Part shown: positions 1 through 64,000 of the stretch, in pieces | Position numbering within the stretch: position 1 is the stretch's first letter | Layout of the letters: every line of letters begins with the position of its first letter | The notes under the pieces: generated by a model | Told to the model about the DNA's origin: nothing | What the model saw: only the letters and a program-made list of their open reading frames with translations | The model's database searches: none | Made by a program: the position numbers and the translations under genes | DNA from: a virus | Strand: one strand, 5' to 3' | DNA: 64,000 nt | IMG/VR virus record: IMGVR_UViG_3300045988_109366 | Location: 32,001-96,000 of that record

Positions 1-2
1 GG

Positions 3-1460
3 ATGTATGACACGTATCGTAATATGACCCGTATGGAGGTTAGGAATCAGGATGGAAATACGATTACCGACTCACACTATTACAATACCATACCATATAT
101 CAGTATGCCTAAGGATATGAAAGGTCTAAGGGATAAGGTTGGGGAGATAATCGATATGGATGATTTTAAGGACATCAAGGACGTTGCCGGACGTCTATAT
201 GACATAGCCATGGATCTTTCCGATATGGGCGTTGATATAAGCGAGGCGATTAGCGATGAGATGGTTATATCTAGGCCGGAGGATATCCGTGACCTTATGG
301 CGTCGCTGGATGTCATGTTATCTTCTATACAGAATGGTGATCCGGTATATGATGACTTTATTTCCGATCTTGATAGGATAACAGGGAAAGGGAATCCGAT
401 ATATGAGGTTCAGGATACTTACTTTACCGGGGATAGGATGGGGTATGTAAGGTCCGGGAAAACATCTCCTTCCGATATGTATGACAGGAACATGTTGTAT
501 GTAGGTAGAAATACATACCATAACACGACCCCGATAACCGACACCGATCAGGCCTATGAGGTGCTGGCTGATATCGGGATAGCCCAGCCCTCGTACTTAC
601 CGACAGGCGTGGTTCCCCAAGGGGCTTCTCGATCTGATATTGGCGTGGTCAAGGATAATATCAAGAAGTTGGTTATGGATAACATCTCATCCTCGAATAC
701 CGAGAACATGATCCTTACCAGATTGATATACCAGCATCCCGTAACCCCTAAGATGGATGATATCGATATTGATCGGGAGTTCAGGAGATACGAGGCTAGA
801 CAGGGAAAGGATCGGGATTTTATCAAATCCTGTACCTCGTTGAGGAAGACCCAGATCAAGGAAAGGTTAAAAAAATCGGATTTGTATAATAATGTCTTAC
901 GTTTCCTTGATTTTAATGGATTTTATAACGTATCTTTGAACCACCATGACAGAGGTACGTTAAAAAACATAGAGATATCGTTGCCGGATGGTCAGGTAAG
1001 GGATCTTCTGTTTGACGTGGCTATCGAGTCCGGTGACAGTAGCATGAGAAACCTTTTCTATCTGGATAGTCAGGACAGGATGATGGATGTCGGGTTTTAC
1101 AGGTATCTGTACCAAAGGAATCCGGGCCTGCTCCGGGAGGTCAACGGCGGCGTCGAGGCGAGACCGGACGGCTTGTTCTTGGCTCGTGGGAGGTATGATG
1201 ATTTCGTGTCATTCCAATCCGGTTTATATGAGAAGGTAGGTGAGACGGTTAATGGCGGGATATATAGCTTCGTGGATAATTTTATATATTCGGACCCATC
1301 ATCATATCAGGATAGTATGGTACGAAAGATAGGTGACGTTACGGTAAGAAGTGACGATAACCGTCTATCAAGGGTAGAGGATAATCCCTCATCCAGTAAG
1401 ATAATTAATGAATACACTGCTAATACAAATAAGTTGATGCGAGATTTTTCGTGTAATTAA
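3..1460 (+). CDS. hypothetical virion-module protein, 5' end outside window
   Basis: ORF open to the window edge (485 codons). Co-oriented with the tail-fibre genes and followed by a hairpin plus T-run. No diagnostic motif. Confidence 0.6.
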   Translation: MYDTYRNMTRMEVRNQDGNTITDSHYYNTIPYISMPKDMKGLRDKVGEIIDMDDFKDIKDVAGRLYDIAMDLSDMGVDISEAISDEMVISRPEDIRDLMASLDVMLSSIQNGDPVYDDFISDLDRITGKGNPIYEVQDTYFTGDRMGYVRSGKTSPSDMYDRNMLYVGRNTYHNTTPITDTDQAYEVLADIGIAQPSYLPTGVVPQGASRSDIGVVKDNIKKLVMDNISSSNTENMILTRLIYQHPVTPKMDDIDIDREFRRYEARQGKDRDFIKSCTSLRKTQIKERLKKSDLYNNVLRFLDFNGFYNVSLNHHDRGTLKNIEISLPDGQVRDLLFDVAIESGDSSMRNLFYLDSQDRMMDVGFYRYLYQRNPGLLREVNGGVEARPDGLFLARGRYDDFVSFQSGLYEKVGETVNGGIYSFVDNFIYSDPSSYQDSMVRKIGDVTVRSDDNRLSRVEDNPSSSKIINEYTANTNKLMRDFSCN

Positions 1461-1525
1461 TCTCTCTTTGACGTCGTGAGACGTTTTCTTTCGAGCATTG
1501 AAACATTGAATTTATAGATTTGCAT

Positions 1526-1561
1526 GAATCCGGGCCGTAGTGATACGTTCCGGATTTTTTT
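1526..1561 (+). terminator. intrinsic terminator
   Basis: Stem AATCCGG (1527-1533) / CCGGATT (1550-1556) followed by T7. Confidence 0.6.
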
Positions 1562-1707
1562 GTCTTGTACCGGTTCTTATTAATACCAATTGCATGACAT
1601 GACGTGCCTTGATGGTGACATATATCACGATCCCAGGATTATTAATTTTTGAACTTTGTAACGCCCGCCATCAGGTGGGGTTATTATTAATTCAAAAATA
1701 AATAGAC

Positions 1708-2241
1708 ATGGGTACAAGTGGAGACAAAATCGTGCTGTTAGACGGCATGGGTTCCGGTAGTGGAAGCGCCACTAACGGTTTATTATCTATGATTCCGGGT
1801 ATGTTTACCAGCCTTTTGGGTGGAAATAAGATGGATCCGAACTTGGTAGCGGCTTTGATGAACGGTCGTAACAACCAAGACCAGTTCGGAGGAGCCAACG
1901 GCTGGTGGTTATGGATCATCGTCCTGTTCTGGTTATGGGGTGGCCGTGGACGTAGCAGACGTTCGGATGGGACTTACATGGGTTATGGTGGTGGAATATA
2001 TGACCATTATGGCAAGGAGCATGACGGTAGGATGGATGAGCTAGAACGCCGTGAGCGTGATCTTGAAAGACGTGAGAGGGAACTGGAACGTGACGAGCGC
2101 GAGCTTGAGAAACGTGAGAGACTCCATGAACGTGAGGACGAGATGTATCGCAGGGGATGGTTCGGTGAGCGTAACATCCGTGACGAGTACGAAGGTACCG
2201 AACCGTATATGCGCAGGGGACGCAGGAGTCGTTACTACTGA
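1708..2241 (+). CDS. small membrane-anchored protein with Arg/Glu-rich coiled-coil tail
   Basis: Hydrophobic WWLWIIVLFWLWGG segment followed by RERDLERRERELERDERELEKRER repeats. Confidence 0.6.
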   Translation: MGTSGDKIVLLDGMGSGSGSATNGLLSMIPGMFTSLLGGNKMDPNLVAALMNGRNNQDQFGGANGWWLWIIVLFWLWGGRGRSRRSDGTYMGYGGGIYDHYGKEHDGRMDELERRERDLERRERELERDERELEKRERLHEREDEMYRRGWFGERNIRDEYEGTEPYMRRGRRSRYY

Positions 2242-2334
2242 GGAGCAGACGCCGATGACCCGGATTATAAGCGGTATATAGACACCCATGGATATCACTT
2301 TTCCAAGGAGCTGGCTAGGGAAGCCGCTGACAAG

Positions 2335-2628
2335 ATGCTTAACGCCGACGGATCCAAGAGAAGATGGACGATGGAGGACGCTAAGCAGATGTTCGATAAA
2401 TGCGGGGCTAAGAAACCTGATAACGCTACGTGGGGAGATATCCAATATCTGTTCGCTATGTTCTATAGCGACTACTTTCCTAAGGTATTGGATTGCGACC
2501 AGAAAATAGTCAAGGCTGTCTTGGCTTATCTGGAAGACCCTGACGCCCCGGAAGGGACGGCGTTCGTAAGGTATCTGGCGGTGCGGTGCTTCGTCGGTGA
2601 CACAATCAAATGGAGTGATATGATTTAG
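2335..2628 (+). CDS. hypothetical protein
   Basis: 97-codon ORF from the first ATG. The frame is open from 2242 and is the same frame as 1708-2241, separated by one TGA. Followed by a terminator. Confidence 0.55.
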   Translation: MLNADGSKRRWTMEDAKQMFDKCGAKKPDNATWGDIQYLFAMFYSDYFPKVLDCDQKIVKAVLAYLEDPDAPEGTAFVRYLAVRCFVGDTIKWSDMI

Positions 2629-2647
2629 GTTTGATACAACGTTGGAG

Positions 2648-2686
2648 AACCCTGTCGGCAATAGAATACCGATAGGGTTTCTTTTT
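2648..2686 (+). terminator. intrinsic terminator
   Basis: 11-bp stem AACCCTGTCGG / CCGATAGGGTT (one G-U pair), then TCTTTTT. Confidence 0.65.
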
Positions 2687-2862
2687 GACCGTAGCTTTAT
2701 TATGATTACATTTGTTCGAGGTAGATCTTTTTGTCATGGTAGGGTGGGCGGGAATGAAAAAAAGGATATCCTCACGGACACCCTTCCCCTTGGTTGAAAA
2801 TCACTTAAAACATTATGAGTTACTACTACACCGCAAATATAGATAAATAAACGTGAATAGCA

Positions 2863-3192
2863 ATGGGTAAGGGGTATTATTGGATAGAACCTGTGGATCG
2901 GACGTTAAATGATTTTCAGTTTTATAAGGCTCGTATCGTGGGTGATCCTGAATATGACGAGAAGCATCATCGTGTTATATTAAGGACGGATAAGTATTTC
3001 CCGGTAGGAAGTATCTTCCATGTCCTTAATGATCCGGAGATGTTCGTTATAGAGAGGAAATTTAAGACATGGGGGAATAAGTATGTCATTAAGCCTTGTG
3101 AAGGTGAATGGGAATGGGAGTCTGTCCAGAAACTTAAAGACAAGGCTATTATATTCCGTAGCGGATTCCTGCACGGGGATGGTGGTTTCTAA
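2863..3192 (+). CDS. hypothetical protein
   Basis: 109-codon ORF on the coding strand of the virion module. Confidence 0.6.
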   Translation: MGKGYYWIEPVDRTLNDFQFYKARIVGDPEYDEKHHRVILRTDKYFPVGSIFHVLNDPEMFVIERKFKTWGNKYVIKPCEGEWEWESVQKLKDKAIIFRSGFLHGDGGF

Positions 3193-3244
3193 CACTTACC
3201 CGTATCTCCCCACCCCTCGATTTCTTGGTATTTATGTATATAAC

Positions 3245-3252
3245 TATATTTG
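3245..3252 (+). promoter_or_regulatory. Bacteroidota-type -7 promoter box TATATTTG
   Basis: Matches TAnnTTTG. Lies 19 nt upstream of the in-frame ATG at 3271. Confidence 0.4.
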
Positions 3253-3270
3253 AGCAAAAATAATTATGAT

Positions 3271-4905
3271 ATGGAAGATTTTCAAGGTAAATACAATGGT
3301 AAGCAGATAGAGCAGCTTTTGGATAAGGCTAATGATATTGATCTTTCCAAATACGCTCTTAAGACGGATAACGCTCCTACCGCCACAAAATTACAGGCAG
3401 CTAGGACTATAGTGCTGTCCGGGGCTGTTAGCGGTAGTGTCTCATCGGACTTTGGAAGTAATGTTACTATCTCCACGACATTGTCGAACTTCGACGCCTC
3501 TAAGATCGCGTCCGGAACCATCAGCATAGATAGGTTACCTAAGGCGGCTTTGGAGAGATTGATCGTGGTAGCTGATGATACGGCAAGGTTTAAACTTACT
3601 ACAGCCACGGCTCAGGTCGGGGACACGGTTAAGGTAACGGCCACGAATAAGATGTATCTGGTCAAGGATGATAGTAAGTTGAATACCGAGGATGGTTACG
3701 AGCCTTATACGGCAAGTTCGGCGTCATCTGTGCCATGGTCTGGAGTGACCGGCAAACCTAGCACCTTCGCTCCACCTACGGCGGCGGCCTCCACCTTAGG
3801 TGGCGTAAAGGTAGGATACACGACTTCTGGCAAGAACTATAAGTTACAGGTTGACGCTTCTGGTAACGCTTTTGTTAATGTTCCATGGACAGATAATAAT
3901 ACGACCTATAATCAGGCCACGGCTGACACTTTAGGATTGGTTAAGATCGGTTATACCTCTAGTGGGAAGAACTATGCCGTATCCTTGGATGCTAATGGTA
4001 AGATGTATGTGAATGTCCCTTGGACTGACAATAACACGACTTACACCCAAGCCACGAGCGATAAATTGGGTCTTGTTAAGATCGGGTATTCGGCTAACGG
4101 AAAGAATTACCCGGTAGCTCTTGACGGAAATGGTAAGATGTATGTGAACGTTCCGTGGACGGACACCAACACCACATATTCCAATATGGGGGCGGCGACC
4201 TCCTCGGCTGCGGGAAAGGCCGGCTTGGTCCCCGCACCTGCCGCCGGAGCGCAAGCCAAGTATCTTCGTGGTGATGGAACATGGCAAACCCCTCCTAATA
4301 CCACATATAGCAACATGGGTGGAGCGACGTCCTCAGCCGCAGGATCGGCGGGATTGGTACCCGCTCCGGCTGCCGGCAAGCAAACCTCTTTCCTTCGTGG
4401 TGATGGCACATGGGTCGTGCCTACCAATACCACGTACGGGTTGGCCTCCACTTCCGCCAACGGCTTATTGAGACAGCTTAATGGTAGCACCTCTAATTTT
4501 ATGCGTGGAGATGGTACATGGGCTACCCCTCCTAACACGACATATGCCGTGGCCAACGAATCCACTAATGGATTGATGGCGGCCGCCGATAAGAAGACCA
4601 TGAACAGGCTTATAGGGGTTAATACGGTCACGACATTAGCCAGCTTACCTATCTCTAAAAGAAGCATCACGGCCACGCTATCAGCGGCTACCACCCTATC
4701 CGTGGCGTCAGGTATGCAGATAGGAGAGGAGCTGATGATCAGGTGTGTCCCGTCTGCGGTCTTTACTCAAGCCATACCAAATTCAGGAGCTTATGTAAGC
4801 ATGAGTGGTACTTCTATAACCACTACGGCTAACAAGCCTTTCGAGATAAATATCTGGTGTTACGCTTCAGGCAAGTATAGCATCGCTGTTAAAGAACAAG
4901 ATTAA
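3271..4905 (+). CDS. tail fibre protein with internal tandem repeats
   Basis: Three ~45-aa repeats (GLVKIGY..GKNY....NGKMYVNVPWTDNNTTY). Then three repeats of SSAAG.AGLVPAPAAG...LRGDGTW..P.NTTY, typical of phage fibre repeats. Start moved from TTG 3250 to ATG 3271. Confidence 0.75.
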   Translation: MEDFQGKYNGKQIEQLLDKANDIDLSKYALKTDNAPTATKLQAARTIVLSGAVSGSVSSDFGSNVTISTTLSNFDASKIASGTISIDRLPKAALERLIVVADDTARFKLTTATAQVGDTVKVTATNKMYLVKDDSKLNTEDGYEPYTASSASSVPWSGVTGKPSTFAPPTAAASTLGGVKVGYTTSGKNYKLQVDASGNAFVNVPWTDNNTTYNQATADTLGLVKIGYTSSGKNYAVSLDANGKMYVNVPWTDNNTTYTQATSDKLGLVKIGYSANGKNYPVALDGNGKMYVNVPWTDTNTTYSNMGAATSSAAGKAGLVPAPAAGAQAKYLRGDGTWQTPPNTTYSNMGGATSSAAGSAGLVPAPAAGKQTSFLRGDGTWVVPTNTTYGLASTSANGLLRQLNGSTSNFMRGDGTWATPPNTTYAVANESTNGLMAAADKKTMNRLIGVNTVTTLASLPISKRSITATLSAATTLSVASGMQIGEELMIRCVPSAVFTQAIPNSGAYVSMSGTSITTTANKPFEINIWCYASGKYSIAVKEQD

Positions 4906-4915
4906 AGAATAGATT

Positions 4916-5965
4916 ATGGCATATACATATATAAACAGGGAAATATATCCCAATATGTTGGTTTTAGACGAACCTCTTGATGATAATTACGCTAAGGGTA
5001 ATAGTTATGATGATTATATTAATGGCAATCCGATTCCATGGATAGAGCTGAGACAAGAACAACTTTCGTTCAAGGAAGCTAATCCTAAAGCCACGGTTAA
5101 GGAGATCATTGAGGCTAGATTAGATGAGTCAAGGGTTCTTAACGAGGAGAAATCGGCTAAATATGAGGAGCTGAGATCTTATGAGACTGAAAATCTCCAT
5201 GAGTTTTTCTTGGATGATCAAGATATTTATATTCCTGAATATGACAGACGTAGCGCTTTGGCTGATGGGGCTATAGTCGGTAAGATAACGATTATGGGTC
5301 TGGAGTTCGATATGACGGAAGGCAAGATCTTGATCGGGATGATGGATAAGTACGATAACGATCTGACAACGGCGTTAGGGGACAAGCAAAAGCAGATCAG
5401 TATAGCCACTACCGTAGAACAGGTGAGAGCTGTCGATGTTCAGTCCGGCTATCCTGATAAGGTAAGTGTTACCACGGCGTACATCCAGCAGCAGGCGAAG
5501 GAGAAGGATGCTCTCGATCCTCAAAAAGTAGCTGTCGAGTTTTCTAGGATGTTGGTTAATGACAAATCTTTATCCTTATCATCCAACGAGAAATTGGATG
5601 TTAAGGTCCTATTTCCTATATGGGGACAAGAAGGAGCGGAGTTCGGGCTATCCGTGGATACCGGATTTTGTCTTAGGGTAGTTAAGGAGGATACGGATAT
5701 CCTTTACGAGGTTATCCAGCCTCATACGTTATCGTCAGAATGGGAGCCTGGACTCAGTACGGCCTCCTTATATAAGGTTGTTGACAAGGAGCATGCCGGG
5801 ACTATAGGTGATCCTATCCCTTATTTCCCTCCTATGGAGATATTTAAGGATAAATATTACATTCAGAACGCTGACGTGTATAAATGCACAAGGGATAGTG
5901 GAACTCCTCTTAGTCATAATTTAAAGGACTTAGTAGGGTTGTATGTTGAGGTTGTACAGGGCTAG
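4916..5965 (+). CDS. hypothetical protein downstream of tail fibre (possible fibre-associated protein)
   Basis: 349-codon ORF, 10 nt after the fibre gene. No diagnostic motif. Confidence 0.55.
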   Translation: MAYTYINREIYPNMLVLDEPLDDNYAKGNSYDDYINGNPIPWIELRQEQLSFKEANPKATVKEIIEARLDESRVLNEEKSAKYEELRSYETENLHEFFLDDQDIYIPEYDRRSALADGAIVGKITIMGLEFDMTEGKILIGMMDKYDNDLTTALGDKQKQISIATTVEQVRAVDVQSGYPDKVSVTTAYIQQQAKEKDALDPQKVAVEFSRMLVNDKSLSLSSNEKLDVKVLFPIWGQEGAEFGLSVDTGFCLRVVKEDTDILYEVIQPHTLSSEWEPGLSTASLYKVVDKEHAGTIGDPIPYFPPMEIFKDKYYIQNADVYKCTRDSGTPLSHNLKDLVGLYVEVVQG

Positions 5966-6052
5966 TCGTATCTACCCCCCCCTATATTTGGCTTGTGATA
6001 TGATATGAGTTATTTTTGGCATAATAAAATGACATTTATAAATAAATAGATT

Positions 6053-6712
6053 ATGGCTTCACGAAAATTTGGTTTCGTAATCGTCGACCCGGTATCAGGA
6101 TCAGGAGATCAGGCGGTTAATATCTCCGGTGAGAAACACACCGGTCGTCTTCAACGCACTATCAACCTTACGGTCACCACGAACGGCGGGGCTAAGAAGG
6201 CGTTGGTAGTTAATCAGGCAGCGGCTGCTGAGGTGGTAAGATCAGACAGCCCTAACGCTTCCGTACAAAAGACAGGTGGTAATGTTACCATCACCGGTAA
6301 GTCTAACAGTACTAAGCTTACATTTTCGGTCACGTCGGCTGAGGAGAACGGGCTTACGTTACAGCTCCCGGCTAACTACACGGCGGCTGGAAAGACTACG
6401 GCTAACGGAGCGGTTATCGCCGACGACCCCGGAGCCGCTGGCGAGTTCGTTTGGAGCATCACGATCTCGGACGTACCGGCCAACGTCACGATCGAGGAAC
6501 TGACAGCTACATTGAAGGTAACTGCCGCTGGTGGCCAGATAGCCAACGTGACGGTAACGCAAGCCGCTGGAAACTCTACTATCGAGCTTGACAAGGAGAC
6601 TATTAACTTGGATGTAAATGGTACTCAACAGACGGTTAACGTAACATCTAACGACAGCTGGACTTGGGCGCAAGCAGCCGCCAGAACCGTATTGAGAATG
6701 ATGGGACGATAA
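6053..6712 (+). CDS. BACON/Ig-like repeat surface protein
   Basis: Two beta-rich repeats ending ...GAKKALVVNQAA and ...ANVTVTQAAG. The pattern is typical of BACON-type Ig-like domains. Confidence 0.5.
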   Translation: MASRKFGFVIVDPVSGSGDQAVNISGEKHTGRLQRTINLTVTTNGGAKKALVVNQAAAAEVVRSDSPNASVQKTGGNVTITGKSNSTKLTFSVTSAEENGLTLQLPANYTAAGKTTANGAVIADDPGAAGEFVWSITISDVPANVTIEELTATLKVTAAGGQIANVTVTQAAGNSTIELDKETINLDVNGTQQTVNVTSNDSWTWAQAAARTVLRMMGR

Positions 6713-6736
6713 TCAGTTTCTTTTCGTTTACTCAGA

Positions 6737-6774
6737 CCCCGATCGACTTAAGCCGGTTGGGGTTTATTTATTTT
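6737..6774 (+). terminator. intrinsic terminator
   Basis: Stem CCCCGATCG / CGGTTGGGG (with G-U pairs) followed by TTTATTTATTTT. Confidence 0.5.
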
Positions 6775-6776
6775 AC

Positions 6777-6784
6777 TATCTTTG
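6777..6784 (+). promoter_or_regulatory. -7 promoter box TATCTTTG
   Basis: TAnnTTTG match 27 nt upstream of ATG 6811. The identical octamer recurs at 8687 and 57976. Confidence 0.45.
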
Positions 6785-6810
6785 CAATAGAACGAAAAAA
6801 CGATATATAT

Positions 6811-7812
6811 ATGGCTAATGATTTGAATATTAATTGGAAAGACGGGGTAGGTGAGGTAACGGACCAGCCTCTGACCATCAGCCCGGGGTCCGGGACCGGT
6901 AACTCCGCTGTTTCTTTTGGCTCGGTAATGAACAAAGGTCTTGATCGTACCCTTGAGTTGGAGATAACAACTGCCAAAGGCGTTAAGAAGACGCTTACGG
7001 TGAATCAGGAGGGATGTAGGCAGGCTTATATCACAAGCGACGGTAAACGGTGGCTGACTAGCGACAATCGGGTGTATGGGGTGTTGAAGAGTGACGCTCC
7101 GTGTCAGTGCAACGGTACTTGCCTTATTTCTTATGTTCGCCCTGATGGAAGTATAACGTACACACCTTCCGATGATTGTATAGGCGTTGTCCTTAACGCT
7201 CAAGGTAAGAGATTTATGATTGAGAAATATGAGGATCTTAATGAAAGCTATGTAACAGCCGGAGCCGGGAAGGACAGCACTTCCATTTTTTATTGGGGTG
7301 GATATGGTACGGATCAGACCGGCATTACAAATTATAACAAAGTAGATGGAAGTGATATTAGAGGTTACCTAAAACCGGAGTCGGGTTCATACAATGGTAC
7401 CCCTAACCTTTCGGCAAATATTACTGCCTGGACAAGCGGGGCTTTATCTGATTGGAATGGAAAATCCAATTCAGAGATATTAAAAGGAATAACTACCGGT
7501 GGTGGGTCTTATACTTCCTATGCGACAATTGGCCATGTGCTTAATACGTTCTTAGCTAGTGCTGACGCTAAAGGATATGATGATTGGTATATCCCATCAT
7601 GCGCTCAACTTGCGTTAATATTTATGAACTTGACGAGTGTCAATAACGCATTATCGGCTATTGGTGGACAACAACTCAGTCCATCCAAAGCCTATTGGGT
7701 TAGCTCAGAGTTTGACTCCAACAGCGGGCATCGCGTGTACTTCAAAGATGGCAGCGTGAACGGCAGCAGTAAGGGCAGCCGTTATAGTGTGCGGTTCATC
7801 AGGGACATTTAA
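6811..7812 (+). CDS. BACON-like N-domain plus DUF1566/Lcl-like C-terminal domain protein
   Basis: N-terminus PLTISPGSGTGNSAVSF...KKTLTVNQEG. C-terminus YDDWYIPSCAQL, YWVSSE, YSVRFIRD. Start moved to ATG 6811, after the terminator and promoter. Confidence 0.55.
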   Translation: MANDLNINWKDGVGEVTDQPLTISPGSGTGNSAVSFGSVMNKGLDRTLELEITTAKGVKKTLTVNQEGCRQAYITSDGKRWLTSDNRVYGVLKSDAPCQCNGTCLISYVRPDGSITYTPSDDCIGVVLNAQGKRFMIEKYEDLNESYVTAGAGKDSTSIFYWGGYGTDQTGITNYNKVDGSDIRGYLKPESGSYNGTPNLSANITAWTSGALSDWNGKSNSEILKGITTGGGSYTSYATIGHVLNTFLASADAKGYDDWYIPSCAQLALIFMNLTSVNNALSAIGGQQLSPSKAYWVSSEFDSNSGHRVYFKDGSVNGSSKGSRYSVRFIRDI

Positions 7813-7901
7813 CCATGGAACTGCTTTGTTTTTACAAAATCTGTAATTACATTTGTGGCGCATGTCCATCACCATGCTTTTCATCGCTAATTTATTATAA
7901 A

Positions 7902-7942
7902 GGGATACAGGTCTGTGATGGGATCGGTATCCCTGTTTTTTT
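7902..7942 (+). terminator. intrinsic terminator
   Basis: Stem GGGATAC (7902-7908) / GTATCCC (7927-7933) followed by TGTTTTTTT. Confidence 0.6.
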
Positions 7943-7946
7943 AGAT

Positions 7947-8225
7947 ATGAAGAAGATAGATGTTTTCGATGTTCAGATTCCTGATGGGAGACAAATCCGT
8001 TGTATGTCGTATAATAAGGTTACTTATTTTGATCTTGACGATATATGTAAGTTATGTTTCAGTTCATACGATTTACATGATGTGGCTGACACTAAGGTCA
8101 TGAGTGAGTTCTTGCGTCGTGATGGGAATCGTTATTGGACTACGATAGATGGCGTAAGGCAGTTGTATCGTAGGATTGAGTGTAAGATGTGTTTTAAGGT
8201 AATAGAGAAATTGAGAAAGTTATGA
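7947..8225 (+). CDS. hypothetical protein
   Basis: In-frame ATG directly after the terminator. The upstream part of the tracked ORF 7815-8225 covers the terminator hairpin. Confidence 0.5.
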   Translation: MKKIDVFDVQIPDGRQIRCMSYNKVTYFDLDDICKLCFSSYDLHDVADTKVMSEFLRRDGNRYWTTIDGVRQLYRRIECKMCFKVIEKLRKL

Positions 8226-8623
8226 GGGAGCAGAAATTTGATTTCGTGATATATCCGTTGGATTTGATTATCACGGTTGGGTTGGATTATAAGACGTCGT
8301 GTGATCGTTTCGAGAATATGGAACCTGAACACGAGGGGAAATGGGGAGATGAAGATGATATGGATAAGGAGGCGTCTTTCGCAAATTTGGTAAGGGATAG
8401 GGATGATGACGATAAATTCGCCATACTTTGGAATTTTTCGAGCGACGATGATTTAATAATGAGAAATATATGTCACGAGTCATTCCATATAGCAATGAGC
8501 GTATGTCAGTTTTGTAATATGTCGCTTGGATTTAAGGTCGGAGAGGATGAACATGCGGTGTATATAGCCGGTTTTGCTGGTGATTGCGTTAGTGAGTTCA
8601 TCAATAGCAAGAATATGGATTAA
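8222..8623 (+). CDS. small acidic protein with HExxH motif (possible zincin-like)
   Basis: CHESFHIAM motif and an acidic central stretch. ATGA-type overlap with the upstream gene. Confidence 0.45.
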   Translation: MREQKFDFVIYPLDLIITVGLDYKTSCDRFENMEPEHEGKWGDEDDMDKEASFANLVRDRDDDDKFAILWNFSSDDDLIMRNICHESFHIAMSVCQFCNMSLGFKVGEDEHAVYIAGFAGDCVSEFINSKNMD

Positions 8624-8655
8624 GTCATAAATTATATAAATAATATAAGAATATC

Positions 8656-8686
8656 AGCCTCCGCTTATTTGTGGGGGCTTTTTATT
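8656..8686 (+). terminator. intrinsic terminator
   Basis: Stem AGCCTCC / GGGGGCT followed by TTTTTATTT. Confidence 0.65.
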
Positions 8687-8694
8687 TATCTTTG
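8687..8694 (+). promoter_or_regulatory. -7 promoter box TATCTTTG
   Basis: TAnnTTTG match 16 nt upstream of ATG 8710. Confidence 0.5.
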
Positions 8695-8709
8695 TAAAAA
8701 CATGAAGTT

Positions 8710-11700
8710 ATGTCGAGTTGCGTAATTAAAAGAAATAGTAAGGGTAAGATAACCCGTGTCTTGACCCCTTCCGGCGAGGTATCTACCTTGTTCGACAAGA
8801 TAGCGGGTATAGCCGCCGTAAGTGACCTTAATAAGGCCGCTGAGGCTTATATGACTATTTATAACGATAAGTTCAGGTCTAAGTTCGGAGACTGGACGAG
8901 ATCCGTGCCAAGAAATAAGGAGGCCGCCAGATCCATAAGCGCCAGACTTAGCGCCAGCGAGTGGGGGCAACTTATGTCAGCCAAGGTCCTGTCCGCCATA
9001 AGCGACATGGATGCCCCGGCGTTGGCCAGAAACCTTGGGAATAGCGACAGTGTCGTGGCTTATCTTACCTCCGGAGAGGTAGGTGATGTCAATGATATGG
9101 CGGTGGTAGATACATCCACGGTACAGGAGGTGGATCTGGATTCCATAAACGAGGATAATATTGGCGATACGATACTGAAAGAGGCGTCATGGGATGATAT
9201 AAGGGCTATCAGGGAGAATATAGATATTAAGGAGACAGCCCGTATGTTATGGAAGGCCGTGGAAAGCGCTTTTACCGGGCAACGACCTAATATTAGGGTG
9301 AAGGGTGGAAATATAGATGGTGAGATCATATTTTCTGGTAATGTCTTGCCGTTAAATAATATTGAGAATTATACTCCTCCATCTTCAAGACTGGTATATG
9401 ATTCCGGTGAGCCTCGCCTGTTCTTTAGATCGGATGACGGCAAGATACACGACTCTTACGCCAACGCCATAAAAGGATCGTCCGGTGGGCGGGTCGAGGC
9501 CGGGTTCTTGGCCGGCAGTGTCGAGGAGAGCGACGTCCCGTCCGGTACGGCTGACATCTCCTTTGGCTCTTCCTCCATAACCCTCAATAACAGTGAGTCA
9601 TTTATCCCGGTCCTTGGTATTAGCTCAAACTCAGATATAAGTACTCGTGGAGGGTTTATTAATTACCTTATCAAGAAAGGTATGTTGAGTGGGGAACGTA
9701 TAAGACTAGGGGATAGATATTATCTTACTGGAGCCGGCAATTCTGATGGTCTTAAGATCTATAACGCTATGAATGCCTTATCCAGCCTCAGGAATAGGTT
9801 TGGAAGTCAATCCTCTGAGATGAACGTATTGGGTTCTATAGGTTTTGATACGGAGGTAAGTAATGATCTTGATCTTATCACGACATCGGGGGAGAAGGTT
9901 ACGGTAAGCAGACCGGAGATCAAGGGTATGTTAAGGCAAGGTAAGTTCGAGGAGCTTAATAATAAGTATGATGGATTCATGGAGCTAGCCTTGTCGTTGA
10001 TGATGGAGGATAACGCTTTGTACGGGAGTAACGTCCGTGGGGTTATCGAGAATGAGAAGGCGGAAGATCTCCAGAATAGGACTGATATCACCAATATCTT
10101 ATCCACGTTAGGCATCCGTGTGATGGGTATGTCTGAGTATATGGATAAGTATAAGATGCGTAATGGCGTGGATCCTTCGGCTAGGGCCTTGTCTGACATG
10201 GCTAATGGGGTTATCGCTTTGGCTGAGGGGGCTACGGTAGAGGATCTCAATGAGGAGGTGGCTCATTTCTTGATCGATACTTATCGTAACCAGCAGGAGA
10301 TTGATGAGGTGCTGGATTCTGTTGTTGGTACGTCGTTATGGAATCAGTTCGCTGGTCGTTACTATGAGGTGTATGGGAAGGAATACCAAGGAGAGGAGTT
10401 GGATCGGATGGTGAAGCGGGAGATCCTAGGCAAGACGTTGGCCCAGCGGTTCGTGCCGGGCATGGAACAGGCGGTAGAGGATCTGGCCTCGTCTGAGGAC
10501 GCCCAGCTCTCCTTGTTTGGCAGGATGGTACGAGCTATACGTAATTTCTTCTCTAGCCAAAGATCGGATTTAAATAAGGTACTTGATAGGATAAAGGAGT
10601 CGGCGTTAGCTGATGATCCAAGCGCCTTTGACGTGCTTCTGCTAAAGGATAGCAATCATCTCATGTATTCGTTATCGGACGTTGACGTGGCTAATAAGTT
10701 GATCAAGAACGGTAGGTCATTGGAAAGGCTATACACTAGATTGCAGAGGATGAGGTCAAGCCAAAGCCAGAGGATCGGTGAGAGTATCTCCCTTCTTCGT
10801 GATATAGGCGAGAAGGTGAGACAAGTCGGTGGTGAGCTTAATAAAAACAACAACCTGCTATCCACCAAGAGTGTCATAGCGACCGCCAAGGCTGAGGTGG
10901 AGTATTTGGTCACTGTTGCCAGTAGCTTGCGTAAGAGCGACAAGGGACTTGATTATGAGACGATACAGGTTATCGATAACGTGTACGGGGAGATAGTGCC
11001 TTTGATCAGGGATCTTCGTGGATTCGTCAATAATCAGGCGGCGGATTATTATGGCGTCAATAAGGTTGGTATGGTAGAGGATATGGATGATATATTACGT
11101 ATGGCTGAGACATCCATGTCCGATATAAACGCCCTTCGAAGTGATCGTAATGAGGACTGGCTGGATGGACAGCTTCGGATGTTTAATATCCCGGAAAGAT
11201 ATTGGAATGGGATAAAGAAGTTGATAAATAACATCCATAAGGATATCAATGTCATGTCCCGATTCTTTGGCACACTGGAGCATAGTGGTAACGCTATTTT
11301 AGGTATGTTAGGCCAACGTCTAGCCAAGGCCCATAATGAAGCCCATATCGAAGGTATATCTAATATCAATAAGATGACTAGGATGATGAAAGAGCGTGGA
11401 TGGGGGATAAAGGATAATGAGGATCTTATACAGAAGATAAATGGGAAGAACTCGGATTACCTTGACTCGTCCCGTGATTTCGCCAAATACGATTTACTAT
11501 ACAGGACCGAGCAGGCTAAGGCTATTATCGATATATATGATCTTAAGAATGTTACGGGTAAGACCGAGAAACAACTTATCGATCTTCTTCTATCCGATAG
11601 AGGCCTTAAGGTGAAGACCCGTGACGACATAGTAGGATATGACGGGGATAAGCCTATTACGAAGGAGGTATATCATGTATTCAAACCTACCATCCAGAAT

Positions 11701-14700
11701 TTTGATATCTCGGACATGACGTTCGAGGATCAGCAACGATATCTCGACGCGATAAATAGGTGGTTGGATGAGAACCGAGAGAAACCTATGGTGCAGGCTT
11801 ATTACGATAAGATCGAGAAAGTTAATAAGAAGGTCGAGGAAAGACTGGGTCGTAGGGTATCGCAAGCCACGTCCGATTTCATGACCCGTATCCGCAGGAG
11901 CCGGTATGTGGCTATGGATAAGTTCGTGAGGAACGGGAAGGTCGATTGGAAGGCGTTTCAATCCGATCCTATAGCTTGGAGATCTTATCTGGATATTTTA
12001 CGTGATAGGGCTATAGCCAAGAGCGAGTGGTATTCCGATGGGACACCAAAGGAAGAGGGATCCGAGGCTCTGATGATGTCCGAGGAGATCAAGGCATGGG
12101 ACGAGGCGTGGGCCGAGGAGTTCGGGAATACCAACGAGGGTCGTAAGGCTTCCGCCGAGTTCAAGGAGATACTTCGTGGGATAGAGCGGTCCGAGGGCGG
12201 CAAGGCTGCGTTTGAGTTCCTGCTAGCTGGCGGTCATCTTGGTTTCTCTAAGGATATGTGGGGATCCGAGGAGGGTGATTATTACGAGAATCTTGTTGAT
12301 AAGATCACGGAGCAATCTGTATCATCATCAAGGATAGAGAAGGTAGAGGAGGCGATGGCGACAATAAACGAGATCAATGACCAGCTAAGGCCTTTGCTTA
12401 TCCAGTACCGGGATAGCACGAGATACGGGGAATATGATTTCGATAGGTTACGTGGATCCGCCTCATTAAGAAAGATAAACGAGTTATATGATCGTCTGGC
12501 TGAGGCTAAGAGCGTTATTAACGCCACCGCTTCCGCTGAGGCTATTGAGATGGATATGCCTGATACGGTGGAGAGTGGAGTCACGGATTCTTACCGTAAC
12601 GCTTTAAGGGATGCCATGGCATACGACAAGGGTATGGATGAGATTAAATTCGCCAAGGAACATATGTCTGCCAGCTCCCGGAGTCAGGTGGATAGGATGG
12701 CCGCCAAGTTATCTCGGAAAAACCCGTCATGGACGACCGTGGAGGCATCGTTTTTGAGAAGGAAATACGGTCCTGGCTTCAATAATAAGCTAGCTAACGA
12801 CATAGCGATGGGTAAGACTGACAAGATCCTTGTCGAGTACGCCAGGACCCGGCTGTATCCTTATATGAGGAGATACTCTCCCAAGGGATATTCTGATTTC
12901 GTTAGGAAGATAAATAACGGTACGTATAAGGTATCCGAGTTCTTTGATGCCATAGAAAATGGTATATCTAAGGAAGAGAGCGTATCCCGTTTCGGGTTTG
13001 ATATTAATATGATCGATCTGACGATCAATAACCAGTGGCTTGATGAGGCTGACGCCGAGAGTTCTTTCCGTAATCCTAATTATAATCCCGATCTGGGTTA
13101 TGGATATCATACGCCTAGGTTCGATAAGTACAAGAACGAGGCTTTTTTCAAGAAATACGGTATTACCAACGAAGGGGAGGAAGCTACGATCAATAAGGAT
13201 AAGTGGGAGATGAGGAAGGAGCTTCTTAACATAAGCCGTAAGGCTATGGAGGATTATGATGAGCGGTTCAGGAATATCTACCAAATACCACAGATATCCA
13301 AGGGCGGCGTGGAGAGGATGGTGCAGGCCGGGGTTGACCCGAAGGCGGCCATCGGAAACGCCGTACGTGACATCGTTGGCGAGAGGGTGGATGATCCCAT
13401 ACATGGTCAAGGACAAGACCTAGGAGGGCTTGATGAGAACGATAACAAATATCGCATGATCCCCAAGTACTATCTGAGCAAGCTAGAGAATGCCGATGAC
13501 GTGTCCCATGACTTCGCCTACTCCTATTCCATGTTATCCTTACAAGCGACCTCTTACAAGTATAAGAGGGCGGCCTTGGATGATGTCATGGGATACAGGA
13601 ACATGATGCTGGAGACGCAATACGACGGCGGTAAGAACCCAGAGGCCACTCACGCCTATAGAATGTTTCAGGACTGGGTTAACGCCAGTATCTATGACGT
13701 CAGGATAAACAATAAGCGGGCGGAATGGGATATAGGCAATTATAAGGTCGATCTTAATAAGCTGGCTCTTATGTTCACCAAATTTGTGTCCAAATCCAAC
13801 TTAGGCTTCTCCCCGTTCGTGGCGGCTACCGGTGCCCTTACCGGGCAGGCCAACTTCCTTTTGGAAGGTATGGTAGGACAGTACATAAGCAAGGACTCCA
13901 TGAAATACGCTTATGGAGAAGCTCAGAAACAGTTAAGTACGTACGTGTCTGAGATCGGGGACATAAATCGTACCAATAAGTTATATGTTGTCGGTGAGGC
14001 CCTAGGCGTATTCAACGTTCGTAACCGTGTAAGATCGGCGGCATATAACAAGATCTGGAGAACCTTATTCCGGGACCTGCCGTTTAAGATGATGGAGGTT
14101 CTTAACTCCCCGTTGGACCCGCAGGTCATTATCTCGGTCATGGATGATACCCGCCTATACGAAGGTCAGTTCTGGTCATACTCCAATTTCAAGGAGATGA
14201 TGATGAAGGACAGGAATATGTCCGCTAACGAGGCTAAACGCGATTGGGAGCGTTTAAGGGATTATTCTATGTGGAACATGGTAGATGTCAAGGACGGAAA
14301 GATCGTGGCTAAGAACGAGGCTAACAAGGATATTATAGACCGATATATACCCACCTTGTCCAGTAGGGTCAGGAGCATGGTGCAGATCTGTGACGGCGCC
14401 TTGAACGAGCAGAACCGGGTGGGGGCTAGCCGGAACGCTATCCTTAATATGGTGCTGCCTCACCGTGGATGGTTTATATTGGCCGTACAGCGGGCGTATA
14501 AGAAAGCTGGTTTCAATTTCCAGACCAACCAGTTCGAGGAAGGATATATGAGAACATTATGGAGATTGGCCGGAAATGTCTATGGCTCGATGTCCGAGGG
14601 TAGGATGGGGGAGGCATATGACGTGCTTAAGGAAGAGTATGATAAGCTTACCCCCTACGAGCAGATTAATATCAAGAGATCGATTATCAATATGGCGGTA

Positions 14701-15156
14701 TTCGCCACGATGGTGGCTATAGGACGGGCCTTGATGGGATATAGGGAGGATAATGAGGATAGCTGGTTCGGACAGTTCATTACCTATATAGGATTCAGGA
14801 CGATCAACGAAATCGCTTCCCAGACATCCCCGTTCATGGAGCTTAACGCCATAGACATGCTACAGGATCCGCTGGTCACCGCCCGAAAGTTAGGCGATCT
14901 CACCGATCCCCGGAACTGGGACCCGTTCGCTACCGTCCAGACCGGTGTGTACAAGGGCGAGAGTAAGTTGTGGAGACAGCTCATGAAGTTCTCGTTTGGT
15001 AAGCAATGGTATAATATCAAGACGGCTAGGGATATTAAGCAGACATCCGACTACTGGCTGATGACCAACGGCATGACGATGGGATTCTTCCTAGGTGGTA
15101 GGAATAAGGATGAGTCTGGGGAGGACGCTAATTGGTACTTTGACAGGGGAAGATAA
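8710..15156 (+). CDS. giant (2148 aa) virion-associated protein, function unknown (ejected/polyvalent or tape-measure-like candidate)
   Basis: Uninterrupted 6.4-kb ORF in the tail module. Mostly helical and charged, with several hydrophobic segments in the last ~400 aa. No catalytic motif recognised with certainty. Confidence 0.6.
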   Translation: MSSCVIKRNSKGKITRVLTPSGEVSTLFDKIAGIAAVSDLNKAAEAYMTIYNDKFRSKFGDWTRSVPRNKEAARSISARLSASEWGQLMSAKVLSAISDMDAPALARNLGNSDSVVAYLTSGEVGDVNDMAVVDTSTVQEVDLDSINEDNIGDTILKEASWDDIRAIRENIDIKETARMLWKAVESAFTGQRPNIRVKGGNIDGEIIFSGNVLPLNNIENYTPPSSRLVYDSGEPRLFFRSDDGKIHDSYANAIKGSSGGRVEAGFLAGSVEESDVPSGTADISFGSSSITLNNSESFIPVLGISSNSDISTRGGFINYLIKKGMLSGERIRLGDRYYLTGAGNSDGLKIYNAMNALSSLRNRFGSQSSEMNVLGSIGFDTEVSNDLDLITTSGEKVTVSRPEIKGMLRQGKFEELNNKYDGFMELALSLMMEDNALYGSNVRGVIENEKAEDLQNRTDITNILSTLGIRVMGMSEYMDKYKMRNGVDPSARALSDMANGVIALAEGATVEDLNEEVAHFLIDTYRNQQEIDEVLDSVVGTSLWNQFAGRYYEVYGKEYQGEELDRMVKREILGKTLAQRFVPGMEQAVEDLASSEDAQLSLFGRMVRAIRNFFSSQRSDLNKVLDRIKESALADDPSAFDVLLLKDSNHLMYSLSDVDVANKLIKNGRSLERLYTRLQRMRSSQSQRIGESISLLRDIGEKVRQVGGELNKNNNLLSTKSVIATAKAEVEYLVTVASSLRKSDKGLDYETIQVIDNVYGEIVPLIRDLRGFVNNQAADYYGVNKVGMVEDMDDILRMAETSMSDINALRSDRNEDWLDGQLRMFNIPERYWNGIKKLINNIHKDINVMSRFFGTLEHSGNAILGMLGQRLAKAHNEAHIEGISNINKMTRMMKERGWGIKDNEDLIQKINGKNSDYLDSSRDFAKYDLLYRTEQAKAIIDIYDLKNVTGKTEKQLIDLLLSDRGLKVKTRDDIVGYDGDKPITKEVYHVFKPTIQNFDISDMTFEDQQRYLDAINRWLDENREKPMVQAYYDKIEKVNKKVEERLGRRVSQATSDFMTRIRRSRYVAMDKFVRNGKVDWKAFQSDPIAWRSYLDILRDRAIAKSEWYSDGTPKEEGSEALMMSEEIKAWDEAWAEEFGNTNEGRKASAEFKEILRGIERSEGGKAAFEFLLAGGHLGFSKDMWGSEEGDYYENLVDKITEQSVSSSRIEKVEEAMATINEINDQLRPLLIQYRDSTRYGEYDFDRLRGSASLRKINELYDRLAEAKSVINATASAEAIEMDMPDTVESGVTDSYRNALRDAMAYDKGMDEIKFAKEHMSASSRSQVDRMAAKLSRKNPSWTTVEASFLRRKYGPGFNNKLANDIAMGKTDKILVEYARTRLYPYMRRYSPKGYSDFVRKINNGTYKVSEFFDAIENGISKEESVSRFGFDINMIDLTINNQWLDEADAESSFRNPNYNPDLGYGYHTPRFDKYKNEAFFKKYGITNEGEEATINKDKWEMRKELLNISRKAMEDYDERFRNIYQIPQISKGGVERMVQAGVDPKAAIGNAVRDIVGERVDDPIHGQGQDLGGLDENDNKYRMIPKYYLSKLENADDVSHDFAYSYSMLSLQATSYKYKRAALDDVMGYRNMMLETQYDGGKNPEATHAYRMFQDWVNASIYDVRINNKRAEWDIGNYKVDLNKLALMFTKFVSKSNLGFSPFVAATGALTGQANFLLEGMVGQYISKDSMKYAYGEAQKQLSTYVSEIGDINRTNKLYVVGEALGVFNVRNRVRSAAYNKIWRTLFRDLPFKMMEVLNSPLDPQVIISVMDDTRLYEGQFWSYSNFKEMMMKDRNMSANEAKRDWERLRDYSMWNMVDVKDGKIVAKNEANKDIIDRYIPTLSSRVRSMVQICDGALNEQNRVGASRNAILNMVLPHRGWFILAVQRAYKKAGFNFQTNQFEEGYMRTLWRLAGNVYGSMSEGRMGEAYDVLKEEYDKLTPYEQINIKRSIINMAVFATMVAIGRALMGYREDNEDSWFGQFITYIGFRTINEIASQTSPFMELNAIDMLQDPLVTARKLGDLTDPRNWDPFATVQTGVYKGESKLWRQLMKFSFGKQWYNIKTARDIKQTSDYWLMTNGMTMGFFLGGRNKDESGEDANWYFDRGR

Positions 15157-15178
15157 CTGATATAGTATGACGAAAAAA

Positions 15179-15221
15179 ATAGCCAGTCAATTGTTTAAGA
15201 CAATCAGATTGGCTATTTTTG
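15179..15221 (+). terminator. intrinsic terminator
   Basis: Stem ATAGCCA (15179-15185) / TGGCTAT (15210-15216) followed by a T-run. Confidence 0.5.
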
Positions 15222-15268
15222 TATTCCCATCTATCCATCTCGGACGGATGGGAATAGGTAATTATTTT

Positions 15269-16210
15269 ATGAATACAAATGTAGATCTTTTTCATGATTC
15301 TACGAAGAACAGTAGTGGAATTTTGACGTCCGAATCCAACGAAATGGGATTGTCTACCATTTTTAATTACAATGGAAATAATGTAGCTTTTATTAAGACC
15401 AGTTATGGTATTCTTATTAATGCCACTGATATGGCTCGCCCATATAATAAGAGACCTGTCGACTATTTAAGACAAATATATGTAAATGAATTAGTTAGTA
15501 CAATTGTGAGCCAGACACACATATCTGAGGATCAATTAGTTATAAAAATGAGAGGAAGCTCTGAAAACGGAGGAGGAACATGGTTATATGAGGATGTGGC
15601 TATAGATTTCGCCCAATGGCTTGATGTTAAATTCAAGGTTTGGTGTAATTCTAAAATAAAGGAACTTCTTACTACTGGTTTGGTGAAGCTGCCAAATTTT
15701 AATAATCCTCCGGAAGCAGCAAGAGCATGGGCTGATGAGTATGAGGCTAGGATGAAAGCTGAGAAGGAAGCTAGATTAGCTTTGGAGGCTAAGGAAAAGA
15801 GTGAGAAAGAAAAGAGAATGGTTCAAGCTGAATTAAATACAGCTATAGATACTATAAAGGAGAATGAACCGGTAATTGATATGTTTAAAAGGTCTATTCC
15901 AAGAGAAGGTGTCCTTATCCGTGAATCATCAAAATATTTTGAGCAGTTCGGATATTATATCGGGATAAAGAACATGTATCCGTTATTACAGGAATTGAAA
16001 TACGTTTTTAGGAACGAGAGAGGTAGGATAGAAGCGTATCAATCCGCTCGTAATTCCGGATTGGTTATATATGGATCTGATCCCGGTGATGAATATTGGG
16101 AGGCTAAGGCCGTGACTATTATGATAACATTAAAGGGATTTGTTAAACTGGAAGAATTGTCAAGAAAGAAAAGGAGCGTTTTTGAGAAATATGGTAGGTT
16201 TACGATATGA
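15269..16210 (+). CDS. KilA-N domain / phage antirepressor (ANT, KilAC) protein
   Basis: KilA-N-like segment ILINATDMARPYNKRPVDYLR...GGTWLYEDVAIDFAQWLDVKFKVW. C-terminal ANT-like segment. Start moved to ATG 15269, after the terminator. Confidence 0.7.
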   Translation: MNTNVDLFHDSTKNSSGILTSESNEMGLSTIFNYNGNNVAFIKTSYGILINATDMARPYNKRPVDYLRQIYVNELVSTIVSQTHISEDQLVIKMRGSSENGGGTWLYEDVAIDFAQWLDVKFKVWCNSKIKELLTTGLVKLPNFNNPPEAARAWADEYEARMKAEKEARLALEAKEKSEKEKRMVQAELNTAIDTIKENEPVIDMFKRSIPREGVLIRESSKYFEQFGYYIGIKNMYPLLQELKYVFRNERGRIEAYQSARNSGLVIYGSDPGDEYWEAKAVTIMITLKGFVKLEELSRKKRSVFEKYGRFTI

Positions 16211-16455
16211 TGCCCCTCACTGTAATCATTCTGATAAAGGCAAGGCTATTAGAGCGCTTACTGGTGATAATAGATATTGATTATAAAGTTTTTGCCCAAA
16301 ATGGTAAAAACCCTACTGAGGGAAGATCAACAATTGTATATATGATAACTGCATTTTGTATGGGATGTTTGATAACGAGGAAAGAAAGATGAGTATAAAT
16401 AAATAGTTATACTATTGATGCTTAATGTAATCCAAAAATGGATTTACATAATAAT

Positions 16456-16493
16456 AGAAGGATAGGATATTATCATCCTATCCTTCTTATTTT
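16456..16493. terminator. bidirectional terminator between convergent modules
   Basis: Perfect 13-bp inverted repeat AGAAGGATAGGAT / ATCCTATCCTTCT, T-rich on both sides. Lies at the plus/minus strand switch. Confidence 0.7.
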
Positions 16494-16515
16494 CGTTATC
16501 AGTCTTTATATTTAT

Positions 16516-17025
16516 TCACAAAATCATCCACATCCATATACTCACACCCGAAGTTCTCTGCCGTCTTCTTGTCGGAGTCGGAGAACTGCCCTTACTTTCC
16601 CGTTCATCATCAACCCTCTCCACTTTAATTGTTCCCATATCACCTGAAGGTAACGTAATACCGCTATACACGTTATTCCAGTTCTCGTCAATGGCCAACT
16701 GATGTAATATCGACCTATATATCTGGTAGGTGTTACCGATAAGTCTCTTCCTATTTATCTTATCCTTACTACCCCCATCATATCCTATATGCTCATAATC
16801 CCCAAGATCAGGGAACAGTCTTCTTCTTATCGCTCGTGAGTTATTGACTATAAAGCTTCTTATCCCCAGCGTTTCCGCTCTATCCATATCATTTATCAAC
16901 GTATCTGTCGTATGTTGTAGGTCCATGTCGCCAGCGGCGAATCTACTGATGTCTTCCACGCATTGGGATATCAACATTAGCTGCTCCCTTGTCAACGTTA
17001 TTTTATAAAGTTGTTTATTATCCAT
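16516..17025 (-). CDS. hypothetical protein
   Basis: 169-codon ORF. Last gene of the minus-strand block. Confidence 0.6.
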   Translation of the reverse strand: MDNKQLYKITLTREQLMLISQCVEDISRFAAGDMDLQHTTDTLINDMDRAETLGIRSFIVNNSRAIRRRLFPDLGDYEHIGYDGGSKDKINRKRLIGNTYQIYRSILHQLAIDENWNNVYSGITLPSGDMGTIKVERVDDERESKGSSPTPTRRRQRTSGVSIWMWMIL

Positions 17026-17254
17026 GATTATCTGATATTAATTTTTCTTTTATATGTTTAGATATATCAATTATCTCATCTTTTATATTGCAATCATCTT
17101 TTAATAATGAACCAAATATACATGATATGGCGCTCTTTAGGCCTAGCGCTATCCCTATCTCCAATATTTTTTTATCGGTATTAGAGATGTCTATAGGTTC
17201 ATATAATATTGATGATATGCTGTTAATTACATATATCACATCATTTTCATTCAT
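17018..17254 (-). CDS. hypothetical protein
   Basis: 78-codon ORF overlapping the downstream gene by 8 nt. Confidence 0.5.
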   Translation of the reverse strand: MNENDVIYVINSISSILYEPIDISNTDKKILEIGIALGLKSAISCIFGSLLKDDCNIKDEIIDISKHIKEKLISDNHG

Positions 17255-17441
17255 TGATGTAGATTTATCGACAATAGCTATAAAATCTTTTATAACCGCA
17301 ATATAAGCTATTTTTATTTCTTTTATCGTATCATCGCTTAGATGCCTATCCTTTATATGTCTTTCAACATACCGGTTTACTAAATTTCTATTTTGTTTGA
17401 TTTGCTCATTTTATTTTTGTCTTTTGCATATTTCATATCAT

Positions 17442-17597
17442 TTACGTCGTTAATTTTATTATCAGTATAGTAAAGATGAATATCACATATATTATAGATA
17501 TCCAAGTCATTACACTTACCATAATTCCTATATTCCTAGGTATAGGATCTATTCTCCTGAATGTCAGGATCATGAATATAAATGTCTTGAAGTTCAT
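17442..17597 (-). CDS. small membrane protein (51 aa)
   Basis: Below the ORF-track cutoff. Its ATG overlaps the TGA of 17594-18124 (ATGA). Two hydrophobic segments. Confidence 0.3.
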   Translation of the reverse strand: MNFKTFIFMILTFRRIDPIPRNIGIMVSVMTWISIIYVIFIFTILIIKLTT

Positions 17598-18124
17598 AAT
17601 TTATTATATTTTTCTATATAGTTAACTATAAAATCTTTAACTCCTTTTGGGGCATCTGTTAGTTTAAGTTTTCCTTGGAATATATCCTTGCCGTACTCGT
17701 CCATGATCTCCCCGAACGAAGGATTCATGACTCTTGTTGACATGCATATCGGTTGATCGGTATCGAATTTGAGGACAATCGTTTTTCCGCTGTTTATCAC
17801 CTTTTTTAAAGCCACGTAAAGTTTTCGGCCTTTTATTATATCACAATTCCCTTTTAGGATATTGGACATATGTATAACATGCTCTTTCTTGATACGGGGA
17901 GCTTGCTTCCTAGGACTTGTGTTATTTATATAAACAATATCCCCTCCATTTAACTTCCATTTATCGAAACATGACAAACATATACCGTAATCCGCCCATT
18001 TTCTTATTCTAGGCAACATCCGTTTACTTCCTGCCGGCATCTTTTTCCCGCAGCATTTGCATTCCCAATCTTTGATGGTCCTGAACTCTGCGTAATCATC
18101 TATCGAATATTTTCTTTTAACCAT
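17594..18124 (-). CDS. hypothetical protein with N-terminal Cys4 zinc ribbon
   Basis: CKCCGK...CLSC motif. Confidence 0.6.
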   Translation of the reverse strand: MVKRKYSIDDYAEFRTIKDWECKCCGKKMPAGSKRMLPRIRKWADYGICLSCFDKWKLNGGDIVYINNTSPRKQAPRIKKEHVIHMSNILKGNCDIIKGRKLYVALKKVINSGKTIVLKFDTDQPICMSTRVMNPSFGEIMDEYGKDIFQGKLKLTDAPKGVKDFIVNYIEKYNKL

Positions 18125-18570
18125 TCACCTGATTTTAATTTTCTTTTTCTATTTTCAAAATTATCATCACCATAATCATAATTAGGACAAGCTTTGTTGC
18201 TTGGTCGTCTAACATAAGTCTTTTGCTTCCTGTTATATTTACTGTTAGGATTTATATAATGGTCACACACTTGCCAAATAGAGCAACATACTTTCCCGTA
18301 TCTTTTCGCCCACTCCTGATCATGTAGATGTATACAAGTGGCGCAAGTCGGATTCTTAAGCTTATCCTTGTTATCATCTATGATCTTATTGACCCGATCA
18401 AGAATAACATGCATTTTTTCAATATTTATGACGTTAAATGCATCTGGTATTGGAAGATATGTCATCGAGCTTATATCTATGTCCATTTCCTTAGACTTAT
18501 CGTAAGCCGATTTGTATTTCCTTATCATCAAATCCTTTAATTGATTTACTTTTCTCTCGTAAGTCCCCAT
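18100..18570 (-). CDS. hypothetical Cys-rich protein
   Basis: 156-codon ORF with several CxxC-like pairs. Confidence 0.6.
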   Translation of the reverse strand: MGTYERKVNQLKDLMIRKYKSAYDKSKEMDIDISSMTYLPIPDAFNVINIEKMHVILDRVNKIIDDNKDKLKNPTCATCIHLHDQEWAKRYGKVCCSIWQVCDHYINPNSKYNRKQKTYVRRPSNKACPNYDYGDDNFENRKRKLKSGEWLKENIR

Positions 18571-18573
18571 ATT

Positions 18574-18837
18574 TCATTCAGTTTTCCATCCTTGTTTCTT
18601 CAATAGATCCACCATCATCCCCTTTATCTTAGGACTGATAGCCTCGGTAAGTATATCAGCGGCTAAGTTGATAGAGAAGTTTGTCATTCTAGATTCCCCT
18701 ATATACTTCTCGCTGGTAACTTCCTTTACATAGTCATGGATATCCTTGATCATCTCATTTTGAGATTTCAGGAGATCCAGTATCTCATCAATCTTATCAT
18801 CCATTTTTCTCAAATACACCTGACAATAACCAGACAA
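18574..18837 (-). CDS. hypothetical protein
   Basis: 87-codon ORF on the coding strand. Confidence 0.55.
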   Translation of the reverse strand: MSGYCQVYLRKMDDKIDEILDLLKSQNEMIKDIHDYVKEVTSEKYIGESRMTNFSINLAADILTEAISPKIKGMMVDLLKKQGWKTE

Positions 18838-18906
18838 TCACTATCAGAAAGAAAAATAGCCCAAGCGCCTCATCCGGGTAATCATGTATAGCTTCTAAAA
18901 TTTCCC

Positions 18907-19488
18907 TCATAACTTAACATCCATTTTGTTGATTATCTTATAAAATATATCCCTAGTCAGCTCAATATCATAAGTAGCGTCATGGAGTTTATCCTCATTA
19001 ATCTCAATACCCATAGTCCTGGCCACGGTCATCAACTTAAAGTTCTCCATATCGTTCCTTACGCCCATCAGGAATGGTGTTACCATAACATACACATCCA
19101 TGCAATTAGGATAGAACCATGATCCAAAATACTTATCCCCACATTGCTGGGATAAAGCCCGTAGGAAGCTGTTATCGAATCCAGCGTTGTTATACCCCAC
19201 TAAATACATTTTATCCCTCTTATCGAACTTATTCACGTATTTGGATAATATACCAACTAACTGCCTGTATCCGTCTTCCATAGGCTGATAAGACTGCACT
19301 TGCTCCAAGGTAACGCCGGCCACGTCCAGCGCCTCCTGCTCTATCGTGGCGGCAGGGTTCGGGGCTGGGCGGATGTCGAACCTCTCGACATCCTGCCCGT
19401 CGATATCCACGATCCCTCCTATTTGGTGTATCCCGTTTCTCCAGAACTTAACCCCGGTTGTCTCTAAATCGAAAAATAGTAATTTCAT
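18907..19488 (-). CDS. DnaQ-like 3'-5' exonuclease (DEDDh)
   Basis: ExoI FFDLETTG, ExoII YNNAGFDNSFL, ExoIII HDATYDIELT. Confidence 0.85.
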   Translation of the reverse strand: MKLLFFDLETTGVKFWRNGIHQIGGIVDIDGQDVERFDIRPAPNPAATIEQEALDVAGVTLEQVQSYQPMEDGYRQLVGILSKYVNKFDKRDKMYLVGYNNAGFDNSFLRALSQQCGDKYFGSWFYPNCMDVYVMVTPFLMGVRNDMENFKLMTVARTMGIEINEDKLHDATYDIELTRDIFYKIINKMDVKL

Positions 19489-19512
19489 ATCTATTGATTT
19501 TTAAAATGTTCC

Positions 19513-19761
19513 TTAATCTTCTCCAATGCCTAAACAATTAAACGCCAACCATCCACTTACAACTCCCATCGCAAAAATAAACAAAACCATAAGCGAGAAC
19601 AGCGCCCAATCTTTTGTATTTAGTTTATTGCTCTCCTTCTTTGCTTTTATTTTTTCAAGAATATTCTTGTCAACATTGAAATCGAAATCAAATATCGTAT
19701 TACTATCTATCTTCCCATCAATATCTTTGTTATTAATAAATATCTGTCTCTTAACACTCAT
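19513..19761 (-). CDS. small membrane protein
   Basis: C-terminal TM segment. The ATG at 19761 forms an ATGA overlap with the upstream gene. Confidence 0.45.
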   Translation of the reverse strand: MSVKRQIFINNKDIDGKIDSNTIFDFDFNVDKNILEKIKAKKESNKLNTKDWALFSLMVLFIFAMGVVSGWLAFNCLGIGED

Positions 19762-19967
19762 ATCCCTAATATTTCTACTACATAAACAAATCCATAACAT
19801 ATATAATTATCAGCATCATGCTCCCCATAATCAACATGCCAAATAACAGCGCATGGGAAATAGAGTGGCATATCCTCAGCCATAGGATCCTCTTTGAGTT
19901 CATCAATGTTTATCTTCTCCCTCCACCTCCACAGGTCTTGGATGTCGTTCAAAATTAATTTCTCCAT
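19758..19967 (-). CDS. hypothetical protein
   Basis: 69-codon ORF. Its 65-nt overlap with the upstream gene is unusual. Confidence 0.45.
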   Translation of the reverse strand: MEKLILNDIQDLWRWREKINIDELKEDPMAEDMPLYFPCAVIWHVDYGEHDADNYICYGFVYVVEILGI

Positions 19968-20490
19968 AACTATGACGGATGTTAGATGTTAGTAATTCAA
20001 TAGCTAAGCTGATCATGGCTCCCGCTTCCGTAAGTTTATTCATTTGGGCGTACACCCTGTGCTCTGCGCTACGATAAGTCTCCCTGCTGCTTATGGTATC
20101 CAGTAAATCATCTATAGCGTTTCTAAGAAGATCGGTCATCCCATGCCCTCCTATACCCTTGAAATAATAAATATCACGACCTGCATAAAACATATCCTGA
20201 TATCTTTTAGCTACGTACTCTATTCCGGATAGATGATATTTTTCGTTGTCTATCTCCACCTCCCCTTTTTCTATAGCCCTCAACAACTTCCAATCTATCG
20301 TTACATAAGTTTCACGATTTTTTACCTTTACATAGGTATATCCGCCATAATGAGAACCCAATGTCCTCATCGTAAGTTCATTGACTTTTTGTTTGTTTTC
20401 ATCCATAATAATCTGGTTTTTAATGTTGATACAAAGATATGATTTAAACAAAAATAAAAGCATGAATAATATTAAAATAATATTAATCAT
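19903..20490 (-). CDS. hypothetical protein
   Basis: 195-codon ORF with a hydrophobic N-terminus. Confidence 0.55.
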   Translation of the reverse strand: MINIILILFMLLFLFKSYLCINIKNQIIMDENKQKVNELTMRTLGSHYGGYTYVKVKNRETYVTIDWKLLRAIEKGEVEIDNEKYHLSGIEYVAKRYQDMFYAGRDIYYFKGIGGHGMTDLLRNAIDDLLDTISSRETYRSAEHRVYAQMNKLTEAGAMISLAIELLTSNIRHSYGEINFERHPRPVEVEGEDKH

Positions 20491-20585
20491 GCTTAAATAT
20501 AAATATATCCCTTCTAATTCTCACGGATATACGTATTCGTACTCATCTGGAGGGGATGTCTTGTATTCAACATCGCACTCCATAG

Positions 20586-21329
20586 TTGTAAATTTCATAG
20601 AAAATCATAGAAATAATTAAGATATTCTACTCCATTTTAGACGCTTCAACACAACTGGCAACCCGGCTGCTCTGCGTCCGTATAGCCGCATCAACTCCTA
20701 CGGCTTGTATGTTTATCGCGGCGTTGAGATCCCTGTCGATCTCCATGCCGCAATCTTTGCAGACAAATGTTCGATCCGATAATTTCAGATCTTTATTCTT
20801 CCAGCCACATCTTGAACAGGTTTTCGAGGATGGGTAAAAACGATCTATAACAATCAGTTCTTTACTATACCACCTACACTTGTATTCAAGTTGGTTACGG
20901 AACATCGAGAAAGAAGCATCATATACAGAACCGGCAAGTTTGTGATTCTGTAGCATACCGGAAGCATTTAGATTCTCAATACAGATAACATCGTAATTAT
21001 TTACCAGCATCGTGGTCAAATTATGCATGTACCATGAACGCTTGTTGGCTATATCACGATGAAGTCTTGATACTTTTAGCCTGCATTTGTTTCTTCGATT
21101 ACTTCCTAATTTCTTTCTTGATAAATGCCGTTGCATCCTTTTTAACTTCGCTTGGTTCTCACAAAGAAAATGGGGATTCTCAACAGCAATCCCATCAGAT
21201 AATGTTTTTGCAAGAAGTTCTTCTTGTGTTTTGTTCGGATACATACGATATTTATATGAACATCTTATTAGACTCATCATCAATTCATTTTAATATATTA
21301 AATATGCAAATAATTCTATGATTTTACAA
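20586..21329 (-). mobile_element. decayed tnpB element bounded by its own inverted repeats
   Basis: TTGTAAA..TCATAGAA at 20586-20612 is the inverse of TTCTATGATTTTACAA at 21314-21329. The pair encloses the truncated tnpB. Confidence 0.45.
20627..21283 (-). CDS. tnpB: TnpB derivative with in-frame internal deletion (REC/WED and RuvC-I missing)
   Basis: N-terminal SYKYRMYPNKTQEELL joins directly to ENPHFL...VICIENLN (RuvC-II), CSRCG..CKDCG (zinc finger) and DRDLNAAINI (RuvC-III). There is no GIDxG RuvC-I motif. 218 aa versus about 370-400 aa for intact TnpB. Confidence 0.7.
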   Translation of the reverse strand: MMMSLIRCSYKYRMYPNKTQEELLAKTLSDGIAVENPHFLCENQAKLKRMQRHLSRKKLGSNRRNKCRLKVSRLHRDIANKRSWYMHNLTTMLVNNYDVICIENLNASGMLQNHKLAGSVYDASFSMFRNQLEYKCRWYSKELIVIDRFYPSSKTCSRCGWKNKDLKLSDRTFVCKDCGMEIDRDLNAAINIQAVGVDAAIRTQSSRVASCVEASKME

Positions 21330-21355
21330 TGGATTACTATCGATTTTGTAATTAT

Positions 21356-21496
21356 TTAATCATACTTGTCTCCTCTTCTGTATACTAACGCTACCCAACA
21401 GTCGTATTTTTTGCTGTATCCTATAAGAGGGACACCTTCCATAGGCGGATTATCTTTCGTTTTGTACCTTAATTTTGTTATTTGCTTTATGCTCAT
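21356..21496 (-). CDS. small hypothetical protein (46 aa)
   Basis: Below the track cutoff. ATGA overlap with the stop of 21493-21870. Confidence 0.3.
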   Translation of the reverse strand: MSIKQITKLRYKTKDNPPMEGVPLIGYSKKYDCWVALVYRRGDKYD

Positions 21497-21870
21497 ATAA
21501 TCTTATGTTTAAGTAATTCCATCATCATCGAAAACAATGTGTCTACAAGAAGTTTCTCGCTACTCCAATATATAGGGATCTCGTCTATATCTCTATACGC
21601 TACAGACCATGCATGTTTTAGCTTATAACATTCTAATGTACAACCCTCTATCTCATATGGGAGCAAATTCAGTAACGTCCCTACATCCCAAACAGGGTTG
21701 GATATATCCGGGGTAACGGCCTCGATCAGTCCTATACGACCAGCGTCATCCTCCATAGAATGTAATTGATCCAGATACTTGTCTCTGAAACCGATGGCGG
21801 TGGAGATAGGGAGGCCGGCCTCAACCAGCACTCTCCCCTGTTCTTTTGTGGTGAATATCCTTTCTTTCAT
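21493..21870 (-). CDS. hypothetical protein
   Basis: 125-codon ORF abutting the methyltransferase gene. Confidence 0.6.
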   Translation of the reverse strand: MKERIFTTKEQGRVLVEAGLPISTAIGFRDKYLDQLHSMEDDAGRIGLIEAVTPDISNPVWDVGTLLNLLPYEIEGCTLECYKLKHAWSVAYRDIDEIPIYWSSEKLLVDTLFSMMMELLKHKII

Positions 21871-22383
21871 CTAACCTTTGATCTTTTTCTCTACAGTAAC
21901 AATCGTATCATTATGCCATCCCCCATGAGCCACTAGAAGAATCTCCTGCTGCTCGAAACCAAGCCCTGCCCCTATACCGCCGGAGTTCCACGCGCAGGTA
22001 ATGACCACCCCGCCCTTCTTGGTGATCCTAGCTATCTCCTTCTTCTGCCTAGCCCAATAACTAGATTGCGTTGTTTGCATATTAACAGATCCTCCAAGTC
22101 TTTTATACGACTCAGATACCTGTCTCGCAGAATATGGTGGATCATATAATACCATATCAGCTATATTATCATCAAGATGACACAAGAAGTCCGTGGCGTC
22201 TTTATGATACATAGCCTTAGTCTCAGGATCAAGATCGTTGGTTATCGTCCCTATATCGCTGTTTCTGGCGAATGGATCCACTATAACCATTCCATCTTTT
22301 TTATATCTATCTATAAGTTCTCTTATCGGTTTTATGCTGAATGTCTCGCTGTTCGGCATTGACCATTTCTTGTTTATAATCAT
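21871..22383 (-). CDS. DNA methyltransferase (N6-adenine/N4-cytosine type, DPPY)
   Basis: Motif I-like IVDPFARNS and motif IV LYDPPYS. Small phage-type methyltransferase. Confidence 0.7.
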   Translation of the reverse strand: MIINKKWSMPNSETFSIKPIRELIDRYKKDGMVIVDPFARNSDIGTITNDLDPETKAMYHKDATDFLCHLDDNIADMVLYDPPYSARQVSESYKRLGGSVNMQTTQSSYWARQKKEIARITKKGGVVITCAWNSGGIGAGLGFEQQEILLVAHGGWHNDTIVTVEKKIKG

Positions 22384-22410
22384 CTCTTAACTCTGTTTTA
22401 AATTTAAGTT

Positions 22411-22596
22411 TCATAGCACTTCTAGGTACAGGATCGCATATGTCATCCCACCAATTCTTGTGCCCTTTCGATGTCCGTCCTCTCCTATCCTTCTACCGAC
22501 AATGACTCCTATATATCTTCCTCTTATGGCTCCCGGATTCCAGCCCTTGTCATGCTCTAAAATATCATCCAACGATATATGTTTGTCTTTCGGCAT
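22411..22596 (-). CDS. hypothetical protein
   Basis: ORF from the internal ATG. Overlaps 22565-22813 in another frame. Confidence 0.3.
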   Translation of the reverse strand: MPKDKHISLDDILEHDKGWNPGAIRGRYIGVIVGRRIGEDGHRKGTRIGGMTYAILYLEVL

Positions 22597-22813
22597 TTCT
22601 ACCGACCAATTGCACCAATAAAGACGATGCCTTGGTCTGTGCCGAGACCAAGGCGCTATCGATCTCCACCGGCTCCACGCCAAGCTCCTCGGTAATCACC
22701 CAGCGGTGCTCATCCCGCATCCGGACGTTCTCGCCCAAGAACAGGACCTTACCTTTTGTCACCTTCTTCCCGGCTTTAAGAGCCTCTACGTCTTTATCGG
22801 TAATCTTTTTCAT
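22565..22813 (-). CDS. hypothetical protein
   Basis: 82-codon ORF with a 4-nt overlap to the upstream gene. Confidence 0.5.
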   Translation of the reverse strand: MKKITDKDVEALKAGKKVTKGKVLFLGENVRMRDEHRWVITEELGVEPVEIDSALVSAQTKASSLLVQLVGRNAERQTYIVG

Positions 22814-23142
22814 ACTTTCGATATTTTATCGTTACAATTAAATTCATCTTTCATCCTGATCTTTATGCCTCCATATGATAATTCCTTATGAGCTGTGACA
22901 AAATAATCAACCGCATCTTCATCTAATAAACTATGCGGGCACCTTTCCCATACAGGACTTTGATCTAGATGATCCCATGTGGCTACAAGTAACCTATTCT
23001 TGTCATCATCAATAGCTATTTTGTATGTCCCTGTAGTAGCCTTACGTTTAATGATCGCTCCATTTAACATCTGTTTCTTAGCCCAGCTCCATGAGCCTCT
23101 CAACCCAAATGTTCTTATAACCCAGTTATTTATCTTCTTCAT
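22810..23142 (-). CDS. hypothetical protein
   Basis: 110-codon ORF. Confidence 0.6.
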   Translation of the reverse strand: MKKINNWVIRTFGLRGSWSWAKKQMLNGAIIKRKATTGTYKIAIDDDKNRLLVATWDHLDQSPVWERCPHSLLDEDAVDYFVTAHKELSYGGIKIRMKDEFNCNDKISKV

Positions 23143-23148
23143 TTCAAA

Positions 23149-23442
23149 TTATTTGTTAAAAGTGTAATATAAATATAAATACATAAATTGAATAGGGCTA
23201 TTCACCATGCCCTTATCAGTAGGATCATCGTATTTGTCAAGCCAAAGACGAAGCGCCTCCCAATCGATATCCTTACGGTCACATACCATGCAGGCTAGGT
23301 TAGCCCCGAACGGCTCCCCGCCGCCGCTCAGCGAGCTATTAAACCTTTTGGCTAGTCTTTCCTTGAATCCCTTATCATACCAAATACCGGAGGTAGCGGC
23401 ATAGCAATAATAAGCGTTGTACTTCAGGTGATTATATACCAA
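23149..23442 (-). CDS. hypothetical protein; tracked TTG start lies inside the tnpB element end
   Basis: 97-codon ORF. The first 5 codons are encoded by the element terminus GGTATATAATCACC. The true start is uncertain. Confidence 0.4.
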   Translation of the reverse strand: MVYNHLKYNAYYCYAATSGIWYDKGFKERLAKRFNSSLSGGGEPFGANLACMVCDRKDIDWEALRLWLDKYDDPTDKGMVNSPIQFMYLYLYYTFNK

Positions 23443-23530
23443 TTTAAACCAGTATAATTTGACGCTTCACAGCCCCGGCCATCGCCGGTGACTCCACATC
23501 CCCTACCCGGTCCACCACCGGTGACGTATT
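23427..23530 (-). ncRNA. candidate omega-RNA (reRNA) scaffold of element B
   Basis: GC-rich hairpin-forming stretch (CCGG-TGGTGGA-CCGG, CCGG-CGATGG-CCGG) between the tnpB stop and the element end. The position matches where TnpB guide RNAs are encoded. Its 5' limit probably lies inside the ORF. Confidence 0.4.
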
Positions 23531-24646
23531 TTATTGGGTTAGAAGATTCTGTTTTTCTAACCCAAATTTCTTTATGTTCCTAGCGGCAAGAAGATCCCTA
23601 TCATTTACGGCTCCACAAGAAGGGCAAGTCCAGATACGATCGGATAATTTAAGATCCCGATGTATGTACCCACATCCGCACATCTTGGAGCTAGGTTCGA
23701 ATCTACCAACCCGAATCAAATTCACGCCCTTCCAATCCGACTTATAGCTTAATATTCTAAAGAACTCGCTCCATGAGCATGAAGCTATGCTATTAGCCAG
23801 CTTATGGTTCTTCATCATCCCCTCCACGTTAAGATCCTCAATAACCACGGTTTGGTTCTCGCCTAGGATATTGTTGACCACATGGTGCAGGAAGTTATGT
23901 CTTTGATTTGATATACGCTCGTATGCCTTAGCTACAGCTAATCTGGCTCTTTCTCTTCTTCGGCTTCCTTTTTGTTTGCGAGTTAATCTACGTTGTAAGC
24001 ATCTTAACCGTGCGGAAGACCTTTCAAGATATTTCGGGTTCTCGAAAATCGAACCGTTCGATAAGGTTGCGAATGTCTTTATCCCGACATCGATACCTAC
24101 AGCGGTATCCGGATTTATAGGAGACTTGTCCGGCAATTTGAGGCCGTTATCTACAAGGATACTGATATAGTACTTATTTGTAGGTGATTTAGATACAGTG
24201 ACAGTCCCTATTTTACCTTTAAACACTTGGTTTGAGTAGAATCTTATCCATCCTAATTTCGGTAACTTAATCCTGTTGTTATCGAAATCAATATGAACAT
24301 TGAGGATATTCTTGAACGATCTCCTTGATCCTCGCTTTGACTTGAATTTTGGGAAGCCTTTCTTTTCCCTAAAAAATCTGGTGAAAGCCTGATCAAGATT
24401 CCTTATTGACTGTTGCAGACATTCGTTAGACACCTCATTAAGCCAAGTATATTCCTCTTGTTTCTTCAAATCAGTCAGTTTCTTGCATAGATCAACAGCC
24501 GTAAGTGATTTTTTATCATCTTGATACGCTTCGATTTTTGTCTGCAAAGCCCAGTTATAGATAAATCGTGTTGATCCGAAAGTCCTCTCTATTAGAGAGA
24601 TCTGTTCGGATGTCGGATTTAGTCTATATTTATAAGCTTTTAGCAT
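23531..24646 (-). CDS. tnpB: TnpB RNA-guided endonuclease (IS200/IS605-type OrfB), apparently intact
   Basis: N-terminal MLKAYKYRLNPT. RuvC-I VGIDVGIKT, RuvC-II VVIEDLNVEGM, zinc finger CGCG..CPSCG, RuvC-III NDRDLLAARNI. Start set at M43 of the tracked ORF. Confidence 0.9.
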   Translation of the reverse strand: MLKAYKYRLNPTSEQISLIERTFGSTRFIYNWALQTKIEAYQDDKKSLTAVDLCKKLTDLKKQEEYTWLNEVSNECLQQSIRNLDQAFTRFFREKKGFPKFKSKRGSRRSFKNILNVHIDFDNNRIKLPKLGWIRFYSNQVFKGKIGTVTVSKSPTNKYYISILVDNGLKLPDKSPINPDTAVGIDVGIKTFATLSNGSIFENPKYLERSSARLRCLQRRLTRKQKGSRRRERARLAVAKAYERISNQRHNFLHHVVNNILGENQTVVIEDLNVEGMMKNHKLANSIASCSWSEFFRILSYKSDWKGVNLIRVGRFEPSSKMCGCGYIHRDLKLSDRIWTCPSCGAVNDRDLLAARNIKKFGLEKQNLLTQ

Positions 24647-24680
24647 ACTACTGTCTTTTGATACAAAGATGTGATATAAA

Positions 24681-24746
24681 AAGTAATTATATACGATTTT
24701 ACTTATGTCATACAACATAATAGTGTAAAGATGTATATAATTACTT
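24681..24746. repeat. 14-bp perfect inverted repeat (hairpin) at the left end of element B
   Basis: AAGTAATTATATAC at 24681-24694 and GTATATAATTACTT at 24733-24746, with a 38-nt spacer. Confidence 0.8.
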
Positions 24747-24768
24747 AATGTTATTTCGGATATGGATG

Positions 24769-25044
24769 TCATTTTTTGTCATATATCAACATAACGTTGA
24801 TAAGATCAGCCTTTCTAACCATCCCCTCAAGTTTATTAAAGCCATCCATATTATCCCCACTGACGATAATAGTAGGATATACTTCTATGCCGTACTTGGA
24901 TATCTCCTCCTCCGTGGCTTTGTTCTCTGGGATCTGGTTTAACGTAACCTCACCCTCATACTCCTGTAATGTGTTGGCGATAATATACCGCATGTAGTCG
25001 CTGCACTCAGCGTCTTTCTTCGTGAAAAAATCAATTCTTACCAT
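24769..25044 (-). CDS. thioredoxin-fold-like small protein (weak call)
   Basis: 91 aa with a beta-alpha-beta start and a ..YPTIIV.. segment. No CxxC motif. Confidence 0.3.
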   Translation of the reverse strand: MVRIDFFTKKDAECSDYMRYIIANTLQEYEGEVTLNQIPENKATEEEISKYGIEVYPTIIVSGDNMDGFNKLEGMVRKADLINVMLIYDKK

Positions 25045-25110
25045 CTCAAATAGTTGTTAATCTGTTAATAATCAAATCAGCGGTAAATATAGCATTATCT
25101 ACCTCATCTA

Positions 25111-25734
25111 CTACTCTTTCTCCTGACTCTTCCATTTCACTAGTCCTTTATTATGTTTATCGTAATACAACATTGCTATAGCGTTCCACACCACCTGCGC
25201 AAGATGCATACATCCTGTATCCGAATCAAATCTCTCCCCTTTCGTATAAGCAACTAAGTGCCGCATGGTCGCACCTAAATACCGATTGAATCCATCAGGT
25301 ATATCTTGCCATGAGTTATCGGCGTACTTCTTGGCTCCTTCCGTATATACCCTCACGATGTCCTCTATCTCAGCCAAAGGAAGGAGATCCCACCGGAGTT
25401 TACCGTCGGCCCGGTCGTCCTTCCCCGTCCCGTCCTTGCCTGGCAGCCCACCTCCTTTATTGGCGTCCTCATTCCCATCTGGCTGGATGATCTCCTCCGA
25501 TAAGGCCTTATTGCTATTCATTACTATCTCCTCCGCCTCATCCTTGTCTATAAGCCGTTCCCTTATAGCTATATGTAGCGGCAATACCTCATCCTCTCCA
25601 GCCCACATGGAACCATATCCCTTTGGATATAACGTTGATAATTTCATCGTACCTGTATTATCCGCCGTTCTTTCAACCTCCCAGATCTCACCCTCGCAAA
25701 AGACCTTGTCAAATTTATTAAATTCGTATTTCAT
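25111..25734 (-). CDS. MazG-like dNTP pyrophosphohydrolase (dATP/dGTP diphosphohydrolase-type domain)
   Basis: LRWDLLPLAEIEDIVRVYTEGAKKYADNSWQ ... MRHLVAY ... HLAQVVWNAIAML matches the phage all-alpha NTP-PPase pattern. Confidence 0.6.
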   Translation of the reverse strand: MKYEFNKFDKVFCEGEIWEVERTADNTGTMKLSTLYPKGYGSMWAGEDEVLPLHIAIRERLIDKDEAEEIVMNSNKALSEEIIQPDGNEDANKGGGLPGKDGTGKDDRADGKLRWDLLPLAEIEDIVRVYTEGAKKYADNSWQDIPDGFNRYLGATMRHLVAYTKGERFDSDTGCMHLAQVVWNAIAMLYYDKHNKGLVKWKSQEKE

Positions 25735-26012
25735 ATCCTTTCCCCTCCCTCTTGGTGTATTCTTATTGCTACATCATCATCAAGTGAGGATAATGCTTTA
25801 ATATGTAATAATATATCTCGTTCATCGTTCTTATTTTTCCCTGCAATACATGATAGAGTATTACCATTCATTTCTATTGTAGCCCATCCTTTTATGACAG
25901 GTTCGTGCCTCTTCAGCTTAGCGGCATCTTCTCTCGTTATCCAATATTCTTCAAAGATTATGTCTGGATACATAGCTTTTATTTCCTCCCCGGTTTTATA
26001 CCACGTTGCCAT
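25731..26012 (-). CDS. hypothetical protein
   Basis: 93-codon ORF with a 4-nt overlap to the downstream gene. Confidence 0.55.
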   Translation of the reverse strand: MATWYKTGEEIKAMYPDIIFEEYWITREDAAKLKRHEPVIKGWATIEMNGNTLSCIAGKNKNDERDILLHIKALSSLDDDVAIRIHQEGGERI

Positions 26013-26027
26013 ATCTCATGTTTTTAA

Positions 26028-26249
26028 TTAATAAAACTCGCTTAAATCCCTGCATTCTGGTGTCTCATCTGTTATGGAATAAAGCTCACCAGATGATAGA
26101 TATACGCAATGCGAGGTCTTCCCGTCCCTCCACTCGCTTTGCTTCGTAATCCCGCAAATAGCGCAGCGTTGGATCCCCGGACCCGCCTTTACCCACGAGT
26201 GTCGTACGTTTTTCTTTCTCGTCCTGTTGGTGTTGTCAAGTTTCCTCAT
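26028..26249 (-). CDS. hypothetical zinc-ribbon protein
   Basis: CAICG...C..C pattern. Confidence 0.5.
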   Translation of the reverse strand: MRKLDNTNRTRKKNVRHSWVKAGPGIQRCAICGITKQSEWRDGKTSHCVYLSSGELYSITDETPECRDLSEFY

Positions 26250-26250
26250 A

Positions 26251-26469
26251 TTAATCCTCCAAAGTCATTATAATCTTATCTTTCCCGATAATAGCCTCAT
26301 TCCCGCTCCTTATATCAAAGCATCTCCCTTCATCTGCCTCCTTGAAATAAAGAACGCCATTGTACTCGAATAAACCGAAGCCGTAATCGTCTAGCTTCAT
26401 TTTGCTAAGTTTTTTGAACTTATATACGTTTTTCATATCCTCCATATTTTCTTTATCCATATAAAACAT
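26251..26469 (-). CDS. hypothetical protein
   Basis: 72-codon ORF. Confidence 0.5.
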   Translation of the reverse strand: MFYMDKENMEDMKNVYKFKKLSKMKLDDYGFGLFEYNGVLYFKEADEGRCFDIRSGNEAIIGKDKIIMTLED

Positions 26470-26611
26470 CGATGCCCCCCATTGACATTACCCCTACAAC
26501 TGCCATAATTAGTCCCTCGTAGAACATGCTGCAATGTAGTTTATTCCAACCCTTCATCATTACAATTATGGATAATATGATTATCGCCACAATAAACAAT
26601 ATCCATATCAT
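26453..26611 (-). CDS. small two-TM membrane protein (52 aa)
   Basis: Below the track cutoff. Starts 1 nt after the stop of the DHH gene. Two hydrophobic helices. Confidence 0.3.
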   Translation of the reverse strand: MIWILFIVAIIILSIIVMMKGWNKLHCSMFYEGLIMAVVGVMSMGGIDVLYG

Positions 26612-26612
26612 A

Positions 26613-27479
26613 TCACATCTCCTTACTTTTTAAGAACTCCATCATATCCTCCACGCTAAGCTGGAAGCCGGCAGCCGCCTTATGGCCTCCTCCACCGGGG
26701 TTGGCCTTGCGTGCCAGCGCCGAGACATCCACCTCCTCCTTGGTGGTATAGAACGAGCATCTGAAGAATCTGCCGTTCCAGCAAAATGGCATCATCAAAT
26801 CATGTTTTCTAGGATCGTACATAGACTCGAATGTGGTGGAGTTAAACTCCGTAGTATTCATACATATCGACTTGTATCCAAATATATCTGCCTCGAATGA
26901 GAACATCTTCATCTCTCCTCTGTTTTTCTCAACGATATACTCCAGTATCGCCTCCCCGTTCCTTATCATGTCATATATGAAGTCATGATCGCCATCCATG
27001 ACCTTTGCCGCCATATCCACGTCAAGACCACAATATCCTCTCATCCCATATTGGAATGAAAGAACGTCACTCCACTCGAACCGGTCGTGATCCCATACAT
27101 CATAAGCACTCAATAATTCTACCACATTAGGAGTTTTGATGTCATCGAAAAGATATTCCCACGTAAGCTCACAGGTCGCCGTCCCTATACGCCTCTTGCC
27201 CTTTACCTCGTAATCCCTCATATCGTCTATGGCTGTCTTATGATGGTCTATCCATATGACATCTGTACCTTTATCCTTCCACTCATCGAAAAGGAATCTT
27301 GTTCTGTTTCCAAATGACACGTCAACTACAAATACCTTATCATATTTATTCACGTCAGGTATTTCCTTGCCGTAATTGTAAGGAAGAAGATCAATGTCTT
27401 CCCCTTTGAAATACTTTTTTACTATAGCCGCTGACATTACTCCGTCAAGATCAGCCTCATGATATATACATCCTGTCAT
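26613..27479 (-). CDS. DHH-family phosphoesterase (NrnA/RecJ-like)
   Basis: Motifs HEADLDG, VVDVS, IDHHKT and DHHA1 GGGGHKAAAGF. Confidence 0.8.
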   Translation of the reverse strand: MTGCIYHEADLDGVMSAAIVKKYFKGEDIDLLPYNYGKEIPDVNKYDKVFVVDVSFGNRTRFLFDEWKDKGTDVIWIDHHKTAIDDMRDYEVKGKRRIGTATCELTWEYLFDDIKTPNVVELLSAYDVWDHDRFEWSDVLSFQYGMRGYCGLDVDMAAKVMDGDHDFIYDMIRNGEAILEYIVEKNRGEMKMFSFEADIFGYKSICMNTTEFNSTTFESMYDPRKHDLMMPFCWNGRFFRCSFYTTKEEVDVSALARKANPGGGGHKAAAGFQLSVEDMMEFLKSKEM

Positions 27480-28936
27480 AATCTGTTGTTTTTGATTAAA
27501 AAATCTATGTATTCTTTTATATCCTTGTTCCTATCATTATCCCAGTCAAATGTCTTGTTTATGAATTTGAAGTACGATACTGGGATCGAATGCAACATCC
27601 ATCCACAATATTTCCCGAATGCCATTACCGTAGAGCCAAGGGGATGGGGCGGTCTACCCGGGATAGGAGCTGCGGTTACGCCCTGCGCCAGCCCCCTCCT
27701 TCGGTCTTTCTTGGCGGCTTTGATATCCAGATCTGTTTTCGTTACCTTATCCCCCATCGGGATATTAGTGATTAGTTTATCGTCGATAAACATCCCCCAT
27801 CCATATCCTTTGTAGTTCTCTATGCTAAGACCCCGTATATCGCCGAATCTCGAAGAGTTATCGCAGCAGTCAACCACCATCGCACTATCCTTTCCATCCT
27901 TGATTCTCACGGCTCTACCAATGGCTTGGTACCATGTAGAGAACGAGAACGTAGGTCTGCCGAATACCACACAGTCCAGTCCGGGATGATCGAATCCGGT
28001 TCCGAGGGCGGAATAGTTGAACACCACCTGCGTCCCACCTGACTTGAACCTCTCGACTATAGCCTCCCGCTGCCTCTTTGGCGCGCCTCCGTGAACTACC
28101 TCCGCCATGCCAGCGCATATCTTGGCGTTCATCCATTCGGCGGCCGTATTGCAGCTCTCAACAGAATCCATAAACACCAGTATAGATCTGCATACGTCTT
28201 TTAATACCATCAACCGACGTAAAATAAGGTTGTTTAAGCCGTTTTTTCTCACCGCCTCACTAATAGACTCGGCCGTATATTCGGAGCCGTTAGAATTAAG
28301 TTTAAGGGCATCTCCATTGAAATCCCATGTCTCATATTTAAGAGGTGTCCAAAATCCTTGCCTTATCATCTCCTCCACCTGTATGACATGGATTAGGTTC
28401 TTGAAATATACCGGTCTCATACGAGTGATGAAATTAAGCCGGGAATATGACACCTTCCCTATCGACATCGTTTTAAGCCTGCATGGTGTAGCGGTAAACC
28501 CTATCACCTTTCTCGGCTTCAGCTCATTCATGAATGTCATGAACTCACTGCCGTCCTCAGGACTGTATCCGGCATGAGCCTCATCTATCAACACGTTCCT
28601 GATTCCCATCTCTTTAAGCTTATCAACAACCTTCTTGACAGATCCCATAGTGGCGTATATCATGTTGGATAGCTCTTTCTTACCACATGAGGCGGAGTAG
28701 ATGGTTGCCGGTATCCCGTAAGATGTGATCTTGTCGTGGTTTTGTATTAGTAATTCGCGAGACGGCTGGAGAACCAGCGTCTTATCTCCCATCAATCTAG
28801 CCGCTTCTGCTATGAGGATCGATTTACCGCAACCTACAGGCCCTACGATCAATACCGGATCATGTCTATCAGAGTTTATGTAATCAGAGATGCTTTTAAC
28901 GCAATCCTCTTGATATGGTCTTAGTTTATATATCAT
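27476..28936 (-). CDS. SF2 DEAH-box DNA helicase
   Basis: Walker A GPVGCGKS, motif II LIDEAH, motif III FTATP, motif VI QAIGRAVR. Confidence 0.85.
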   Translation of the reverse strand: MIYKLRPYQEDCVKSISDYINSDRHDPVLIVGPVGCGKSILIAEAARLMGDKTLVLQPSRELLIQNHDKITSYGIPATIYSASCGKKELSNMIYATMGSVKKVVDKLKEMGIRNVLIDEAHAGYSPEDGSEFMTFMNELKPRKVIGFTATPCRLKTMSIGKVSYSRLNFITRMRPVYFKNLIHVIQVEEMIRQGFWTPLKYETWDFNGDALKLNSNGSEYTAESISEAVRKNGLNNLILRRLMVLKDVCRSILVFMDSVESCNTAAEWMNAKICAGMAEVVHGGAPKRQREAIVERFKSGGTQVVFNYSALGTGFDHPGLDCVVFGRPTFSFSTWYQAIGRAVRIKDGKDSAMVVDCCDNSSRFGDIRGLSIENYKGYGWGMFIDDKLITNIPMGDKVTKTDLDIKAAKKDRRRGLAQGVTAAPIPGRPPHPLGSTVMAFGKYCGWMLHSIPVSYFKFINKTFDWDNDRNKDIKEYIDFLIKNNRL

Positions 28937-29697
28937 TTGGATTTATAGTTATCAAAAACAGCCTTTACGTATTTTAATTTCACTGGGCATTCACGACCAT
29001 CGTCCATTTTCACCGTTAAAGTTTCCTTGGTCTTGCTTATGGCTATCACCTCTCCTACTCCTATCTGGGTATGGACTATATCGCCTAGCTTTATATTACA
29101 TTTGATCATGGTCAAGCTTTTATTAAATTCCTCTATCTTGCTCCTGTCTGTCTCCTTGGTCATCTTAGCCTCTTCCTTAAACATATCATACCCTTCCCGG
29201 ATATTGTCGCCAACCATATTCTCTATCATCTCCCTTAGCTCATCGCTTCTTACGGCAAAAGATATCTGGAACGATTTACTTGTGCCTTTCATCAGGTAAT
29301 CAATCTCCTTCTTACATTCTGCCATTAACCGATCCAGATTATCAAACTTAACGAACTTGGAGTTGCCATTGGCTTTTCTTACCCCATCCTTGAAATCCTC
29401 CAATATCCCGTTAAATACATCCGCCATACACATCATGGAATGTAGCCATACCAGCATATTGAATTTATATTCATTATCAGCATTATTCATCAAGCCTGTC
29501 AAAGACTCACTTTTTGTCAACATGATTTTAGATTCTCGATCTACGATATCCTTTATCTCTTGCCGGTATTTCATGGCGCCAACGAAATCCATCTTAGAAT
29601 AACATTCATTTGATTTCTCTACCAATTTCCTGATATCCTTTCTAGACATCAGAAGATCCAATACCTGTTTTTCTCTTTCGTTTTTATCCATAATCAT
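28933..29697 (-). CDS. hypothetical protein
   Basis: 254-codon ORF with a 4-nt overlap to the helicase gene. Confidence 0.6.
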   Translation of the reverse strand: MIMDKNEREKQVLDLLMSRKDIRKLVEKSNECYSKMDFVGAMKYRQEIKDIVDRESKIMLTKSESLTGLMNNADNEYKFNMLVWLHSMMCMADVFNGILEDFKDGVRKANGNSKFVKFDNLDRLMAECKKEIDYLMKGTSKSFQISFAVRSDELREMIENMVGDNIREGYDMFKEEAKMTKETDRSKIEEFNKSLTMIKCNIKLGDIVHTQIGVGEVIAISKTKETLTVKMDDGRECPVKLKYVKAVFDNYKSK

Positions 29698-29710
29698 TTA
29701 TTTATTGACA

Positions 29711-29718
29711 CAAATATA
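29711..29718 (-). promoter_or_regulatory. -7 promoter box TATATTTG (minus strand)
   Basis: TAnnTTTG match 13 nt upstream of ATG 29697, directly after the terminator hairpin. Confidence 0.4.
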
Positions 29719-29721
29719 ATT

Positions 29722-29747
29722 AAAGCCTAGATATTTACCTAGGCTTT
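29722..29747. terminator. hairpin terminator
   Basis: Stem AAAGCCTAG / CTAGGCTTT with T/A runs on both sides. Confidence 0.6.
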
Positions 29748-29756
29748 TTAATAAAG

Positions 29757-30782
29757 TTAATCTTTTTTATTCTTTCTTTTTGACTCATCCCAATCCGATG
29801 AATACCTACATGTGTTTTGTTTGTGGATTGAGAAATCGCACCAAAAACACAAGGGCTTGGGGCGGGGTTCAAGGCAGGCCGGCTGGCGTCCCATGAGGTA
29901 GCGCTTCTCGTACTTATACCCCTGTTTGGCGTCGTCCCAAACGTGAGCTTGATAGCTATCTATTTTATTTGTCTCGAAATCATACATGTCAAGGAGAATA
30001 TCGTTAAGCTCCTTGACCGATCTCTCTACTTTCTCCTTATCTACCTTCACGTTCTGATTGTCCAGCATGCGGGTAAAGAAATAGCTGCACATATCCGGCA
30101 ATACCTTGTACTTTCTCAGTATGTAGAAGGCGTATATCGGATGCTGGAGATTGTGAAGCAGCTTATCCTCATCGAATAACTTTCTCCCGGACTTCCAGTC
30201 TATCGTATACATGGCTATCCTGTCTTTTGTCTTATACTCTCCACGCCAGTCCACCGATCCTATGATATGTACCTTATCGTACGTCACGCCATCCAAAGTA
30301 AGGGGCTTGGGTAGCTTATAGGGCAGGACGAAGTCCTCCTCCACGCCGGCCGGTCTCGACCCCCGGATCACCTTCTCCATTGGCGTAAGATCCGACCACA
30401 TTTTCTTATAGTTGCCAGCAGCATCCTTCTCAAACAACCCCACAATCCATCTTATTAACCTAGCCGCATGTTGCATGGACTCGATCTGAGATTTTACGCT
30501 ATCAAAAGGTATCTTCTCTATATCGGCGTAATAGTTAAATGCCTTACTCATGTCCTCATAAGAAGGTCTGCATCCGTTCTTGAAGAAATACTCCATCGTC
30601 TGGTGGATAACCGTACCATATGACGTAGCCTCATGCTTCTCCGTGGATCTGTGACCCTCCACGTAAGTCTTATACCACTTATACGGACACTGAACAAACG
30701 TGTCTATCTGTGAGTAGGATGCGGCAAGCACCTTCTCACCGCCTATCGTCTTGCATAGCAAGTTATTCTCCGGAACGATCAT
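29757..30782 (-). CDS. PD-(D/E)XK nuclease, RecB/Cas4-like with Cys cluster
   Basis: N-terminal QCPYKWY, core GSVDW...TIDWKSGRK, QHPIYAFY, C-terminal CFWCDF...C. Confidence 0.65.
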   Translation of the reverse strand: MIVPENNLLCKTIGGEKVLAASYSQIDTFVQCPYKWYKTYVEGHRSTEKHEATSYGTVIHQTMEYFFKNGCRPSYEDMSKAFNYYADIEKIPFDSVKSQIESMQHAARLIRWIVGLFEKDAAGNYKKMWSDLTPMEKVIRGSRPAGVEEDFVLPYKLPKPLTLDGVTYDKVHIIGSVDWRGEYKTKDRIAMYTIDWKSGRKLFDEDKLLHNLQHPIYAFYILRKYKVLPDMCSYFFTRMLDNQNVKVDKEKVERSVKELNDILLDMYDFETNKIDSYQAHVWDDAKQGYKYEKRYLMGRQPACLEPRPKPLCFWCDFSIHKQNTCRYSSDWDESKRKNKKD

Positions 30783-31224
30783 AAAGCCTCTCCGTATTTA
30801 TGTCACGCTCATATAAATCCATCGAAATATTCTGTAGGTTATGCAAATACCTTATCTGGATAAGCTCGCTCAGGTTATCCTCCATATCCCTAAGTCCGAG
30901 ATAATACTCGTCGTCAAAAACCTCCATGGTCATCCCGTGTCCACGATATACGTCCCTATTCTTGTCACTCTTGAAACCGATAGCGTCAAGAAGGTTATCG
31001 TCTATCTCAATAGGCATGACATCATCTTCCCCTGAATACCATTTCATTATCCCATCATCAACCTCACGTTCAAGGATTAATGATCCACTTTCATTACGCA
31101 TACCGGTAACGCACCCTACTCTCCATATATCACCAGCTTTGTCTTTTACAAGATTGCCCGGTCTTAACTCCTTAACTGAAATCATATTCTTCCTCCTCAT
31201 GATCGTCATCACAATCATCGACAA
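30763..31224 (-). CDS. hypothetical protein
   Basis: 153-codon ORF. Confidence 0.55.
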   Translation of the reverse strand: MSMIVMTIMRRKNMISVKELRPGNLVKDKAGDIWRVGCVTGMRNESGSLILEREVDDGIMKWYSGEDDVMPIEIDDNLLDAIGFKSDKNRDVYRGHGMTMEVFDDEYYLGLRDMEDNLSELIQIRYLHNLQNISMDLYERDINTERLYDRSGE

Positions 31225-31270
31225 GAGGGGTCTCTAGCCCCTCTTCCCAATCATCATATCCGAAATCCAT

Positions 31271-31546
31271 TTATTTGTCTTTTAGATAATCATACAACAT
31301 ACCCATAAGCTCTCCTACCGTCAATTCGTGATAAGGCTTGACGTCAAGTGCCTCATCGGGTATACATTTACCCGTTTTCTTTTCCACTTCCATTATGACT
31401 TCTATAAAATCAAAGGGATCCATAGCCATATCCGTATCCAGCTTATACTCGTTCTTTATCTGAGCGGCATGATCAAGACCATTAAATTCACCCATCTTCT
31501 CGAATATCGCCTCCTTGACTACTTTTTCAACTTCTTTTCTTTCCAT
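31271..31546 (-). CDS. acyl-carrier-protein-like protein lacking the phosphopantetheine serine
   Basis: LDTDMAMDPFDFIEVIMEVEKKTGKCIPDEAL...TVGEL aligns with the ACP helix II region, but DSLD is replaced by DPFD. Confidence 0.45.
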   Translation of the reverse strand: MERKEVEKVVKEAIFEKMGEFNGLDHAAQIKNEYKLDTDMAMDPFDFIEVIMEVEKKTGKCIPDEALDVKPYHELTVGELMGMLYDYLKDK

Positions 31547-31547
31547 A

Positions 31548-32246
31548 CTAAATCGACATTTTCAATCTTCTACCTAATTCTTTTTTTATATCCGATATCC
31601 TTTCGATATCCATCTTAACATCGCCTGTGATAGCGTATTCCTTATCCATTCTCTTTGGGGGATCCGGAAGCCGGCTTATGGCGAACAACCATGCCAGCTC
31701 CTTGTTCTTGTTCTCCCTAAGATACAAGTCAGACGTCATGCCATACATTTTTATGATCGTATCGAATAACGTTGATTCCGATAAACTCATATGCACGCTA
31801 TACACATTTGATGGTTTCCAGATCAAGTTATCCAATCTCATCGTATACTCACGTTTAAGATCTATGTGGGATATTACGGCCCTTACTATAGGTTCTTCCT
31901 TGAAGTTGGTGTTAGCCACAAACCAGATAAGCCTTTTTTCCACCTCCTTGATAGCTCCTGTATCCTTACCCGTATCGTTATATACCCCAACGATACGGTC
32001 CCGGATCCCCTCGACCTCCGGTGTCAGACCGGGTGTCTCTATCAGCATCAGCAGCGATCCTCCCCTTGGCGTTATCTTCCACTTCCCATTCTTCTGAAGC
32101 TCAATATAACCAGATGCTTTATAACTATCTATTTTCTCCTTTGGAATGGTGTTAGCCATCTCTTCTTTTTGCCGGATCATCAAAAGATATCCAACATCAG
32201 ACATCGTTAATCCTGATGTCATCATCTGTTCAAAATTTATATACAT
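31548..32246 (-). CDS. hypothetical protein
   Basis: 232-codon ORF in the replication module. Confidence 0.6.
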   Translation of the reverse strand: MYINFEQMMTSGLTMSDVGYLLMIRQKEEMANTIPKEKIDSYKASGYIELQKNGKWKITPRGGSLLMLIETPGLTPEVEGIRDRIVGVYNDTGKDTGAIKEVEKRLIWFVANTNFKEEPIVRAVISHIDLKREYTMRLDNLIWKPSNVYSVHMSLSESTLFDTIIKMYGMTSDLYLRENKNKELAWLFAISRLPDPPKRMDKEYAITGDVKMDIERISDIKKELGRRLKMSI

Positions 32247-32257
32247 ATGTAAATAAG

Positions 32258-32596
32258 TTAAAATATTGACCTAATCTTTCTGGCTACCCTCTCGACTATA
32301 TCGGGATGATCATTTCCGTTATATATATCTATTAGCGTATCTATTATATGTAACCTTATGTTTTTCTTTGATGAATGAAACCAAAAATCTCCATTTTTTC
32401 TGTTTACAGGTTTGAATATCTTCAGTTCTGGTATAAGATAACACGCCACACATGATCTTTCAGCAAGTGATAATTCAACCGCTGTCCTTTCTATTGCTAT
32501 GCATATAAACGCATAATTATCATTCTTTATTAGATTGTAAGCTCTTCTCAACACCCTAAGGGCGTCTGCTTTCGATAATCTCTTTCCCTTTTTCAT
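32258..32596 (-). CDS. hypothetical protein
   Basis: 112-codon ORF. Confidence 0.55.
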   Translation of the reverse strand: MKKGKRLSKADALRVLRRAYNLIKNDNYAFICIAIERTAVELSLAERSCVACYLIPELKIFKPVNRKNGDFWFHSSKKNIRLHIIDTLIDIYNGNDHPDIVERVARKIRSIF

Positions 32597-33197
32597 ATTG
32601 TTTTACTGTATAAGATTCATTAGCCATACCAACCCTACCAACTGATATAGATTGATTTATAGATTGGTTAAGATGCCCTACAACCGACATCTTAGCCCTA
32701 ACCGTATTGGCGCATCTTAGAAGGATTCGATAATCCTCTAACGCCCTCTCGTATCTTACGTCCACCCTAGCCCTTTTATCGGCGTCAGTCATGCTCTTGC
32801 ATGTCCCGTCCTCCCTCAAACTTATAGCTATCTTATCCCGTATGATCCTGATATCATCCTCGGCTATCACCAGCTCGGCGTCAAGAACGCCCTTGTAAGA
32901 GCTAAGAAGATCCTCTACCGCCACTACCTCCCGCTTCAAGTTCTCCAATTCCAATACCATTGAGTTATCGTTCATTCTTTTATACTCCTGTACTTTATTG
33001 GATACCTCATCACAGATGCTCATGATCTCCTTCTCCCTGTCCCGGTTTATGATATACCTGATACTGTATTCGGCCATTTCCTTTAATGAGGATATGATCT
33101 CTCGTATGCCCATCTTGTTTTCGGTGGAGAAATTGGCTTTTAATAACATCTCCATCCCTTTTATGATGACAAGCAAAAAATTTTTTCTCAATCTCAT
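32556..33197 (-). CDS. hypothetical coiled-coil protein (start uncertain)
   Basis: 213-codon ORF with several in-frame ATGs near the 5' end. Confidence 0.5.
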   Translation of the reverse strand: MRLRKNFLLVIIKGMEMLLKANFSTENKMGIREIISSLKEMAEYSIRYIINRDREKEIMSICDEVSNKVQEYKRMNDNSMVLELENLKREVVAVEDLLSSYKGVLDAELVIAEDDIRIIRDKIAISLREDGTCKSMTDADKRARVDVRYERALEDYRILLRCANTVRAKMSVVGHLNQSINQSISVGRVGMANESYTVKQYEKGKEIIESRRP

Positions 33198-33199
33198 GC

Positions 33200-34342
33200 T
33201 TAATAAGGTGTTTCGTCATGTACTACATTGAAATCATCACTGGGCGGTATATATTGTTGCTCCAACGGGATACTGGGAGGCGGGGGCGGTAGCGTCACCA
33301 CAGTCGTGTCCGGCTTGCCGCTACCCACTGGGGCGTCCGAGCCTCCCGGTCTTTCTTGGCGCACCACCCCTCCATCAGGATAATATCGCTCATATCCTTT
33401 CATGATATCTACATGTATAGCGTCAATCTCCTCCAATGATCTTTGACGGACCTTTACGATATGATGGAACAATAACCCATCCACACGGAAGGATCGTCTT
33501 GACTCGCTCTTGAAACGTTCCAGATTAGGATACCATCCTTGCGGAAATTGCATGTATGAGGAGTACCCGTATCTTTTCGGTATATTTAACGCTACCATAG
33601 CCGTACATAACTGTCCCAATGTATCTGATTGATAAAAATCAGATTGCTTTGGCATATGATCCTTTGGATCCCGCCGTCCTTCGATATCACGATTGAGTTG
33701 GGATATTATAAGAAAGAAAATATTAGGAAAAGTTCTTTTAGCGATATTACACATGGTTATCAACGAGTCGATATTTCTTTTGGCGTCTCCTGAACCTTGT
33801 ACTAGAGCCGTATGATCTATAGACACGAATACCATTTTCTTATCCTTGTTTATTGGCATATACTCATTCCATATAAAGTTTTGAAGCTCATCTACGGTTG
33901 ATGGTTTAGGGATGTATGTTATTCTGCTAGAGTTCTCTTCCTTGAGGCATCTCTGCATTTCTTTTACCTCATCTTCTGACATCTCGTTAAGGAGTATATC
34001 TTGTATGTCTTTCCCCATTTTTTTTGATAGTGAACGTAACATCAAATCTTCTGGGTTCATCTCAAACTCACATCTTAACCATACATAATCATCTGCCTGT
34101 GGATTGATATTGACATTCATCACATTGCTCATGATTTTTTGCGCCAGATAAGATTTGCCAACTCCGGGTCTAGCGCCTATAGCCACCGCATGTTGTGGGT
34201 AGAACCCGCCCAGTAACGCCTTGTCAAGATAAGCGTATCCAGTACGAGCCGGGAGAAGCTCTCCCGACTGATACTTTCTTATCCTCTCATAGGCATCCAT
34301 GATAATCTCCTTGGATGACCTCCATATCCTATCCTCACTCAT
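33200..34342 (-). CDS. DnaB-like replicative helicase (RecA-fold C-terminal domain)
   Basis: Walker A GARPGVGKS, Walker B FVSIDH, SQLNRDIEGRRD motif. Confidence 0.8.
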   Translation of the reverse strand: MSEDRIWRSSKEIIMDAYERIRKYQSGELLPARTGYAYLDKALLGGFYPQHAVAIGARPGVGKSYLAQKIMSNVMNVNINPQADDYVWLRCEFEMNPEDLMLRSLSKKMGKDIQDILLNEMSEDEVKEMQRCLKEENSSRITYIPKPSTVDELQNFIWNEYMPINKDKKMVFVSIDHTALVQGSGDAKRNIDSLITMCNIAKRTFPNIFFLIISQLNRDIEGRRDPKDHMPKQSDFYQSDTLGQLCTAMVALNIPKRYGYSSYMQFPQGWYPNLERFKSESRRSFRVDGLLFHHIVKVRQRSLEEIDAIHVDIMKGYERYYPDGGVVRQERPGGSDAPVGSGKPDTTVVTLPPPPPSIPLEQQYIPPSDDFNVVHDETPY

Positions 34343-34635
34343 CCTCGTGCGTTTCTATCGCCAGCCGTATCGGATTTAGATCCTCTGTTAGCTGATCTTG
34401 ATTTATATCTTAATCCCTTAGCCGTATGGCATAGATCCTTCCCCTTCCGATAAGCCTTACCCTTCAGCTTATCGGTCTTGTAATTCTTACGACCCAACTC
34501 CCGTCTCTTGGCTTTCTGCTCAGGTCTGGCGTTGATCTTCTTGTCCGTCTCAGCCTTCTTTCTTCTGGCCTCCGGATGTGTCCTATAATATTCAGTCGAT
34601 TTCCCCATCCTCTTCGTCCTCCTCATCATAATCAT
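34339..34635 (-). CDS. small highly basic protein
   Basis: 98 aa, rich in K/R. 4-nt overlap with the helicase gene. Confidence 0.5.
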   Translation of the reverse strand: MIMMRRTKRMGKSTEYYRTHPEARRKKAETDKKINARPEQKAKRRELGRKNYKTDKLKGKAYRKGKDLCHTAKGLRYKSRSANRGSKSDTAGDRNARG

Positions 34636-34900
34636 AATTCTCTACGATAATATCCTCTCCATCCAGATACGAGGCTTTATCCCCGAGTCTATCTCTCATG
34701 CTCTTATAAGGATCGTCTCCATCCTTTATCTCCCACACACATAAGTGCGGACCTATTATATCAATCAGCATATTAGCCTTATCCTCGCTTATGCCTTTTT
34801 CTATCATCTTATCTCTGCATTTGTAAAAACCACATGTCTTGTTAAATACTGATCCTCCTACATAATATCCAGTAGGCTTATGAATAAAAATTACTTTCAT
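34592..34900 (-). CDS. hypothetical protein
   Basis: 102-codon ORF with an acidic C-terminus. Confidence 0.5.
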   Translation of the reverse strand: MKVIFIHKPTGYYVGGSVFNKTCGFYKCRDKMIEKGISEDKANMLIDIIGPHLCVWEIKDGDDPYKSMRDRLGDKASYLDGEDIIVENYDYDEEDEEDGEID

Positions 34901-34930
34901 CTTTTATACAATTAATATTATCTATCAAAT

Positions 34931-35488
34931 TTATTTATCTTCCTTTATACAGTCTCCATAACTCATATCCATATCACACACCACCGTATCGGTCGTGTCG
35001 TTTACCACATGGAACAGGAACTCCGGACATCCGTGGCAGGCGTTGCTCCCGATCGCCACCGCTCCGTGCCTAGGGCAAGCCTTCTTTACCATGGTTCTAT
35101 CATATATCCGTATATGATTATCGCCATACTTTTCAATATATCTCATGGTATTAAGCAGTGATGGCAAAGACATCTTATATGGGGATACATGTTCTATTGG
35201 TATATCCAATTCACCAGATAGGCTTTTGTAAATATCCTGCACATCCCGTTTTGTTCTATACGCAAATATATTAATCTCAGTCATTGCCATATCCATACTC
35301 CTAAGAAGATCCGGCTTAGCCAGCCTCCCCATCGGCTTCCCAAAAGGATCGGATCTCATCCAAGCCCCACACTTCTCGCACCCAACTTGCTTCCCCTCTA
35401 CCGTATTTATCATAGTGGATGGGTTCTTGCAATACGGGCATACGGATCCGTTTAACATAGCTTTCTGGGCTAAAGACAGTTCTTTCAT
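34931..35488 (-). CDS. hypothetical zinc-finger protein
   Basis: CPYC...CEKC and further Cys/His pairs. Confidence 0.55.
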   Translation of the reverse strand: MKELSLAQKAMLNGSVCPYCKNPSTMINTVEGKQVGCEKCGAWMRSDPFGKPMGRLAKPDLLRSMDMAMTEINIFAYRTKRDVQDIYKSLSGELDIPIEHVSPYKMSLPSLLNTMRYIEKYGDNHIRIYDRTMVKKACPRHGAVAIGSNACHGCPEFLFHVVNDTTDTVVCDMDMSYGDCIKEDK

Positions 35489-35772
35489 ACCTTTTCTTCT
35501 ATCTCAACATTAAATAGATTGCAGAATCTATCAAAATTTCTGTTCTCTATTCTCATATCCTCCTCATACCTGTCAACCGATTTGATGAAATCATTATAAC
35601 AGTCCTCGCACATCCATTGATTGATTACCGCTACATAATAGCCCACGGACGTAGGTCTGTTACACATATCGCAAATACCTAAGCACCCATATCTGGTGAG
35701 CTTATCCATCATCTCCTGTCTTGTTATTTCAAGCACCTTGAATTTCTTGTAATTGTTAACTACCTTTGCCAT
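35485..35772 (-). CDS. hypothetical zinc-finger protein
   Basis: CDMC...CEDC. Confidence 0.5.
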   Translation of the reverse strand: MAKVVNNYKKFKVLEITRQEMMDKLTRYGCLGICDMCNRPTSVGYYVAVINQWMCEDCYNDFIKSVDRYEEDMRIENRNFDRFCNLFNVEIEEKV

Positions 35773-36712
35773 TGTAAATTTGTTTAATAATAAAATAATC
35801 CGCTATATCCATTCCCTCATTTATATTGGGTTTTGATTCTAGAAAATTACTTATCTCTATATTCATCCCCCTCATATCCTTGTCTACCTTCTTTCTCCAT
35901 TCGTTGAAAGCGTCGCCTTTATCAGGGTACAGGACTATCCGCCTCCTACCCAATGTCTCTATCATCTCCCTCTTCAACATATGGATACCGCCACAGGCCA
36001 TAAACAACCTACTAGGGTACACAATATTGCAGATAACAGCCGTCTTCTCTGACTCTACTATATACACCGGAGCGTCATTGGGATAGAAGTTGATAAGAAA
36101 CTCCCCGAACAGGCATTGCCTAAGCAGGTAATCCTGACCGTCCAGTATATGCACCCAACATACATGATCCATGGGAACCTTTACCCTCTTCCCGTCAGGC
36201 CCGTAGTCCATTATCTTCCCGGTCCGCACTACCCAATTCTTATCCAGTTGCCAGAACACACAGCACTTACCCCAGTCCCCTAATCTCATCATCCCCACCT
36301 TATACAAGCTAAATGCCCTATTGGTATGATACGACCCGAAGATATTGGATAGATAATCCTGAAGATCGGATGTCTCGAAAGGATTAAGCGTCTCAAACAT
36401 CTTGCTTACCGGAATGCAGTTGGCTATATCCGGATCCATAGGAGGTCTGTACCTCCTTAATACTTTGTTTGAATCGGTAAAAAGATCATTGTTCCCAAGT
36501 TCGCTCCCTGTTGGATATTTAAAGTAACCACATTTATTTTTATGATCACACATCCCAAACTGCTCTCCAACGATCTGACCGGTGGTTACGTCCACGTACG
36601 GCGTAAAACACTTATCCTTGCCGCATTGCGGGCACGTCAGCTTCCTTCTTGGCTTGCTATGATCCAGCTCATACCGATGAACGCTCTTATTGAACTCCCT
36701 AAATTCCATCAT
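35756..36712 (-). CDS. DNA primase (zinc-binding plus Toprim)
   Basis: CPQCGK..C zinc motif. Toprim E in VESEKTA and DxD-like YPDKGD. Confidence 0.65.
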   Translation of the reverse strand: MMEFREFNKSVHRYELDHSKPRRKLTCPQCGKDKCFTPYVDVTTGQIVGEQFGMCDHKNKCGYFKYPTGSELGNNDLFTDSNKVLRRYRPPMDPDIANCIPVSKMFETLNPFETSDLQDYLSNIFGSYHTNRAFSLYKVGMMRLGDWGKCCVFWQLDKNWVVRTGKIMDYGPDGKRVKVPMDHVCWVHILDGQDYLLRQCLFGEFLINFYPNDAPVYIVESEKTAVICNIVYPSRLFMACGGIHMLKREMIETLGRRRIVLYPDKGDAFNEWRKKVDKDMRGMNIEISNFLESKPNINEGMDIADYFIIKQIYNGKGS

Positions 36713-38154
36713 CCTCTCCTCTCACTCATCACTCTATATATATAATCTCTCAGCGACTCTTTTCTTATCAAACCATTCAACTCAAAATCACCCTCTATAT
36801 CTAAAGACCCGATCCTTGACGTAACCGTATAATTGGTTTTCTCAAACTTATACTTACCTTGAAGATATACAACCGTAGCCATATTAAGTATAGGATTATC
36901 GGTTTGTCTCTTCAACTTATATTGACTTGTCTTAGCGGTAGGATCACCCGGAGCGAAGTTGTATATCTCCTCTATCTCCAATATCTTTCCGTAGTTCTCC
37001 AGTATCATTCTTCTATATAGCTCAAGTTGGAAAGCATACTCGTCATAGAAATTGCCTTTCCTGTTTGATTTGAAGTCCAATATAGCGAATATCCTCCTGC
37101 ATCTCTTTATCTTCTTTTTCTCCGTCTTAGGCTGACCTTTCTCGGCTCCCACCTTATAAAGCTCTCCTGTCTCGACCTCTATCTCCACCATCTCCGGCTC
37201 GCTATCCATCTCCACCACGGCGTCCACCGAAGAAGCTACCTTCAATCTGCTTGACCTCAACATCTTCTCGATCAATACAGGTTTTACATGTCTTTCCTTG
37301 CAGAATATGGCAAATGATATTAGATCCTCTATCAGCTCATCAATGTTATCCACTAATATCCGCTCCATCCTATACTTGTCTATTCTCAGCTTAGCCTCCT
37401 TGACAGCCTTTCTTATCCACGTCGGGATCAGCTTTATCTTAACCCCGGTCAGATACAATCCAAATAGATAATGCATGATAGTACCTAAATCAGCCCTGTA
37501 GTTAGCGTACTCATCAGGATCCTTGCCCTTGAGCCTCATCTCATTCTTCCACTTCTCCAAGGCTCCGGACGTATCACAATACCCATTGGCGATATTGTTA
37601 GTGGCTCCATCGTATATGATAGGATACCCATCAACATCCATCTCATAATACACGCGTTTGCCGGCGACAGTCATTCTATATAACACAGGTGTCGGGATAT
37701 CCTTTATCCATTCAGCGGCATAATACTGTTGCTCTGTCTCCAGATCATACTCAACTTCCATCTCCTCCTTAGGCTCGTTTTTAGGCTCTTCAGCAGGCTT
37801 TTCCTCCTCATCCATATCTTTCTTTGGGATCGTTGACAAAACGTCTAATATGCCAAAGAAAGCGGTAAATTTAGGATCTGTATGATATGATCTTAATACT
37901 GGTAATGATGATCGCCAATAATATGACGACGCATTCTCGTCCTTTATCTTGCCTAAAATCTTGCCTAAAGCCGAACATCCTATCTCTCCATCATCCGCAA
38001 TAGCCACATTGTGTCTCTCGGATAAACGGACTCTCATGTCATCAAACGGCTCTTGATCGCTTATGACTTCTATGATCGTCCCATAACTATATACTGTGTC
38101 ACTTATAGCCTTATATCCTAGGTCTAAAAGTAATCTTTGTTTTCTTCTATCCAT
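36709..38154 (-). CDS. PD-(D/E)XK-family nuclease-like protein
   Basis: C-terminal ILDFKSN...EYAFQLELYRRM resembles the D..(D/E)xK..QxxxY exonuclease core. Confidence 0.45.
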   Translation of the reverse strand: MDRRKQRLLLDLGYKAISDTVYSYGTIIEVISDQEPFDDMRVRLSERHNVAIADDGEIGCSALGKILGKIKDENASSYYWRSSLPVLRSYHTDPKFTAFFGILDVLSTIPKKDMDEEEKPAEEPKNEPKEEMEVEYDLETEQQYYAAEWIKDIPTPVLYRMTVAGKRVYYEMDVDGYPIIYDGATNNIANGYCDTSGALEKWKNEMRLKGKDPDEYANYRADLGTIMHYLFGLYLTGVKIKLIPTWIRKAVKEAKLRIDKYRMERILVDNIDELIEDLISFAIFCKERHVKPVLIEKMLRSSRLKVASSVDAVVEMDSEPEMVEIEVETGELYKVGAEKGQPKTEKKKIKRCRRIFAILDFKSNRKGNFYDEYAFQLELYRRMILENYGKILEIEEIYNFAPGDPTAKTSQYKLKRQTDNPILNMATVVYLQGKYKFEKTNYTVTSRIGSLDIEGDFELNGLIRKESLRDYIYRVMSERRG

Positions 38155-38624
38155 GATAATAATCTGGTTTTTAATTTACCATCCTCCTCGACCCTAGGTG
38201 CGAGATCCCTCATCCTTCTGGCTGCCAACAGCCATACGTTGCCAAACTCGTCCAAGAGCCGGCTGAAATCCATCGTATCTAATAGATAATCGAATCTTGT
38301 ATGCTCATCAGCCGTCAAGTAGATAATGTTATCATTATCCTCGGCGACCGATTTATATTTCCGTTTAGGGTATAAGTGGCATATGTTGCTTACCCCCGGG
38401 CATGGTATGTATGCGCCAGTAGCAGATCTCCTTGTCATACTCAATCTAGCCACATGGGCGCCAAAGAAAACGGCTAGGCTCTTCCCCTTTGGCTTGGCCT
38501 TCACCCGTATCGCCGTCCTTCCCTTTGGCGGTAGTTCCCTAGCCCGGCACGCAGGGCACAACCCCTTGCTCCTTATGGCTACCATCCTGCCGCACCTCTC
38601 ACATGGTAACATCCTACCCTTCAT
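38124..38624 (-). CDS. HNH / NinG-like endonuclease
   Basis: N-terminal CERCG..CPAC zinc ribbon. C-terminal ICHLYPK...NDNIIYLTADEH (H-N-H spacing). Confidence 0.45.
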   Translation of the reverse strand: MKGRMLPCERCGRMVAIRSKGLCPACRARELPPKGRTAIRVKAKPKGKSLAVFFGAHVARLSMTRRSATGAYIPCPGVSNICHLYPKRKYKSVAEDNDNIIYLTADEHTRFDYLLDTMDFSRLLDEFGNVWLLAARRMRDLAPRVEEDGKLKTRLLSWIEENKDYF

Positions 38625-38659
38625 AAAACAGGTTCAAAGAAACCCGCAACTGCCATAAG

Positions 38660-39151
38660 TTGCTGAAACGGTTGAGAGGACGTGAGAAAAGATTCGCTAC
38701 CATCGTGAATCACAGTATTAGCAAATGGCTTGTTGCGAAGGCCAAGAAAGAAAACAAGGGTATCGCTATCGAGGATCTTAAAAATATCCGATTCGGCATG
38801 AACTTCAAAAGACGAAACAAAACATTTCGAAGAAGAAGTAACTCGTGGAGTTTTTATCAGCTTCGTTCCTTTCTTGAATATAAATGCAAGATGAATGGAG
38901 TTAAGATCATTGCCGTCCCTCCGGCTTATACCTCGCAAACATGCCATGAATGCAAACATATAGGTATTCGCAATGGGAAGCGATTCCATTGTAAATATTG
39001 TGGCAATATTGCAGATGCGGACATTAACGCTGCTAGAAATATTGCTACATGGGGGTATGTAAACACCCATGAAAGATGGGAATTGTTGTCGTGTTCTATA
39101 CATGATGGTATTTCTACGTCTAAAGCCCATAAATCTTTAGTTTACGGGTAG
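38660..39151 (+). pseudogene. tnpB: tnpB 3' fragment (C-terminal half only)
   Basis: GIAIEDLKNI (RuvC-II), WSFYQLRSFLEYKCKMNGVKII, YTSQTCHEC..CKYCG (zinc finger), ADADINAARNI (RuvC-III). No N-terminal half and no ATG. Antisense to the surrounding genes. Confidence 0.7.
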
Positions 39152-39152
39152 T

Positions 39153-39521
39153 TTACGCTTTTTTCTTTTTATAACTTTTATTAAACTCCATGAGGCTCAT
39201 GGCTCTATATCTCTTAAGCCTATCTATTTTGCCCTTCGTCCAATCCTGATCCTTGAAATTGATGATCGTGTCGAATATCTGAGCTAGTTCCCGGATATTA
39301 AAACTCCTGTTTTGTATCTTCTTATAGAACCCCGATCTGCTATATCCTAATTTAGAAGCTAGATAAGTTTTGTTAGACAATGTGAGGATACGATAAATCG
39401 TACCCTCCATCTTGCTTATCTCCATCAACTTCTCGGCGACGGATGATGTGGTCTCATAGCTAGCTTTATTGCTTACTATTCTCATGTTTCTCCGGATTCC
39501 TGATCTTACCATCAAACTCAT
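39153..39521 (-). CDS. putative HTH DNA-binding protein
   Basis: YLASKLGYSRSGFYKKIQN looks like a helix-turn-helix. Confidence 0.35.
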   Translation of the reverse strand: MSLMVRSGIRRNMRIVSNKASYETTSSVAEKLMEISKMEGTIYRILTLSNKTYLASKLGYSRSGFYKKIQNRSFNIRELAQIFDTIINFKDQDWTKGKIDRLKRYRAMSLMEFNKSYKKKKA

Positions 39522-39930
39522 AGAAGTCCATCAGTTTCTTCTCTTCCTTGATACAAGTGACAACGAAATCTGATATGGTTCCTTTCATGCCTTCCTCGAA
39601 ATTCTTTTTGGCATGATCAAGGTCATTGGCCCGAACGATGTAGTTAAACGCCTTGCGTTTCTCATTCCCCGATTTCTCGTCTATCGTAATATAATCAGCC
39701 GTGACCTTATAGAACCGGTCTCCATCCATGGCGAATAATTCCGCTATCCGGAATCGTTTGATATCAACACTAAACTCACCGGAGATGAATGGTCTCATTT
39801 CCTCTATGATTCTAGCCTCACATTCGGTATAAGAAAGGGCATCTACTAAATACTCTTCCTTTACCTTCTTCTTCATGCCATTCTCGGCATCGGTCTCATA
39901 AGAAACCGTACATTTAAACCAATTGTGCAT
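39466..39930 (-). CDS. DUF4494-like protein
   Basis: WFKCTVSYETDAENGMKKKVKEEYLVDALSYTECEARIIEEM matches a pattern recalled for DUF4494 of Bacteroides and crAss-like phages. Confidence 0.45.
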   Translation of the reverse strand: MHNWFKCTVSYETDAENGMKKKVKEEYLVDALSYTECEARIIEEMRPFISGEFSVDIKRFRIAELFAMDGDRFYKVTADYITIDEKSGNEKRKAFNYIVRANDLDHAKKNFEEGMKGTISDFVVTCIKEEKKLMDFYEFDGKIRNPEKHENSKQ

Positions 39931-39934
39931 CTTA

Positions 39935-40618
39935 TTAATCTATGTTGTTGTTAAACAATGGGTAATCCTTTATCCCTTCACGAATATATCTTTCCGTATC
40001 ATCATCCACGTCATAAGCTTTCTTAAAAAACGTCATAGCCGTATTCGTATCATGATCCACCAACGGAAGATATTCCTTTACAAAAAGGAATCTAAGATGA
40101 TTCATATGATCAATCTTATTTCTTACATCGATTACCTTCGACCAGATCTCGGCATGGATTTCACTCATTCTTTTTATATCCTTCTTGTATTTATCTACCT
40201 GATCTTTATACTCCTCCTCAATCTTATTATTCTTGTCCTTTATAGATTTGTAGGACTCCTCATCTTTCGTATCAAACATTGGAATATGTTTGATATTGAT
40301 TATATCCAACTTATTATATATCTTCTCATTGGATATAGTGAAATCGTATGTAGTCTTGTATAAATCAAACTTACTTAAGAACTTAGCTATTTTAATAGCA
40401 TCATCCTGATTAAAAACAGCTATGCTCAATCCTTCTAAAAGGTAGAAGAAATTAGATGGAGAAATAGGTTTATAGTCGTATGTCTTCATAACTGGAGGTT
40501 CGTCCACAAACCTAACACCCTCCTTAGCGCATCTTGTTATGATCAATCTATCTATCTGCTCGTCAGTAAGATCATATATCTCCTGATCGGTCATCTCATT
40601 AATTGTCTTCATCGTCAT
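39935..40618 (-). CDS. hypothetical protein
   Basis: 227-codon ORF. Confidence 0.6.
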   Translation of the reverse strand: MTMKTINEMTDQEIYDLTDEQIDRLIITRCAKEGVRFVDEPPVMKTYDYKPISPSNFFYLLEGLSIAVFNQDDAIKIAKFLSKFDLYKTTYDFTISNEKIYNKLDIINIKHIPMFDTKDEESYKSIKDKNNKIEEEYKDQVDKYKKDIKRMSEIHAEIWSKVIDVRNKIDHMNHLRFLFVKEYLPLVDHDTNTAMTFFKKAYDVDDDTERYIREGIKDYPLFNNNID

Positions 40619-40877
40619 CCTTCTCCATCATTATAGCCTTTACCGCCTTTTGTTTATAAACCTCACTCATAAGGCAGGTAAAATCCATATCATCCATACC
40701 AGCCATAACATTGGCTTCTACTTCCAAATTCATCTCAATGTCCATTACCGAGACTTCATAGTTACTATCATCTTCTTTATAGAAAATGACTTTGCCACCA
40801 TACTCGAAACCATCATCTTCGGTCTTAACCATATCGATGATCTTCTCCAATTTCTTTACAAACTCACTCTTTTTCAT
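40599..40877 (-). CDS. hypothetical acidic protein
   Basis: 92-codon ORF. Confidence 0.55.
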   Translation of the reverse strand: MKKSEFVKKLEKIIDMVKTEDDGFEYGGKVIFYKEDDSNYEVSVMDIEMNLEVEANVMAGMDDMDFTCLMSEVYKQKAVKAIMMEKDDDEDN

Positions 40878-40899
40878 ATATGCAATTTTTATGTGTCTA

Positions 40900-40907
40900 C
40901 AAAAGTA
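40900..40907 (-). promoter_or_regulatory. -7 promoter box TACTTTTG inside a 7-bp hairpin
   Basis: TAnnTTTG match on the minus strand, 22 nt upstream of ATG 40877. Embedded in TGTCTAC-TTTT-GTAGACA. Confidence 0.4.
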
Positions 40908-41069
40908 GACATTTTGTTTTTGAATTAAATTAAATAAACATTATTAATAGTTAATACCATCCTTTCTTCTATCATTCATATTTATTCTTTTAAGTAATTA
41001 TATACAACCTTACACTACAAACATACTGAATTATTTTTATATATAAATAATAATCCATATATTCGTGCC

Positions 41070-42293
41070 ATGAGGCTAGTTGAACAACATATAATCAAGC
41101 AAAGCTCAATATATTACAATGAGATTCAAGATCTGTTGCATAAGTGCAAAAACTTATACAACAAAGGATTGTATGTTGTTAGACAACATTACTTTCAATA
41201 TAAGAATGATAATACCGTTAAGTATAAATACCTCAACTACTACCCTCTTGAAAAGAAGTTAAGAACAGAAGATGACGTTGACTATCGTGCTTTACCGTCA
41301 CCGGTAGCCCAACAGGTATTGATAATGGTCGACCAGAATTTCAAGTCCTTCTTCAATCTTCTTAATAAGAAAGGTAGAGGTGAATATTCTGAGAAAGTAA
41401 GAATACCTAAGTATCTTGATAAAGATGGGATGTTTATGGCTGTTTTCCCAACAACAGCCTTTTCTCAAAAATGGATAAAGCAAGGTATTATTAAGTTGCC
41501 AAAGCAATTCTCTTTCACCACGAGAACTAACAAGCAAAATATCCAACAACTCAGGTTCGTCCCTAAGAATGGATATATTATACTTGAAATCGTATATAAC
41601 AAGAAAGAGAAAGATCTTATATATGATAACGGTAATTACCTTGGTATTGATCTTGGACTTAACAATTTAGCATCTTGTGTATCAAATACCGGTTCCTGCT
41701 TTATCATCAACGGTAAGCCTCTAAAATCTATCAACCAGTATTATAATAAAAGATTAGCATATTTAAAATCTAAATTAAAAGACAATAAACAAGTCTCAAA
41801 GCAAATAAGGTCGTTAACCAACAAAAGGAATAACAAGATCAAGGATTATCTGCATAAAGCCAGTAGGGTATTGATTAATCATGTAGTCTCCAATGGCATT
41901 AATACGATCATAATCGGTCATAATAGATGTTGGAAACAAGAGATCAATATCGGAAAGCGGAATAATCAGAACTTTGTTTCTATTCCTTTTAATATGTTTA
42001 TCTCAATGATATCATATAAGGCTACACTTGAGGGAATCAATGTTAAGATCGTTGAGGAATCCTATACCTCAAAATGTAGTTTCTTGGATAACGAGCAGAT
42101 TCGTAAGCATGAGGAATATGTCGGAAGACGTATCAAACGAGGATTATTCAAGACATCTTCCGGCAATATTATTAACGCCGATATCAACGCTGCATTTAAC
42201 ATCATTAGAAAATCGGCAAAAGAAGCCTTCGATGTAAGTATCTTGCCAGAAGGTAGAGGGTTTTGGTGGAACCCGATACGGATTTCCGTATAG
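41070..42293 (+). CDS. tnpB: TnpB-family RNA-guided endonuclease, zinc-finger-less clade
   Basis: VEQHIIK...LYNKGLYVVRQ N-terminus. RuvC-I YLGIDLGLNN, IIIGHNRCWKQE, EESYTSKCSFLD, RuvC-III NADINAAFNIIRK. Confidence 0.85.
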   Translation: MRLVEQHIIKQSSIYYNEIQDLLHKCKNLYNKGLYVVRQHYFQYKNDNTVKYKYLNYYPLEKKLRTEDDVDYRALPSPVAQQVLIMVDQNFKSFFNLLNKKGRGEYSEKVRIPKYLDKDGMFMAVFPTTAFSQKWIKQGIIKLPKQFSFTTRTNKQNIQQLRFVPKNGYIILEIVYNKKEKDLIYDNGNYLGIDLGLNNLASCVSNTGSCFIINGKPLKSINQYYNKRLAYLKSKLKDNKQVSKQIRSLTNKRNNKIKDYLHKASRVLINHVVSNGINTIIIGHNRCWKQEINIGKRNNQNFVSIPFNMFISMISYKATLEGINVKIVEESYTSKCSFLDNEQIRKHEEYVGRRIKRGLFKTSSGNIINADINAAFNIIRKSAKEAFDVSILPEGRGFWWNPIRISV

Positions 42294-42339
42294 ATATATA
42301 TCATTTTACGATTTTAGTGTAAAATGGTATATAATCACC
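42252..42339 (+). ncRNA. candidate omega-RNA 3' scaffold of element A
   Basis: Overlaps the tnpB 3' end. Hairpins at 42258-42274 and 42276-42291 are conserved with compensatory changes in the copy at 45948-46037. Confidence 0.5.
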
Positions 42340-42753
42340 TACCCCAACATCTGCTCCATCTTCTTTAATCCAATTATCCGTATCGCAATGCCAACAATAT
42401 CCTGTTTTGGAATCCTCTTTATGAGAATGAGACCCACAAGTAGCGCACCAATAATTATCATCCGTATCGTATGCGTAGCTTTTATCCTCATGCATCTTAG
42501 CTACTCTGACCATTCTATCTTCTAGCAGTTCTTTTAGATAAGGGCATTCATAAGGTCTATCCTCCTCCCGTAATATCCAAAGCTCGATATCCGTCATCTC
42601 CCCCATCCTGTCCGTGCACATCCGCTCGGCGGCATGACGTACGCTATCTTCCGGCATCCCCGGGACTATCTCCCGGATCACTGCCTCCATCCTCTCTTGG
42701 TATTCGGTGTCTACCTTAGCCACCAAGCCTTCTAATTTATCTATTAAGCTCAT
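42301..42753 (-). CDS. hypothetical Cys-rich protein; last 12 codons encoded by the element A terminus
   Basis: 150-codon ORF. ...GADVGV|GDYIPFYTKIVK*, where the part after the bar is the reverse complement of the element end. Confidence 0.6.
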   Translation of the reverse strand: MSLIDKLEGLVAKVDTEYQERMEAVIREIVPGMPEDSVRHAAERMCTDRMGEMTDIELWILREEDRPYECPYLKELLEDRMVRVAKMHEDKSYAYDTDDNYWCATCGSHSHKEDSKTGYCWHCDTDNWIKEDGADVGVGDYIPFYTKIVK

Positions 42754-42760
42754 AATTTTT

Positions 42761-42775
42761 ATTGTATATAATTAC
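42761..42775 (-). promoter_or_regulatory. solo copy of the LE-type motif GTAATTATATACAAT
   Basis: 15-mer identical to 61214-61228. Lies 7 nt upstream of ATG 42753. Either a promoter or a solo terminus. Confidence 0.35.
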
Positions 42776-42960
42776 TATTTGATATTTATAATCTTTTGAT
42801 CTCTCATCTCATTCTTATCCTTGAACATCATTATCCTATTAACAATACCTTCCGATTCCATGTACGTCGAGAATCCATGTATCCTTAGATATTGAATAGC
42901 TGATAATGATTTCTCCAATATCTCCCTATACTCCATATCTGTTTTAACTGCTTTCTCCAT
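42775..42960 (-). CDS. hypothetical protein
   Basis: 61-codon ORF. Confidence 0.45.
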   Translation of the reverse strand: MEKAVKTDMEYREILEKSLSAIQYLRIHGFSTYMESEGIVNRIMMFKDKNEMRDQKIINIK

Positions 42961-43132
42961 GATCTTTTCCCTCCATTTCTTCTAATATGATTTTAGCCAA
43001 TCCAACGGGCATGAGCGGACGTCTTGCCTTCCCCGACCGCCTACCCATATACGCCGGCTCCACCGGTAACGCCGCCCATGGCATCTTGGATGTCTCTCCC
43101 GTAAATCTGATAGTGATCGCCACAGCTCTCAA
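42944..43132 (-). CDS. hypothetical protein
   Basis: 62-codon ORF. Confidence 0.4.
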   Translation of the reverse strand: MRAVAITIRFTGETSKMPWAALPVEPAYMGRRSGKARRPLMPVGLAKIILEEMEGKDHGESS

Positions 43133-43150
43133 ATGTTACTTGATAGCTGT

Positions 43151-44236
43151 TTAATCCCATCCTAATTGTCTCGCAATACCTTCCATCTCACTATACGCGA
43201 TCCTGTGACATCCAACAACCAATATATCATTCTTATAGCTATTGGTCTTCCATTTGTGACCGGTTGTATCCAATACCATATCGTGTTGGAATTTACTGCC
43301 ATTATGGAAGAGCTTTATCAATTTCCAAAGTCTCTCAGCTTCAGCTCGTCCTATCTTGATATTCTTGCTAGTCTCAATTATGCCACTCTTAATGCGAAGC
43401 CATACGTTAGGCTGGTCATCCTCCAAATAATAATGTGGATATAATTCCAGAATCTTGCCAGACTTCCACATCTCGATCTGTTCTTCAAATTTTTTCTTGC
43501 GATCTTCTTTTTCTTTTCTTCTTTTTTCAAAAATTAAAGCCTCTTTTTTCGCCTGACTGTCTTTCCATCTCTGACATCTGGCCGCATACTCAGCCCACGT
43601 TCCTTCACCACAAATCTCATCTACTATCACATTGGTCGTTCCTAAAGTTTCTAACGCTTGATGATTTAGCAATACCTCAAACACACGCTTTAACTCATGG
43701 ACGTATTCACTTTTAATCTTATCCGATTCATAAGATAACTCATGTTTAGTTCCGATCCAGGTGTTTGCACTCTTTTTAAGAAGGCTCTTGGGAGTACCCA
43801 TATTAAAGAACTCAATATAATCCATTAGACTTCTAAATACTCCCCAAACATCCCTATAAGACAGGCTTGTTCTAACCTTCTTGTATTTCTCGATAGCCTC
43901 TTTGATAAGCTCCAATCGACTGGTGATAAAAGCCATGCTGCCATCATCAGACATATTATATCCAACAGAAAATACCTTTGAGCCAGTTGGTATTGCACTA
44001 CGAACACAATGTTGATGTTTACAGGTGGAAGAAGAATAATACTTATCGTTAAGCAAATACGCCTTTTCACCACACTTATTTCTTACGATTCTTCCAACCT
44101 CAAAATGATAGCCATAAGAATAAATACTTTCACCTTCAAAGAAGAAATTGCTACCTCTAGCTGATTCTTTCTTTTCGTTCGCCCATAAATGAGCTACCAT
44201 ATAGTTATTCATATCAATGTTTTTTTTGTTATGCAA
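43151..44236 (-). CDS. hypothetical protein
   Basis: 361-codon ORF. Conserved-looking N-terminus AHLWANE..ARGSNFFFEGESIYSYGYHF. Confidence 0.6.
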   Translation of the reverse strand: MHNKKNIDMNNYMVAHLWANEKKESARGSNFFFEGESIYSYGYHFEVGRIVRNKCGEKAYLLNDKYYSSSTCKHQHCVRSAIPTGSKVFSVGYNMSDDGSMAFITSRLELIKEAIEKYKKVRTSLSYRDVWGVFRSLMDYIEFFNMGTPKSLLKKSANTWIGTKHELSYESDKIKSEYVHELKRVFEVLLNHQALETLGTTNVIVDEICGEGTWAEYAARCQRWKDSQAKKEALIFEKRRKEKEDRKKKFEEQIEMWKSGKILELYPHYYLEDDQPNVWLRIKSGIIETSKNIKIGRAEAERLWKLIKLFHNGSKFQHDMVLDTTGHKWKTNSYKNDILVVGCHRIAYSEMEGIARQLGWD

Positions 44237-44533
44237 TTACAGATTAATAATACGATATACGTTCATTACATCCGACATCTTGAATTTATCAACATCCGTA
44301 TTCTCAACATCATATGTATATGAGTCAAACAAATTACTTACCGCGCTCAACCAATCATCATCTGTCGGTTCTTCTACCTCATCCATACAATCATACACAT
44401 CCCAGTAATTCATGAGGATACCTTTGTACGCTATTTTCGGACCAGCGTATTCTCCTCTTGACATAAAGCAGATGTTTTTGCCGGCTTCGTTGCCGGCAAC
44501 TATCTTTTTGTAATCTTCTATAATCTTATTCAT
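44237..44533 (-). CDS. hypothetical protein
   Basis: 98-codon ORF abutting the upstream gene. Confidence 0.55.
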   Translation of the reverse strand: MNKIIEDYKKIVAGNEAGKNICFMSRGEYAGPKIAYKGILMNYWDVYDCMDEVEEPTDDDWLSAVSNLFDSYTYDVENTDVDKFKMSDVMNVYRIINL

Positions 44534-44565
44534 TTTTCTGGTAATGATTATGTGTAGACTAAAAA

Positions 44566-45462
44566 TTACTTTAACTCAAATTTAATTCCTTCCGGAAGTT
44601 GGGATCGATCCACGTTATTCACGAAATCATCAAACTTTTCTTTAGTGATTTTTTCTATATGATCACACCAGTTAAAGACTAACGTGTTCGTATGATTATA
44701 ATATATTACATTATTAACAGATAATCCATGATCAAACACACAGAGTATTATCTTCTTCTCAACTTCTGCCTTTCTAATTTGTTTGTCATATAGTTCACAA
44801 ATCTTGGCACGCTCTTTCATCATCTTTGCGTTATGAGTCTCTTCCCGGCGTTTTTCTATATTTTCTGTGGAATAATACCCAGCTTCAATGCGCTCTTCAA
44901 TAAAAGATCGTTCCTTGTCTGTTAGTATTAGGGTAAACCTTTCTTCTTCCAGCTCATATGGATTAACCCATTTCTTTCCACACAGGTTTTCAAGTTCAGC
45001 AAGAAGTTCGTCTGATTCATGTTTCCATCTATCCACAACCCCCATATCGAATAGCAGATACTTAAAATACATCTTATCGTCCGCTGCTTCAGATAATTTG
45101 GAATATTCCTTGTCTGATATACGTAAATATTCAATAGCCACAGACTTATTGCTATTCTTTATGTGATACGTGCCATTTTCCACCGGATATATAGGAGCAC
45201 CATAATGGTTACAACAATGCAACGGTATGAATTTAGCTAATTCCGGACAATGTTTTATAATCTCATCGTGACAGCAACCTCCCATATACTCCTCATATCG
45301 TCCATATTTGTTTTTTTGTCTGATATCGGCCGTTATGCTCCATTCGCACATATTGTTATGACAATCATCATCTAAAGATACAGTGACTATTATTCTATAT
45401 TCCTCTCCATCTTCTTTAAAATAATTTGTTTGCTTATAAATTAGTTTGTTTGCAGTTTCCAT
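44566..45462 (-). CDS. hypothetical Cys/His-rich protein
   Basis: 298-codon ORF. Confidence 0.6.
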   Translation of the reverse strand: METANKLIYKQTNYFKEDGEEYRIIVTVSLDDDCHNNMCEWSITADIRQKNKYGRYEEYMGGCCHDEIIKHCPELAKFIPLHCCNHYGAPIYPVENGTYHIKNSNKSVAIEYLRISDKEYSKLSEAADDKMYFKYLLFDMGVVDRWKHESDELLAELENLCGKKWVNPYELEEERFTLILTDKERSFIEERIEAGYYSTENIEKRREETHNAKMMKERAKICELYDKQIRKAEVEKKIILCVFDHGLSVNNVIYYNHTNTLVFNWCDHIEKITKEKFDDFVNNVDRSQLPEGIKFELK

Positions 45463-45702
45463 ATCATTTTAGTTTAATCATTATACTTGTGGAAAATAAA
45501 ATCCGCACATTCTCCGGGGAGTGTTCCTGCGTCATTACAACGGTAGAATCCTTGTGTTTCCAAATCTACATCTACCGGATAACCTTCTGCTGCTTCCAAG
45601 AAGCGTTTGATTTCCTCACATTCTTCATCCGTTAATCCAGTGTAATCATCATTGATTAACGGGCAAGCCCAATAAATCGGGAGCCTGTATCTTATTATCT
45701 CT

Positions 45703-46037
45703 GGCGATTATATACTATTTTACACCAGATATGTTATAAAACATACAGATGTTATTTAATTTCATATTCTTCTTTTCTAACTTTGTTTCACCCAATCGAA
45801 TCACATAGTCCCTTGTTTCGGACAAGACGATTGGGTAAAAGAGGTCTTTGATATAAGGTTTTACCCTAAAAAAATATTCGTTGGGTAAGTAAAATCAAAA
45901 ACGTTTTGTTTAGTAAAAGAATCCGGCGATCTCACTTTTGAGCAACCGGTAGAGGGTATTGGTGATACCCAGTACGGATTTTCGTACAAATGCATATCAT
46001 TTCTCATTTTTTTGGTGTAAAATGGTATATAATCACC
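45703..46037 (+). mobile_element. non-autonomous (MITE-like) derivative of the element A family
   Basis: 24-bp TIRs with 22/24 identity. 8-bp direct repeat TTATCTCT at 45695-45702 and 46038-46045. No ORF inside. The left ~45 nt and right ~130 nt are homologous to element A. Confidence 0.8.
45948..46037 (+). ncRNA. orphan omega-RNA-like module (no adjacent nuclease gene)
   Basis: About 80% identical to 42252-42339. Hairpins at 45954-45970 and 45972-45987 keep their pairing through double substitutions. Confidence 0.45.
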
Positions 46038-46049
46038 TTATCTCTATAT

Positions 46050-46445
46050 TCATAACTTCATCAATTTACAATATGAATCTTCAAATATAGGGATCAAACC
46101 TTGTTCCCTAAAATACGCTGTTGCAACTTTAAAAGCGTACAAAGGGTTCACTTCTTGTATCTTATTCTTTTTTACTCCCTGGGTAATAATTGGATTACAA
46201 CAATAGAATTTTTCATTACCTAAACTTCCAAATACGCTATCTACATTATACTCATAGCAATTAGTACCTCCCAATATCAGCAAATCACATCCAGTCTCTC
46301 TGGTTCCAAGGATAAACGATTTATTCTTATTTGCTGGAAGCATGAATATTTCCTTATCCATATTAAACCAATCATTCTGATTATATTTTACATCCCGGAG
46401 AACGATCTCATCAATCTCATGGGCATATTCTTCTTGTGTTTTCAT
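46050..46445 (-). CDS. hypothetical protein
   Basis: 131-codon ORF. Confidence 0.6.
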   Translation of the reverse strand: MKTQEEYAHEIDEIVLRDVKYNQNDWFNMDKEIFMLPANKNKSFILGTRETGCDLLILGGTNCYEYNVDSVFGSLGNEKFYCCNPIITQGVKKNKIQEVNPLYAFKVATAYFREQGLIPIFEDSYCKLMKL

Positions 46446-47149
46446 GCTATTTCATTTAATGGTTCAACATATACATCACCATTCTCATAATAAAGTCGAT
46501 CTTCATACTGGTTATGATGAAGCTCCTCACGTATCGCATCTTCATCGTCAGCCCAATGTCCATATTCCTCATGCCATGACTTGAAGAAGTTATCATAACA
46601 TTGTCTCATCAGATCCTCTAAAGAAAAACCCTCCGGATAAGTACACCATACATTGTAATAATCAATTATAGGTTTCAGGAGATAATAATCATAACACATC
46701 CCTGTCAATGGGCAATTATCTCCATAGTCAAACATCACCCTACTATACTTGTGCCTGTATTTGTATTTCCCATCAATATATTTACCTGACGTGGAGAAAT
46801 ACTTGCCCTTGATAATATATGGCATAATATTGTTGTTGATATATCTGAACAGTAATTTGCCGCATAGATTCTCAGGGAATATATCACGATGATAATCTGT
46901 AGGATGTTCATAAATAGGATCTTTGTATTTAAACTCATAACTAAAATCATATCTCTCGTATCCAACCTCCCAACCATAAACCTTAGTATCTGTCAGATCT
47001 TCAAAGGCTTCCATTGACTTTTTATAGTCTATGTCATAAGCATCCATACATTGCTCCATTACATTCCAACGCTCACGCTCTATGATCCTTTCTTGTGAGT
47101 CTTTTGACAGCTCATCAAACTCATACAGTTTTAATACAATCTCTTTCAT
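46442..47149 (-). CDS. hypothetical protein
   Basis: 235-codon ORF with a 4-nt overlap to the downstream gene. Confidence 0.6.
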   Translation of the reverse strand: MKEIVLKLYEFDELSKDSQERIIERERWNVMEQCMDAYDIDYKKSMEAFEDLTDTKVYGWEVGYERYDFSYEFKYKDPIYEHPTDYHRDIFPENLCGKLLFRYINNNIMPYIIKGKYFSTSGKYIDGKYKYRHKYSRVMFDYGDNCPLTGMCYDYYLLKPIIDYYNVWCTYPEGFSLEDLMRQCYDNFFKSWHEEYGHWADDEDAIREELHHNQYEDRLYYENGDVYVEPLNEIA

Positions 47150-47276
47150 AATCCCTCCTCTTTTAATATAACTAGATCCCTAACGTCAATCGAATGACTT
47201 ACGTACCTCCTTATGTTCACGTTTAGAGATATGATTGTGGCTATTCTCACGAACCACCACAATCCAGATTCAGATA

Positions 47277-48014
47277 TTACTCATCCTTTATCTTTACGAA
47301 TGGGTTTTCTACATAAAACTCCACTACATCCTTAGATTTTATAGATGTCACTATACCGGTGGTATCCACAAATCCGTCTGTCTCATCCATTGTCAAATCT
47401 TCTATTTTATCTCCCGGTAGAAAACAAAGATTATAGTCTTGATCAATATACATAATCATCTTTAACCTAACCATGTCATCAATGATGCCTTTCATTCTCT
47501 CCACGACATCCAATTGATCATCACTAAGCATTAATCTACTTTTTGATGATTCCACTAACCTTATGTCTCCATTCCTGTCAACTACAGTTAAGTCATTGAA
47601 TTTATACACATCTTCACGTGTTCTGTAATATGTTTCCTTACAATAAATTTTCCCTTTATCATCTATTTCAATATCAAAATATTCCAACTTATCCTTGACA
47701 GCTCTTCCGTTTTTGTATTTCCACACATCACCTATTGGAATGAACCCATATAATGACTCAAAAACATCATATATTGATAGTCTTGTCTTAGGAATGCTCT
47801 CGCCCTTTTTAAAACATTCTTCGGACGAATAAAATAATTTCCCATCTAATGTCTTCTCAGTCCTACATCCTCCCCATGTTCCTACATATCTAACTACTCC
47901 ATATGTAAAACTGATCAAGATCTTATCAATCTCAAACCACTTTAATCTTCCTGACATATCGTCAAAAAGATATCCACTCTCTAGATAAACCGATAAACAT
48001 TCTCTAATTTCCAT
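47277..48014 (-). CDS. hypothetical protein
   Basis: 245-codon ORF. Confidence 0.6.
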   Translation of the reverse strand: MEIRECLSVYLESGYLFDDMSGRLKWFEIDKILISFTYGVVRYVGTWGGCRTEKTLDGKLFYSSEECFKKGESIPKTRLSIYDVFESLYGFIPIGDVWKYKNGRAVKDKLEYFDIEIDDKGKIYCKETYYRTREDVYKFNDLTVVDRNGDIRLVESSKSRLMLSDDQLDVVERMKGIIDDMVRLKMIMYIDQDYNLCFLPGDKIEDLTMDETDGFVDTTGIVTSIKSKDVVEFYVENPFVKIKDE

Positions 48015-48191
48015 AACAATTTATTTTTTTAATTAAACAACATCATTTGCCTTGATCACTATCCGTATCAATATTATGAACAAGCTCATATAGATCATAA
48101 TCACTACACTCTGCTAAACATAAAGAGAAGACGTTCCTGTCGTTAATCAGGAAATAGCTATCTTCTAATATGAAGATAGATCTTCCTACCT

Positions 48192-48380
48192 CTAAAAACA
48201 GTCCCATAACTCATTGCCTCTTTTATTGCCAAACACTTTCTGAAAAGTATGACGATCTGCCTTATTCTCGAATTTACGCATCCGTCTAATCCACTCATAT
48301 CCGTGCCTCACTAAATCCAAGCCGCCGGCTTCATCGAAGCTCCCGTTTTTATCAATCCATTTATTTACATCTATCAACAT
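48192..48380 (-). CDS. hypothetical protein
   Basis: 62-codon ORF. Confidence 0.45.
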   Translation of the reverse strand: MLIDVNKWIDKNGSFDEAGGLDLVRHGYEWIRRMRKFENKADRHTFQKVFGNKRGNELWDCF

Positions 48381-48386
48381 ACTCCC

Positions 48387-48776
48387 TTATAATATTACAT
48401 TAAACAACTCGTTTAACCTATCTATCTCACTTAGGTATTCATCTTCTTTATCAAATCTAATTTGCGTCCCTCCCTCCAATCCAAAGGGCAGGGTAAAGGA
48501 TATGACCCAGCCCGATCCGTCCACGGCCTGCTCCTTGGGAACCCAAGACATCACCGCTTTCTTGGATATCCACCATCTCCCTATCTGAACGAAATCAGGA
48601 TAGTTGTCCATTAAATACACCATCTGACTAACCATCTTATTAACATCATCAAAAGGCACTATATGATACTTGTTTCTTATCCTGACCTTCAAGAAGGGGT
48701 TATCCATATTATATGCCGCAAATGCTGATATCACGGAACTAGGATATCTAACTCCTTTTATTATCACCCATTTCAT
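48387..48776 (-). CDS. hypothetical protein
   Basis: 129-codon ORF. Confidence 0.55.
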   Translation of the reverse strand: MKWVIIKGVRYPSSVISAFAAYNMDNPFLKVRIRNKYHIVPFDDVNKMVSQMVYLMDNYPDFVQIGRWWISKKAVMSWVPKEQAVDGSGWVISFTLPFGLEGGTQIRFDKEDEYLSEIDRLNELFNVIL

Positions 48777-49071
48777 ATATCACCCCCCTCTTTATATAAC
48801 ATAAATTCATTGGATAAAATTTATCCGCGCTCTCTTTCCCGTCTCCTCGAAAGTTAGCCAGCCCGCATGTCAGGATGCTCACAAGGTTATCCACCACCTC
48901 CAACTCGCTCGATTTGAACCACGCCAACTGGCTGTAAGTTTCACCTATCCATATTATACTCATTCTCCCGTCCCGACTCTCCTTCACCAGCCCTATATGG
49001 TTTTTAGTGTCCTTAATCACATTTAATTCGTCAATATTTGTAAGCCGAACAAAATCCATCGGCCGTATCAC
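48748..49071 (-). CDS. hypothetical protein
   Basis: 107-codon ORF. Confidence 0.5.
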   Translation of the reverse strand: MIRPMDFVRLTNIDELNVIKDTKNHIGLVKESRDGRMSIIWIGETYSQLAWFKSSELEVVDNLVSILTCGLANFRGDGKESADKFYPMNLCYIKRGVIYEMGDNKRS

Positions 49072-49109
49072 TTTATTCTAGTCCATGTCTTTATCCTCCT
49101 ATATCCTTT

Positions 49110-49535
49110 TTATTCTCTCAATTTACGCTTAACCTCTTTAACATATTTAGTAGAATGTAGTCCCCTATGCAATCTTATAGCCCGATCTATATCCTTTTTA
49201 GGATTATGATGAGATTGATATATCTCGAACATTTCCCTAGCCTTGATAGGATTTGTTCTATCATCGTATCTATACCGCTTTTTCTCCCGTTTAAGACACA
49301 ATATCCTATTAACCTCATCAACATACACCTTTTTCATCTGCCACCTCCCTAACGCCCCTGAAGTGGCGTTATACGCCCGATCGTCATTCCTTGACTCCAC
49401 GAAAGACAGGGCGGCCGCCAGCTTATCCCATACCCGTGCCTCGACCACGGCCGGCTTCGGGGCGAGGGGCATGCCTCCGTTTCCTTTTGGCGGTGTTAAT
49501 ATTATCATCGCCATCACAAGTAAGTATCTTATCAC
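49110..49535 (-). CDS. lytic transglycosylase (SLT domain) with N-terminal signal/anchor; endolysin candidate
   Basis: FVESRNDDRAYN..GALGRWQM (E-S...G-x-x-Q SLT pattern). Hydrophobic N-terminus MIRYLLVMAMIIL. Confidence 0.65.
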   Translation of the reverse strand: MIRYLLVMAMIILTPPKGNGGMPLAPKPAVVEARVWDKLAAALSFVESRNDDRAYNATSGALGRWQMKKVYVDEVNRILCLKREKKRYRYDDRTNPIKAREMFEIYQSHHNPKKDIDRAIRLHRGLHSTKYVKEVKRKLRE

Positions 49536-50089
49536 GTTCCCTTGTTTTTATAAAACTCCTCCCCGAATTTCACATTATCCACATAATCTTCCATGCACTC
49601 ATGAACAATTATATGAATATCACCCTCCGTGTATGTCACCTCGGACATCAACCTCTCATTGGTCATCCACCAAGAATAACTATCAATATGCCGTATCTCA
49701 AATCCATGATCATGCAACGCATACATAACATTATATCTTAAATCCCTGTCCATCATCATACACTCGTACACGATATAGCCATTGATACTTTCATGAGACC
49801 TACCGAACGTATAAACGTACCTACCCATCAACTTATACAACTCCCTTGCCACAGGATTCGGGATCGCCTCATCCATATCAAAATCCACATCTGGATCAAT
49901 AACCCACTCTACATCCCGCTCATCAATACAAGCTCTAGGCATTCCTATTGTCCGTCCATAAAGACGTGATCGGTGATCCTTGCTTAATACCGTCCCGATA
50001 TACTTTTCCCCTTTGGCATATCCTATATTATGGTTGCCGGTTATATTAAATACAATTTCAGCTCCTATCTTAATTTCATCCATATTCAA
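49532..50089 (-). CDS. hypothetical protein
   Basis: 185-codon ORF with a 4-nt overlap to the lysin gene. Confidence 0.6.
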   Translation of the reverse strand: MNMDEIKIGAEIVFNITGNHNIGYAKGEKYIGTVLSKDHRSRLYGRTIGMPRACIDERDVEWVIDPDVDFDMDEAIPNPVARELYKLMGRYVYTFGRSHESINGYIVYECMMMDRDLRYNVMYALHDHGFEIRHIDSYSWWMTNERLMSEVTYTEGDIHIIVHECMEDYVDNVKFGEEFYKNKGT

Positions 50090-50260
50090 GATGTTTGTAT
50101 CATTTGTTATCTTTTTTATACAAAAAGAGGATATAATGGTATAATATTATGATATCAAGACACGAATGCGTTATCTATCATATTATCATACATATCCTCT
50201 ATACAACGTCATTTATGGCATTATATCGTATATGATGCCGCAGGTCATAAATACATCTAA

Positions 50261-50503
50261 TTAACCCCTTTTTAAGGGCTTATCGCCATTTAGGGAACTA
50301 GCTATGCCTAATATTTTCGAAATAAGGGCTTTTTTAGCCTTATACTCATCGTTTATCCCTATTATCGCATATCTGTATACCATCCCATCCTTCGACACCT
50401 CCACGCCCACGTATTTAGGCGCAACGGCATCCCTATGTAATACGATAAACGGGCTTTTGCCGTCTAGCTCATTTATCAACTGATTAAACTGTCGCCTTGT
50501 CAT
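50261..50503 (-). CDS. hypothetical protein
   Basis: 80-codon ORF. Confidence 0.5.
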   Translation of the reverse strand: MTRRQFNQLINELDGKSPFIVLHRDAVAPKYVGVEVSKDGMVYRYAIIGINDEYKAKKALISKILGIASSLNGDKPLKRG

Positions 50504-50984
50504 CTGATAGTGATATTATTTCCATGTTATAAATACGATCTCTTTTTACCCTTATCTTCTCGCACAGCTCATCGAAGCACCCATCTTCTTCTAACCTACC
50601 AACATAATATGATACATTCGATTTAGAGCTTCCATGAAGATATATATTTCCTCCTATATTCCTTGAGAAAAAATTAGGCAAGACCATCTTTTGTCTCTTA
50701 TCCTTGTTATCCATGTAAGATATAACAACAACCCATAATTCTGGTTCCCGTTCTTTTATCGATAACATAAGATCAAGACTCGATTGACTATTGATATTCC
50801 TCCTGCCAGTTTCATTATAACGTAGAATAATATAATCATCTGCGTTATCATTCTCAACCATCACGACTATAGGGCGATCGCCCTTCCCATTATCACATAA
50901 TACTCTTGCCTCTTCCCAGTCGCGGAGATATACCTTATCGTAATCTCCGTTTTTGTATATCTCAAAATCAAACTCTATCACCAT
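50484..50984 (-). CDS. hypothetical protein
   Basis: 166-codon ORF. Confidence 0.55.
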   Translation of the reverse strand: MVIEFDFEIYKNGDYDKVYLRDWEEARVLCDNGKGDRPIVVMVENDNADDYIILRYNETGRRNINSQSSLDLMLSIKEREPELWVVVISYMDNKDKRQKMVLPNFFSRNIGGNIYLHGSSKSNVSYYVGRLEEDGCFDELCEKIRVKRDRIYNMEIISLSDDKATV

Positions 50985-50985
50985 A

Positions 50986-51210
50986 TCATTTCCTCCTATT
51001 GATATATTGTTGTGTACGGCCTTCTTTTATTTTTTCGAAATAAAACTTATTCCCATATAACCGGGTGAAGCAGATGTTATACCCGAAATGCTCCGCACGT
51101 CTGATTTGCGCATAACCTCTACTGATATCCTTATCATCAATCAGCGTAACAAAACAATGTGATCCTACTTCTGTATTCAAAACCAGATTTTCCCAATCTT
51201 TTACCTCCAT
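50986..51210 (-). CDS. hypothetical protein
   Basis: Start set at the internal ATG, 1 nt after the stop of the upstream gene. Confidence 0.5.
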   Translation of the reverse strand: MEVKDWENLVLNTEVGSHCFVTLIDDKDISRGYAQIRRAEHFGYNICFTRLYGNKFYFEKIKEGRTQQYINRRK

Positions 51211-51211
51211 A

Positions 51212-51610
51212 TCAAATCTCCTTAAATAATTTTTTGTTATGATTATCGCTATTATACCATTTATCAATATTATCGTACTGCTTTGGATAAACCCCATAAG
51301 ACCTACACCACCTAGGTAACGGCCCGTTCAGCACGTCTAACGCCGTCGCAAGATCGAACGTAGCTCCCTCCTTGACACAACACCCCGATCCACTTCCACA
51401 GCTCGGTATATAGGCTCTGCTATATGCTACGCTCATTCCATATTCCCCATGACTCAGATACCCGATGTTAGGCGAATCAGGGAAGGCGTAATACAACATT
51501 ATATAATCACCCTTACTCCAACCTCTATTATAAGTATCATCCTGCCACGCAAAAACCCTGCAACCGGCTTCTTTCAGTTCCGCTGCCGCTCTTCTTAAAA
51601 CATTGTCCAT
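51212..51610 (-). CDS. hypothetical protein
   Basis: 132-codon ORF. Contains the 12-mer GGTGATTATATA, which is identical to the element terminus. Confidence 0.55.
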   Translation of the reverse strand: MDNVLRRAAAELKEAGCRVFAWQDDTYNRGWSKGDYIMLYYAFPDSPNIGYLSHGEYGMSVAYSRAYIPSCGSGSGCCVKEGATFDLATALDVLNGPLPRWCRSYGVYPKQYDNIDKWYNSDNHNKKLFKEI

Positions 51611-51722
51611 ATTATCTATATTTAATTAAGTTGTGTCAAGGCGCCGGGAACCGACCCCGGATCATATCCGTACACGTACGATCATGATATATCCTTCCGC
51701 CCCGCCAAGGTTTGGTTCAACA

Positions 51723-52076
51723 TTAACAAACTTTCATATCCTCACACATCTTAAAAAAGACCTCTCTTATGATCTTCTTGTATAAGATGTATATCTCATC
51801 ATCATCCTCATCAAACTCCACTCCCCATGAACGTAATAAATATCTAATATCACAATCCGCTATATGAATCCTGAATATAGACGGAACGCTCATTATGTAA
51901 TCCTCAAAAGCCTTCTTAATCCCATCCCTTTTGATATGTTCTTTATACTCATTCTTGAATACACTAAGCATAAAAGACATATATTCCCTATCGTATTTAA
52001 ACTGCTTACCATAATTATCTGTATCTATATGATCCAGTATATATATCTCTATAGCGTCTCTATCGTATTTTGACAT
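51723..52076 (-). CDS. hypothetical protein
   Basis: 117-codon ORF. Confidence 0.55.
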   Translation of the reverse strand: MSKYDRDAIEIYILDHIDTDNYGKQFKYDREYMSFMLSVFKNEYKEHIKRDGIKKAFEDYIMSVPSIFRIHIADCDIRYLLRSWGVEFDEDDDEIYILYKKIIREVFFKMCEDMKVC

Positions 52077-52336
52077 ACTTTTTCCTCCTCCTTTTGATAT
52101 TTTATAACCTTTTTCTCCCCATACGCTTTCGCTAACTGGATAAGTTGACCGGTAAACACCTTGGTACGGTGTTTTACGATCTTATCCACCAGCTCCGGGC
52201 ATCTGGTTCTCCACCTATAATTAACCTCACCTTTAGCTTTCTTCTTATAATACCTGTAGAATGTTACGGCTACTACCACTTCTCCATTCTGCTCAAAAGC
52301 AACCAAATCGTAATTGTTGTAAGTTATTTCGTTCAT
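52049..52336 (-). CDS. hypothetical protein
   Basis: 95-codon ORF. Confidence 0.55.
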   Translation of the reverse strand: MNEITYNNYDLVAFEQNGEVVVAVTFYRYYKKKAKGEVNYRWRTRCPELVDKIVKHRTKVFTGQLIQLAKAYGEKKVIKYQKEEEKVCQNTIETL

Positions 52337-52636
52337 CGTGTAATATATTTTATAAATTCAATCACTCTCTTTGGCAGTGAATCTATATCCTTCACTCTTT
52401 TACCAAAATTGTACATATGACTTCTATGCGGATAATAATCTCCCGCATACATCCCCACTCCTAATGGATGGAATGGATCCTCACTACATGAGAAAACAGG
52501 ATAATACACCACCCCATAACCATCCTTTATTTTTATTTACATATACTATGGTATATCTATCAGCCACTTCGTCGCCAAAATCATATACCCTTACTTTTAC
52601 TTTCACGCAATCCGCGTTTGTTATAATATTATCCAT
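52333..52636 (-). pseudogene. frameshifted ~100-codon gene (two sub-60-codon ORFs)
   Basis: ORF-a 52484-52636 (MDNIITNADCVKVKVRVYDFGDEVADRYTIVYVNKNK...). ORF-b 52333-52536 (...DGYGVVYYPVFSCSEDPFHPLGVGMYAGD...). The total span of 304 nt is not a multiple of 3. An A5 run (plus T5 at 52530-52534) lies in the overlap. ATGA overlap to the next gene. Confidence 0.55.
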
Positions 52637-52665
52637 ATATACCTCCTTTGTTGTTCACTATCTGA

Positions 52666-52908
52666 CTAATCTATTTCCCTTCCATATAAGGTGTATGTAC
52701 CATACCATCCCCTATCCATATTTACCACCTCAATATGATGTATGTGATAACAACCATTAGCTATTCTGCCGCAATCGGCTATCACCATAGCTATATCCCT
52801 ATACCCAGAATCTATGAAAACACGAACCAACCTACCCCCGCTAAATATAGACACCTTGATATCGTCTTTCTCTTTTATAATCCTTCTCATATCATATCCT
52901 CTTATCAA
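52666..52908 (-). CDS. hypothetical protein, tandem paralogue 1
   Basis: 80 aa. Shares ..DI.K..VF......I.DSG(Y/F)R......(A/Y)....... H I.V.N..RGW.G(T/S)YT.YG(R/K)(E/R)ID with the next gene. Confidence 0.55.
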   Translation of the reverse strand: MIRGYDMRRIIKEKDDIKVSIFSGGRLVRVFIDSGYRDIAMVIADCGRIANGCYHIHHIEVVNMDRGWYGTYTLYGREID

Positions 52909-52909
52909 A

Positions 52910-53140
52910 CTAATCTATCCTTTTACCATAATTAGTATATGACCCACACCATCCACGAGCCTCATTCGACACCCTAATATGATCAATGGGCTTATCCCCG
53001 ACCATTTTATTGGCGTACGATATTACATCCGACATACTTCTGAATCCGGAATCCTTAATGGATTTTATAAGCGTCCTATCATACCCGAATACCAATATCT
53101 TCACAATATCTCTTTCTTTCACAGTCCTTCTCGCCCTCAT
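52910..53140 (-). CDS. hypothetical protein, tandem paralogue 2
   Basis: 76 aa. See 52666-52908. Confidence 0.55.
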   Translation of the reverse strand: MRARRTVKERDIVKILVFGYDRTLIKSIKDSGFRSMSDVISYANKMVGDKPIDHIRVSNEARGWCGSYTNYGKRID

Positions 53141-53604
53141 AACATCCTAGCCATAAAATAAACAAACATAAAATCTATTCTCTCTTTGTTATCATCCATT
53201 CTATGCCCGGTAATTTCAAAAACAACCCTACGCTTTTCTACAGTCTGTATATTATCTAACTGAATAGCTATGTAAGGATATTTCATAACTTTCTCTCTAT
53301 TGATGTTATTCAAAATAGCGTTGACATCTTGCCCGCGAAAATACATATTTACCCCTATGTAGCTGGCAACCAAAAGACATTCGTCTATTATCCCATCTGT
53401 ATCGAATAACAATAACATATCATCCTTCTCGATAGTATATCCCATATCAAGAATCTTGATACGTTTGCTCCCGTCCTTCTTATTAGCTATAAGAATCTCT
53501 ATCATATCCTTATCGGTCGTAAGGATATAATACGCCTCATCCTTTGTAATATTATCACGCAGATAAAGCAGCGCTTCATCTTGTAATTTCATAATTTCGT
53601 CCAT
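53137..53604 (-). CDS. hypothetical protein
   Basis: 155-codon ORF. Confidence 0.6.
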   Translation of the reverse strand: MDEIMKLQDEALLYLRDNITKDEAYYILTTDKDMIEILIANKKDGSKRIKILDMGYTIEKDDMLLLFDTDGIIDECLLVASYIGVNMYFRGQDVNAILNNINREKVMKYPYIAIQLDNIQTVEKRRVVFEITGHRMDDNKERIDFMFVYFMARML

Positions 53605-53629
53605 ACTATTAGTATTTTATATTACCACT

Positions 53630-53697
53630 CCAAAAAAAGAACGGCGGTAGACACCCGTGGCCTACCACGCCGTGACACCGCCGCCCGTTCCCATTGG
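53630..53697 (-). terminator. GC-rich long hairpin element (CCAA...TTGG family) acting as an intrinsic terminator
   Basis: Minus-strand sequence: CCAATGGGAACGGGCGGCGG...CGTGG-TAGG-CCACG...CTACCGCCGTTC followed by T7. Confidence 0.6.
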
Positions 53698-53699
53698 TA

Positions 53700-54029
53700 T
53701 TATTCTACCACCTCTAATTTCCCGTAATAAGGATAAAAACAACCGTCTCGATAAACCGAATATCTGAGCGTTTTATCCTTTGCTTCATAGATGGAAACAC
53801 AACCGCTGTTATAAGCGTTGGATAGTTCTTTCGCTACAAATCCGCCTATTCGTTTATAGGTTTTAGGCGTATCACTCAACGGCCTGCCTACATATATTTT
53901 TACTCTCTTGCACTTCTTGTCGCCTACGTATATATCCTTTCCACTAAGCTCCGTTAAATACATGAATCTCATATCAACCGATTTTAAATCCAACATTCCT
54001 CTATCTCTATCTCCATATGATCCGACCAA
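53700..54029 (-). CDS. hypothetical protein (start uncertain; ATGs at 54029, 53996, 53972)
   Basis: 109-codon ORF whose 5' end overlaps the upstream gene. Confidence 0.5.
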   Translation of the reverse strand: MVGSYGDRDRGMLDLKSVDMRFMYLTELSGKDIYVGDKKCKRVKIYVGRPLSDTPKTYKRIGGFVAKELSNAYNSGCVSIYEAKDKTLRYSVYRDGCFYPYYGKLEVVE

Positions 54030-54226
54030 TCACATCTATCAACGTCCTCGCCATCCTCAAAGTAATAGTAGGCCCATACCTGTACGCCTCCTACCTCTAT
54101 ATATCCATCACTTTTCCATTCTATCAACCCGTCTTGCCTTACCACGTTGGTAGGCTCAGACCCTAGCGACAGCAGATTATTTACTATACTACCGCCAAAT
54201 ACGTTCCTTGATTCTTCTTTCGTCAT
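53984..54226 (-). CDS. hypothetical protein
   Basis: 80-codon ORF. First gene downstream of the ORF-poor region. Confidence 0.5.
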   Translation of the reverse strand: MTKEESRNVFGGSIVNNLLSLGSEPTNVVRQDGLIEWKSDGYIEVGGVQVWAYYYFEDGEDVDRCDWSDHMEIEIEECWI

Positions 54227-54258
54227 ATCAATATCAGATTTTTAATATTACACTAACG

Positions 54259-54329
54259 CCAAAGGGGGAACAGGGACGGACGACCAGCGGGGCCTACCCC
54301 ACGCCATCGCCGCCCCCCGTTTCCCTTGG
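54259..54329. repeat. GC-rich hairpin element (CCAA...TTGG family)
   Basis: CCAAAGGGGGAACAGGGACGG ... GGGG-CCTA-CCCC ... CCGCCCCCCGTTTCCCTTGG. Homologous to 53630-53697. Confidence 0.55.
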
Positions 54330-54465
54330 TTCCCTCCGCATCACCCCCCATACTAATAAACAATATCCACCACCAATAACACCATACCCACCATCACTCA
54401 CAACTGCCTTGCCTTGACGAGAAACTCCTACCACTTGCAAACTTTTACATCTGATCGGAAGATAC

Positions 54466-54655
54466 CCCTTGCTCGAAAGGCGTTTCCCTTGCTTGGTGTT
54501 TTTCCTCGCTTGGTGTTTTTCCCCTTGTTTGGAAAGGTTTTCCCTTGCTTGGAGGTGTTTCCCTTGTTTGGTGGTGTTTTTCTTGTTTGGTGTTTTTCCT
54601 TGCTTGGAAAGGTTTTTCTTGTTTGGAGGTGTTTTTTTCCTTGTTTGGAAATGTC
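54466..54655. repeat. iteron-like tandem array, about 10 units of 16-21 bp
   Basis: Core CTTG(C/T)T(T/C)GG followed by (A/G)-rich bases and a T-run, repeated 10 times. All six frames are open only because of low complexity. Confidence 0.8.
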
Positions 54656-54706
54656 CCATCAAGCAACCCCCACCCCCCTCGAAATCCTAAGACCTTCCGA
54701 TACTTT

Positions 54707-54720
54707 GTTCCACGTGGAAC
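54707..54720. repeat. perfect 14-bp palindrome GTTCCACGTGGAAC
   Basis: Read directly from the sequence. Lies 52 bp from the iteron array. Confidence 0.8.
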
Positions 54721-54726
54721 GCCGAT

Positions 54727-54918
54727 TCAGTCTAGGATATCGAGGTCTTTGTTCTTGATTGCCTTATACACTTGCTTTATACAATAGATTGATAATAAAG
54801 CCAATAAAATAACTATGATTAAAGGGAGGGCGTCGCCCGTAGCTATAACATACCGCCCTAACTCAAACGCCATATACCCACAAAACAAGATAAGTACGAA
54901 ATATATAAATATACCCAT
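54727..54918 (-). CDS. small two-TM membrane protein (holin-like topology, weak call)
   Basis: 63 aa from ATG 54918. Two hydrophobic helices and a charged C-terminus KAIKNKDLDILD. Confidence 0.35.
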   Translation of the reverse strand: MGIFIYFVLILFCGYMAFELGRYVIATGDALPLIIVILLALLSIYCIKQVYKAIKNKDLDILD

Positions 54919-55287
54919 AAAAAATATACAATAAGTAAACACGATTTTAAAACAACACTCAAACAATACAACAAATTGAGTATCAACAACATAATATATA
55001 TCAACCCCTAGAGCTACCTCTAAGAGAAGACAAGCCTAGATATAGATAAAAAATATACAATAAGTACCGCCTATTATATACCTTTTAGGATCGATTCAAG
55101 CGCAAATCCATACATAAGGACGCAATTCACACGTCCGTATGGATATAGATATATACAAAATGATACATAATAAAGTATTTTACTTACACATTTATAATTA
55201 AGGCTTAAAATTTACCGCCTCAACACTTTTATGTGTAAGCAAAACATATGATTATGCTGTCATTTTGTAAAATTAGACACAAAAAAA

Positions 55288-55323
55288 GCCCTTCCGTCTT
55301 ATATCACTACAGTACAGAAGGGC
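55288..55323 (-). terminator. hairpin plus T7 terminator (minus strand)
   Basis: Stem GCCCTTC / GAAGGGC with a 22-nt loop, followed by TTTTTTT on the minus strand. Downstream of 55356-55562. Confidence 0.45.
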
Positions 55324-55355
55324 ACAAACTTTAAAATCAAATAAAAACAAACGAT

Positions 55356-55562
55356 CTATTGTCGTAATTTGTTTGCCATATAACTAACACGTTTCCGCCT
55401 ACATTTATCAGAATCTCTACTACAATCTAATTTATTAGACTTGTATAGATCTTTGGTAAGTTCAACGTAAAATTCCATTTGAGACTTTCTTACAGCCTCT
55501 AAAGCCTTTTCTTTTTGAATGGATAATTTCTTATTCAAATTATCAAACTTTTTTTTGTACAT
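55356..55562 (-). CDS. small basic coiled-coil protein
   Basis: 68-codon ORF flanked by a terminator and a GC-rich element. Confidence 0.45.
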   Translation of the reverse strand: MYKKKFDNLNKKLSIQKEKALEAVRKSQMEFYVELTKDLYKSNKLDCSRDSDKCRRKRVSYMANKLRQ

Positions 55563-55584
55563 AATCTATCCTTTTTTAATGGCA

Positions 55585-55682
55585 CCAATAAGAAACGGGA
55601 GACCGGGGACGACACGGCCGGCGTTATCGATATAACCAGCCGAACGCCCGCACGCCCCCCTATTTTCTTTGGTTTCGTCCCC
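55585..55682. repeat. GC-rich hairpin element (CCAA...TTGG family, larger variant)
   Basis: CCAATAAGAAACGGGAG...CCCCCCTATTTTCTTTGG. Nested stems GGGGACGA/TCGTCCCC and GGCGTT/AACGCC. Confidence 0.45.
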
Positions 55683-56228
55683 TTGCCGACAACGAAGCCA
55701 ACCAAATACGCACATACGTTGTCCGTGATACGTATCGACAAGGCGCACTTTGTACGTCAATTTAACCGCACAAAATACCCTTGTAAGGGTTGTTATTTAC
55801 TATCCGTACACATGTTAGGTATTTAAGCAACCCTAACATACGTCGTATTGATACATTAGCACGGAAATAACACCGTAATGCACTCCATGTGTGCTGCTCT
55901 CGCTACACATGGACATACGCCCTATACATGCGTATATACACCAATATACCCCATGTTTTTACATGGCCTATCCGGTTGACCGGACGTATTAACCAGTCTT
56001 GATACATAGCCAAAAATAACGGCACGCCCCTGAACTAGGAGAACGCCTGATCACACTATTAGTCGGCAACCTATTTATACGAACTCTCGATACCCTACCG
56101 ATTCGCATATCTATGTATCAATATGTTAAATATCTTATCTGTTTAGTCTAAATCAGTGGCACGGCGTGAACGTACAGATATCGCCACCATAATGCCCCTA
56201 TATATAAAGATATAAGGACATCTTAATA

Positions 56229-56765
56229 TTATCTTACATTTTTATCGTGAGTAAGATAATAGGTGATACATTTGGCTATCAATGAAAACGAAAAATTCGT
56301 TATTTTAGTAGCCATTCGAGTAGATTTATATCTTTCATTATTGTAAATAACGAAATAACCGCTTTTATCCTCAGAGTATTTAATAGGGGCACAATAGCCA
56401 AAAGCTTTATGTGTTGTGCCCAAAAGAATTTTCTGAGCTTGTTTTTCAGCTAACATTATTTTATTGTTGGCTGATTCATTTTCATCATTGTAAATCTTTT
56501 CTATTTCTATATATTGGCAAAATACGCCATCTATATTTGCAAGAATTTCTTTACAAATAGTAATAACCAATTCTTTATCTTTAGCCAAAGCGACTAAAGA
56601 CGGGATAACATCTTTTGAAACTTCAATATTGTTTTCTTTGATAATATCCATAACATCTTTTTTGCTATTAAACAATCTGCACCAAGATTTTATCGCACCC
56701 GTCAAAGTTTCAGACTCCGACTTTTTCACTGCATTTTGTACTCGATTCAAATCTTTTGCTTTCAT
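56229..56765 (-). CDS. hypothetical protein, isolated AT-rich gene
   Basis: 178-codon ORF with visibly lower GC than its flanks. It has its own -7 box and a ~76-nt leader. Confidence 0.55.
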   Translation of the reverse strand: MKAKDLNRVQNAVKKSESETLTGAIKSWCRLFNSKKDVMDIIKENNIEVSKDVIPSLVALAKDKELVITICKEILANIDGVFCQYIEIEKIYNDENESANNKIMLAEKQAQKILLGTTHKAFGYCAPIKYSEDKSGYFVIYNNERYKSTRMATKITNFSFSLIAKCITYYLTHDKNVR

Positions 56766-56841
56766 ATTAAATCGCCCTTGCCCTAGGGACTTGTATAGGC
56801 ATCTAGCACGCCTCGTTTGTTAATATTGTTATCTCACATTG

Positions 56842-56849
56842 CAAATATA
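56842..56849 (-). promoter_or_regulatory. -7 promoter box TATATTTG (minus strand)
   Basis: TAnnTTTG match upstream of 56229-56765. Confidence 0.35.
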
Positions 56850-57100
56850 ATACATGTTTTATTTCCAAACAAATATTTTACAATAAAAATTCAACGATTA
56901 TATATAATAAAACTAATCAAATGTAAATGTATATTAAAATATTGATTTATATCATTGATAATCAACAATTTAAATCAAAAATAAGCATTCTTTTTTGGTT
57001 GGCTGGTCGTTTGCCGTTCCTTTTTCCCGCCCTTCGTGGATTGGGGGGGCGGTCCAAAAAACGGCAGACCCCACGGCCCGATTTCGGGGAGGTGGTCCGT

Positions 57101-57145
57101 CCCTCATATCCCGCATATCCCTCATATCCCGCAATCCCTCATACC
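57101..57145. repeat. 2.6 copies of a 17-18-bp tandem repeat CCCTCATATCCCGCA(T)AT
   Basis: Read directly from the sequence. Lies about 80 bp upstream of the -7 box at 57224. Confidence 0.8.
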
Positions 57146-57223
57146 TCTACATGTGATGCGCATCCCAACATATCCCTATCAAATCCATTCATCGTCCCCT
57201 CACGACCTTCTCATTAATTTTAT

Positions 57224-57231
57224 TATATTTG
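57224..57231 (+). promoter_or_regulatory. -7 promoter box TATATTTG
   Basis: TAnnTTTG match 26 nt upstream of ATG 57257. Confidence 0.45.
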
Positions 57232-57279
57232 CGATATAATAAAAACATAACATATTATGAATAAAGAAGTTGAATATAT

Positions 57280-57317
57280 GGGGGGGGGTATTTTAACCCT
57301 CAGATAAGGGGGGGGGG
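57280..57317 (+). repeat. two homopolymeric G tracts (G9 at 57280-57288, G10 at 57308-57317)
   Basis: Read directly from the sequence. They lie between a 16-codon upstream ORF and the 163-codon ORF. Confidence 0.9.
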
Positions 57318-57318
57318 T

Positions 57319-57810
57319 ATGTTTAGGCGCAGGACTTCTTCCGGTAAGATCCACTACCGTGTTAATATAAACAAGAATATGTGTCTTGGCGTTGTAGATA
57401 TATATATTGATAGGAAGCCATATCAACCTGGTTTTAACGGATCTTATCTTGATATATATCGCGATAAGAAGATAAAAACTATAAGCATAAGTGGCCAGAT
57501 ATCATATCTAAATCCGAAAAATGAGTACAATGTTATTTTGGGCATAAGTGGAGGTATTATAGAGGGAACCCTTACGTATCAATATAATTCGGGTATGCAT
57601 TGCGAGTTGGCTAATAAGGTGATATACGGGAATAGGATAACTAATTTTGTTCCTGTAACGGAGATAGAAGATCCTGGGAAGATCATTAATTTCACTTACA
57701 GATCTGAATTACAGACTCAGGTTTTAGATGAAAGTCATGTAACTTGGGATGGTGATTATATAAACGATAATTGTATAGTAACTGATCTTTGTTCGGGATG
57801 TGAATCTTAA
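57319..57810 (+). CDS. hypothetical protein; probably begins at ATG 57257 if the G9 tract were one G longer
   Basis: 163-codon ORF. The upstream ORF 57257-57307 would become in-frame with a +1 change in the G9 tract. Confidence 0.55.
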   Translation: MFRRRTSSGKIHYRVNINKNMCLGVVDIYIDRKPYQPGFNGSYLDIYRDKKIKTISISGQISYLNPKNEYNVILGISGGIIEGTLTYQYNSGMHCELANKVIYGNRITNFVPVTEIEDPGKIINFTYRSELQTQVLDESHVTWDGDYINDNCIVTDLCSGCES

Positions 57811-57866
57811 GCCCATGGGAAAAGTTCTCGTGATAACTATCGAGTAACGGTAAGGATAGTGTAATT

Positions 57867-57935
57867 CCAAGGGAAGGAGGGAGACCTCGTCCTACCGGGC
57901 CTCCCCCGTCCTACCGGGCCTCCCGTTCTTTTTGG
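57867..57935 (+). terminator. GC-rich hairpin element (CCAA...TTGG family) acting as a terminator
   Basis: CCAAGGGAAGGAGGGAGACC, then two copies of CGTCCTACCGGGCCTCCC, then GTTCTTTTTGG. Confidence 0.5.
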
Positions 57936-57975
57936 CTTCTCCCTGTCTTATCTTTGACCGGATATCAAAAATTCA

Positions 57976-57983
57976 TATCTTTG
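57976..57983 (+). promoter_or_regulatory. -7 promoter box TATCTTTG
   Basis: TAnnTTTG match 16 nt upstream of ATG 58000. Confidence 0.45.
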
Positions 57984-57999
57984 GAACAAAACTACAATC

Positions 58000-58170
58000 A
58001 TGTTTGATGAAGATATCGAGAAGATAAATGTAAGGGATAGTACGGTTATCCGCGACAACGAGATACATAAGATGTATGACGAGATACTTAATGAGCTAGG
58101 TGATTTGGCCACTGTCGTATCTATGAACTACGTGTATGGCAGGATAAAGGACAGTACTGGATTAAAGTAG
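58000..58170 (+). CDS. small hypothetical protein (56 aa)
   Basis: Below the track cutoff. MFDEDIEKINVRDSTVIRDNEIHKMYDEILNELGDLATVVSMNYVYGRIKDSTGLK. Has a promoter box at canonical spacing. Confidence 0.45.
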   Translation: MFDEDIEKINVRDSTVIRDNEIHKMYDEILNELGDLATVVSMNYVYGRIKDSTGLK

Positions 58171-58359
58171 GATAATAAACCATACTAAAGTCGAGGATAT
58201 ATGATTAAAGACGTAATGGAGAGGGATATGATAAATGAGATATCCACGTTGTTTGTAATGATATTCACGTCAGGGTTGATGTTTGTCATGCCGATGTTAG
58301 ATATAGAGTGTGATGATATTACTATCATAATAAGATCAGGAATAATACTATCTTTTATG

Positions 58360-58908
58360 CTAACCATAATCCCGATCTTGCTTTCTTACGATATAAGGGA
58401 TGAGATCATTGAGTTGATTGGTGATATAGACAGCCAGATCGTGGTAGGCACTTCGGTATATAAAACGAACCTGCCCACCGAAGCATTCCTCCCCATCATA
58501 ATGCTTATGTGACTTACAGACCTTTACATCCCCTTTAGCCAGCTCGTTGAAGAAAGCGGCATTGTAAAGCATTCGATATTTATATAGTTCGTTAAATGTA
58601 TGATATCCGTCGGATACGTTACCCATATCATCTTCATGTAAATATGTTTTCTCAAAAATGTCCTGCTTGCAAGGATAAAACTCCCCGTTTACTCCCTTGA
58701 TGATGTAATCACCTACATTGGCTTTCATAACACCTTCAAGGGTTTCTATACTACAATCAACAGAAGGAGGTATCCTATTATCATCGCCACCTTCCCTAAT
58801 AACTTCTATTTTAACGCTATCACCAGCGAAATCCTTGATCTCATCATTATTAAAGCCTTTCCATTTTACGGCTTCTATCGCAATTGGTTTCTTTACATAT
58901 CTATTCAT
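58360..58908 (-). CDS. hypothetical protein
   Basis: 182-codon ORF. Confidence 0.6.
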   Translation of the reverse strand: MNRYVKKPIAIEAVKWKGFNNDEIKDFAGDSVKIEVIREGGDDNRIPPSVDCSIETLEGVMKANVGDYIIKGVNGEFYPCKQDIFEKTYLHEDDMGNVSDGYHTFNELYKYRMLYNAAFFNELAKGDVKVCKSHKHYDGEECFGGQVRFIYRSAYHDLAVYITNQLNDLIPYIVRKQDRDYG

Positions 58909-58930
58909 AATTTTACGATTTAATATATTA

Positions 58931-59206
58931 TTATCTTTTGATATACCTTTCTATAAGATCTATTGATAGTTTAGCTCCCAGCTCCTCCTCCAATAGGTTA
59001 AGGTAGTTCCGGTGCAGGCATCCGCCCCGCCCCACCTCCCTAAAGCCGGCCCCGTCCCGGATCCTGACCAGCCCTTTCCTTGGATCCATGTCGATCATAT
59101 CCCGAAGCTCGTTCATGTTCTTAAACCTGTCTTCTATTACCTTAAATACATCGATCTTAGGTCTCTTATCCTTATCCTTGGACTTTATTTTAATTCTTCC
59201 ACTCAT
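58931..59206 (-). CDS. hypothetical protein
   Basis: 91-codon ORF. Confidence 0.5.
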   Translation of the reverse strand: MSGRIKIKSKDKDKRPKIDVFKVIEDRFKNMNELRDMIDMDPRKGLVRIRDGAGFREVGRGGCLHRNYLNLLEEELGAKLSIDLIERYIKR

Positions 59207-59211
59207 ATCAA

Positions 59212-59322
59212 TTATCCAGTGACTTTACATGTAATATGATTCATATTATTACCGCGATAAGCGCACATAGATACGTAGGGAGAATACACTCTTCCACATA
59301 TCGGACATCTCCATCCCCACAT
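59212..59322 (-). CDS. small zinc-ribbon protein (36 aa)
   Basis: Below the track cutoff. MWGWRCPICGRVYSPYVSMCAYRG... Confidence 0.25.
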   Translation of the reverse strand: MWGWRCPICGRVYSPYVSMCAYRGNNMNHITCKVTG

Positions 59323-59394
59323 AACAGGATTTGTTTGTTTGTCAATTTCTTTCAAGCCTTCATTAGTAGTGGATGATGTATTTTGTTTTCCATA

Positions 59395-59937
59395 TCATTC
59401 GTTATTTATCTTATCTGTACTTCCAAATCCATTATCCCCTCTATCAGACTTTCCAAGATCTTCTAATGACTTCACTTCTTCCCATACGATACGTTCCCTT
59501 CTACGAATAAGAAGTTGTGCTACTTTACCACCGACATTACAATAATAAGGACTATGTCTATCCATTTTTCTGTGAACTATTATAATCTCCCCGCTATATC
59601 CTTCATCAATAGTAGCAGGGGCGTTTTGCATAATTAGCTCGCTATTAGTAAAACCACTACGTGGACGGATTTCCATCTCATAATCTTCAGGTATTGCTAC
59701 ATGTACACCAGTATGATATATGATTCTTCCATTATCAAGTTCTATATCCTTAACGAACAAATCCATACAAGCATCCTGTTTATGAGCGTATTCAGGTAGC
59801 TTAGCCCCCTCTTCTAGCCATATCTTGACCTTACACGTATCTATACCATCAAGTAACTCAACTGCCTCTTTATAGCTCATAGGTTGTTCTGAGGCTAATG
59901 AAATGGCTCTTGCCAATAAATCTTTAATCTTACTCAT
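59395..59937 (-). CDS. dut: dUTP diphosphatase (trimeric dUTPase)
   Basis: Motifs DACMDL, RPRSG, ATIDEGYSGEI, KVAQLLI, RGDNGFGSTD. Confidence 0.9.
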   Translation of the reverse strand: MSKIKDLLARAISLASEQPMSYKEAVELLDGIDTCKVKIWLEEGAKLPEYAHKQDACMDLFVKDIELDNGRIIYHTGVHVAIPEDYEMEIRPRSGFTNSELIMQNAPATIDEGYSGEIIIVHRKMDRHSPYYCNVGGKVAQLLIRRRERIVWEEVKSLEDLGKSDRGDNGFGSTDKINNE

Positions 59938-60683
59938 TTTATCTTGTCTTTAAATTCTTTCCCCTTCGGACATTGTAATTTACATTCCTCACCACAAGCG
60001 GAACATTTGGGTCTCATTCCGGACACCCCTCTTCCCCCGTACGGCCAGTAGGCGTAATCGCAGACGCTCCAGAACGCCTCCATCGCCTTTATCTTGGCAT
60101 CGACGGTTATCTTCTCCTTAACCTTTTTCATGCTTTTCCTGAACTCGTCTTTCATATCCTTCCCCTCTATCTGTCTAGCCTTACGTCTCTCATTCCACCA
60201 ATTATAGTAGAATTTGTCAGCCATCTTATAGGCTTCCGGATCAAATTTATCACGGTGCAGGATAGGTGCGTCCTTGACCTTTCTCAAATTCCTGCCACAA
60301 ACATAAGCAAGCCCGGCGTACGGAGGTATGTCCTTAGGATCAACCAACCCATCCGGTACGCAGTAGTAGAAGTAGTTGGGCCGGCCGTACCTGACCCAGT
60401 CCCCGGTCTCGTATAGGGCTTGCTTCCGGACCTCGAACCAGCCTTGCATTACTTGGTGCTTTTCCTGTTTCTCGAAATCCTTGTTATAGTCAGCAAGCGA
60501 GATCTTAACCTCAACCTCATAGGCGTACATGGATCTGGTTATAGCCAGATAATCAGACTCCCAGTTATAGACATATAAGTTGTTTATAATCCATCTAGGG
60601 GATACCAAGAACTGTCTGTTAAGGATATCCAATATCCCTCTCTCAGTATATTCAGCACCTTTATTTGATCGCCGTGTTCCCAT
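59934..60683 (-). CDS. PD-(D/E)XK nuclease, MmcB-like, with C-terminal Cys cluster
   Basis: WESDYLAITRSMYAYEVEVKIS core and CSACGEECKLQC tail. Confidence 0.45.
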   Translation of the reverse strand: MGTRRSNKGAEYTERGILDILNRQFLVSPRWIINNLYVYNWESDYLAITRSMYAYEVEVKISLADYNKDFEKQEKHQVMQGWFEVRKQALYETGDWVRYGRPNYFYYCVPDGLVDPKDIPPYAGLAYVCGRNLRKVKDAPILHRDKFDPEAYKMADKFYYNWWNERRKARQIEGKDMKDEFRKSMKKVKEKITVDAKIKAMEAFWSVCDYAYWPYGGRGVSGMRPKCSACGEECKLQCPKGKEFKDKIK

Positions 60684-60951
60684 CTCCTGTCAGAGGATTA
60701 TTCCTATATCCTACCGCCATTATAGCATTACCTATCAACATCCTCAACTTATCCATATCTTTATCATGGAACGAGAAACTGGTTAAGGTATATGACTTAG
60801 TAGCCTTCTCACAAGACCTTATCATCAACATAGCCACATATTCCCCCATCATCTTTCCGTTCATAATATCAAGATCGATTATACCGTGATCTATTAGATC
60901 AACCACATCCCATCCTGCTGGTAGATACTTTTTTATCTGATTAATATCCAT
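60661..60951 (-). CDS. hypothetical protein
   Basis: 96-codon ORF. Confidence 0.5.
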   Translation of the reverse strand: MDINQIKKYLPAGWDVVDLIDHGIIDLDIMNGKMMGEYVAMLMIRSCEKATKSYTLTSFSFHDKDMDKLRMLIGNAIMAVGYRNNPLTGDGNTAIK

Positions 60952-60969
60952 CCCAAATAGTTATTATAA

Positions 60970-60995
60970 ATAGGAGGGTCGTGCTACCCTCCTAT
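60970..60995 (-). terminator. 10-bp hairpin downstream of the tRNA cluster
   Basis: ATAGGAGGGT-cgtgct-ACCCTCCTAT, followed on the minus strand by TTTATAATAA. Confidence 0.5.
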
Positions 60996-61118
60996 AGATT
61001 ACACACGAAAAATAGAACTGAAAGCGATCTTAAGCACGTAAGATTTTATTGATTCCCGTAGGCTGTCTACCGGTTATCGTTAATTACCGTACGGGAATAT
61101 GTTTAAGAAAACACCATG

Positions 61119-61194
61119 TGGGGAGTGGGGGAATCGAACCCTTATCCACGCTACGATTAGGAATCGTAAATTCTATCCGTTAAATTAACTCCCC
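61119..61194 (-). tRNA. tRNA-Arg (anticodon CCT)
   Basis: 7-bp acceptor stem GGGGAGT/ACTCCCC. Perfect anticodon stem TACGA/TCGTA with loop TTCCTAA. T-loop TTCGATT. The T-stem is weak (3 GC pairs plus 2 A-C). Confidence 0.6.
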
Positions 61195-61213
61195 TTTATT
61201 CAAAGATCTATAA

Positions 61214-61228
61214 ATTGTATATAATTAC
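61214..61228 (-). promoter_or_regulatory. solo copy of the LE-type motif GTAATTATATACAAT upstream of tRNA-Arg
   Basis: Identical 15-mer to 42761-42775. Lies 20 nt upstream of the tRNA 5' end. Confidence 0.35.
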
Positions 61229-61243
61229 CAAACAATATTTTAG

Positions 61244-61309
61244 CGAATCCGGCTGGAATCGAACCAGCATCTCCAATATTATGGTAATCATCCAATGATC
61301 CTCGGATCC
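61244..61309 (-). other. tRNA-like remnant (canonical T-arm and acceptor, no foldable D/anticodon arms)
   Basis: GCTGG-TTCGATT-CCAGC T-arm. Acceptor GGATCCG/CGGATTC with one G-U pair. The 5' half does not form a cloverleaf in any register tried. Confidence 0.35.
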
Positions 61310-61390
61310 ATATGTCCCGATCCTCCCGGACAAGGACATCAAACAAAATCTAAACTCTAAATCTAATGACAAATTATATTAATCCAACTG

Positions 61391-61464
61391 TGGACCCGGC
61401 CGGGCTTGAACCGACAACCTTCTGGTTATGAGCCAATTGCTCTTACCGATTGAGCTACGGGTCC
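61391..61464 (-). tRNA. tRNA with CAT anticodon (elongator Met, or Ile2 if lysidine-modified)
   Basis: Cloverleaf GGACCCG-TA-GCTC..GAGC-A-ATTGG-CTCATAA-CCAGA-AGGTT-GTCGG-TTCAAGC-CCGGC-CGGGTCC-A. The G1-C72 pair argues against an initiator. Confidence 0.85.
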
Positions 61465-61531
61465 TAAATACACCACATCGTCTTTCACAAGAGGATGTGG
61501 GACGGAATTTCTCGAAGTTTATATAGTAATA

Positions 61532-62131
61532 TCATGAAACTATTGTCCAACATTCTAGCATATAGCACCAATCATCGAACGGGAACGTCTCTACACCAGA
61601 CCTACCCCATCCCGTCCCCCAACTGTTCTGTAGGACGAAGCCGGCCTTGTCCCATCCGGTGAGGATAACGGCATGACCTCCCAAGTTCTGTCCTTGGCCT
61701 TGCCAGAACCGATTACCATAATTATAGCAATACAGACCTATAACCAGAGGCCCATTCAGCATCAACGCTACCTTAGCTGATACCGGATCTATGATCCTAG
61801 CGTAACTGTTTATTTTCTCCCCATCTACGCCTACGTTCTTGATAGACTTGATAGCGTCACGAAGAACCATCCCGTCCTGGCCCTTATCCTCTCTCAGATC
61901 ATATATATCGTAAGGAGATATTTTAGCTGGTCTTTTGATATCCTTTATAGCTTTTCTCCAGTTAAGGATCTCAGCTAAGCTTACGGCTGCGCAAATAGGA
62001 GAAGATCCTTGATCCACTACGCTATCGACATTATTGATCTTATACTCATCAGGAACAGCCTCATGTTGCATATTCATGATAGCGTCCCTATCATCCGCTG
62101 GTGATGGTATGTAACCTAGTCCGTAACTCAT
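61532..62131 (-). CDS. papain-like (C1 family) cysteine peptidase
   Basis: QGSSPICAAVS (catalytic Cys), GGHAVILTGWD (His), QNSWGTGWG (Asn/Trp). Confidence 0.7.
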   Translation of the reverse strand: MSYGLGYIPSPADDRDAIMNMQHEAVPDEYKINNVDSVVDQGSSPICAAVSLAEILNWRKAIKDIKRPAKISPYDIYDLREDKGQDGMVLRDAIKSIKNVGVDGEKINSYARIIDPVSAKVALMLNGPLVIGLYCYNYGNRFWQGQGQNLGGHAVILTGWDKAGFVLQNSWGTGWGRSGVETFPFDDWCYMLECWTIVS

Positions 62132-62442
62132 TTTTTATCTTTTTTATGATAATCAATTATCTTGATATTAAACGTATCGGATCTTTGCCTAACCTGTATT
62201 GACCCTCTAGCTTTTCCCTTGGCGTCGTACAGGGCGGTGAAACCAAAGTTATCGACCCGGCCGTCATCCAGCGTAAACCTCCACTCCTTCCATTGGCCCA
62301 TCACGGTTCCGGAAGATACTATGGAATCCACCACATAAGATATATCAGTAGTATCGTACTCCGTATAATAGGTTCTAGATGTACTACATCCGACATCCGC
62401 TAAGGTAAATAACATTAACAAGAAAAACAAGATCTTATTCAT
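62128..62442 (-). CDS. lipoprotein (signal peptide plus lipobox)
   Basis: From ATG 62442: MNKILFFLLMLFTLADVGC. 4-nt overlap with the peptidase gene. Confidence 0.55.
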   Translation of the reverse strand: MNKILFFLLMLFTLADVGCSTSRTYYTEYDTTDISYVVDSIVSSGTVMGQWKEWRFTLDDGRVDNFGFTALYDAKGKARGSIQVRQRSDTFNIKIIDYHKKDKK

Positions 62443-63091
62443 TTTTCTTAGTCTTTTTACGTTTCTTAGATTTCTTCTTCTCCTCAGTTTTATTCTCGAC
62501 ATTTACGTCATTGCCGGCATCGGTACCAGTAACCTCAGGGGCGTTATTTTCAGGTATATCGATATGACCTGAATTAGGGTCCATCTTATCCTCCTCAACA
62601 ATAACCTCATCAGCCACATCACCATCTAAAGCCTCAGGATCAATATGATTTTCCAGATACTGGATACGATCTGACATAGCCTTATTTTGCTCCTCTATTT
62701 CCTTGTACCTTCTTCTAGCCTCATCGAGTAATTTAGATGATAGTTTATGTTTCTTCTCTATATCCATATAAGCCCGTTTAAGAGTCTCTTTCTCTTTTAC
62801 CGACTCATTATATAGCTCTCTTGATTTACTAAGCTCATTCCCCATCTTAACTATATGAGAATCCTTTGATTCTATATCCATATCAAGAGAATCCACAAGC
62901 GTATTAAGATATCTTTCTTTTTCCTCCAATTCCGTTATCTTACTACGAGCATCCTCATAATTTCTTTTTAATCTACTTGAATAGCTAATAGCTTCATCAA
63001 GATCCTGTTTTAGAGTATTTATATAACTACTCTTTACTATCTTCAATCCGAACATCCTCAACACTGTTATAAGTTTTACGAATATCGGCAT
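62435..63091 (-). CDS. coiled-coil protein with Lys-rich tail
   Basis: 218-codon ORF with long heptad-like stretches and a KKKSKKRKKTKK end. Confidence 0.55.
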   Translation of the reverse strand: MPIFVKLITVLRMFGLKIVKSSYINTLKQDLDEAISYSSRLKRNYEDARSKITELEEKERYLNTLVDSLDMDIESKDSHIVKMGNELSKSRELYNESVKEKETLKRAYMDIEKKHKLSSKLLDEARRRYKEIEEQNKAMSDRIQYLENHIDPEALDGDVADEVIVEEDKMDPNSGHIDIPENNAPEVTGTDAGNDVNVENKTEEKKKSKKRKKTKKNE

Positions 63092-63575
63092 TTATCTTAC
63101 CGACTATAATTAACTCAGCTATATGTTTATCTTTCTCGACTATAGCCATATCCTTACGGACATTAGTGACCCTGATCATGATATTCCCGTTATTAGACGA
63201 GACGAACGGTGATCCCACCAAAGTAAGTCCCGTATCGCCGGTAAACGACGGCAGCATCATCAACACCCCTATGGTATTATCCGGGAACGATGCCCACACC
63301 CCTGTGTCTATATCAAGGACATCACCCTGCCCTAATGGGAAGGCATTACCCTGCTTGATAGGAATATCCTTACCCAACGAGTTCCATGCTTTCGAGAATC
63401 TTACGGAGTTAAGGAAGATCTTTCCCTCTTTCTCCACCATCCCTACCATAGGTTCGCAATTCAATCTAACCTCGTTTTGTTTATCATCCGGCTTCTCCTC
63501 AAGCTCATCAAGATCTCTGGCTGATGTAAATGACTTACTCTCCAGAAGTTTTTTGATATCTTCAATCGTAGCCAT
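63027..63575 (-). CDS. divergent dUTPase-superfamily-like protein (weak call)
   Basis: GDVLDIDTGV, ..GDTGLTLVGSPFV.., HIAELIIV resemble dUTPase motifs I/III/IV but lack the catalytic consensus. Confidence 0.3.
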   Translation of the reverse strand: MATIEDIKKLLESKSFTSARDLDELEEKPDDKQNEVRLNCEPMVGMVEKEGKIFLNSVRFSKAWNSLGKDIPIKQGNAFPLGQGDVLDIDTGVWASFPDNTIGVLMMLPSFTGDTGLTLVGSPFVSSNNGNIMIRVTNVRKDMAIVEKDKHIAELIIVGKINADIRKTYNSVEDVRIEDSKE

Positions 63576-63576
63576 A

Positions 63577-63837
63577 CTATAATTTTATTATTAAATAAAC
63601 GATCTTCAATCCTAACTTCAAATCAGATGTCTTTTCGAACATCTCCCTAAGAGGTAAGATAGTAGCGTCAAGATCTGACGCTACCCATTCTCCATCCTTA
63701 TAATACATATTCTTTTCCTCGGAATACGCTACACAAGGTCGATGCCCTAAGTTCTTCATAACCGTATCTACCTTATTTTGGGTAGGCATCGAGACACGGT
63801 TCACTTTAGTAGATATATTAAAATTACTTTCTATCAT
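63577..63837 (-). CDS. hypothetical protein
   Basis: 86-codon ORF. Confidence 0.5.
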   Translation of the reverse strand: MIESNFNISTKVNRVSMPTQNKVDTVMKNLGHRPCVAYSEEKNMYYKDGEWVASDLDATILPLREMFEKTSDLKLGLKIVYLIIKL

Positions 63838-64000
63838 AAATCAAATTCTACATATTTATAATCAACATTATTTATCTCAAATATCTTATCCATAAATATT
63901 CTATGTTTCTCTTTAGTATCAAGAAGATTCTCACCATAAAAGAAAAATCTATTTTCATTATCCAATTTTAGATATTTATGAATACTCTTCTTGATAAAAT
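63834..64000 (-). CDS. hypothetical protein, 5' end outside window
   Basis: Frame open to the window edge. Its TGA overlaps ATG 63837 (ATGA). Confidence 0.45.
   Translation of the reverse strand, partial: FIKKSIHKYLKLDNENRFFFYGENLLDTKEKHRIFMDKIFEINNVDYKYVEFDL

Follow-up and report, generated by a model that had tools for sequence, protein, structure and literature searches.

What moves two unrelated tnpB genes that lie between nearly the same ends in one phage genome? TnpB/OMEGA systems are understood mainly in IS200/IS605 and IS607 transposons, where excision is scarless and the lost copy is restored by TnpB. An earlier note on the 64-kb window (the whole stretch of viral DNA analyzed here, 64,000 nucleotides) had described such a pair of genes, in the elements that we call A and B, and had suggested that their common ends serve a shared trans-acting factor or double as phage regulatory signals. 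Its comparison of the ends was reproduced: the left ends (LE) of A and B are identical at 22/24 positions and the right ends (RE) at 21/24, while the 371-aa TnpB-B is barely alignable with the 407-aa TnpB-A (24% identity over 147 aa, E = 0.001). Our reading, to which we give a probability of roughly 0.8, is that A, B, and a third element, C, belong to one nonautonomous IS1595 lineage moved in trans, which carries TnpB and omega-RNA as cargo, has its right repeat built into the RNA, and would use flanking DNA as the guide for homing. The features of element B are as follows.

23427..24745, minus strand: element B, a nonautonomous IS1595-type element with terminal inverted repeats (TIRs) that match the family consensus, carrying tnpB-B and its omega-RNA
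23531..24646, minus strand: tnpB-B coding sequence, 371 aa, ATG at 24646, RuvC D-E-D motifs and zinc finger intact
24720..24745, minus strand: left TIR, AGTAATTATATACATCTTTACACTAT, base 1 being A where the consensus has G
23427..23452, minus strand: right TIR, CTGGTTTAAATTGGTATATAATCACC
24681..24746, minus strand: LE palindrome, made of the left TIR, a 7-bp mini-palindrome, and an inverted TIR-like copy (24681-24704), then TTTTTAT
23427..23566, minus strand: omega-RNA-like 3' region, overlapping the ORF end and extending to the element end
23407..23426, minus strand: predicted guide/target segment of the omega-RNA, TGAAGTACAACGCTTATTAT, placed by omega-RNA geometry
23149..23426, minus strand: remnant of a ~380-aa phage gene adjoining the element, C-terminal ~90 codons kept

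TnpB-B is an intact protein with the motifs that had been read from its translation (AYKYR at residue 4, GIDVG at 184, IEDLN at 269, CGC...CPSC, and DRDLLAARNI at 349). Pfam matches (HTH_OrfB_IS605, OrfB_IS605, and Cas12f1-like_TNB) and NCBIfam matches span its full length and include the RuvC D-E-D residues. It scores 347.9 bits against guided_TnpB (cutoff 100) and 416.9 bits against IS200_TnpB (cutoff 425), and the ORF is intact in most of its relatives, with 371 or 400 to 406 aa. The near-cutoff IS200_TnpB score, together with relatives of 45 to 49% identity that adjoin tnpA in canonical IS200/IS605 elements, speaks for B being an IS200/IS605-type element (IS1341-like, TnpB only) whose subterminal hairpins are recognized in trans by a Y1 TnpA. 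We give this explanation next to no chance on the evidence of the ends themselves. The ends had been named LE and RE in the IS200/IS605 sense, but they are mutual inverted repeats, with 17 to 19 of 24 positions matching within one element, and related copies have 8-bp target-site duplications and do not insert 3' of a fixed tetra- or pentanucleotide. IS200/IS605 transposition produces neither TIRs nor target-site duplications (PMC13565253). A tblastn search of the 64-kb window with two TnpA proteins found no Y1 TnpA (nothing below E = 0.9), and the same repeats bound IS1595 transposase genes, as described below. Membership in IS607, which has a serine-recombinase TnpA and neither TIRs nor target-site duplications, was rejected because both are present here; the ORFs adjoining A and B have no recombinase domain.

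The strong hairpin at the LE is the other feature that recalls IS200/IS605. Its 14-bp arms (24681-24694 and 24733-24746) are perfectly complementary, as had been claimed, and they are the base of a longer hairpin of 14+5+7 bp (dG of -24.5 kcal/mol and z of -4.1 in an RNA fold). It arises, however, because the left repeat can pair with an inverted copy that resembles it. The palindrome is confined to the B family, whose copies keep it, although it has degenerated in the 402-aa subfamily; the RE has nothing like it, and A lacks it despite the same termini, so it is not a subterminal hairpin of IS200/IS605, which it had seemed to recall. The left repeat itself is present where the earlier note had placed the LE, but by the family consensus it starts at 24745 (AGTAATT, compared with GGTAATT in the consensus), and base 24746 belongs to the flank.

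The family TIRs are about 26 bp long, read 5'-GGTGATTATATACAAYTTTACAC, and begin with 5'-GG at both ends; the left ends of the window copies of A and B begin with AG. The window has 10 copies of the core motif TATATAATYAC, where 0.35 would be expected, and 0 of 100 shuffles had as many. The earlier note had allowed that the similarity of the termini might fade in a larger set of copies. It persisted: of about 140 related copies, nearly all retain the core motif at each end, even those of TnpB-B relatives of 61 to 69% identity. Chance similarity in AT-rich DNA was rejected on the basis of the shuffles and this conservation. We compared insertions in a set of 158 related phage loci. Perfect 8-bp target-site duplications flank the repeats in more than 100 of the related phage copies, at dozens of sites with varied sequence, for example, TTAGACTA, CTTGTATA, TTACAATA, and TAAGTTTG at B-type insertions and TACATCTT, TTGATTTA, TAAGCTAA, and TAATATAT at A-type insertions. 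For 29 of the 61 duplication-bearing insertions compared, another phage contig has the empty site with a single 8-mer; these cases include TnpB-A, TnpB-B, and transposase-bearing elements, as well as element C of the window.

A transposase that goes with these repeats was found outside the window. IS1595, an ISfinder family, is the bacterial counterpart or relative of eukaryotic Merlin. Its TIRs begin with 5'-GG, and it makes 8-bp target-site duplications (PMC8101967). The termini were searched in Bacteroidota genomes and in phages, and both have the same repeats. At least 120 bacterial loci show the repeat pattern, as 130- to 270-bp MITEs and 2.2- to 4.8-kb elements, and 8-bp duplications accompany all of them. 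The genomes include those of Bacteroidota and Melainabacteria, and the repeats delimit both MITEs and transposase genes in them. Proteins of the larger bacterial elements match Pfam DDE_Tnp_IS1595 (E of 1e-29 to 1e-49) and NCBIfam transpos_IS1595 (159 to 215 bits; cutoff 75). The combination of the same TIRs, 8-bp duplications, and an IS1595 transposase is seen at six bacterial loci (L160, L170, L199, L223, L263, and L269) and three phage loci (L295, L322, and L336). Besides passenger genes, the autonomous copies encode an IS1595 transposase, the N terminus of which has a Zn-ribbon-like CxxC region. Among viral contigs there are 406 relatives of the transposase, several of them on contigs that also have TnpB-A or TnpB-B, with the same repeats and duplications.

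Since the repeats of A, B, and C, and the duplications at C and at relatives of A and B, are like those of the elements that encode an IS1595 transposase, we class the three as nonautonomous IS1595-type elements. The left repeat of the transposase-bearing L336 is identical at 26/26 positions to the A-type left repeat of L083/L084, and these near-identical TIRs, together with the cooccurrence on phage contigs, lead us to infer that an IS1595-family DDE transposase mobilizes A, B, and C in trans. The trans-acting factor suggested earlier for the two unrelated TnpBs would thus be this transposase. No IS1595 transposase is encoded within the 64-kb window, and tblastn found neither TnpB-A nor TnpB-B inside the transposase-bearing phage elements, only distant homologues near them in L289, L316, and L344. 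The other copies of the repeat in the window are the following.

40993..42339, plus strand: element A, of the same TIR family as B, with tnpB-A (41070-42293, 407 aa) and its own omega-RNA-like 3' region
45703..46037, plus strand: element C, a 335-bp ORF-less MITE with the same TIRs as A and B, keeping ~130 nt of the A-type omega-RNA region
42761..42788, plus strand: solo TIR remnant, TTGTATATAATTAC..., found as a motif match 10 nt upstream of the ATG of ORF 42301-42753
61217..61228, plus strand: second solo TIR-like copy, TCTATAAATTGTATATAATTACC, between tRNA genes and upstream of tRNA-Arg

The intergenic positions of the two solo copies, one close to an ATG and one upstream of a tRNA gene, and the terminator-like T run after the LE palindrome would fit another explanation, in which the termini are regulatory cassettes of the phage (promoters or terminators, like the PeSL elements of T4-type phages) that came to flank tnpB by recombination. 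Only 3 or 4 of the 10 core-motif copies, however, are not element ends, and one of them was left by an autonomous IS1595 element: in two sister phages, an autonomous IS1595-family element of 4.2 to 4.7 kb (L290, 136-4324; L353, 248-4994) sits exactly at the place of the first solo repeat, between the homologues of window positions 42760 and 42789. Nearly every copy in the window is an element end or a solo remnant, and in many bacterial genomes the same 26-bp repeats delimit IS1595 elements and MITEs. The exact 8-bp duplications and the empty sites bear the signature of transposition and not of cassette recombination. A promoter and terminator scan of 23300-24900 flagged nothing at the termini, the sole strong terminator-like match being the antisense of the hairpin at the ORF end. 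We therefore regard a regulatory origin of the ends, as the earlier note had also proposed, as highly improbable.

Element C has a perfect 8-bp duplication, TTATCTCT, at 45695-45702 and 46038-46045, and its empty site is present in L080, L310, and L387. In the window, both A and B are rearranged copies. Neither has a target-site duplication (flanks TTCTTTTA / TACCCCAA for A and TAACATTA / TGAAGTAC for B), and both have A in place of G at base 1 of the left repeat. The site of A in sister phages without the element reads ...TTCTTTGGTAATTA joined to TACCCTAAC. Element B abuts a deletion. The homology with three sister phages (L001, L120, and L410) stops precisely at the edge of the element, at 23426/23427; in these phages the ~380-aa gene is intact and lies between a thioredoxin-like ORF and the segment homologous to 23149-23426, and by this comparison about 870 bp of its 5' part is gone beside B. 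The 24 nt between the stop codon of the thioredoxin-like ORF and the left repeat of B (24747-24770) had no match among the fetched loci. As the window copies of A and B are without duplications, their last move was possibly not a simple transposition.

The cargo of both TnpB elements includes a structured 3' region, which is supported by covariation. The stop codon is 104 nt from the element end in B and 46 nt in A. An omega-RNA had been expected between the stop codon and the RE of B, where 23443-23530 has 55.7% GC (40.8% in the whole window). Folding of the minus strand gave a covarying omega-RNA-like structure for 23427-23566, to which the GC-rich part belongs and which is unlike that of A. 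In the 41 distinct sequences used for RNAalifold and pair counts, the 27 pairs of the B region are paired in 98.7% of cells, against 30 to 46% when the partners are slid, and 8 pairs have changed on both sides, which 0 of 500 shuffles reached. The terminal helix includes the repeat and is rich in G-U pairs, which indicates an RNA of the sense strand. The RE TIR forms the 3' arm of this terminal hairpin, and the last 8 nt, UAAUCACC, are unpaired. The region of A has 40 pairs, 9 of them changed on both sides, and its terminal hairpin likewise uses the repeat; element C retains the A-type region with compensatory changes. Rfam detected only tRNAs and chance-level matches, and no omega-RNA family, in searches of the whole window at gathering thresholds and of 23350-23900 at permissive ones.

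Because the right repeat closes the terminal hairpin as its 3' arm, the DNA that flanks the element is expected to act as the guide. In the canonical IS200/IS605 relatives of TnpB-B, the 3' region ends with a hairpin, then GTAGYTCAC, then the flank, and B has the same geometry, with hairpin, UAAUCACC, and flank. For B, the predicted guide is 23407-23426, the homologue of which in the sister phages lies within the intact ~380-aa gene and is preceded by GAAAA.

The insertion sites carry directional, clade-specific motifs at positions -3 to +1 of the empty site, T-W-A/T for A and A-W-A/T for B, the slash marking the start of the duplicated 8-mer. Among the A-type sites (n = 21), position -3 is T in 19, position -1 is A in 19, and the first duplicated base is T in all 21; the corresponding values for omega-less elements, with both orientations counted, are 34%, 61%, and 51% (Fisher tests, 1e-6 and 4e-6). 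In the B-type sites, of which there are only six, -3 is A in five and T in none (A versus B, P = 9e-5). The alleles of the sister phages fit the pattern at all three window elements. These motifs resemble target-adjacent motifs (TAMs) and suggest that TnpB shapes which insertions persist. Another factor linked to the left end (expression context, for instance) or gene ends could in principle also produce the bias; the latter are conceivable because TTA, TAA, and TGA are stop codons or their complements.

Taken together, the sequences are consistent with the following mechanism. An IS1595-family DDE transposase would move A, B, and C in trans and make 8-bp target-site duplications. Its source would be the autonomous elements that have these repeats in Bacteroidota genomes and sister phages (the window keeps one solo repeat of such an element). 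The elements carry as cargo a TnpB gene of either of two unrelated clades and an omega-RNA (A and B) or the A-type omega-RNA region only (C). In the predicted RNA of both clades, the terminal hairpin takes its 3' arm from the inner half of the right repeat, with the last 7 to 8 nt of the repeat (AAUCACC) left single stranded. Transcription past the element end would supply the guide, made up of the 8-bp duplication and the adjoining flank. TnpB would then cut element-free alleles, for example, those of coinfecting sister phages, that have the TAM just 5' of the duplicated 8-mer. The occupied allele would be protected, as it has the repeat end TCACC where the TAM would be. The element would be copied in when the cut is repaired from the occupied genome, so that insertions bearing a TAM would persist and spread. 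A sweep of TAM-compatible insertions only would explain the two site signatures.

It may be asked whether the cargo acts in homing at all. In the alternative, these are IS1595-type elements in which TnpB and its RNA are inert or do something else, such as targeting host or competitor DNA with a fixed guide from the repeat or acting in regulation, and the flank is not the guide. The repeat begins only about 8 nt after the conserved GAAGCGTCAA box, so from the sequence a repeat-derived guide is conceivable. Moreover, DDE cut-and-paste excision already leaves a break, and restorative homing is not obviously needed (PMC13565253). A guide, however, would not be expected to have its inner half paired in a terminal hairpin that covaries in both clades, and the succession of hairpin, 7 to 8 unpaired nucleotides, and flank is the geometry of the canonical relatives. 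The clade-specific directional motifs also lie exactly where the TAM of a flank-derived guide is expected, the RuvC residues are intact, and the ORFs have been maintained across many copies. We judged the repeat itself unlikely as a fixed guide, given the pairing and the flank motif bias, and we consider nonhoming cargo unlikely as a whole. A bolder version of the homing mechanism is that the OMEGA module turns a randomly inserting IS1595-type transposon into a self-reprogramming homing element, with a new guide from the flank at each transposition, sweeps of TAM-compatible insertions, and MITEs like element C acting as guide-only loci served by TnpB-A in trans. This we put forward tentatively, as a possibility with somewhat less than even odds.

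The elements resemble IS1595 insertion sequences and their MITE and passenger derivatives in their 5'-GG TIRs and 8-bp duplications. Unlike typical IS1595 elements, those of the window have no transposase, carry as passenger TnpB, a predicted RNA-guided nuclease, with a guide-RNA scaffold in which one repeat is embedded, and live in gut phage genomes of about 150 kb. DDE-associated TnpBs are already known: in the DDE-1 to DDE-6 groups of Altae-Tran et al. (2023; PMC10691335), inverted terminal repeats surround tnpB, the 3' end of which lies within 250 bp of the transposon end, and solo TnpBs have ends nearly identical to those of transposase-bearing elements, implying mobilization in trans, as here. 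The DDE families named for TnpB are IS630, ISL2, and IS1031 (PMC10691335; 2026 review, PMC13565253). IS1595 is named neither in the main text of PMC10691335, where some DDE branches are unnamed, nor in PMC13565253, and in the literature searched we found no report of a TnpB with IS1595 or of a phage version. In contrast to the DDE-associated TnpBs of PMC10691335, one set of repeats is here common to two unrelated clades and an omega-RNA-only MITE, the transposase gene mostly lies on an element of its own, and the hosts are bacteriophages.

With IS200/IS605 OMEGA systems, including those of IS1341 type, the elements share the TnpB family, a structured RNA that overlaps the 3' end of the ORF and runs to the right end, and the predicted flank guide and protection of the occupied allele. 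They differ in having TIRs and 8-bp duplications instead of asymmetric ends and a DDE instead of a Y1 HUH transposase, and their TAM would be on the 5' side of the duplicated 8-mer instead of directly abutting the LE. Fanzor proteins, the eukaryotic members of the TnpB family, are likewise passengers in DDE-type TIR transposons, which belong to several superfamilies and occur also in large viruses (Bao and Jurka, 2013; PMC3627910), whereas our locus is prokaryotic, with canonical TnpBs in a bacteriophage and the IS1595 family. The predicted homing is also like that of the free-standing Seg and Mob endonucleases of T-even phages, which cut the gene-less allele of a coinfecting relative and are then copied in with flanking markers (PMC13565253), except that recognition would be RNA guided and reprogrammed with each insertion and that primary mobility would come from the transposase.

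What TnpB does for a DDE transposon that makes target-site duplications has been posed as an open question (PMC13565253). The locus and its approximately 150 relatives offer a natural test system for it, with an IS1595-type family that is active and polymorphic within phage genomes. A guide-RNA scaffold appears to have been fused to the same transposon end independently in two TnpB clades, with element C as an RNA-only derivative, and the locus is also a source, from the human gut virome, of compact TnpBs whose scaffolds are defined. The system yields testable predictions on TAMs, RNA ends, and homing between coinfecting phages, and its insertion sites appear to be filtered by clade-specific TAM-like motifs.

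The minus-strand tnpB gene of element B encodes an intact 371-aa TnpB with AYKYR at residue 4, GIDVG at 184, IEDLN at 269, DRDLLAARNI at 349 and a CxC...CxxC zinc finger. Translation, Pfam (HTH_OrfB_IS605, OrfB_IS605, and Cas12f1-like_TNB) and NCBIfam (guided_TnpB, 347.9 bits, cutoff 100; IS200_TnpB, 416.9 bits, under the cutoff of 425) thus bear out what the earlier note had read from the sequence. The protein is indeed little related to the 407-aa TnpB encoded at 41070-42293, with 24% identity across 147 residues only.

Repeat-bounded elements of the window and the gene of element B
23427-24745, minus strand: element B, with tnpB-B
23531-24646, minus strand: tnpB-B, 371-aa protein
40993-42339, plus strand: element A, with tnpB-A (407 aa)
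45703-46037, plus strand: element C, 335 bp, ORF-less

The left and right ends (LE and RE) of A and B are alike, as had been noticed, with 22/24 and 21/24 identical positions, respectively. Their core TATATAATYAC has 10 copies in the window versus 0.35 expected, and none of 100 shuffles reached 10. Read outward, the consensus RGTGTAAAnnnGTATATAATYACC fits all six ends of A, B, and C, so RE is an inverted repeat of LE. We fetched IMG/VR loci with relatives of TnpB-B (78) and TnpB-A (80), mostly human-gut phage contigs of 80 to 160 kb. The repeats are present at both ends in nearly all copies, including TnpB-B relatives at 61 to 69% identity; the likeness of the ends, which the earlier note had proposed to test in a larger set of copies, therefore did not vanish.

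With the repeat taken to start with GG and end with CC, many independent insertions have perfect 8-bp direct repeats of varied sequence on both flanks. These are TTAGACTA, CTTGTATA, TTCTTATA, TTACAATA, and TAAGTTTG for B-type elements and include TACATCTT, TAGTTTTG, TTGATTTA, TATATCTA, TAATATAT, and TAAGCTAA for A-type elements, and TTATCTCT flanks element C of the window on either side. For 29 of the 61 duplication-bearing insertions, another phage contig has the empty site, in which the 8-mer occurs once; the 29 include TnpB-A, TnpB-B, and transposase-bearing elements as well as element C, whose site is empty in three contigs (L080, L310, and L387). Inverted repeats, duplications, and empty sites are the signatures of a DDE transposon. 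IS200/IS605 and IS607 elements have neither inverted repeats nor duplications (PMC13565253; PMC3627910), and such an identity is incompatible with the inverted repeats and 8-bp duplications of A and B. Nested arrangements also occur: a 1,867-bp unit in one contig (L008, 2354-4220), made of an ~550-bp repeat-bounded piece and a B element, has one 8-bp duplication, TAAACTAA, around the whole and an empty site in other phages, and a 183-bp MITE (short ORF-less repeat-bounded element) is inserted directly beside the left end of another B element (L029, 2711-2893).

Scanning bacterial and archaeal genomes with GGTRATTATATACNNNTTTACAC gave at least 120 loci. Those listed are mostly from Bacteroidota (Alistipes, Rikenella, Tidjanibacter, Chryseobacterium, Flavobacterium, and Parabacteroides), with others from Melainabacteria and elsewhere. 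Many are MITEs of 130 to 270 bp with 8-bp duplications; others are elements of 2.2 to 4.8 kb with the same repeats and duplications, which encode a 300- to 330-aa protein and passenger genes. This protein is assigned to the IS1595 family of DDE transposases by its profile matches (Pfam DDE_Tnp_IS1595, E values of 1e-29 to 1e-49; NCBIfam transpos_IS1595, 159 to 215 bits, cutoff 75). Repeats starting with GG, 8-bp duplications, and an N-terminal zinc finger are described for the family (PMC8101967), and the repeat-matched elements have all three. A search from the transposase alignment found 406 relatives in viral contigs, several of which also bear TnpB-A or TnpB-B elements. The phage transposase elements (e.g., in L295, L322, and L336) have the same repeats and 8-bp duplications and carry lipoprotein-like passengers; the left repeat of L336 is identical at 26/26 positions to the A-type left repeat of L083 and L084. 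Neither an IS1595 transposase nor a Y1 TnpA is encoded in the 64-kb window. Its solo repeat at 42761-42788, ~420 bp from element A, lies at the exact position of a 4.2- to 4.7-kb autonomous element in sister phages.

Autonomous IS1595-family elements at the solo-repeat site
L290, 136-4324: transposase and lipoprotein-like passengers
L353, 248-4994: transposase and lipoprotein-like passengers

Because repeat-matched IS1595 elements occur in bacteria and in sister phages, the common trans-acting mobilization factor suggested earlier for A and B is probably a correct idea, and the candidate factor can be named as an IS1595-family DDE transposase. A further solo repeat-like copy lies between tRNA genes at 61217-61228; the sequence beside it (61243-61312, minus strand) resembles a tRNA, having a T-arm and an acceptor end, but is called by neither ARAGORN nor the Rfam tRNA model and may be a tRNA pseudogene or fragment.

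Element C is a clean recent insertion. No duplication was seen in the flanks of A (TTCTTTTA and TACCCCAA) or B (TAACATTA and TGAAGTAC), and in both the first base of the left repeat is A, not G. The A site in sister phages reads ...TTCTTTGGTAATTA/TACCCTAAC... The right end of B adjoins codon ~290 of an ~380-aa gene. L001, L120, and L410 have this gene intact, ~870 bp of it are absent beside B, and the 24 nt beside the left repeat had no match in any other fetched locus. This state fits an adjacent deletion or arrival by recombination rather than a fresh simple insertion. At A, the last 13 codons and stop of a 150-aa ORF (42301-42753, minus strand) come from the right repeat, and since sister phages that lack A have an earlier stop in this ORF (...DGADVRV*), the insertion re-tailed a phage protein. 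Elsewhere in the window, imperfect 19- to 27-nt T/G-rich direct repeats (...CCTTGYTTGGTGTTTTT...) cluster in overlapping short ORFs (54478-54654), and a 551-aa ORF (3250-4905) contains two or three ~129-nt coding repeats in tandem (...RGDGTW.TPPNT.Y...; 4168-4545), which perhaps represent a domain repeated within a structural or receptor-binding protein.

The stretch between the tnpB-B stop codon and RE (23443-23530) is GC-rich, as the earlier note had it (55.7% versus 40.8% GC for the window). An Rfam search found no family match for the 3' RNA regions. We aligned 41 distinct B-type 3' ends, including that of L253, a Muribaculaceae MAG with a repeat-flanked TnpB, and the suggested fold and covariance check gave four helices, with 98.7% of cells paired versus 30 to 46% with the partners slid. 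Eight pairs change on both sides, compared with a shuffle mean of 2.8, and none of 500 shuffles reached eight. In the last helix, the sequence immediately upstream of the repeat pairs with the inner half of the right repeat; this helix is rich in G-U pairs, which are mismatches on the opposite strand, and is thus a feature of sense-strand RNA. Eight unpaired bases, UAAUCACC, follow, and then the flank. The A-type 3' region (22 sequences, including element C) has 40 pairs, nine of them changed on both sides, and ends in a hairpin whose 3' arm is supplied by the right repeat, and then AAUCACC. About 130 nt of this region persist in element C, with base changes that compensate each other (GGGTT/AACCC to GGGTA/TACCC and CCTTC/GAAGG to CCGGC/CCGG), and C looks like an omega-RNA-only element. 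Canonical TnpB-B relatives (45 to 49% identical; two of the four fetched adjoin tnpA) have internal boxes in common with B, and their 3' end of hairpin, GTAGYTCAC, and flank has the same geometry. From these comparisons, we conclude that the right repeat is a predicted part of the omega-RNA (guide RNA) scaffold in both TnpB clades. In that case, DNA immediately beyond the element end, i.e., the 8-bp duplication and adjoining flank, would serve as the guide.

In a 400- to 406-aa subfamily of TnpB-B relatives (L024 and L043-L064), the TAA ending the 371-aa form is read through, and the long ORF spans the entire GC-rich omega-RNA region to a stop within the right repeat, 4 nt before GTATATAATCACC. 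Repeats of this family also enclose the tnpB of L253 (1503-2760; protein 44% identical to TnpB-B), and this copy has, as in B, a GAAGCGTCAA box and a terminal hairpin containing the repeat; the link of this clade to IS1595-type repeats therefore predates the phage lineage and is not limited to it. A third tnpB (20627-21283, minus strand) is decayed: it encodes a partial HTH with OrfB_IS605 and TNB domains, matches TnpB-B residues 194 to 364 at 44% identity, and has an internal deletion of approximately residues 30 to 190. Its 3' end keeps a GAAGCGTCTAA box with no recognizable repeat, and in a sister contig (L014), a B-type element is apparently inserted in its counterpart.

The LE of B contains the perfect 14-bp inverted repeat already reported (24681-24694 and 24733-24746). 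The stem is the base of an ~66-nt palindrome, in which a 7-bp mini-palindrome lies between the left repeat and an inverted repeat-like copy; TTTTTAT follows. B-family copies conserve the palindrome, the 402-aa subfamily has a degenerate form of it, and A lacks it, so it is not the feature that A and B share; the RE of B has no counterpart. Possible roles are an additional binding site for the transposase and an insulator or terminator function; alternatively, the palindrome may be left over from a nested mini-MITE. A TAnnTTTG box, the -7 promoter consensus of Bacteroidota, precedes the ATG by ~20 nt in most B copies; in the window copy, CATCTTTG takes its place.

For a guide that begins with the duplication, the TAM (the motif 5' of the TnpB target) has to sit immediately 5' of the 8-mer on the element-free allele. 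The 21 distinct A-type sites have T at -3 in 19, A at -1 in 19, and T as the first duplicated base in all, versus 34%, 61%, and 51% in omega-less family elements, both orientations counted (Fisher, P = 1e-6 at -3 and 4e-6 at the first duplicated base), although TTA, TAA, and TGA are also stop codons or complements of them. In the small B-type sample (n = 6), five sites have A at -3 and no site has T there (A-type versus B-type, P = 9e-5). The bias is directional, with mirror positions of the right flank unconstrained, and because it differs between two cargoes with one repeat set, it is hard to ascribe to the transposase. Sister-phage alleles fit at all three window elements: ATTA/TACCC (A), CTTA/TTATCTCT (C), and GAAAA/TGAAGTAC (B). 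This site bias supports a model of cleavage and homing in which TnpB would cut element-free alleles, and TAM-compatible insertions would persist or spread via repair from the occupied genome; the occupied junction would be protected because TCACC occupies the TAM position. Near B, an ORF (25111-25734, minus strand) has a dATP/dGTP diphosphohydrolase N-terminal domain (PF18909, E value of 1e-26). This domain family occurs in phages with altered nucleotide pools or DNA bases, and modification of the DNA, if present in this phage, could affect TnpB targeting.

Six DDE-associated TnpB branches with inverted terminal repeats were described by Altae-Tran et al. in 2023, with the TnpB 3' end <250 bp from the transposon end and solo TnpBs apparently mobilized in trans (PMC10691335), so the general kind is already known. 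The DDE families named for TnpB are IS630, ISL2, and IS1031 (PMC10691335; 2026 review PMC13565253); IS1595 is absent from the main text of the former and from the latter, and our literature search found no TnpB-IS1595 link. The IS1595 partnership appears to be new. So do its setting in phage genomes, where filled/empty polymorphism abounds, the convergence of two unrelated TnpB clades on one transposon end as their omega-RNA terminal hairpin, the RNA-only derivative (element C), and the clade-specific TAM-like filtering of insertion sites. The earlier observation is confirmed overall and its interpretation supported in part, and the locus offers a concrete system for studying the role of OMEGA in a DDE transposon that makes target-site duplications.

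Follow-up and report, generated by a model that had tools for sequence, protein, structure and literature searches.

A tnpB gene and candidate guide-RNA scaffold between IS1595-type ends: a probable transposase-less mobile element in a relative of crAss-like phages

TnpB is the ancestor of Cas12, and its biology is, to our knowledge, known almost entirely from IS605 and IS607 elements, in which scarless excision lets a scheme of cutting the empty donor site and copying the element back work. An intact tnpB gene lying between symmetric inverted ends in a relative of the epsilon crAss-like phages raises the question whether TnpB benefits a DDE transposon that moves by cut and paste and leaves target duplications, and if so in what way. 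A 2026 review describes the association of TnpB with DDE transposons as weak (PMC13565253). The family to which this locus belongs provides a small test case made by nature: one set of ends is found both with a transposase and without, four TnpBs occupy one shell, some miniature elements consist of just the ends and a predicted guide scaffold, and many pairs of occupied and empty alleles exist in abundant human-gut phages.

The inverted ends and their family

Within the 64-kb window (the whole stretch of 64,000 nucleotides that was analysed), the element, called A hereafter, and its ends are placed as follows.

40993–42339, + strand: element A, 1347 bp, a probable non-autonomous IS1595-type element with terminal inverted repeats, carrying tnpB and a candidate guide-RNA scaffold; both ends match the family consensus
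40993–41016, + strand: left terminal inverted repeat, AGTAATTATATACAACCTTACACT, beginning AG where the family has GG
42316–42339, + strand: right terminal inverted repeat, AGTGTAAAATGGTATATAATCACC, also the 3′ arm of a terminal hairpin

Recomputation returned most of what a sequence-only reading of this locus had described: 24-bp ends with an inverted identity of 19/24; a right end 23/24 identical to that of a 335-bp miniature element (one of 24 positions differs at 46014–46037, with 0 matches expected from 100 shuffles); tnpB as the only gene, without tnpA and antisense to the neighbouring phage genes; and no target duplication, the flanks TTCTTTTA and TACCCCAA matching at 3 of 8 positions. 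Neither tnpA nor an IS1595 transposase gene was found in the 64-kb window. The same reading saw sequence shared with the miniature element just inside the left end (AAACATAC.GA), which held in part: 10 of 11 bases agree, but at an offset position and with a weak BLAST E value of 2.3, the solid similarity consisting of the ends and the last 90–114 nt. A close relative (L067, 96% TnpB identity) has a left end reading GGTAATT..., which makes the A at position 1 of copy A a derived change from G.

Two further elements in the window share these ends.

23427–24745, − strand: element B, with the same ends as A and an unrelated tnpB; its left end starts AG and it has no target duplication
23531–24646: tnpB of element B, 371 aa, with zinc finger, DRD motif and HTH_OrfB_IS605
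24682–24745, − strand: 64-bp repeat–spacer–repeat palindrome forming the left end of element B
45703–46037, + strand: miniature element, 335 bp, no ORF, inverted ends matching at 22/24, retaining a whole 114-nt 3′ module
45923–46037, + strand: the 3′ module inside the miniature element (covariance-model match, 86 bits, E 1e-17)
45695–45702: left 8-bp target duplication of the miniature element, TTATCTCT, preceded by TTA at 45692–45694
46038–46045: right 8-bp target duplication, TTATCTCT, present as a single copy in empty sites

Elements A and B have only their 25-bp ends in common, and their TnpBs are 24% identical; both left ends begin AG, so the two may have ceased to be substrates of the transposase. 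The empty site of the miniature element, with one copy of TTATCTCT, is found in seven relatives (L002, L093, L096, L152, L154, L173 and L205). The 16-nt flank of this element occurs a second time in the window (35851), and no donor copy was found in IMG/VR beside that occurrence.

Outside the window the same termini recur widely: gut-phage contigs with them number more than 119, and bacterial loci, most of them of Bacteroidota, more than 120, with the consensus GGTGATTATATACNANTTTACACC at both ends and a 5′-GG start. Perfect 8-bp duplications stand around many of the 1.3-kb carriers and miniature copies, at 50 unique sites of the family. They include homologues of element A itself, 1344–1349 bp long, in other phages (L006, L029, L040, L054, L063 and L082), and 9–10 bacterial transposase-carrying copies, 9 of 14 in one count. 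A DDE_Tnp_IS1595 transposase of 307–309 aa lies inside or beside these ends at 8 phage loci and 26 bacterial loci, a 307-aa example being that of L059 (4290–5213); the two transposases tested match Pfam PF12762 with E values of 2.9e-42 and 3.8e-45, and one of the two also gives a PF12760 (Zn_Tnp_IS1595) match of 20.2 bits (E 6e-4), below the cut-off of 25.4 bits. The defining features of the IS1595 family are 8-bp duplications together with a transposase domain, DDE_Tnp_IS1595, and a terminal 5′-GG has been described for the related Merlin elements (PMC8101967). As these same ends elsewhere bear both the duplications and the transposase, element A is best classed as a non-autonomous IS1595-family element, and TnpB carriers and miniature copies that have the ends and no transposase would therefore have moved in trans. 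For element A, the shared ends and duplications point to mobilization by an IS1595 transposase supplied in this way. Members of this IS1595-type lineage circulate among Bacteroidota as well as the large gut phages that infect them. We put the probability at about 0.8 that element A is a real mobile, non-autonomous element of this DDE lineage whose cargo is a TnpB gene and a 3′ guide-RNA scaffold; the earlier proposal of a mobile tnpB-only element sharing its ends with a miniature copy is thus upheld, the ends now belonging to the IS1595 family.

The family prefers symmetric targets with AT-only junctions (wA|TAAnnTTA|Tw). A 2-bp TA duplication of the IS630/Tc1 kind was rejected: TA stands at several duplication-free copies, but the 8-bp duplications are clear and the position preferences explain the TA.

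Could element A instead be a canonical tnpB-only member of IS200/IS605 (IS1341 group), moved as a single strand by a Y1 TnpA, with its end similarity incidental? It carries tnpB alone with a Pfam OrfB_IS605 match, the TTA at the end of its left flank resembles a TnpA target, and a true IS605-type element (Y1 tnpA plus tnpB) occupies the same intergenic region in the relative L003. However, the ends of the L003 element are unrelated, no Y1 gene was found associated with the ends of element A, and these symmetric 24-bp ends are common to unrelated TnpBs and miniature copies in a family that makes 8-bp duplications, whereas members of IS200/IS605 lack inverted ends and duplications alike and have asymmetric subterminal hairpins (PMC13565253). 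The architecture is therefore not that of IS605/IS1341, as the first reading had suspected, and we regard a Y1-type origin as contradicted and its chances as negligible.

The termini might also be phage regulatory boxes, promoter-like or terminator-like, around accessory genes, with no transposon involved. Their core, ATTATATAC, resembles boxes 12–27 nt upstream of some phage genes (42765, 56897 and 36739), and the repeat could double as an inward-facing tnpB promoter. Such boxes nevertheless number only a handful in 64 kb and mostly look like repeat stubs, bacterial loci tie the ends to a transposase, and their presence/absence polymorphism comes with exact 8-bp duplications, contradicting regulation as the full explanation and leaving it barely credible. 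Of the 21 occurrences of the core motif across the window, most are in element ends or stubs and about three just upstream of genes, and phage promoter boxes were rejected as the main explanation.

The TnpB protein, the 3′ module and the predicted guide

Three features make up the cargo and its presumed target sequence.

41070–42293, + strand: tnpB, 407 aa, without zinc finger (Pfam, PDB profile matches, AF2/Foldseek, dN/dS)
42226–42339, + strand: structured 3′ module with five helices, a candidate omegaRNA scaffold (RNAalifold; covariance model R1)
42340–42359, + strand: predicted guide-forming flank, TACCCCAACATCTGCTCCAT, identical in element-free relatives, where it follows ...ATTA

Two Pfam domains, OrfB_IS605 (E 2.9e-23) and Cas12f1-like_TNB (E 1.4e-12), are found in TnpB-A with scores that pass the curated cut-offs, and the protein also matches PHROG 506, ‘transposase’ (E 6e-50). 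A single-sequence search of the PDB with this protein returned no match, and a profile search was needed to reach ISDra2 TnpB and Cas12f. The AF2 model (pLDDT 86.1, pTM 0.72) was matched by Foldseek to AsCas12f, ISFba1 TnpB, ISDra2 TnpB and Fanzor2, with E values of 1e-14 to 1e-17 and TM scores of 0.57–0.65; by profile and by modelled fold, then, the protein groups with TnpB and Cas12f. The RuvC residues D194, E330 and D371 are invariant across 24 homologues of 51–87% identity, and the RuvC-III motif is NADIN. As first described, the protein is zinc-finger-less: residues 335–370 hold no CxxC pairs, so that the C4 zinc finger between RuvC-II and RuvC-III is absent. Such losses are documented for some large TnpB branches (PMC10691335), so the finger does not strictly define the family. 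With dN/dS of 0.05–0.11, sequence comparison shows tnpB to be intact and under strong purifying selection, and TnpB-A is predicted to be an RNA-guided, TAM-dependent nuclease.

The nearest relatives of TnpB-A outside these ends are IS607-type: they (P0104, 55% identity) directly follow a 190-aa Resolvase-domain gene. This arrangement, together with the missing duplication at copy A, would fit an IS607-type element moved by a serine recombinase acting in trans and leaving no target duplication, the inverted ends being recombinase-binding sites. Yet the 24-bp ends are missing from those IS607-type loci; these ends enclose a DDE_Tnp_IS1595 transposase in copies with 8-bp duplications; there are A-type copies whose 8-bp duplications are perfect; and no serine recombinase (Resolvase gene) was found between any two paired copies of the ends. 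We consider movement by a serine recombinase very improbable.

Downstream, tnpB runs into a conserved, covarying structure of 114 nt that ends 7–8 nt before the element boundary. Across the alignment of this 3′ module, 93.8% of cells are paired, whereas slid controls reach no more than 50%; at 13 pairs both sides have changed. In the tnpB codons overlapping the module, synonymous differences fall from about 37% to 11–16%. A single split accounts for most of the covariation seen between full-length and miniature copies, leaving few independent events, and concerted evolution of the inverted repeat, not selection on an RNA, could have produced the compensatory changes of the terminal hairpin. 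A search of Rfam with the module gave no match. Its last helix is formed by an internal partial repeat and the right end, and a terminal hairpin using the right end is present in 4 of 4 TnpB lineages and lacking at the ends of transposase-carrying copies. In a relative without these ends, a terminal hairpin and a short tail stand at the same place, and miniature elements keep the 3′ structure without any ORF.

The 20-nt flank TACCCCAACATCTGCTCCAT occurs only once in the window. It follows ...AATCACC in the occupied allele, and element-free relatives (L127–L133) read GATGTTGGGGTA|TAATTATT at this site. The TTA that ends the left flanks had been proposed as a TAM-like preference. This stands in part: some of it belongs to the transposase's symmetric, AT-only choice of target, but T-W-A precedes the target in the orientation of the guide RNA at 12 of 13 empty sites and on the mirror side at 6 of 13 (p = 0.03). 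Such an asymmetry, over 13 sites, is what a TAM would produce.

The insertion site and the history of copy A

42301–42753, − strand: neighbouring gene, 150 aa; 138 aa are native, and codons 139–150 and the stop lie inside element A (42301–42339)

The 12-codon extension GDYIPFYTKIVK of this gene is encoded by the right end of element A, the terminal repeat proper accounting for 8 of the 12 codons. That the element had rewritten this C-terminus, and that the native gene stops after codon 138, had been read from the one genome; the stop stands right after codon 138 in 77 of 79 assessable relatives, and the element with the same extension is present only in L131 and L205 (and L096, same site). Relatives lacking the whole segment were found at the site of element A. 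The element-free allele with both flanks of A adjoining has 8 extra nucleotides (TAATTACC), and a repeat-like stub (GGTAATTATAC) persists in the element-free allele of eight relatives. The allele nearest to a clean empty site of the target-duplication type, of which none was found for element A, has an 8-nt repeat-like stub, and the history of copy A is therefore reconstructed rather than observed.

With no duplication and a left end starting AG, copy A is probably not the product of a clean transposition; it more likely arrived here by recombination or secondary deletion than as a fresh insertion. A likely route would be insertion at TTA|TACCCCAA followed by recombination, or by a slippage deletion, against the pre-existing stub GGTAATTATAC. 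An inversion between A and B as the cause of the missing duplication was rejected, as their flanks show no cross-match and the shared sequence is only 25 bp.

These irregularities bear on what the element does now. TnpB could be immobilized and domesticated, with an IS1595-type carrier that is a fossil and a nuclease that, with its guide fixed by the flank, serves as a weapon against related phages or a regulator; this would concern present function and leave the origin as described. The left ends of A and B begin AG where close relatives have GG, neither has a target duplication, no transposase lies in the window, four genomes with two flank backgrounds retain one and the same occupied junction, selection on the protein is strong, and the guide would match element-free relatives perfectly. 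Against this, the right end and RNA module of element A are intact, and the L029 copy, 95% identical, has a perfect 8-bp duplication, so that the lineage of A was mobile recently. Killing of competitors and homing would moreover be two outcomes of the same cleavage, inseparable here. We judge domestication unlikely, though the most probable of the alternatives.

Known relatives and a proposed mode of spread

Earlier work has already described TnpBs carried by inverted-end DDE transposons as well as solo TnpBs mobilized in trans, with branches DDE-1 to DDE-6 (Altae-Tran et al. 2023, PMC10691335); the families ISL2, IS630 and IS1031 are named in the review PMC13565253. As in those transposons, tnpB here lies within about 250 bp of an inverted-repeat end, and solo TnpBs share their ends with transposase-carrying copies, suggesting movement in trans. 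Unlike them, the present family has an IS1595 transposase, which the main text of PMC10691335 does not name, is hosted by crAss-like gut phages, holds at least four TnpB lineages of two major clades within one set of ends, has the right end built into a terminal RNA hairpin and abounds in guide-only miniature elements. Our literature search for TnpB with IS1595 found no functional link. A tnpB and scaffold between IS1595 ends is a rarely described pairing, and both it and the guide-only miniature elements appear to be new.

With the IS1595 family (Siguier et al. 2009) and eukaryotic Merlin, these elements share 24-bp inverted ends starting 5′-GG, 8-bp duplications, autonomous copies with a DDE_Tnp_IS1595 transposase that may have an N-terminal zinc-ribbon-like region, passenger genes and miniature derivatives. 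Element A differs in having no transposase, a mutated first base, no duplication and, as cargo, a predicted RNA-guided nuclease with its RNA. The NADxN RuvC-III motif, the missing zinc finger and the structured 3′-end RNA recall IS607-family tnpA–tnpB, from which element A is set apart by its lack of a serine recombinase, its other ends and a family with 8-bp duplications. Fanzor or TnpB in eukaryotic TIR transposons and the IS630-linked TnpBs of giant viruses likewise combine an RNA-guided nuclease with a symmetric-ended DDE transposon, a guide RNA that reaches the inverted repeat and a TAM related to the insertion site. Here, in contrast, the setting is a prokaryotic phage, the duplicated 8-mer varies where those elements have a fixed TA, and the TAM-like TWA stands upstream of the duplicated sequence instead of being that sequence itself.

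How might such an element spread? Transcription through the right end into the flank would yield a guide, here TACCCCAACATCTGCT..., and TnpB with this guide RNA would cut element-free alleles of co-infecting phages, in which the same 20 nt stand after T-W-A. Recombinational repair would then copy the element in, amounting to homing, or gene drive, between phages, with miniature elements as guide-only riders. The proposed logic, in which an element-free allele is cut and repair copies the element with its flanks, is that of the intronless homing of T-even phages by free-standing homing endonucleases and of the IS605/TnpB gene drive on plasmids, except that here an RNA would guide recognition and the insertion site would set it. 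Homing of this RNA-guided kind between phages in the same cell, if true, could shape the mosaicism of crAss-like phages. This family may also supply small TnpBs that have no zinc finger and a short A/T-rich TAM.

More tentatively, we propose a broader scheme, possible rather than probable, in which one IS1595-type shell in crAss-like gut phages has repeatedly captured guide-RNA nuclease modules of IS607-like and IS605-like origin, with its right end rebuilt as a guide-RNA hairpin and with guide-only miniatures, giving a two-layer system. In the first layer, the DDE transposase would seed new sites at TWA-flanked, AT-rich targets; in the second, TnpB, with guides from full-length and miniature copies, would spread these insertions among the phages by cutting element-free genomes in co-infected cells. 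Two layers of this kind would explain why phage copies frequently lack target duplications. Perfect duplications are kept by 8 of 12 phage miniature copies, 11 of 37 phage copies of 1.1–1.4 kb and 0 of 4 phage copies of at least 1.8 kb, against 9 of 14 bacterial copies of at least 1.8 kb; that is, loss of the duplication rises with element length and with residence in phages.

An IS1595-type shell around tnpB

Element A, a carrier of tnpB, has a single open reading frame between terminal inverted repeats that agree at 19 of 24 positions, as described from the sequence alone. Its right end (RE) recurs, again as first read, with one mismatch as the RE of a miniature element (46014–46037). Looser RE matches lie at 45703–45726 and 23427–23450, and its left end (LE) recurs with two mismatches at 24722–24745; shuffled sequence gave no matches to A's ends comparable to these. 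The window therefore holds three same-ended elements:

40993–42339 (+): element A, starts AGTAATTATATACAACCTTACACT, finishes AGTGTAAAATGGTATATAATCACC
41070–42293 (+): tnpB-A, only ORF of element A, 407 aa, Pfam OrfB_IS605 and Cas12f1-like_TNB
23427–24745 (−): element B, second tnpB carrier, both family ends present
45703–46037: miniature element, 335 bp, no ORF, both family ends present

The termini recur beyond the window. IMG/VR was scanned with the end pattern, plus and minus matches were paired and their flanks inspected; at least 119 stretches matched, mostly 80–160-kb gut-phage contigs. At least 120 bacterial loci also match, mostly in Bacteroidota (Alistipes, Rikenella, Tidjanibacter, Parabacteroides, Bacteroides, Chryseobacterium and Flavobacterium among the matches listed). 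Perfect 8-bp direct repeats surround many units of 1317–1349 bp and 323–452 bp among the IMG/VR matches listed, including, in the fetched phage and relative loci (L-numbers), L006/7 (TACTATCT), L029, L040, L042, L054, L063, L064 and L082. In the window, a copy of TTATCTCT stands on each side of the miniature element, and relatives hold its empty site with one copy of TTATCTCT. Inverted ends with an 8-bp duplication imply a DDE transposase rather than a single-strand (IS605) or serine (IS607) mechanism, in line with the sequence-only reading that the architecture is not that of IS605/IS1341.

Longer units with the same ends, in L059 (3510 bp), L097 (2830 bp) and L103 (3360 bp), encode a 307–309-aa DDE_Tnp_IS1595 protein (domain E-values 3e-42 and 4e-45 for two of the transposases), and in five more phage loci such a transposase adjoins a repeat; the 64-kb window has no IS1595 transposase. 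Among the bacterial matches listed, 26 loci carry the transposase, with a repeat typically ~80–100 bp upstream of its start, and perfect 8-bp duplications flank 9–10 of 14–15 complete transposase units (1.85–6.0 kb). The IS1595 family is defined by 8-bp duplications and a DDE_Tnp_IS1595-type transposase (PMC8101967); because same-ended units show both features, element A is a non-autonomous IS1595-family element. The finding is real and its original interpretation holds, with good support for an architecture in which a non-autonomous element of IS1595 type carries a TnpB module. Passenger genes are also present in the phage transposase copies (L059 1973–5482, L097 9431–12260, L103 1462–4821): one is OMP beta-barrel-like, and others encode DUF5640 and a DnaJ-domain protein. 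No target duplication flanks any of the three copies.

TnpB inside a DDE transposon is of a kind already known. PMC10691335 associates six TnpB branches with DDE transposases, all with inverted terminal repeats, with tnpB at most 250 bp from an end and solo TnpBs sharing the ends of transposase copies. A review names ISL2, IS630 and IS1031 as the DDE families (PMC13565253); IS1595 is named neither there nor in the main text of PMC10691335, whose supplement might list DDE families, and a literature search found no functional link between IS1595 and TnpB. Some epsilon crAss-like phages carry two opposite TnpB ‘transposases’, 18% identical, with ends left unanalysed (PMC11054128); the window matches this phage group at 83% across part of the region. 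The new details appear to be the IS1595 pairing, multiple captures, a repeat-built hairpin and guide-only miniature elements.

The insertion site of element A

The right end of A supplies the C-terminus of a neighbour gene antisense to tnpB-A (42301–42753, −), which reads ...GADVGV, then GDYIPFYTKIVK and a stop. The homologue in MT839900.1 has 138 aa and finishes ...DVGI. We fetched 80 loci encoding relatives of this gene, 79 of them assessable; in 77 the stop follows codon 138 directly, and only in L131 and L205 does the element abut codon 138, with the same 12-codon extension. L096 has the same occupied site. Comparison with insertion-free relatives, proposed in the sequence-only reading, thus yielded element-free alleles and confirmed that A rewrote the last 12 codons.

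As first read, copy A has no target duplication. Retention of perfect duplications drops with element length and is lower in phages than in bacteria, a pattern that fits two processes: copies exchanging flanks by homologous recombination, or homing in which the flanks are co-converted.

Perfect target duplications by source and element length
Phage, miniature copies: 8/12
Phage, 1.1–1.4 kb: 11/37
Phage, 1.8 kb or longer: 0/4
Bacterial, 1.8 kb or longer: 9/14

At A's site in eight relatives the flanks are adjacent save for an intervening TAATTACC. Read as its reverse complement, this is GGTAATTA followed by TAC, a stub similar to the repeat's initial 11 nt. In L205 the flanks are identical and the element is present. 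From this we infer one consistent three-step history. Insertion at TTA-TACCCCAA-CAT, obeying a TWA rule (T, T or A, A), would have cut the gene off from its stop codon; slippage between stub and left end would then have deleted 16 bp, the left copy of the duplication with them; and through that deletion the left end of the window lineage would have taken its AG start from the stub. Alternatively, the stub could be the scar of a nearly precise excision.

The LEs of A (40993) and B (24745) both open with AG, just after TTA, and share a 28-nt junction, TTAAGTAATTATATACA.C.TTACACTA; in the close relatives L067, L118 and L109 the left end opens with GG. Either one end was converted by the other, it seems, or the terminal base was inactivated in parallel in the two, and both copies may be immobile.

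The sequence-only reading took left flanks ending in TTA as possibly TAM-like. Across 50 unique sites with perfect duplications the consensus target is wA-TAAnnTTA-Tw, with C and G nearly excluded from positions −2 to T3 and T6 to +2, and this AT-only preference of the transposase explains much of that observation. We oriented 13 unique A-type and miniature insertions by the RNA module described below. Directly before the duplication, their empty sites read T (12/13), then T or A, then A (13/13), so that TWA occurs at 12/13, versus only 6/13 on the mirror side (Fisher p = 0.03). Such orientation dependence is unexpected from a symmetric transposase preference; over this small sample of 13 sites, the asymmetry would be the signature expected of a TAM.

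Partnerless stubs of the repeat's outer 12–19 nt occur at 42762–42776 (−), 61206–61229 (−), 51500–51511 (−) and 57751–57762 (+). The stub AGTAATTATATACAA, which precedes the start codon of the 138-aa neighbour gene by 10 nt, is kept in ~24 relatives, and in one relative a complete transposase-carrying element terminates at its position. Repeat-loop-repeat units of 51 bp, GGTGATTATATACCATTTTAC GATTTTA GTGTAAAATGGTATATAATCACC, precede a 92-aa gene, ~40 bp away from where A sits in the window, in L010 (1633–1683), L013, L014, L021, L026, L034, L036 and others; they consist of a left repeat fused to an A-type terminal hairpin and look like deletion scars of A-type elements. The intergenic region of A is an insertion hot spot (L003, MT839900.1, 150–1966; L170 near 3944; L103 1462–4821), holding a true IS605-type element with Y1 tnpA and frameshifted tnpB in one relative and a transposase-carrying IS1595 element in others.

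TnpB lineages and the RNA module

Pfam domains, PDB profile matches and AlphaFold2 superposition agree with the first description of the 407-aa protein as a TnpB. D194, E330 and D371 are invariant among homologues, the RuvC-III motif is NADIN, and the sequence has no zinc finger. The homologue profile matches ISDra2 TnpB and Cas12f in the PDB, and the model (pLDDT 86) superposes at TM ~0.6 on Cas12f, ISFba1 TnpB, ISDra2 TnpB and Fanzor2. Against eight relatives dN/dS is 0.05–0.11, with dS up to 1.3.

TnpB-B is 24% identical to TnpB-A and has a zinc finger, a DRD motif and an HTH domain; NADxN and DRDxN mark two separate major clades in the scheme of PMC10691335. Elements A and B have 25-bp ends in common and nothing else, and the fetched phage loci hold four TnpB lineages within these ends.

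TnpB lineages within the family ends
A-type: 406–407 aa
Second lineage: 403–404 aa, 42% identity to A
B-type: 371 aa
Fourth lineage: 402 aa, 61–69% identity to B

The nearest TnpB-A relatives outside these ends (homologous protein P0104, 55% identity) directly follow a Resolvase-domain gene and are therefore IS607-type; they have no family ends. The shell has thus taken up TnpB modules repeatedly, and from differing origins.

A third tnpB remnant (38660–39151, +), antisense between minus-strand genes, has kept just its C-terminal half, with RuvC-II, a zinc finger and ADADIN. Its identity is 34% with B and 33% with A, and no family ends lie near it. Another homologue, P0039 (507 aa), is 88% identical to TnpB-A across two thirds of its length and has HNH-type endonuclease domains (PF01844, PF14279, PF14239), as if tnpB had received an HNH gene by insertion or fusion. 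The Bacteroides-type −7 promoter box is TAnnTTTG. A few nucleotides before the tnpB ATG (41055–41069) lies such a box, TATATTCG in the window and TACATTTG in L004 and L006; it agrees with hosts among the Bacteroidota and with a tnpB mRNA that has almost no leader.

Across 15 A-type copies the ORF hardly varies over its final ~50 nt, third codon positions included, and codons upstream vary freely; synonymous third-position differences are ~37% in the gene body and 11–16% in the last 23 codons. For the element's terminal 114 nt, the RNA module, RNAalifold predicts five helices. In the final one, of 16 bp, the inner 13–16 nt of the right end pair with a partial repeat inside the element, after which AAUCACC remains and then flank. 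The module's covariance model matches every miniature element tested (E 1e-14 to 1e-26), including the window's own (45923–46037, 86 bits). When full-length and miniature copies are aligned together, 93.8% of cells are paired, versus at most 50% with slid partners, and thirteen pairs change on both sides. Compensatory swaps in helices 1–4 separate the full-length from the miniature clades, the latter having no ORF; the covariation traces mostly to one split, and the arms of an inverted repeat can also change in concert with no selection on an RNA. In each of the four TnpB lineages the right-end repeat forms the 3′ arm of a terminal hairpin; the ends of transposase-carrying copies have no such hairpin, and an end-less TnpB relative has a short terminal hairpin with an 8–9-nt tail at the same location. 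Rfam gave no match to the module. We read it as a candidate guide-RNA scaffold in which the transposon repeat took the place of an ancestral last hairpin.

A proposed homing role

Transcription through A's right end would give the guide TACCCCAACATCTGCTCCAT. The closest element-free relatives (L127–L133; neighbour protein 96–100% identical) have this exact 20-mer after ...AATTA, and in the occupied allele ...AATCACC precedes it; AATTA versus AATCACC would tell non-self from self, as TnpB homing requires. The window joins an L127-like gene to an L180-like downstream region across the element, and such mosaic flanks would be consistent with spread by recombination. By this reasoning from sequence, A may have an RNA-guided homing role.

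The 16 nt after the miniature element's right end (TTATCTCTATATTCAT, 46038–46053) have an exact second copy at 35851–35866, inside a 318-aa primase-like gene (35756–36712, −); both copies encode MNIEI, and shuffles predict 0.02 matches. The second copy is conserved in relatives, next to no element in any, and is preceded by ATTAC, not TWA; it may be a chance match or a potential self-target. Within 45703–46056 the miniature element itself interrupts a 78-aa gene behind its fifth codon; L002 has this gene intact (4876–5112). Translation from the gene's start now runs into the repeat as MNIEIR* and the rest lacks an in-frame start, so the insertion has probably inactivated it.

Follow-up and report, generated by a model that had tools for sequence, protein, structure and literature searches.

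What put a 335-bp inverted-repeat element into a small gene of this phage, and does the element have a role of its own? The locus lies in a 64-kb stretch of viral DNA, analysed here as a whole and called the window, for which a sequence-only reading had described a recent transposition with an unexplained mobilising activity. The features that bear on the answer are collected in Table 1.

Table 1. Positions of the three elements in the window and of the features at the 335-bp element (E3) and its insertion site.
Feature	Position	Strand	Description
E1	23427..24745	-	1319 bp; same termini; carries tnpB-2 (23531..24655, 374 aa from second ATG)
E2	40993..42339	+	1347 bp; same termini; carries tnpB-1 (41070..42293, 407 aa)
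E3	45703..46037	+	335-bp non-autonomous IS1595-type element (MITE), third of the three paired-terminus elements in the window; RE (the end like the tnpB 3' end) on the right
LE, left terminal inverted repeat	45703..45726	+	GGCGATTATATACTATTTTACACC; 22/24 vs RE; fits the consensus GGnAAyTATATACnnnnTTACACy of 55 autonomous elements
RE, right terminal inverted repeat	46014..46037	-	reverse complement GGTGATTATATACCATTTTACACC
TSD, left copy	45695..45702		octamer TTATCTCT
TSD, right copy	46038..46045		octamer TTATCTCT, perfect duplicate
Split gene, 3' part	45474..45702	-	belongs to a 78-codon phage gene; weak match to phrog_7225 (unknown function)
Split gene, 5' end	46046..46053	-	start codon (ATG, 46051-46053) shares bases with the stop of ORF 46050..46445
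Promoter-like box	45778..45785	+	TAACTTTG matches TAnnTTTG; ~5-8 nt upstream of the first conserved hairpin
Structured RNA	45790..46037	+	putative omegaRNA-like scaffold, ~250 nt; covariation
Hairpins in structured RNA	45792-45834, 45860-45889, 45954-45970, 45972-45987, 45992-46030	+	
Candidate TAM for TnpB-1 (inferred)	45692..45694	+	TTA immediately 5' of the duplicated octamer
Putative guide segment	46038..46057	+	flank read through from RE; by analogy with omegaRNAs (PMC10055086)

Insertion of the element in a small phage gene

Reading of positions 45703-46037 and the flanks bore out the inverted-repeat element with its 8-bp target-site duplication (TSD), and the two terminal inverted repeats (TIRs) proved identical at 22 of 24 positions. 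Excision of 45703-46045 in silico gave the 78-codon minus-strand ORF that had been described (MNIEIIRYRLPIYW...FIFHKYND), with its ATG overlapping the TGA of the adjacent ORF (GTTATGAATAT); with the element in place, this ORF terminates after 6 codons. The interior had been called free of ORFs, which held in substance. Two short minus-strand ORFs (36 and 48 aa) are in fact present, and neither is conserved, because indels of 1-6 nt among 65 copies of the element break them.

Relatives were searched for empty sites, as had been suggested, and these were found in two related phages. In MT837795.1 (~79-90% identical) the flanks are contiguous and the octamer is single (TTACCTCT). Phage csAssE-Sib (OR575929), on which a search of papers gave nothing pertinent, has an annotated, intact CDS of 84 aa at the corresponding place. 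Intact homologues of the split gene in the two relatives measure 78-84 aa. The empty-site sequence of the locus is ...GTATCTTA followed directly by TTATCTCTATATTCATAACT. Because both relatives show the empty site, the insertion with its TSD and the disruption of the gene are real: a TIR transposon that made an 8-bp TSD did split a small phage gene, as had been claimed.

The termini recur in the window far beyond chance. The terminus pattern matched 4 times, versus 0.00 expected from shuffles, and a looser core (ATTATATACnnnnTTwmAC) matched exactly 6 times versus 0.12 expected, from which it follows that the window holds three elements.

Copy number and age of the element

The search for further copies, also proposed earlier, returned at least 87, which are 85-98% identical, in scans of viral and metagenome contigs. 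These MITE copies have 20 unique flank pairs, 12 of which show a perfect 8-bp TSD. The csAssE-Sib genome also carries a copy, at a different site. The element is thus short and non-coding, has TIRs and a TSD, is present in many copies and is missing from an empty site in relatives, which are the properties of a MITE.

This insertion site was occupied in five other contigs, in which the element is only 94-95% identical to E3. The left flank in these contigs is 94% identical, while the right flank is either 99.6% or ~80% identical. This divergence of element and flanks at one and the same site refutes the view of the transposition as "recent"; the insertion is therefore old, and polymorphic, in mosaic phage genomes. 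An assembly artefact, which had been named as a way in which the octamers and termini could mislead, or a chimera has next to no probability, as five independent assemblies show the element at this very site and ~87 copies occur elsewhere (IMG/VR, ENA, GenBank).

The two tnpB elements of the window

The sequence-only reading had brought tnpB into the discussion; what it missed was that both tnpB genes of the window lie between the same termini as the small element, and that the small element contains the RNA module of the tnpB-1 3' end. One terminus type, shared by E1, E2 and E3, thus encloses two different tnpB genes and a MITE, and the termini of the two tnpB classes differ slightly. The tnpB-1 gene and the MITE co-occur in this window and in the contigs of two further locus pairs (L229 with L235, L246 with L251).

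Both proteins match the Pfam families OrfB_IS605 and Cas12f1-like_TNB (PF01385, PF07282), and they are barely alignable with each other. TnpB-2 has a full-length match to the ISDra2 TnpB structures 8H1J/8EXA (E = 5e-78) and, with regard to the D-E-D catalytic triad of the RuvC core, contains the motifs GIDVG, IEDLN and NDRD. TnpB-1, for which a sequence search of solved structures in the PDB gave no match, contains GIDLG and NADINAA and is without the zinc-finger cysteines; its RuvC-II glutamate was placed solely by a weak pairwise alignment.

A simple TSD was looked for around E1 and E2 in the window, and none was found. Sister copies elsewhere do have 8-bp TSDs, both of the E2 type (L012, TAAGCTAA; L025, TACTGTTC) and of the E1 type (L016, TTACAATA), and perfect duplications were seen at 6 tnpB-element sites in all. 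A 2-bp TA duplication of the IS630-like kind was considered for the E1 and E2 copies and rejected, as the flanks do not fit. Recombination between copies is the better explanation for the missing TSDs of E1 and E2, because hybrid flank pairs occur, and are frequent, among the copies. The fraction with an intact TSD was 3 of 12 and 3 of 28 for the tnpB elements, versus the 12 of 20 for the MITE; a perfect TSD was absent from 42 of 60 unique flank pairs overall and from 34 of 40 for tnpB-bearing elements. The hybrid flanks and the low TSD fraction of the 1.3-kb tnpB elements fit recombination between dispersed copies.

The mobilising transposase

The mobilising activity, unexplained at first, was resolved as that of a DDE transposase of the IS1595 family that works in trans. 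When IMG/VR was scanned with the terminus, more than 118 loci were recovered, and almost all of these lie on phage contigs of 75-160 kb from the human gut. At locus L101 (2091-6362) the same termini bound a 4272-bp segment with lipoprotein-like cargo and a transposase, a protein of 309 aa (5161..6090) with a DDE_Tnp_IS1595 domain (Pfam E = 2.3e-45). Next to this element is the phage gene that also flanks E2, and a second copy of its type lies in L088. The search for a transposase gene flanked by the same termini, another check that had been proposed, was therefore positive, in L101, L088, the Bacteroidales contigs L127-L131 and 55 further genomes; in related phages and Bacteroidales alike, the TSD is 8 bp long.

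Homologues of the transposase are annotated as "IS1595 family transposase" in Parabacteroides faecis (71%) and Dysgonomonas, and ISSpo3 is 57% identical. In the Bacteroidales contigs (L127-L131) the 71% homologue lies in elements of 3.1-3.9 kb with the termini GGTAAyTATATACCACTTTACAC, and four copies of this Parabacteroides type have perfect 8-bp TSDs (ATTTCTTA, ATAATTTT, TTTATTTT and AAGCAAAT). The 55 further autonomous elements, 2.1-6.2 kb long, emerged when 185,579 species genomes were scanned, and they lie in Bacteroidota, Streptococcus and other taxa. They have the common terminal consensus given in Table 1 and AT-rich 8-bp TSDs, a TSD being present in all 55 because the search selected for it. 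Two further transposases closely resemble the phage enzyme. One, 98% identical, has surroundings like those of a Bacteroidales chromosome; the other, 95% identical and truncated at its N-terminus, is on a phage contig of 146 kb that is syntenic with window positions 39.4-40.9 kb. The lineage lives in human-gut Bacteroidales and in their phages of ~75-160 kb.

No transposase gene was found in the 64-kb window, where the transposase-related matches seen were the tnpB genes only, and we infer from this that the transposase is supplied in trans. Since other elements have a transposase between the same termini and this copy has none, the MITE is a non-autonomous member of the group. On the basis of the termini, E1, E2 and E3 are very probably all non-autonomous members of an IS1595-family lineage that are mobilised in trans. 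An 8-bp TSD is a trait of the IS1595 family (ISfinder) and matches the autonomous copies found here; membership of this family explains the 8-bp TSD at E3.

The tnpB genes might also suggest a PATE, a non-autonomous element of the IS200/IS605 or IS607 type whose movement depends on a Y1 or serine TnpA. The right end is indeed common to tnpB-carrying elements, and omegaRNA-bearing PATEs are known. IS200/IS605 elements are, however, defined by asymmetric hairpin ends and insertion 3' of a fixed tetra- or pentanucleotide, with neither TIRs nor a TSD (PMC13565253), and the present element has TIRs of 24 bp, with a perfect 8-bp TSD at each of 12 independent sites. DDE_Tnp_IS1595 transposases also lie between these termini. 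Assignment to IS200/IS605 (PATEs included) or to IS607 was rejected on the TIRs and 8-bp TSDs, in agreement with the view first taken of the insertion type, and we regard a PATE as highly improbable.

A putative RNA module in the MITE

The last 90 nt of E3 are 81% identical to the last 88 nt of E2, a stretch that includes the last 13 codons of tnpB-1, its stop codon and RE; the inner 20 nt of RE differ from the RE of the tnpB-1 element (42316-42339) by one mismatch. Analysis of 65 distinct MITE copies with RNAalifold gave 91 pairs, 5 of them with compensatory double changes, as in the 45860-45889 hairpin (UA55/CG10 and CG55/UA10). Many pairs show G:U variants that are valid on the plus strand only. 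The 3' end was aligned separately, using the last 100 nt of nine MITEs and of nine tnpB-1 ends. For the three helices proposed there, 94.9% of cells were paired and 4 pairs had changed on both sides; neither the paired fraction nor the covariation score was equalled in any of 500 shuffles, and pairing in slid controls was 28-60%. Upstream of the first conserved hairpin, the TAnnTTTG box, which is the consensus of the Bacteroides -7 promoter box, is kept at the same offset and on the same strand in 79 of 84 copies.

Two properties of omegaRNAs were thus found in the element: a scaffold at the tnpB 3' end that reaches the right boundary, seen in the 90-nt homology, and a conserved secondary structure on the tnpB-sense strand. 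The guide of an omegaRNA begins at the right boundary of the transposon (PMC10055086). By these features, the plus-strand RNA of the MITE would be an omegaRNA-like transcript that runs through the right end into the flank, with a putative guide that reads TTATCTCTATATTCAT....

The putative guide has a second perfect match of 16 nt in the window (35851-35866), at the start of another small gene, where it is preceded by TAC and not by TTA.

Rfam, searched at gathering thresholds and at E <= 10, gave only two tRNAs elsewhere in the window and noise in the element, with no hit to an intron family at E <= 10. The latter result bears on the reading of the insertion as a self-splicing intron or an IStron that keeps the host gene functional. 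IStrons exist, and the element shows a high degree of structure, a link to tnpB and a position within a gene. In addition to the lack of an intron family in Rfam even at that relaxed threshold, the structured strand is antisense to the split gene, and the TIRs and TSD indicate DDE transposition, so that we give this reading very little credence.

A more serious alternative is a plain IS1595-type MITE without an RNA function, in which the hairpins and the homology to the tnpB-1 end would be parental relics or serve transposase binding, and any motif at the sites would reflect only what the transposase, or transposases, prefer as a target. Most MITEs arise by deletion and lack a function of their own. 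Consistent with this alternative, there was no Rfam match, and no parent is known for the first 220 nt (5') of the MITE: searches of the two tnpB elements, of every locus retrieved, of 50,697 phage records and of the surroundings of distant tnpB-1 homologues found none, and only the 90-nt right end is shared. The compensatory and G:U-only changes, which favour one RNA strand, and the promoter-like box on that same strand argue against it, as does the distribution of bases at the insertion sites.

A one-sided motif at the insertion sites

All elements were oriented by tnpB sense, and unique flanks were counted. The base directly 5' of the left TSD copy (position -9) was A in 22 of 25 unique left flanks, and the first TSD base (+1) was T in 22 of 25 left flanks and in 29 of 30 unique right flanks. 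The mirrored positions on the right side showed no motif (~40%). For the 55 autonomous elements, by comparison, the preference for A and T on the two sides of the duplication border was symmetric and only ~60% at both borders, and the difference at T(+1) was significant (Fisher p = 2e-5). The reference transposases behind this symmetric background are at most 60% identical to the phage enzyme. Part of the preference for A and T belongs to the transposase itself, and the ~60% already present in autonomous elements speaks for a plain MITE.

The triplet 5' of the TSD depended on the cargo. Sites of the MITE and of tnpB-1 elements had TTA in 15 of 24 cases, TAA in 6 and AAA in none, whereas sites of tnpB-2 elements had AAA in 11 of 21 and TTA in none (Fisher p = 4e-6 for TTA; for T at -11, p = 8e-7). 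In its site motif the MITE groups with tnpB-1, the gene whose right end it shares. In the empty site, the triplet abuts the sequence that follows the right end in the occupied site, and this layout is the geometry of a TAM and its target. From the flanks, TTA and AAA are candidate TnpB TAMs for the two classes.

A motif that is one-sided with respect to element orientation, when that of autonomous elements is symmetric, and that differs between cargo classes (p ~1e-6), speaks against a plain MITE, which we consider rather unlikely on the whole. This oriented, class-specific motif is also the main support for homing. The class-specific motifs could instead reflect different transposases, because the two tnpB classes differ slightly in their termini, or they could be due to sampling effects.

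Discussion

The probable explanation of this locus, and the one we favour with some reserve, is a MITE with IS1595 termini that carries a putative omegaRNA and is served in trans by both a transposase and a TnpB. It would be a guide-only element, with neither protein encoded in it. Several observations weigh against this explanation: the window has no transposase gene, Rfam has no matching family, the 5' part of the MITE lacks a known parent, TnpB-1 matches no solved structure by sequence and its RuvC-II glutamate is weakly placed, and some of the A and T preference is the transposase's own. In the proposed course of events, an IS1595 transposase inserted the MITE and so generated the 8-bp TSD; the enzyme would come in trans from larger elements with matching termini, which occur in related phages and in host chromosomes. 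The MITE transcript would then run through the right end, so that the guide would consist of the duplicated octamer and the sequence downstream of it. TnpB-1 from the element at 40993-42339 could use this RNA and cut phage genomes with an empty site, in which TTA is followed by the target, and recombinational repair from an occupied genome would copy the element in, amounting to homing or a retention drive among co-infecting phages. The occupied allele would be spared, because its target is preceded by the right end (...AATCACC) and not by TTA.

A wider model can be offered tentatively, as a possibility that we hold to be somewhat short of even. It takes the elements to be a two-layer selfish system of gut Bacteroidales phages. 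IS1595 transposase would make the insertions, and two TnpB families with omegaRNAs, the latter also occurring as stand-alone MITEs, would spread them by cutting empty sites in co-infecting genomes. Insertions would persist only beside the right TAM (TTA or AAA) and in the right orientation, and the elements would be portable recombination hot spots that reshuffle phage modules.

The general kind of system is already known from earlier work, which has described DDE-associated TnpBs (Altae-Tran 2023; the 2026 review) and PATE-encoded omegaRNAs used in trans (Meers 2023). Six TnpB branches, DDE-1 to DDE-6, are associated with DDE transposases and have inverted terminal repeats, and in them the 3' end of tnpB is at most 250 bp away from the end of the transposon; solo TnpBs are apparently mobilised in trans, sharing their ends with transposase copies, and IS630 is named in the text (Altae-Tran 2023, PMC10691335). 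The 2026 review names ISL2, IS630 and IS1031 and describes the OMEGA-DDE association as relatively low (PMC13565253). IS1595 goes unmentioned in the main texts of both, and a literature search for IS1595 together with TnpB returned no study linking the two. The elements in the window resemble the DDE-1 to DDE-6 branches in having tnpB between the inverted terminal repeats of a DDE transposon and in solo copies that imply mobilisation in trans; they differ in having two unrelated TnpB families on one terminus type, phages as carriers and a guide-only MITE.

Compared with IS1595 elements (ISXO2-like DDE transposase, ISSpo3-like subgroup) and IS-derived MITEs, the likeness extends to the TIR consensus GGnAAyTATATACnnnnTTACAC, the AT-rich 8-bp TSD, passenger genes between the termini and non-autonomous derivatives mobilised in trans. 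The present copy differs in lacking a transposase, in carrying as cargo an RNA module that also occurs in a tnpB element, and in having insertion sites with a one-sided motif that is absent from those of autonomous elements. PATEs, which often encode omegaRNAs used in trans (Meers 2023, PMC10055086), are likewise non-autonomous: they encode no protein, retain the transposon ends together with an omegaRNA-like module, and need both transposase and TnpB in trans. Unlike the present element of a DDE family, with its TIRs and 8-bp TSD, they lack TIRs and TSDs and are moved as single strands by Y1 TnpA.

Fanzors provide a further parallel, in that an RNA-guided nuclease of the TnpB family sits on a TSD-generating TIR transposon, with the guide RNA extending over the transposon end (Bao & Jurka 2013, PMC3627910; PMC13565253). 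In the reported Fanzor structures the TAM includes the 5' TSD and the scaffold includes the 3' TSD, whereas the motif described here lies just outside the TSD, which fits targeting of sites that were never occupied, and the setting is prokaryotic and phage. The proposed outcome is also like that of free-standing phage homing endonucleases such as T4 Seg/Mob, namely cleavage of a co-infecting, element-free genome followed by copying, with mosaic flanks; recognition would here be RNA-guided and split between two elements. Five features appear to be new: an IS1595 chassis, a single terminus type used by two TnpB families, a guide-only MITE that has TIRs and a TSD, the occurrence in phages, and a cargo-specific motif that abuts the TSD.

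The 8-bp duplication has been traced to an IS1595-family DDE transposase, and not to the IS200/IS605 or IS607 machinery that is usual for tnpB. Association of TnpB/OMEGA with a TSD-generating TIR transposon is typical of eukaryotic Fanzors and is reported to be rare in prokaryotes (PMC13565253); the elements in the window are a clear prokaryotic and phage case, with TnpB and a putative guide RNA. One terminus type with two TnpB families and a guide-only MITE, each with its own motif, is a natural test of cooperation between nuclease and transposase, and likewise of "non-restorative homing" between co-infecting phages. The frequent absence of a perfect TSD indicates that the elements promote recombination in phage genomes. 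For annotation, ORFs inside such elements should not be called. For phage biology, the results suggest that these phages host cut-and-paste transposons with acquired RNA-guided "homing" modules.

Ends and relatives of the elements

The left ends of the tnpB-1 carrier E2 (window position 40993) and the tnpB-2 carrier E1 (window position 24745) open with AG rather than the usual GG, and neither element is flanked by a target-site duplication. Both may represent copies that can no longer move and whose flanks are recombinant. A phage ORF reaches into the right end of each, and the ends of genes next to E1 and E2 may have been remodelled by the element insertions. The coordinates of these and the other features are listed in the table.

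Features in the window and in related loci
Feature	Location	Strand	Description
Phage ORF reaching into E2	window 42301-42753	-	stop inside E2 right end; C-terminus ...DYIPFYTKIVK*
Phage ORF reaching into E1	window 23149-23442	-	TTG start inside E1 right end
MITE copy in csAssE-Sib	L003 2996-3330 = csAssE-Sib 135399-135733
tnpB remnant, internally deleted	window 20627-21283	-	218-aa ORF
Distant TnpB-1 homologues, related phages	L017 1785-2966; L057 3988-5169; L022 6681-7262		41-47% identical
Palindromic mini-element	L101 6407-6457; L117 3637-3687; 36 further loci		51 bp
Autonomous elements, this IS1595 subgroup	L101 2091-6362; L127-L131; L132-L211		2-6 kb
Two tRNA genes	window 61119-61194 and 61391-61464	-	Rfam RF00005, 45 and 66 bits

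The tnpB remnant is 44% identical to TnpB-2 across its C-terminal half, and its flanks have no recognisable termini. IS1595-type termini were absent from the 3' ends of the distant TnpB-1 homologues; these copies may be unable to move or may have other boundaries.

In the csAssE-Sib copy of the MITE, the left end is degraded and contains the annotated start codon of an AAA-ATPase gene. The annotation also places a 'hypothetical protein' CDS inside this copy; that CDS is probably spurious.

The first 16 nt following the right end of E3, the MITE in the window, recur exactly at window 35851-35866 (+), where they form the start of a different small gene (MNIEI...). The chance expectation for such a match was 0.04, counting matches with up to 3 mismatches. 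The triplet preceding it is TAC, not TTA, the candidate TAM of TnpB-1 at the E3 site.

A palindromic mini-element was also observed, consisting of a terminus, 7 nt and the inverted terminus. At least 36 contigs of related phages carry it at a single conserved intergenic position, next to the gene found beside E2 in the window. A nearly identical hairpin lies within the right end of tnpB-1 elements.

The passenger genes of the autonomous elements vary and include those for lipoprotein-like and DUF5640 proteins. This IS1595 subgroup occurs in Bacteroidota, Streptococcus and other phyla, with a nearly constant terminal consensus.
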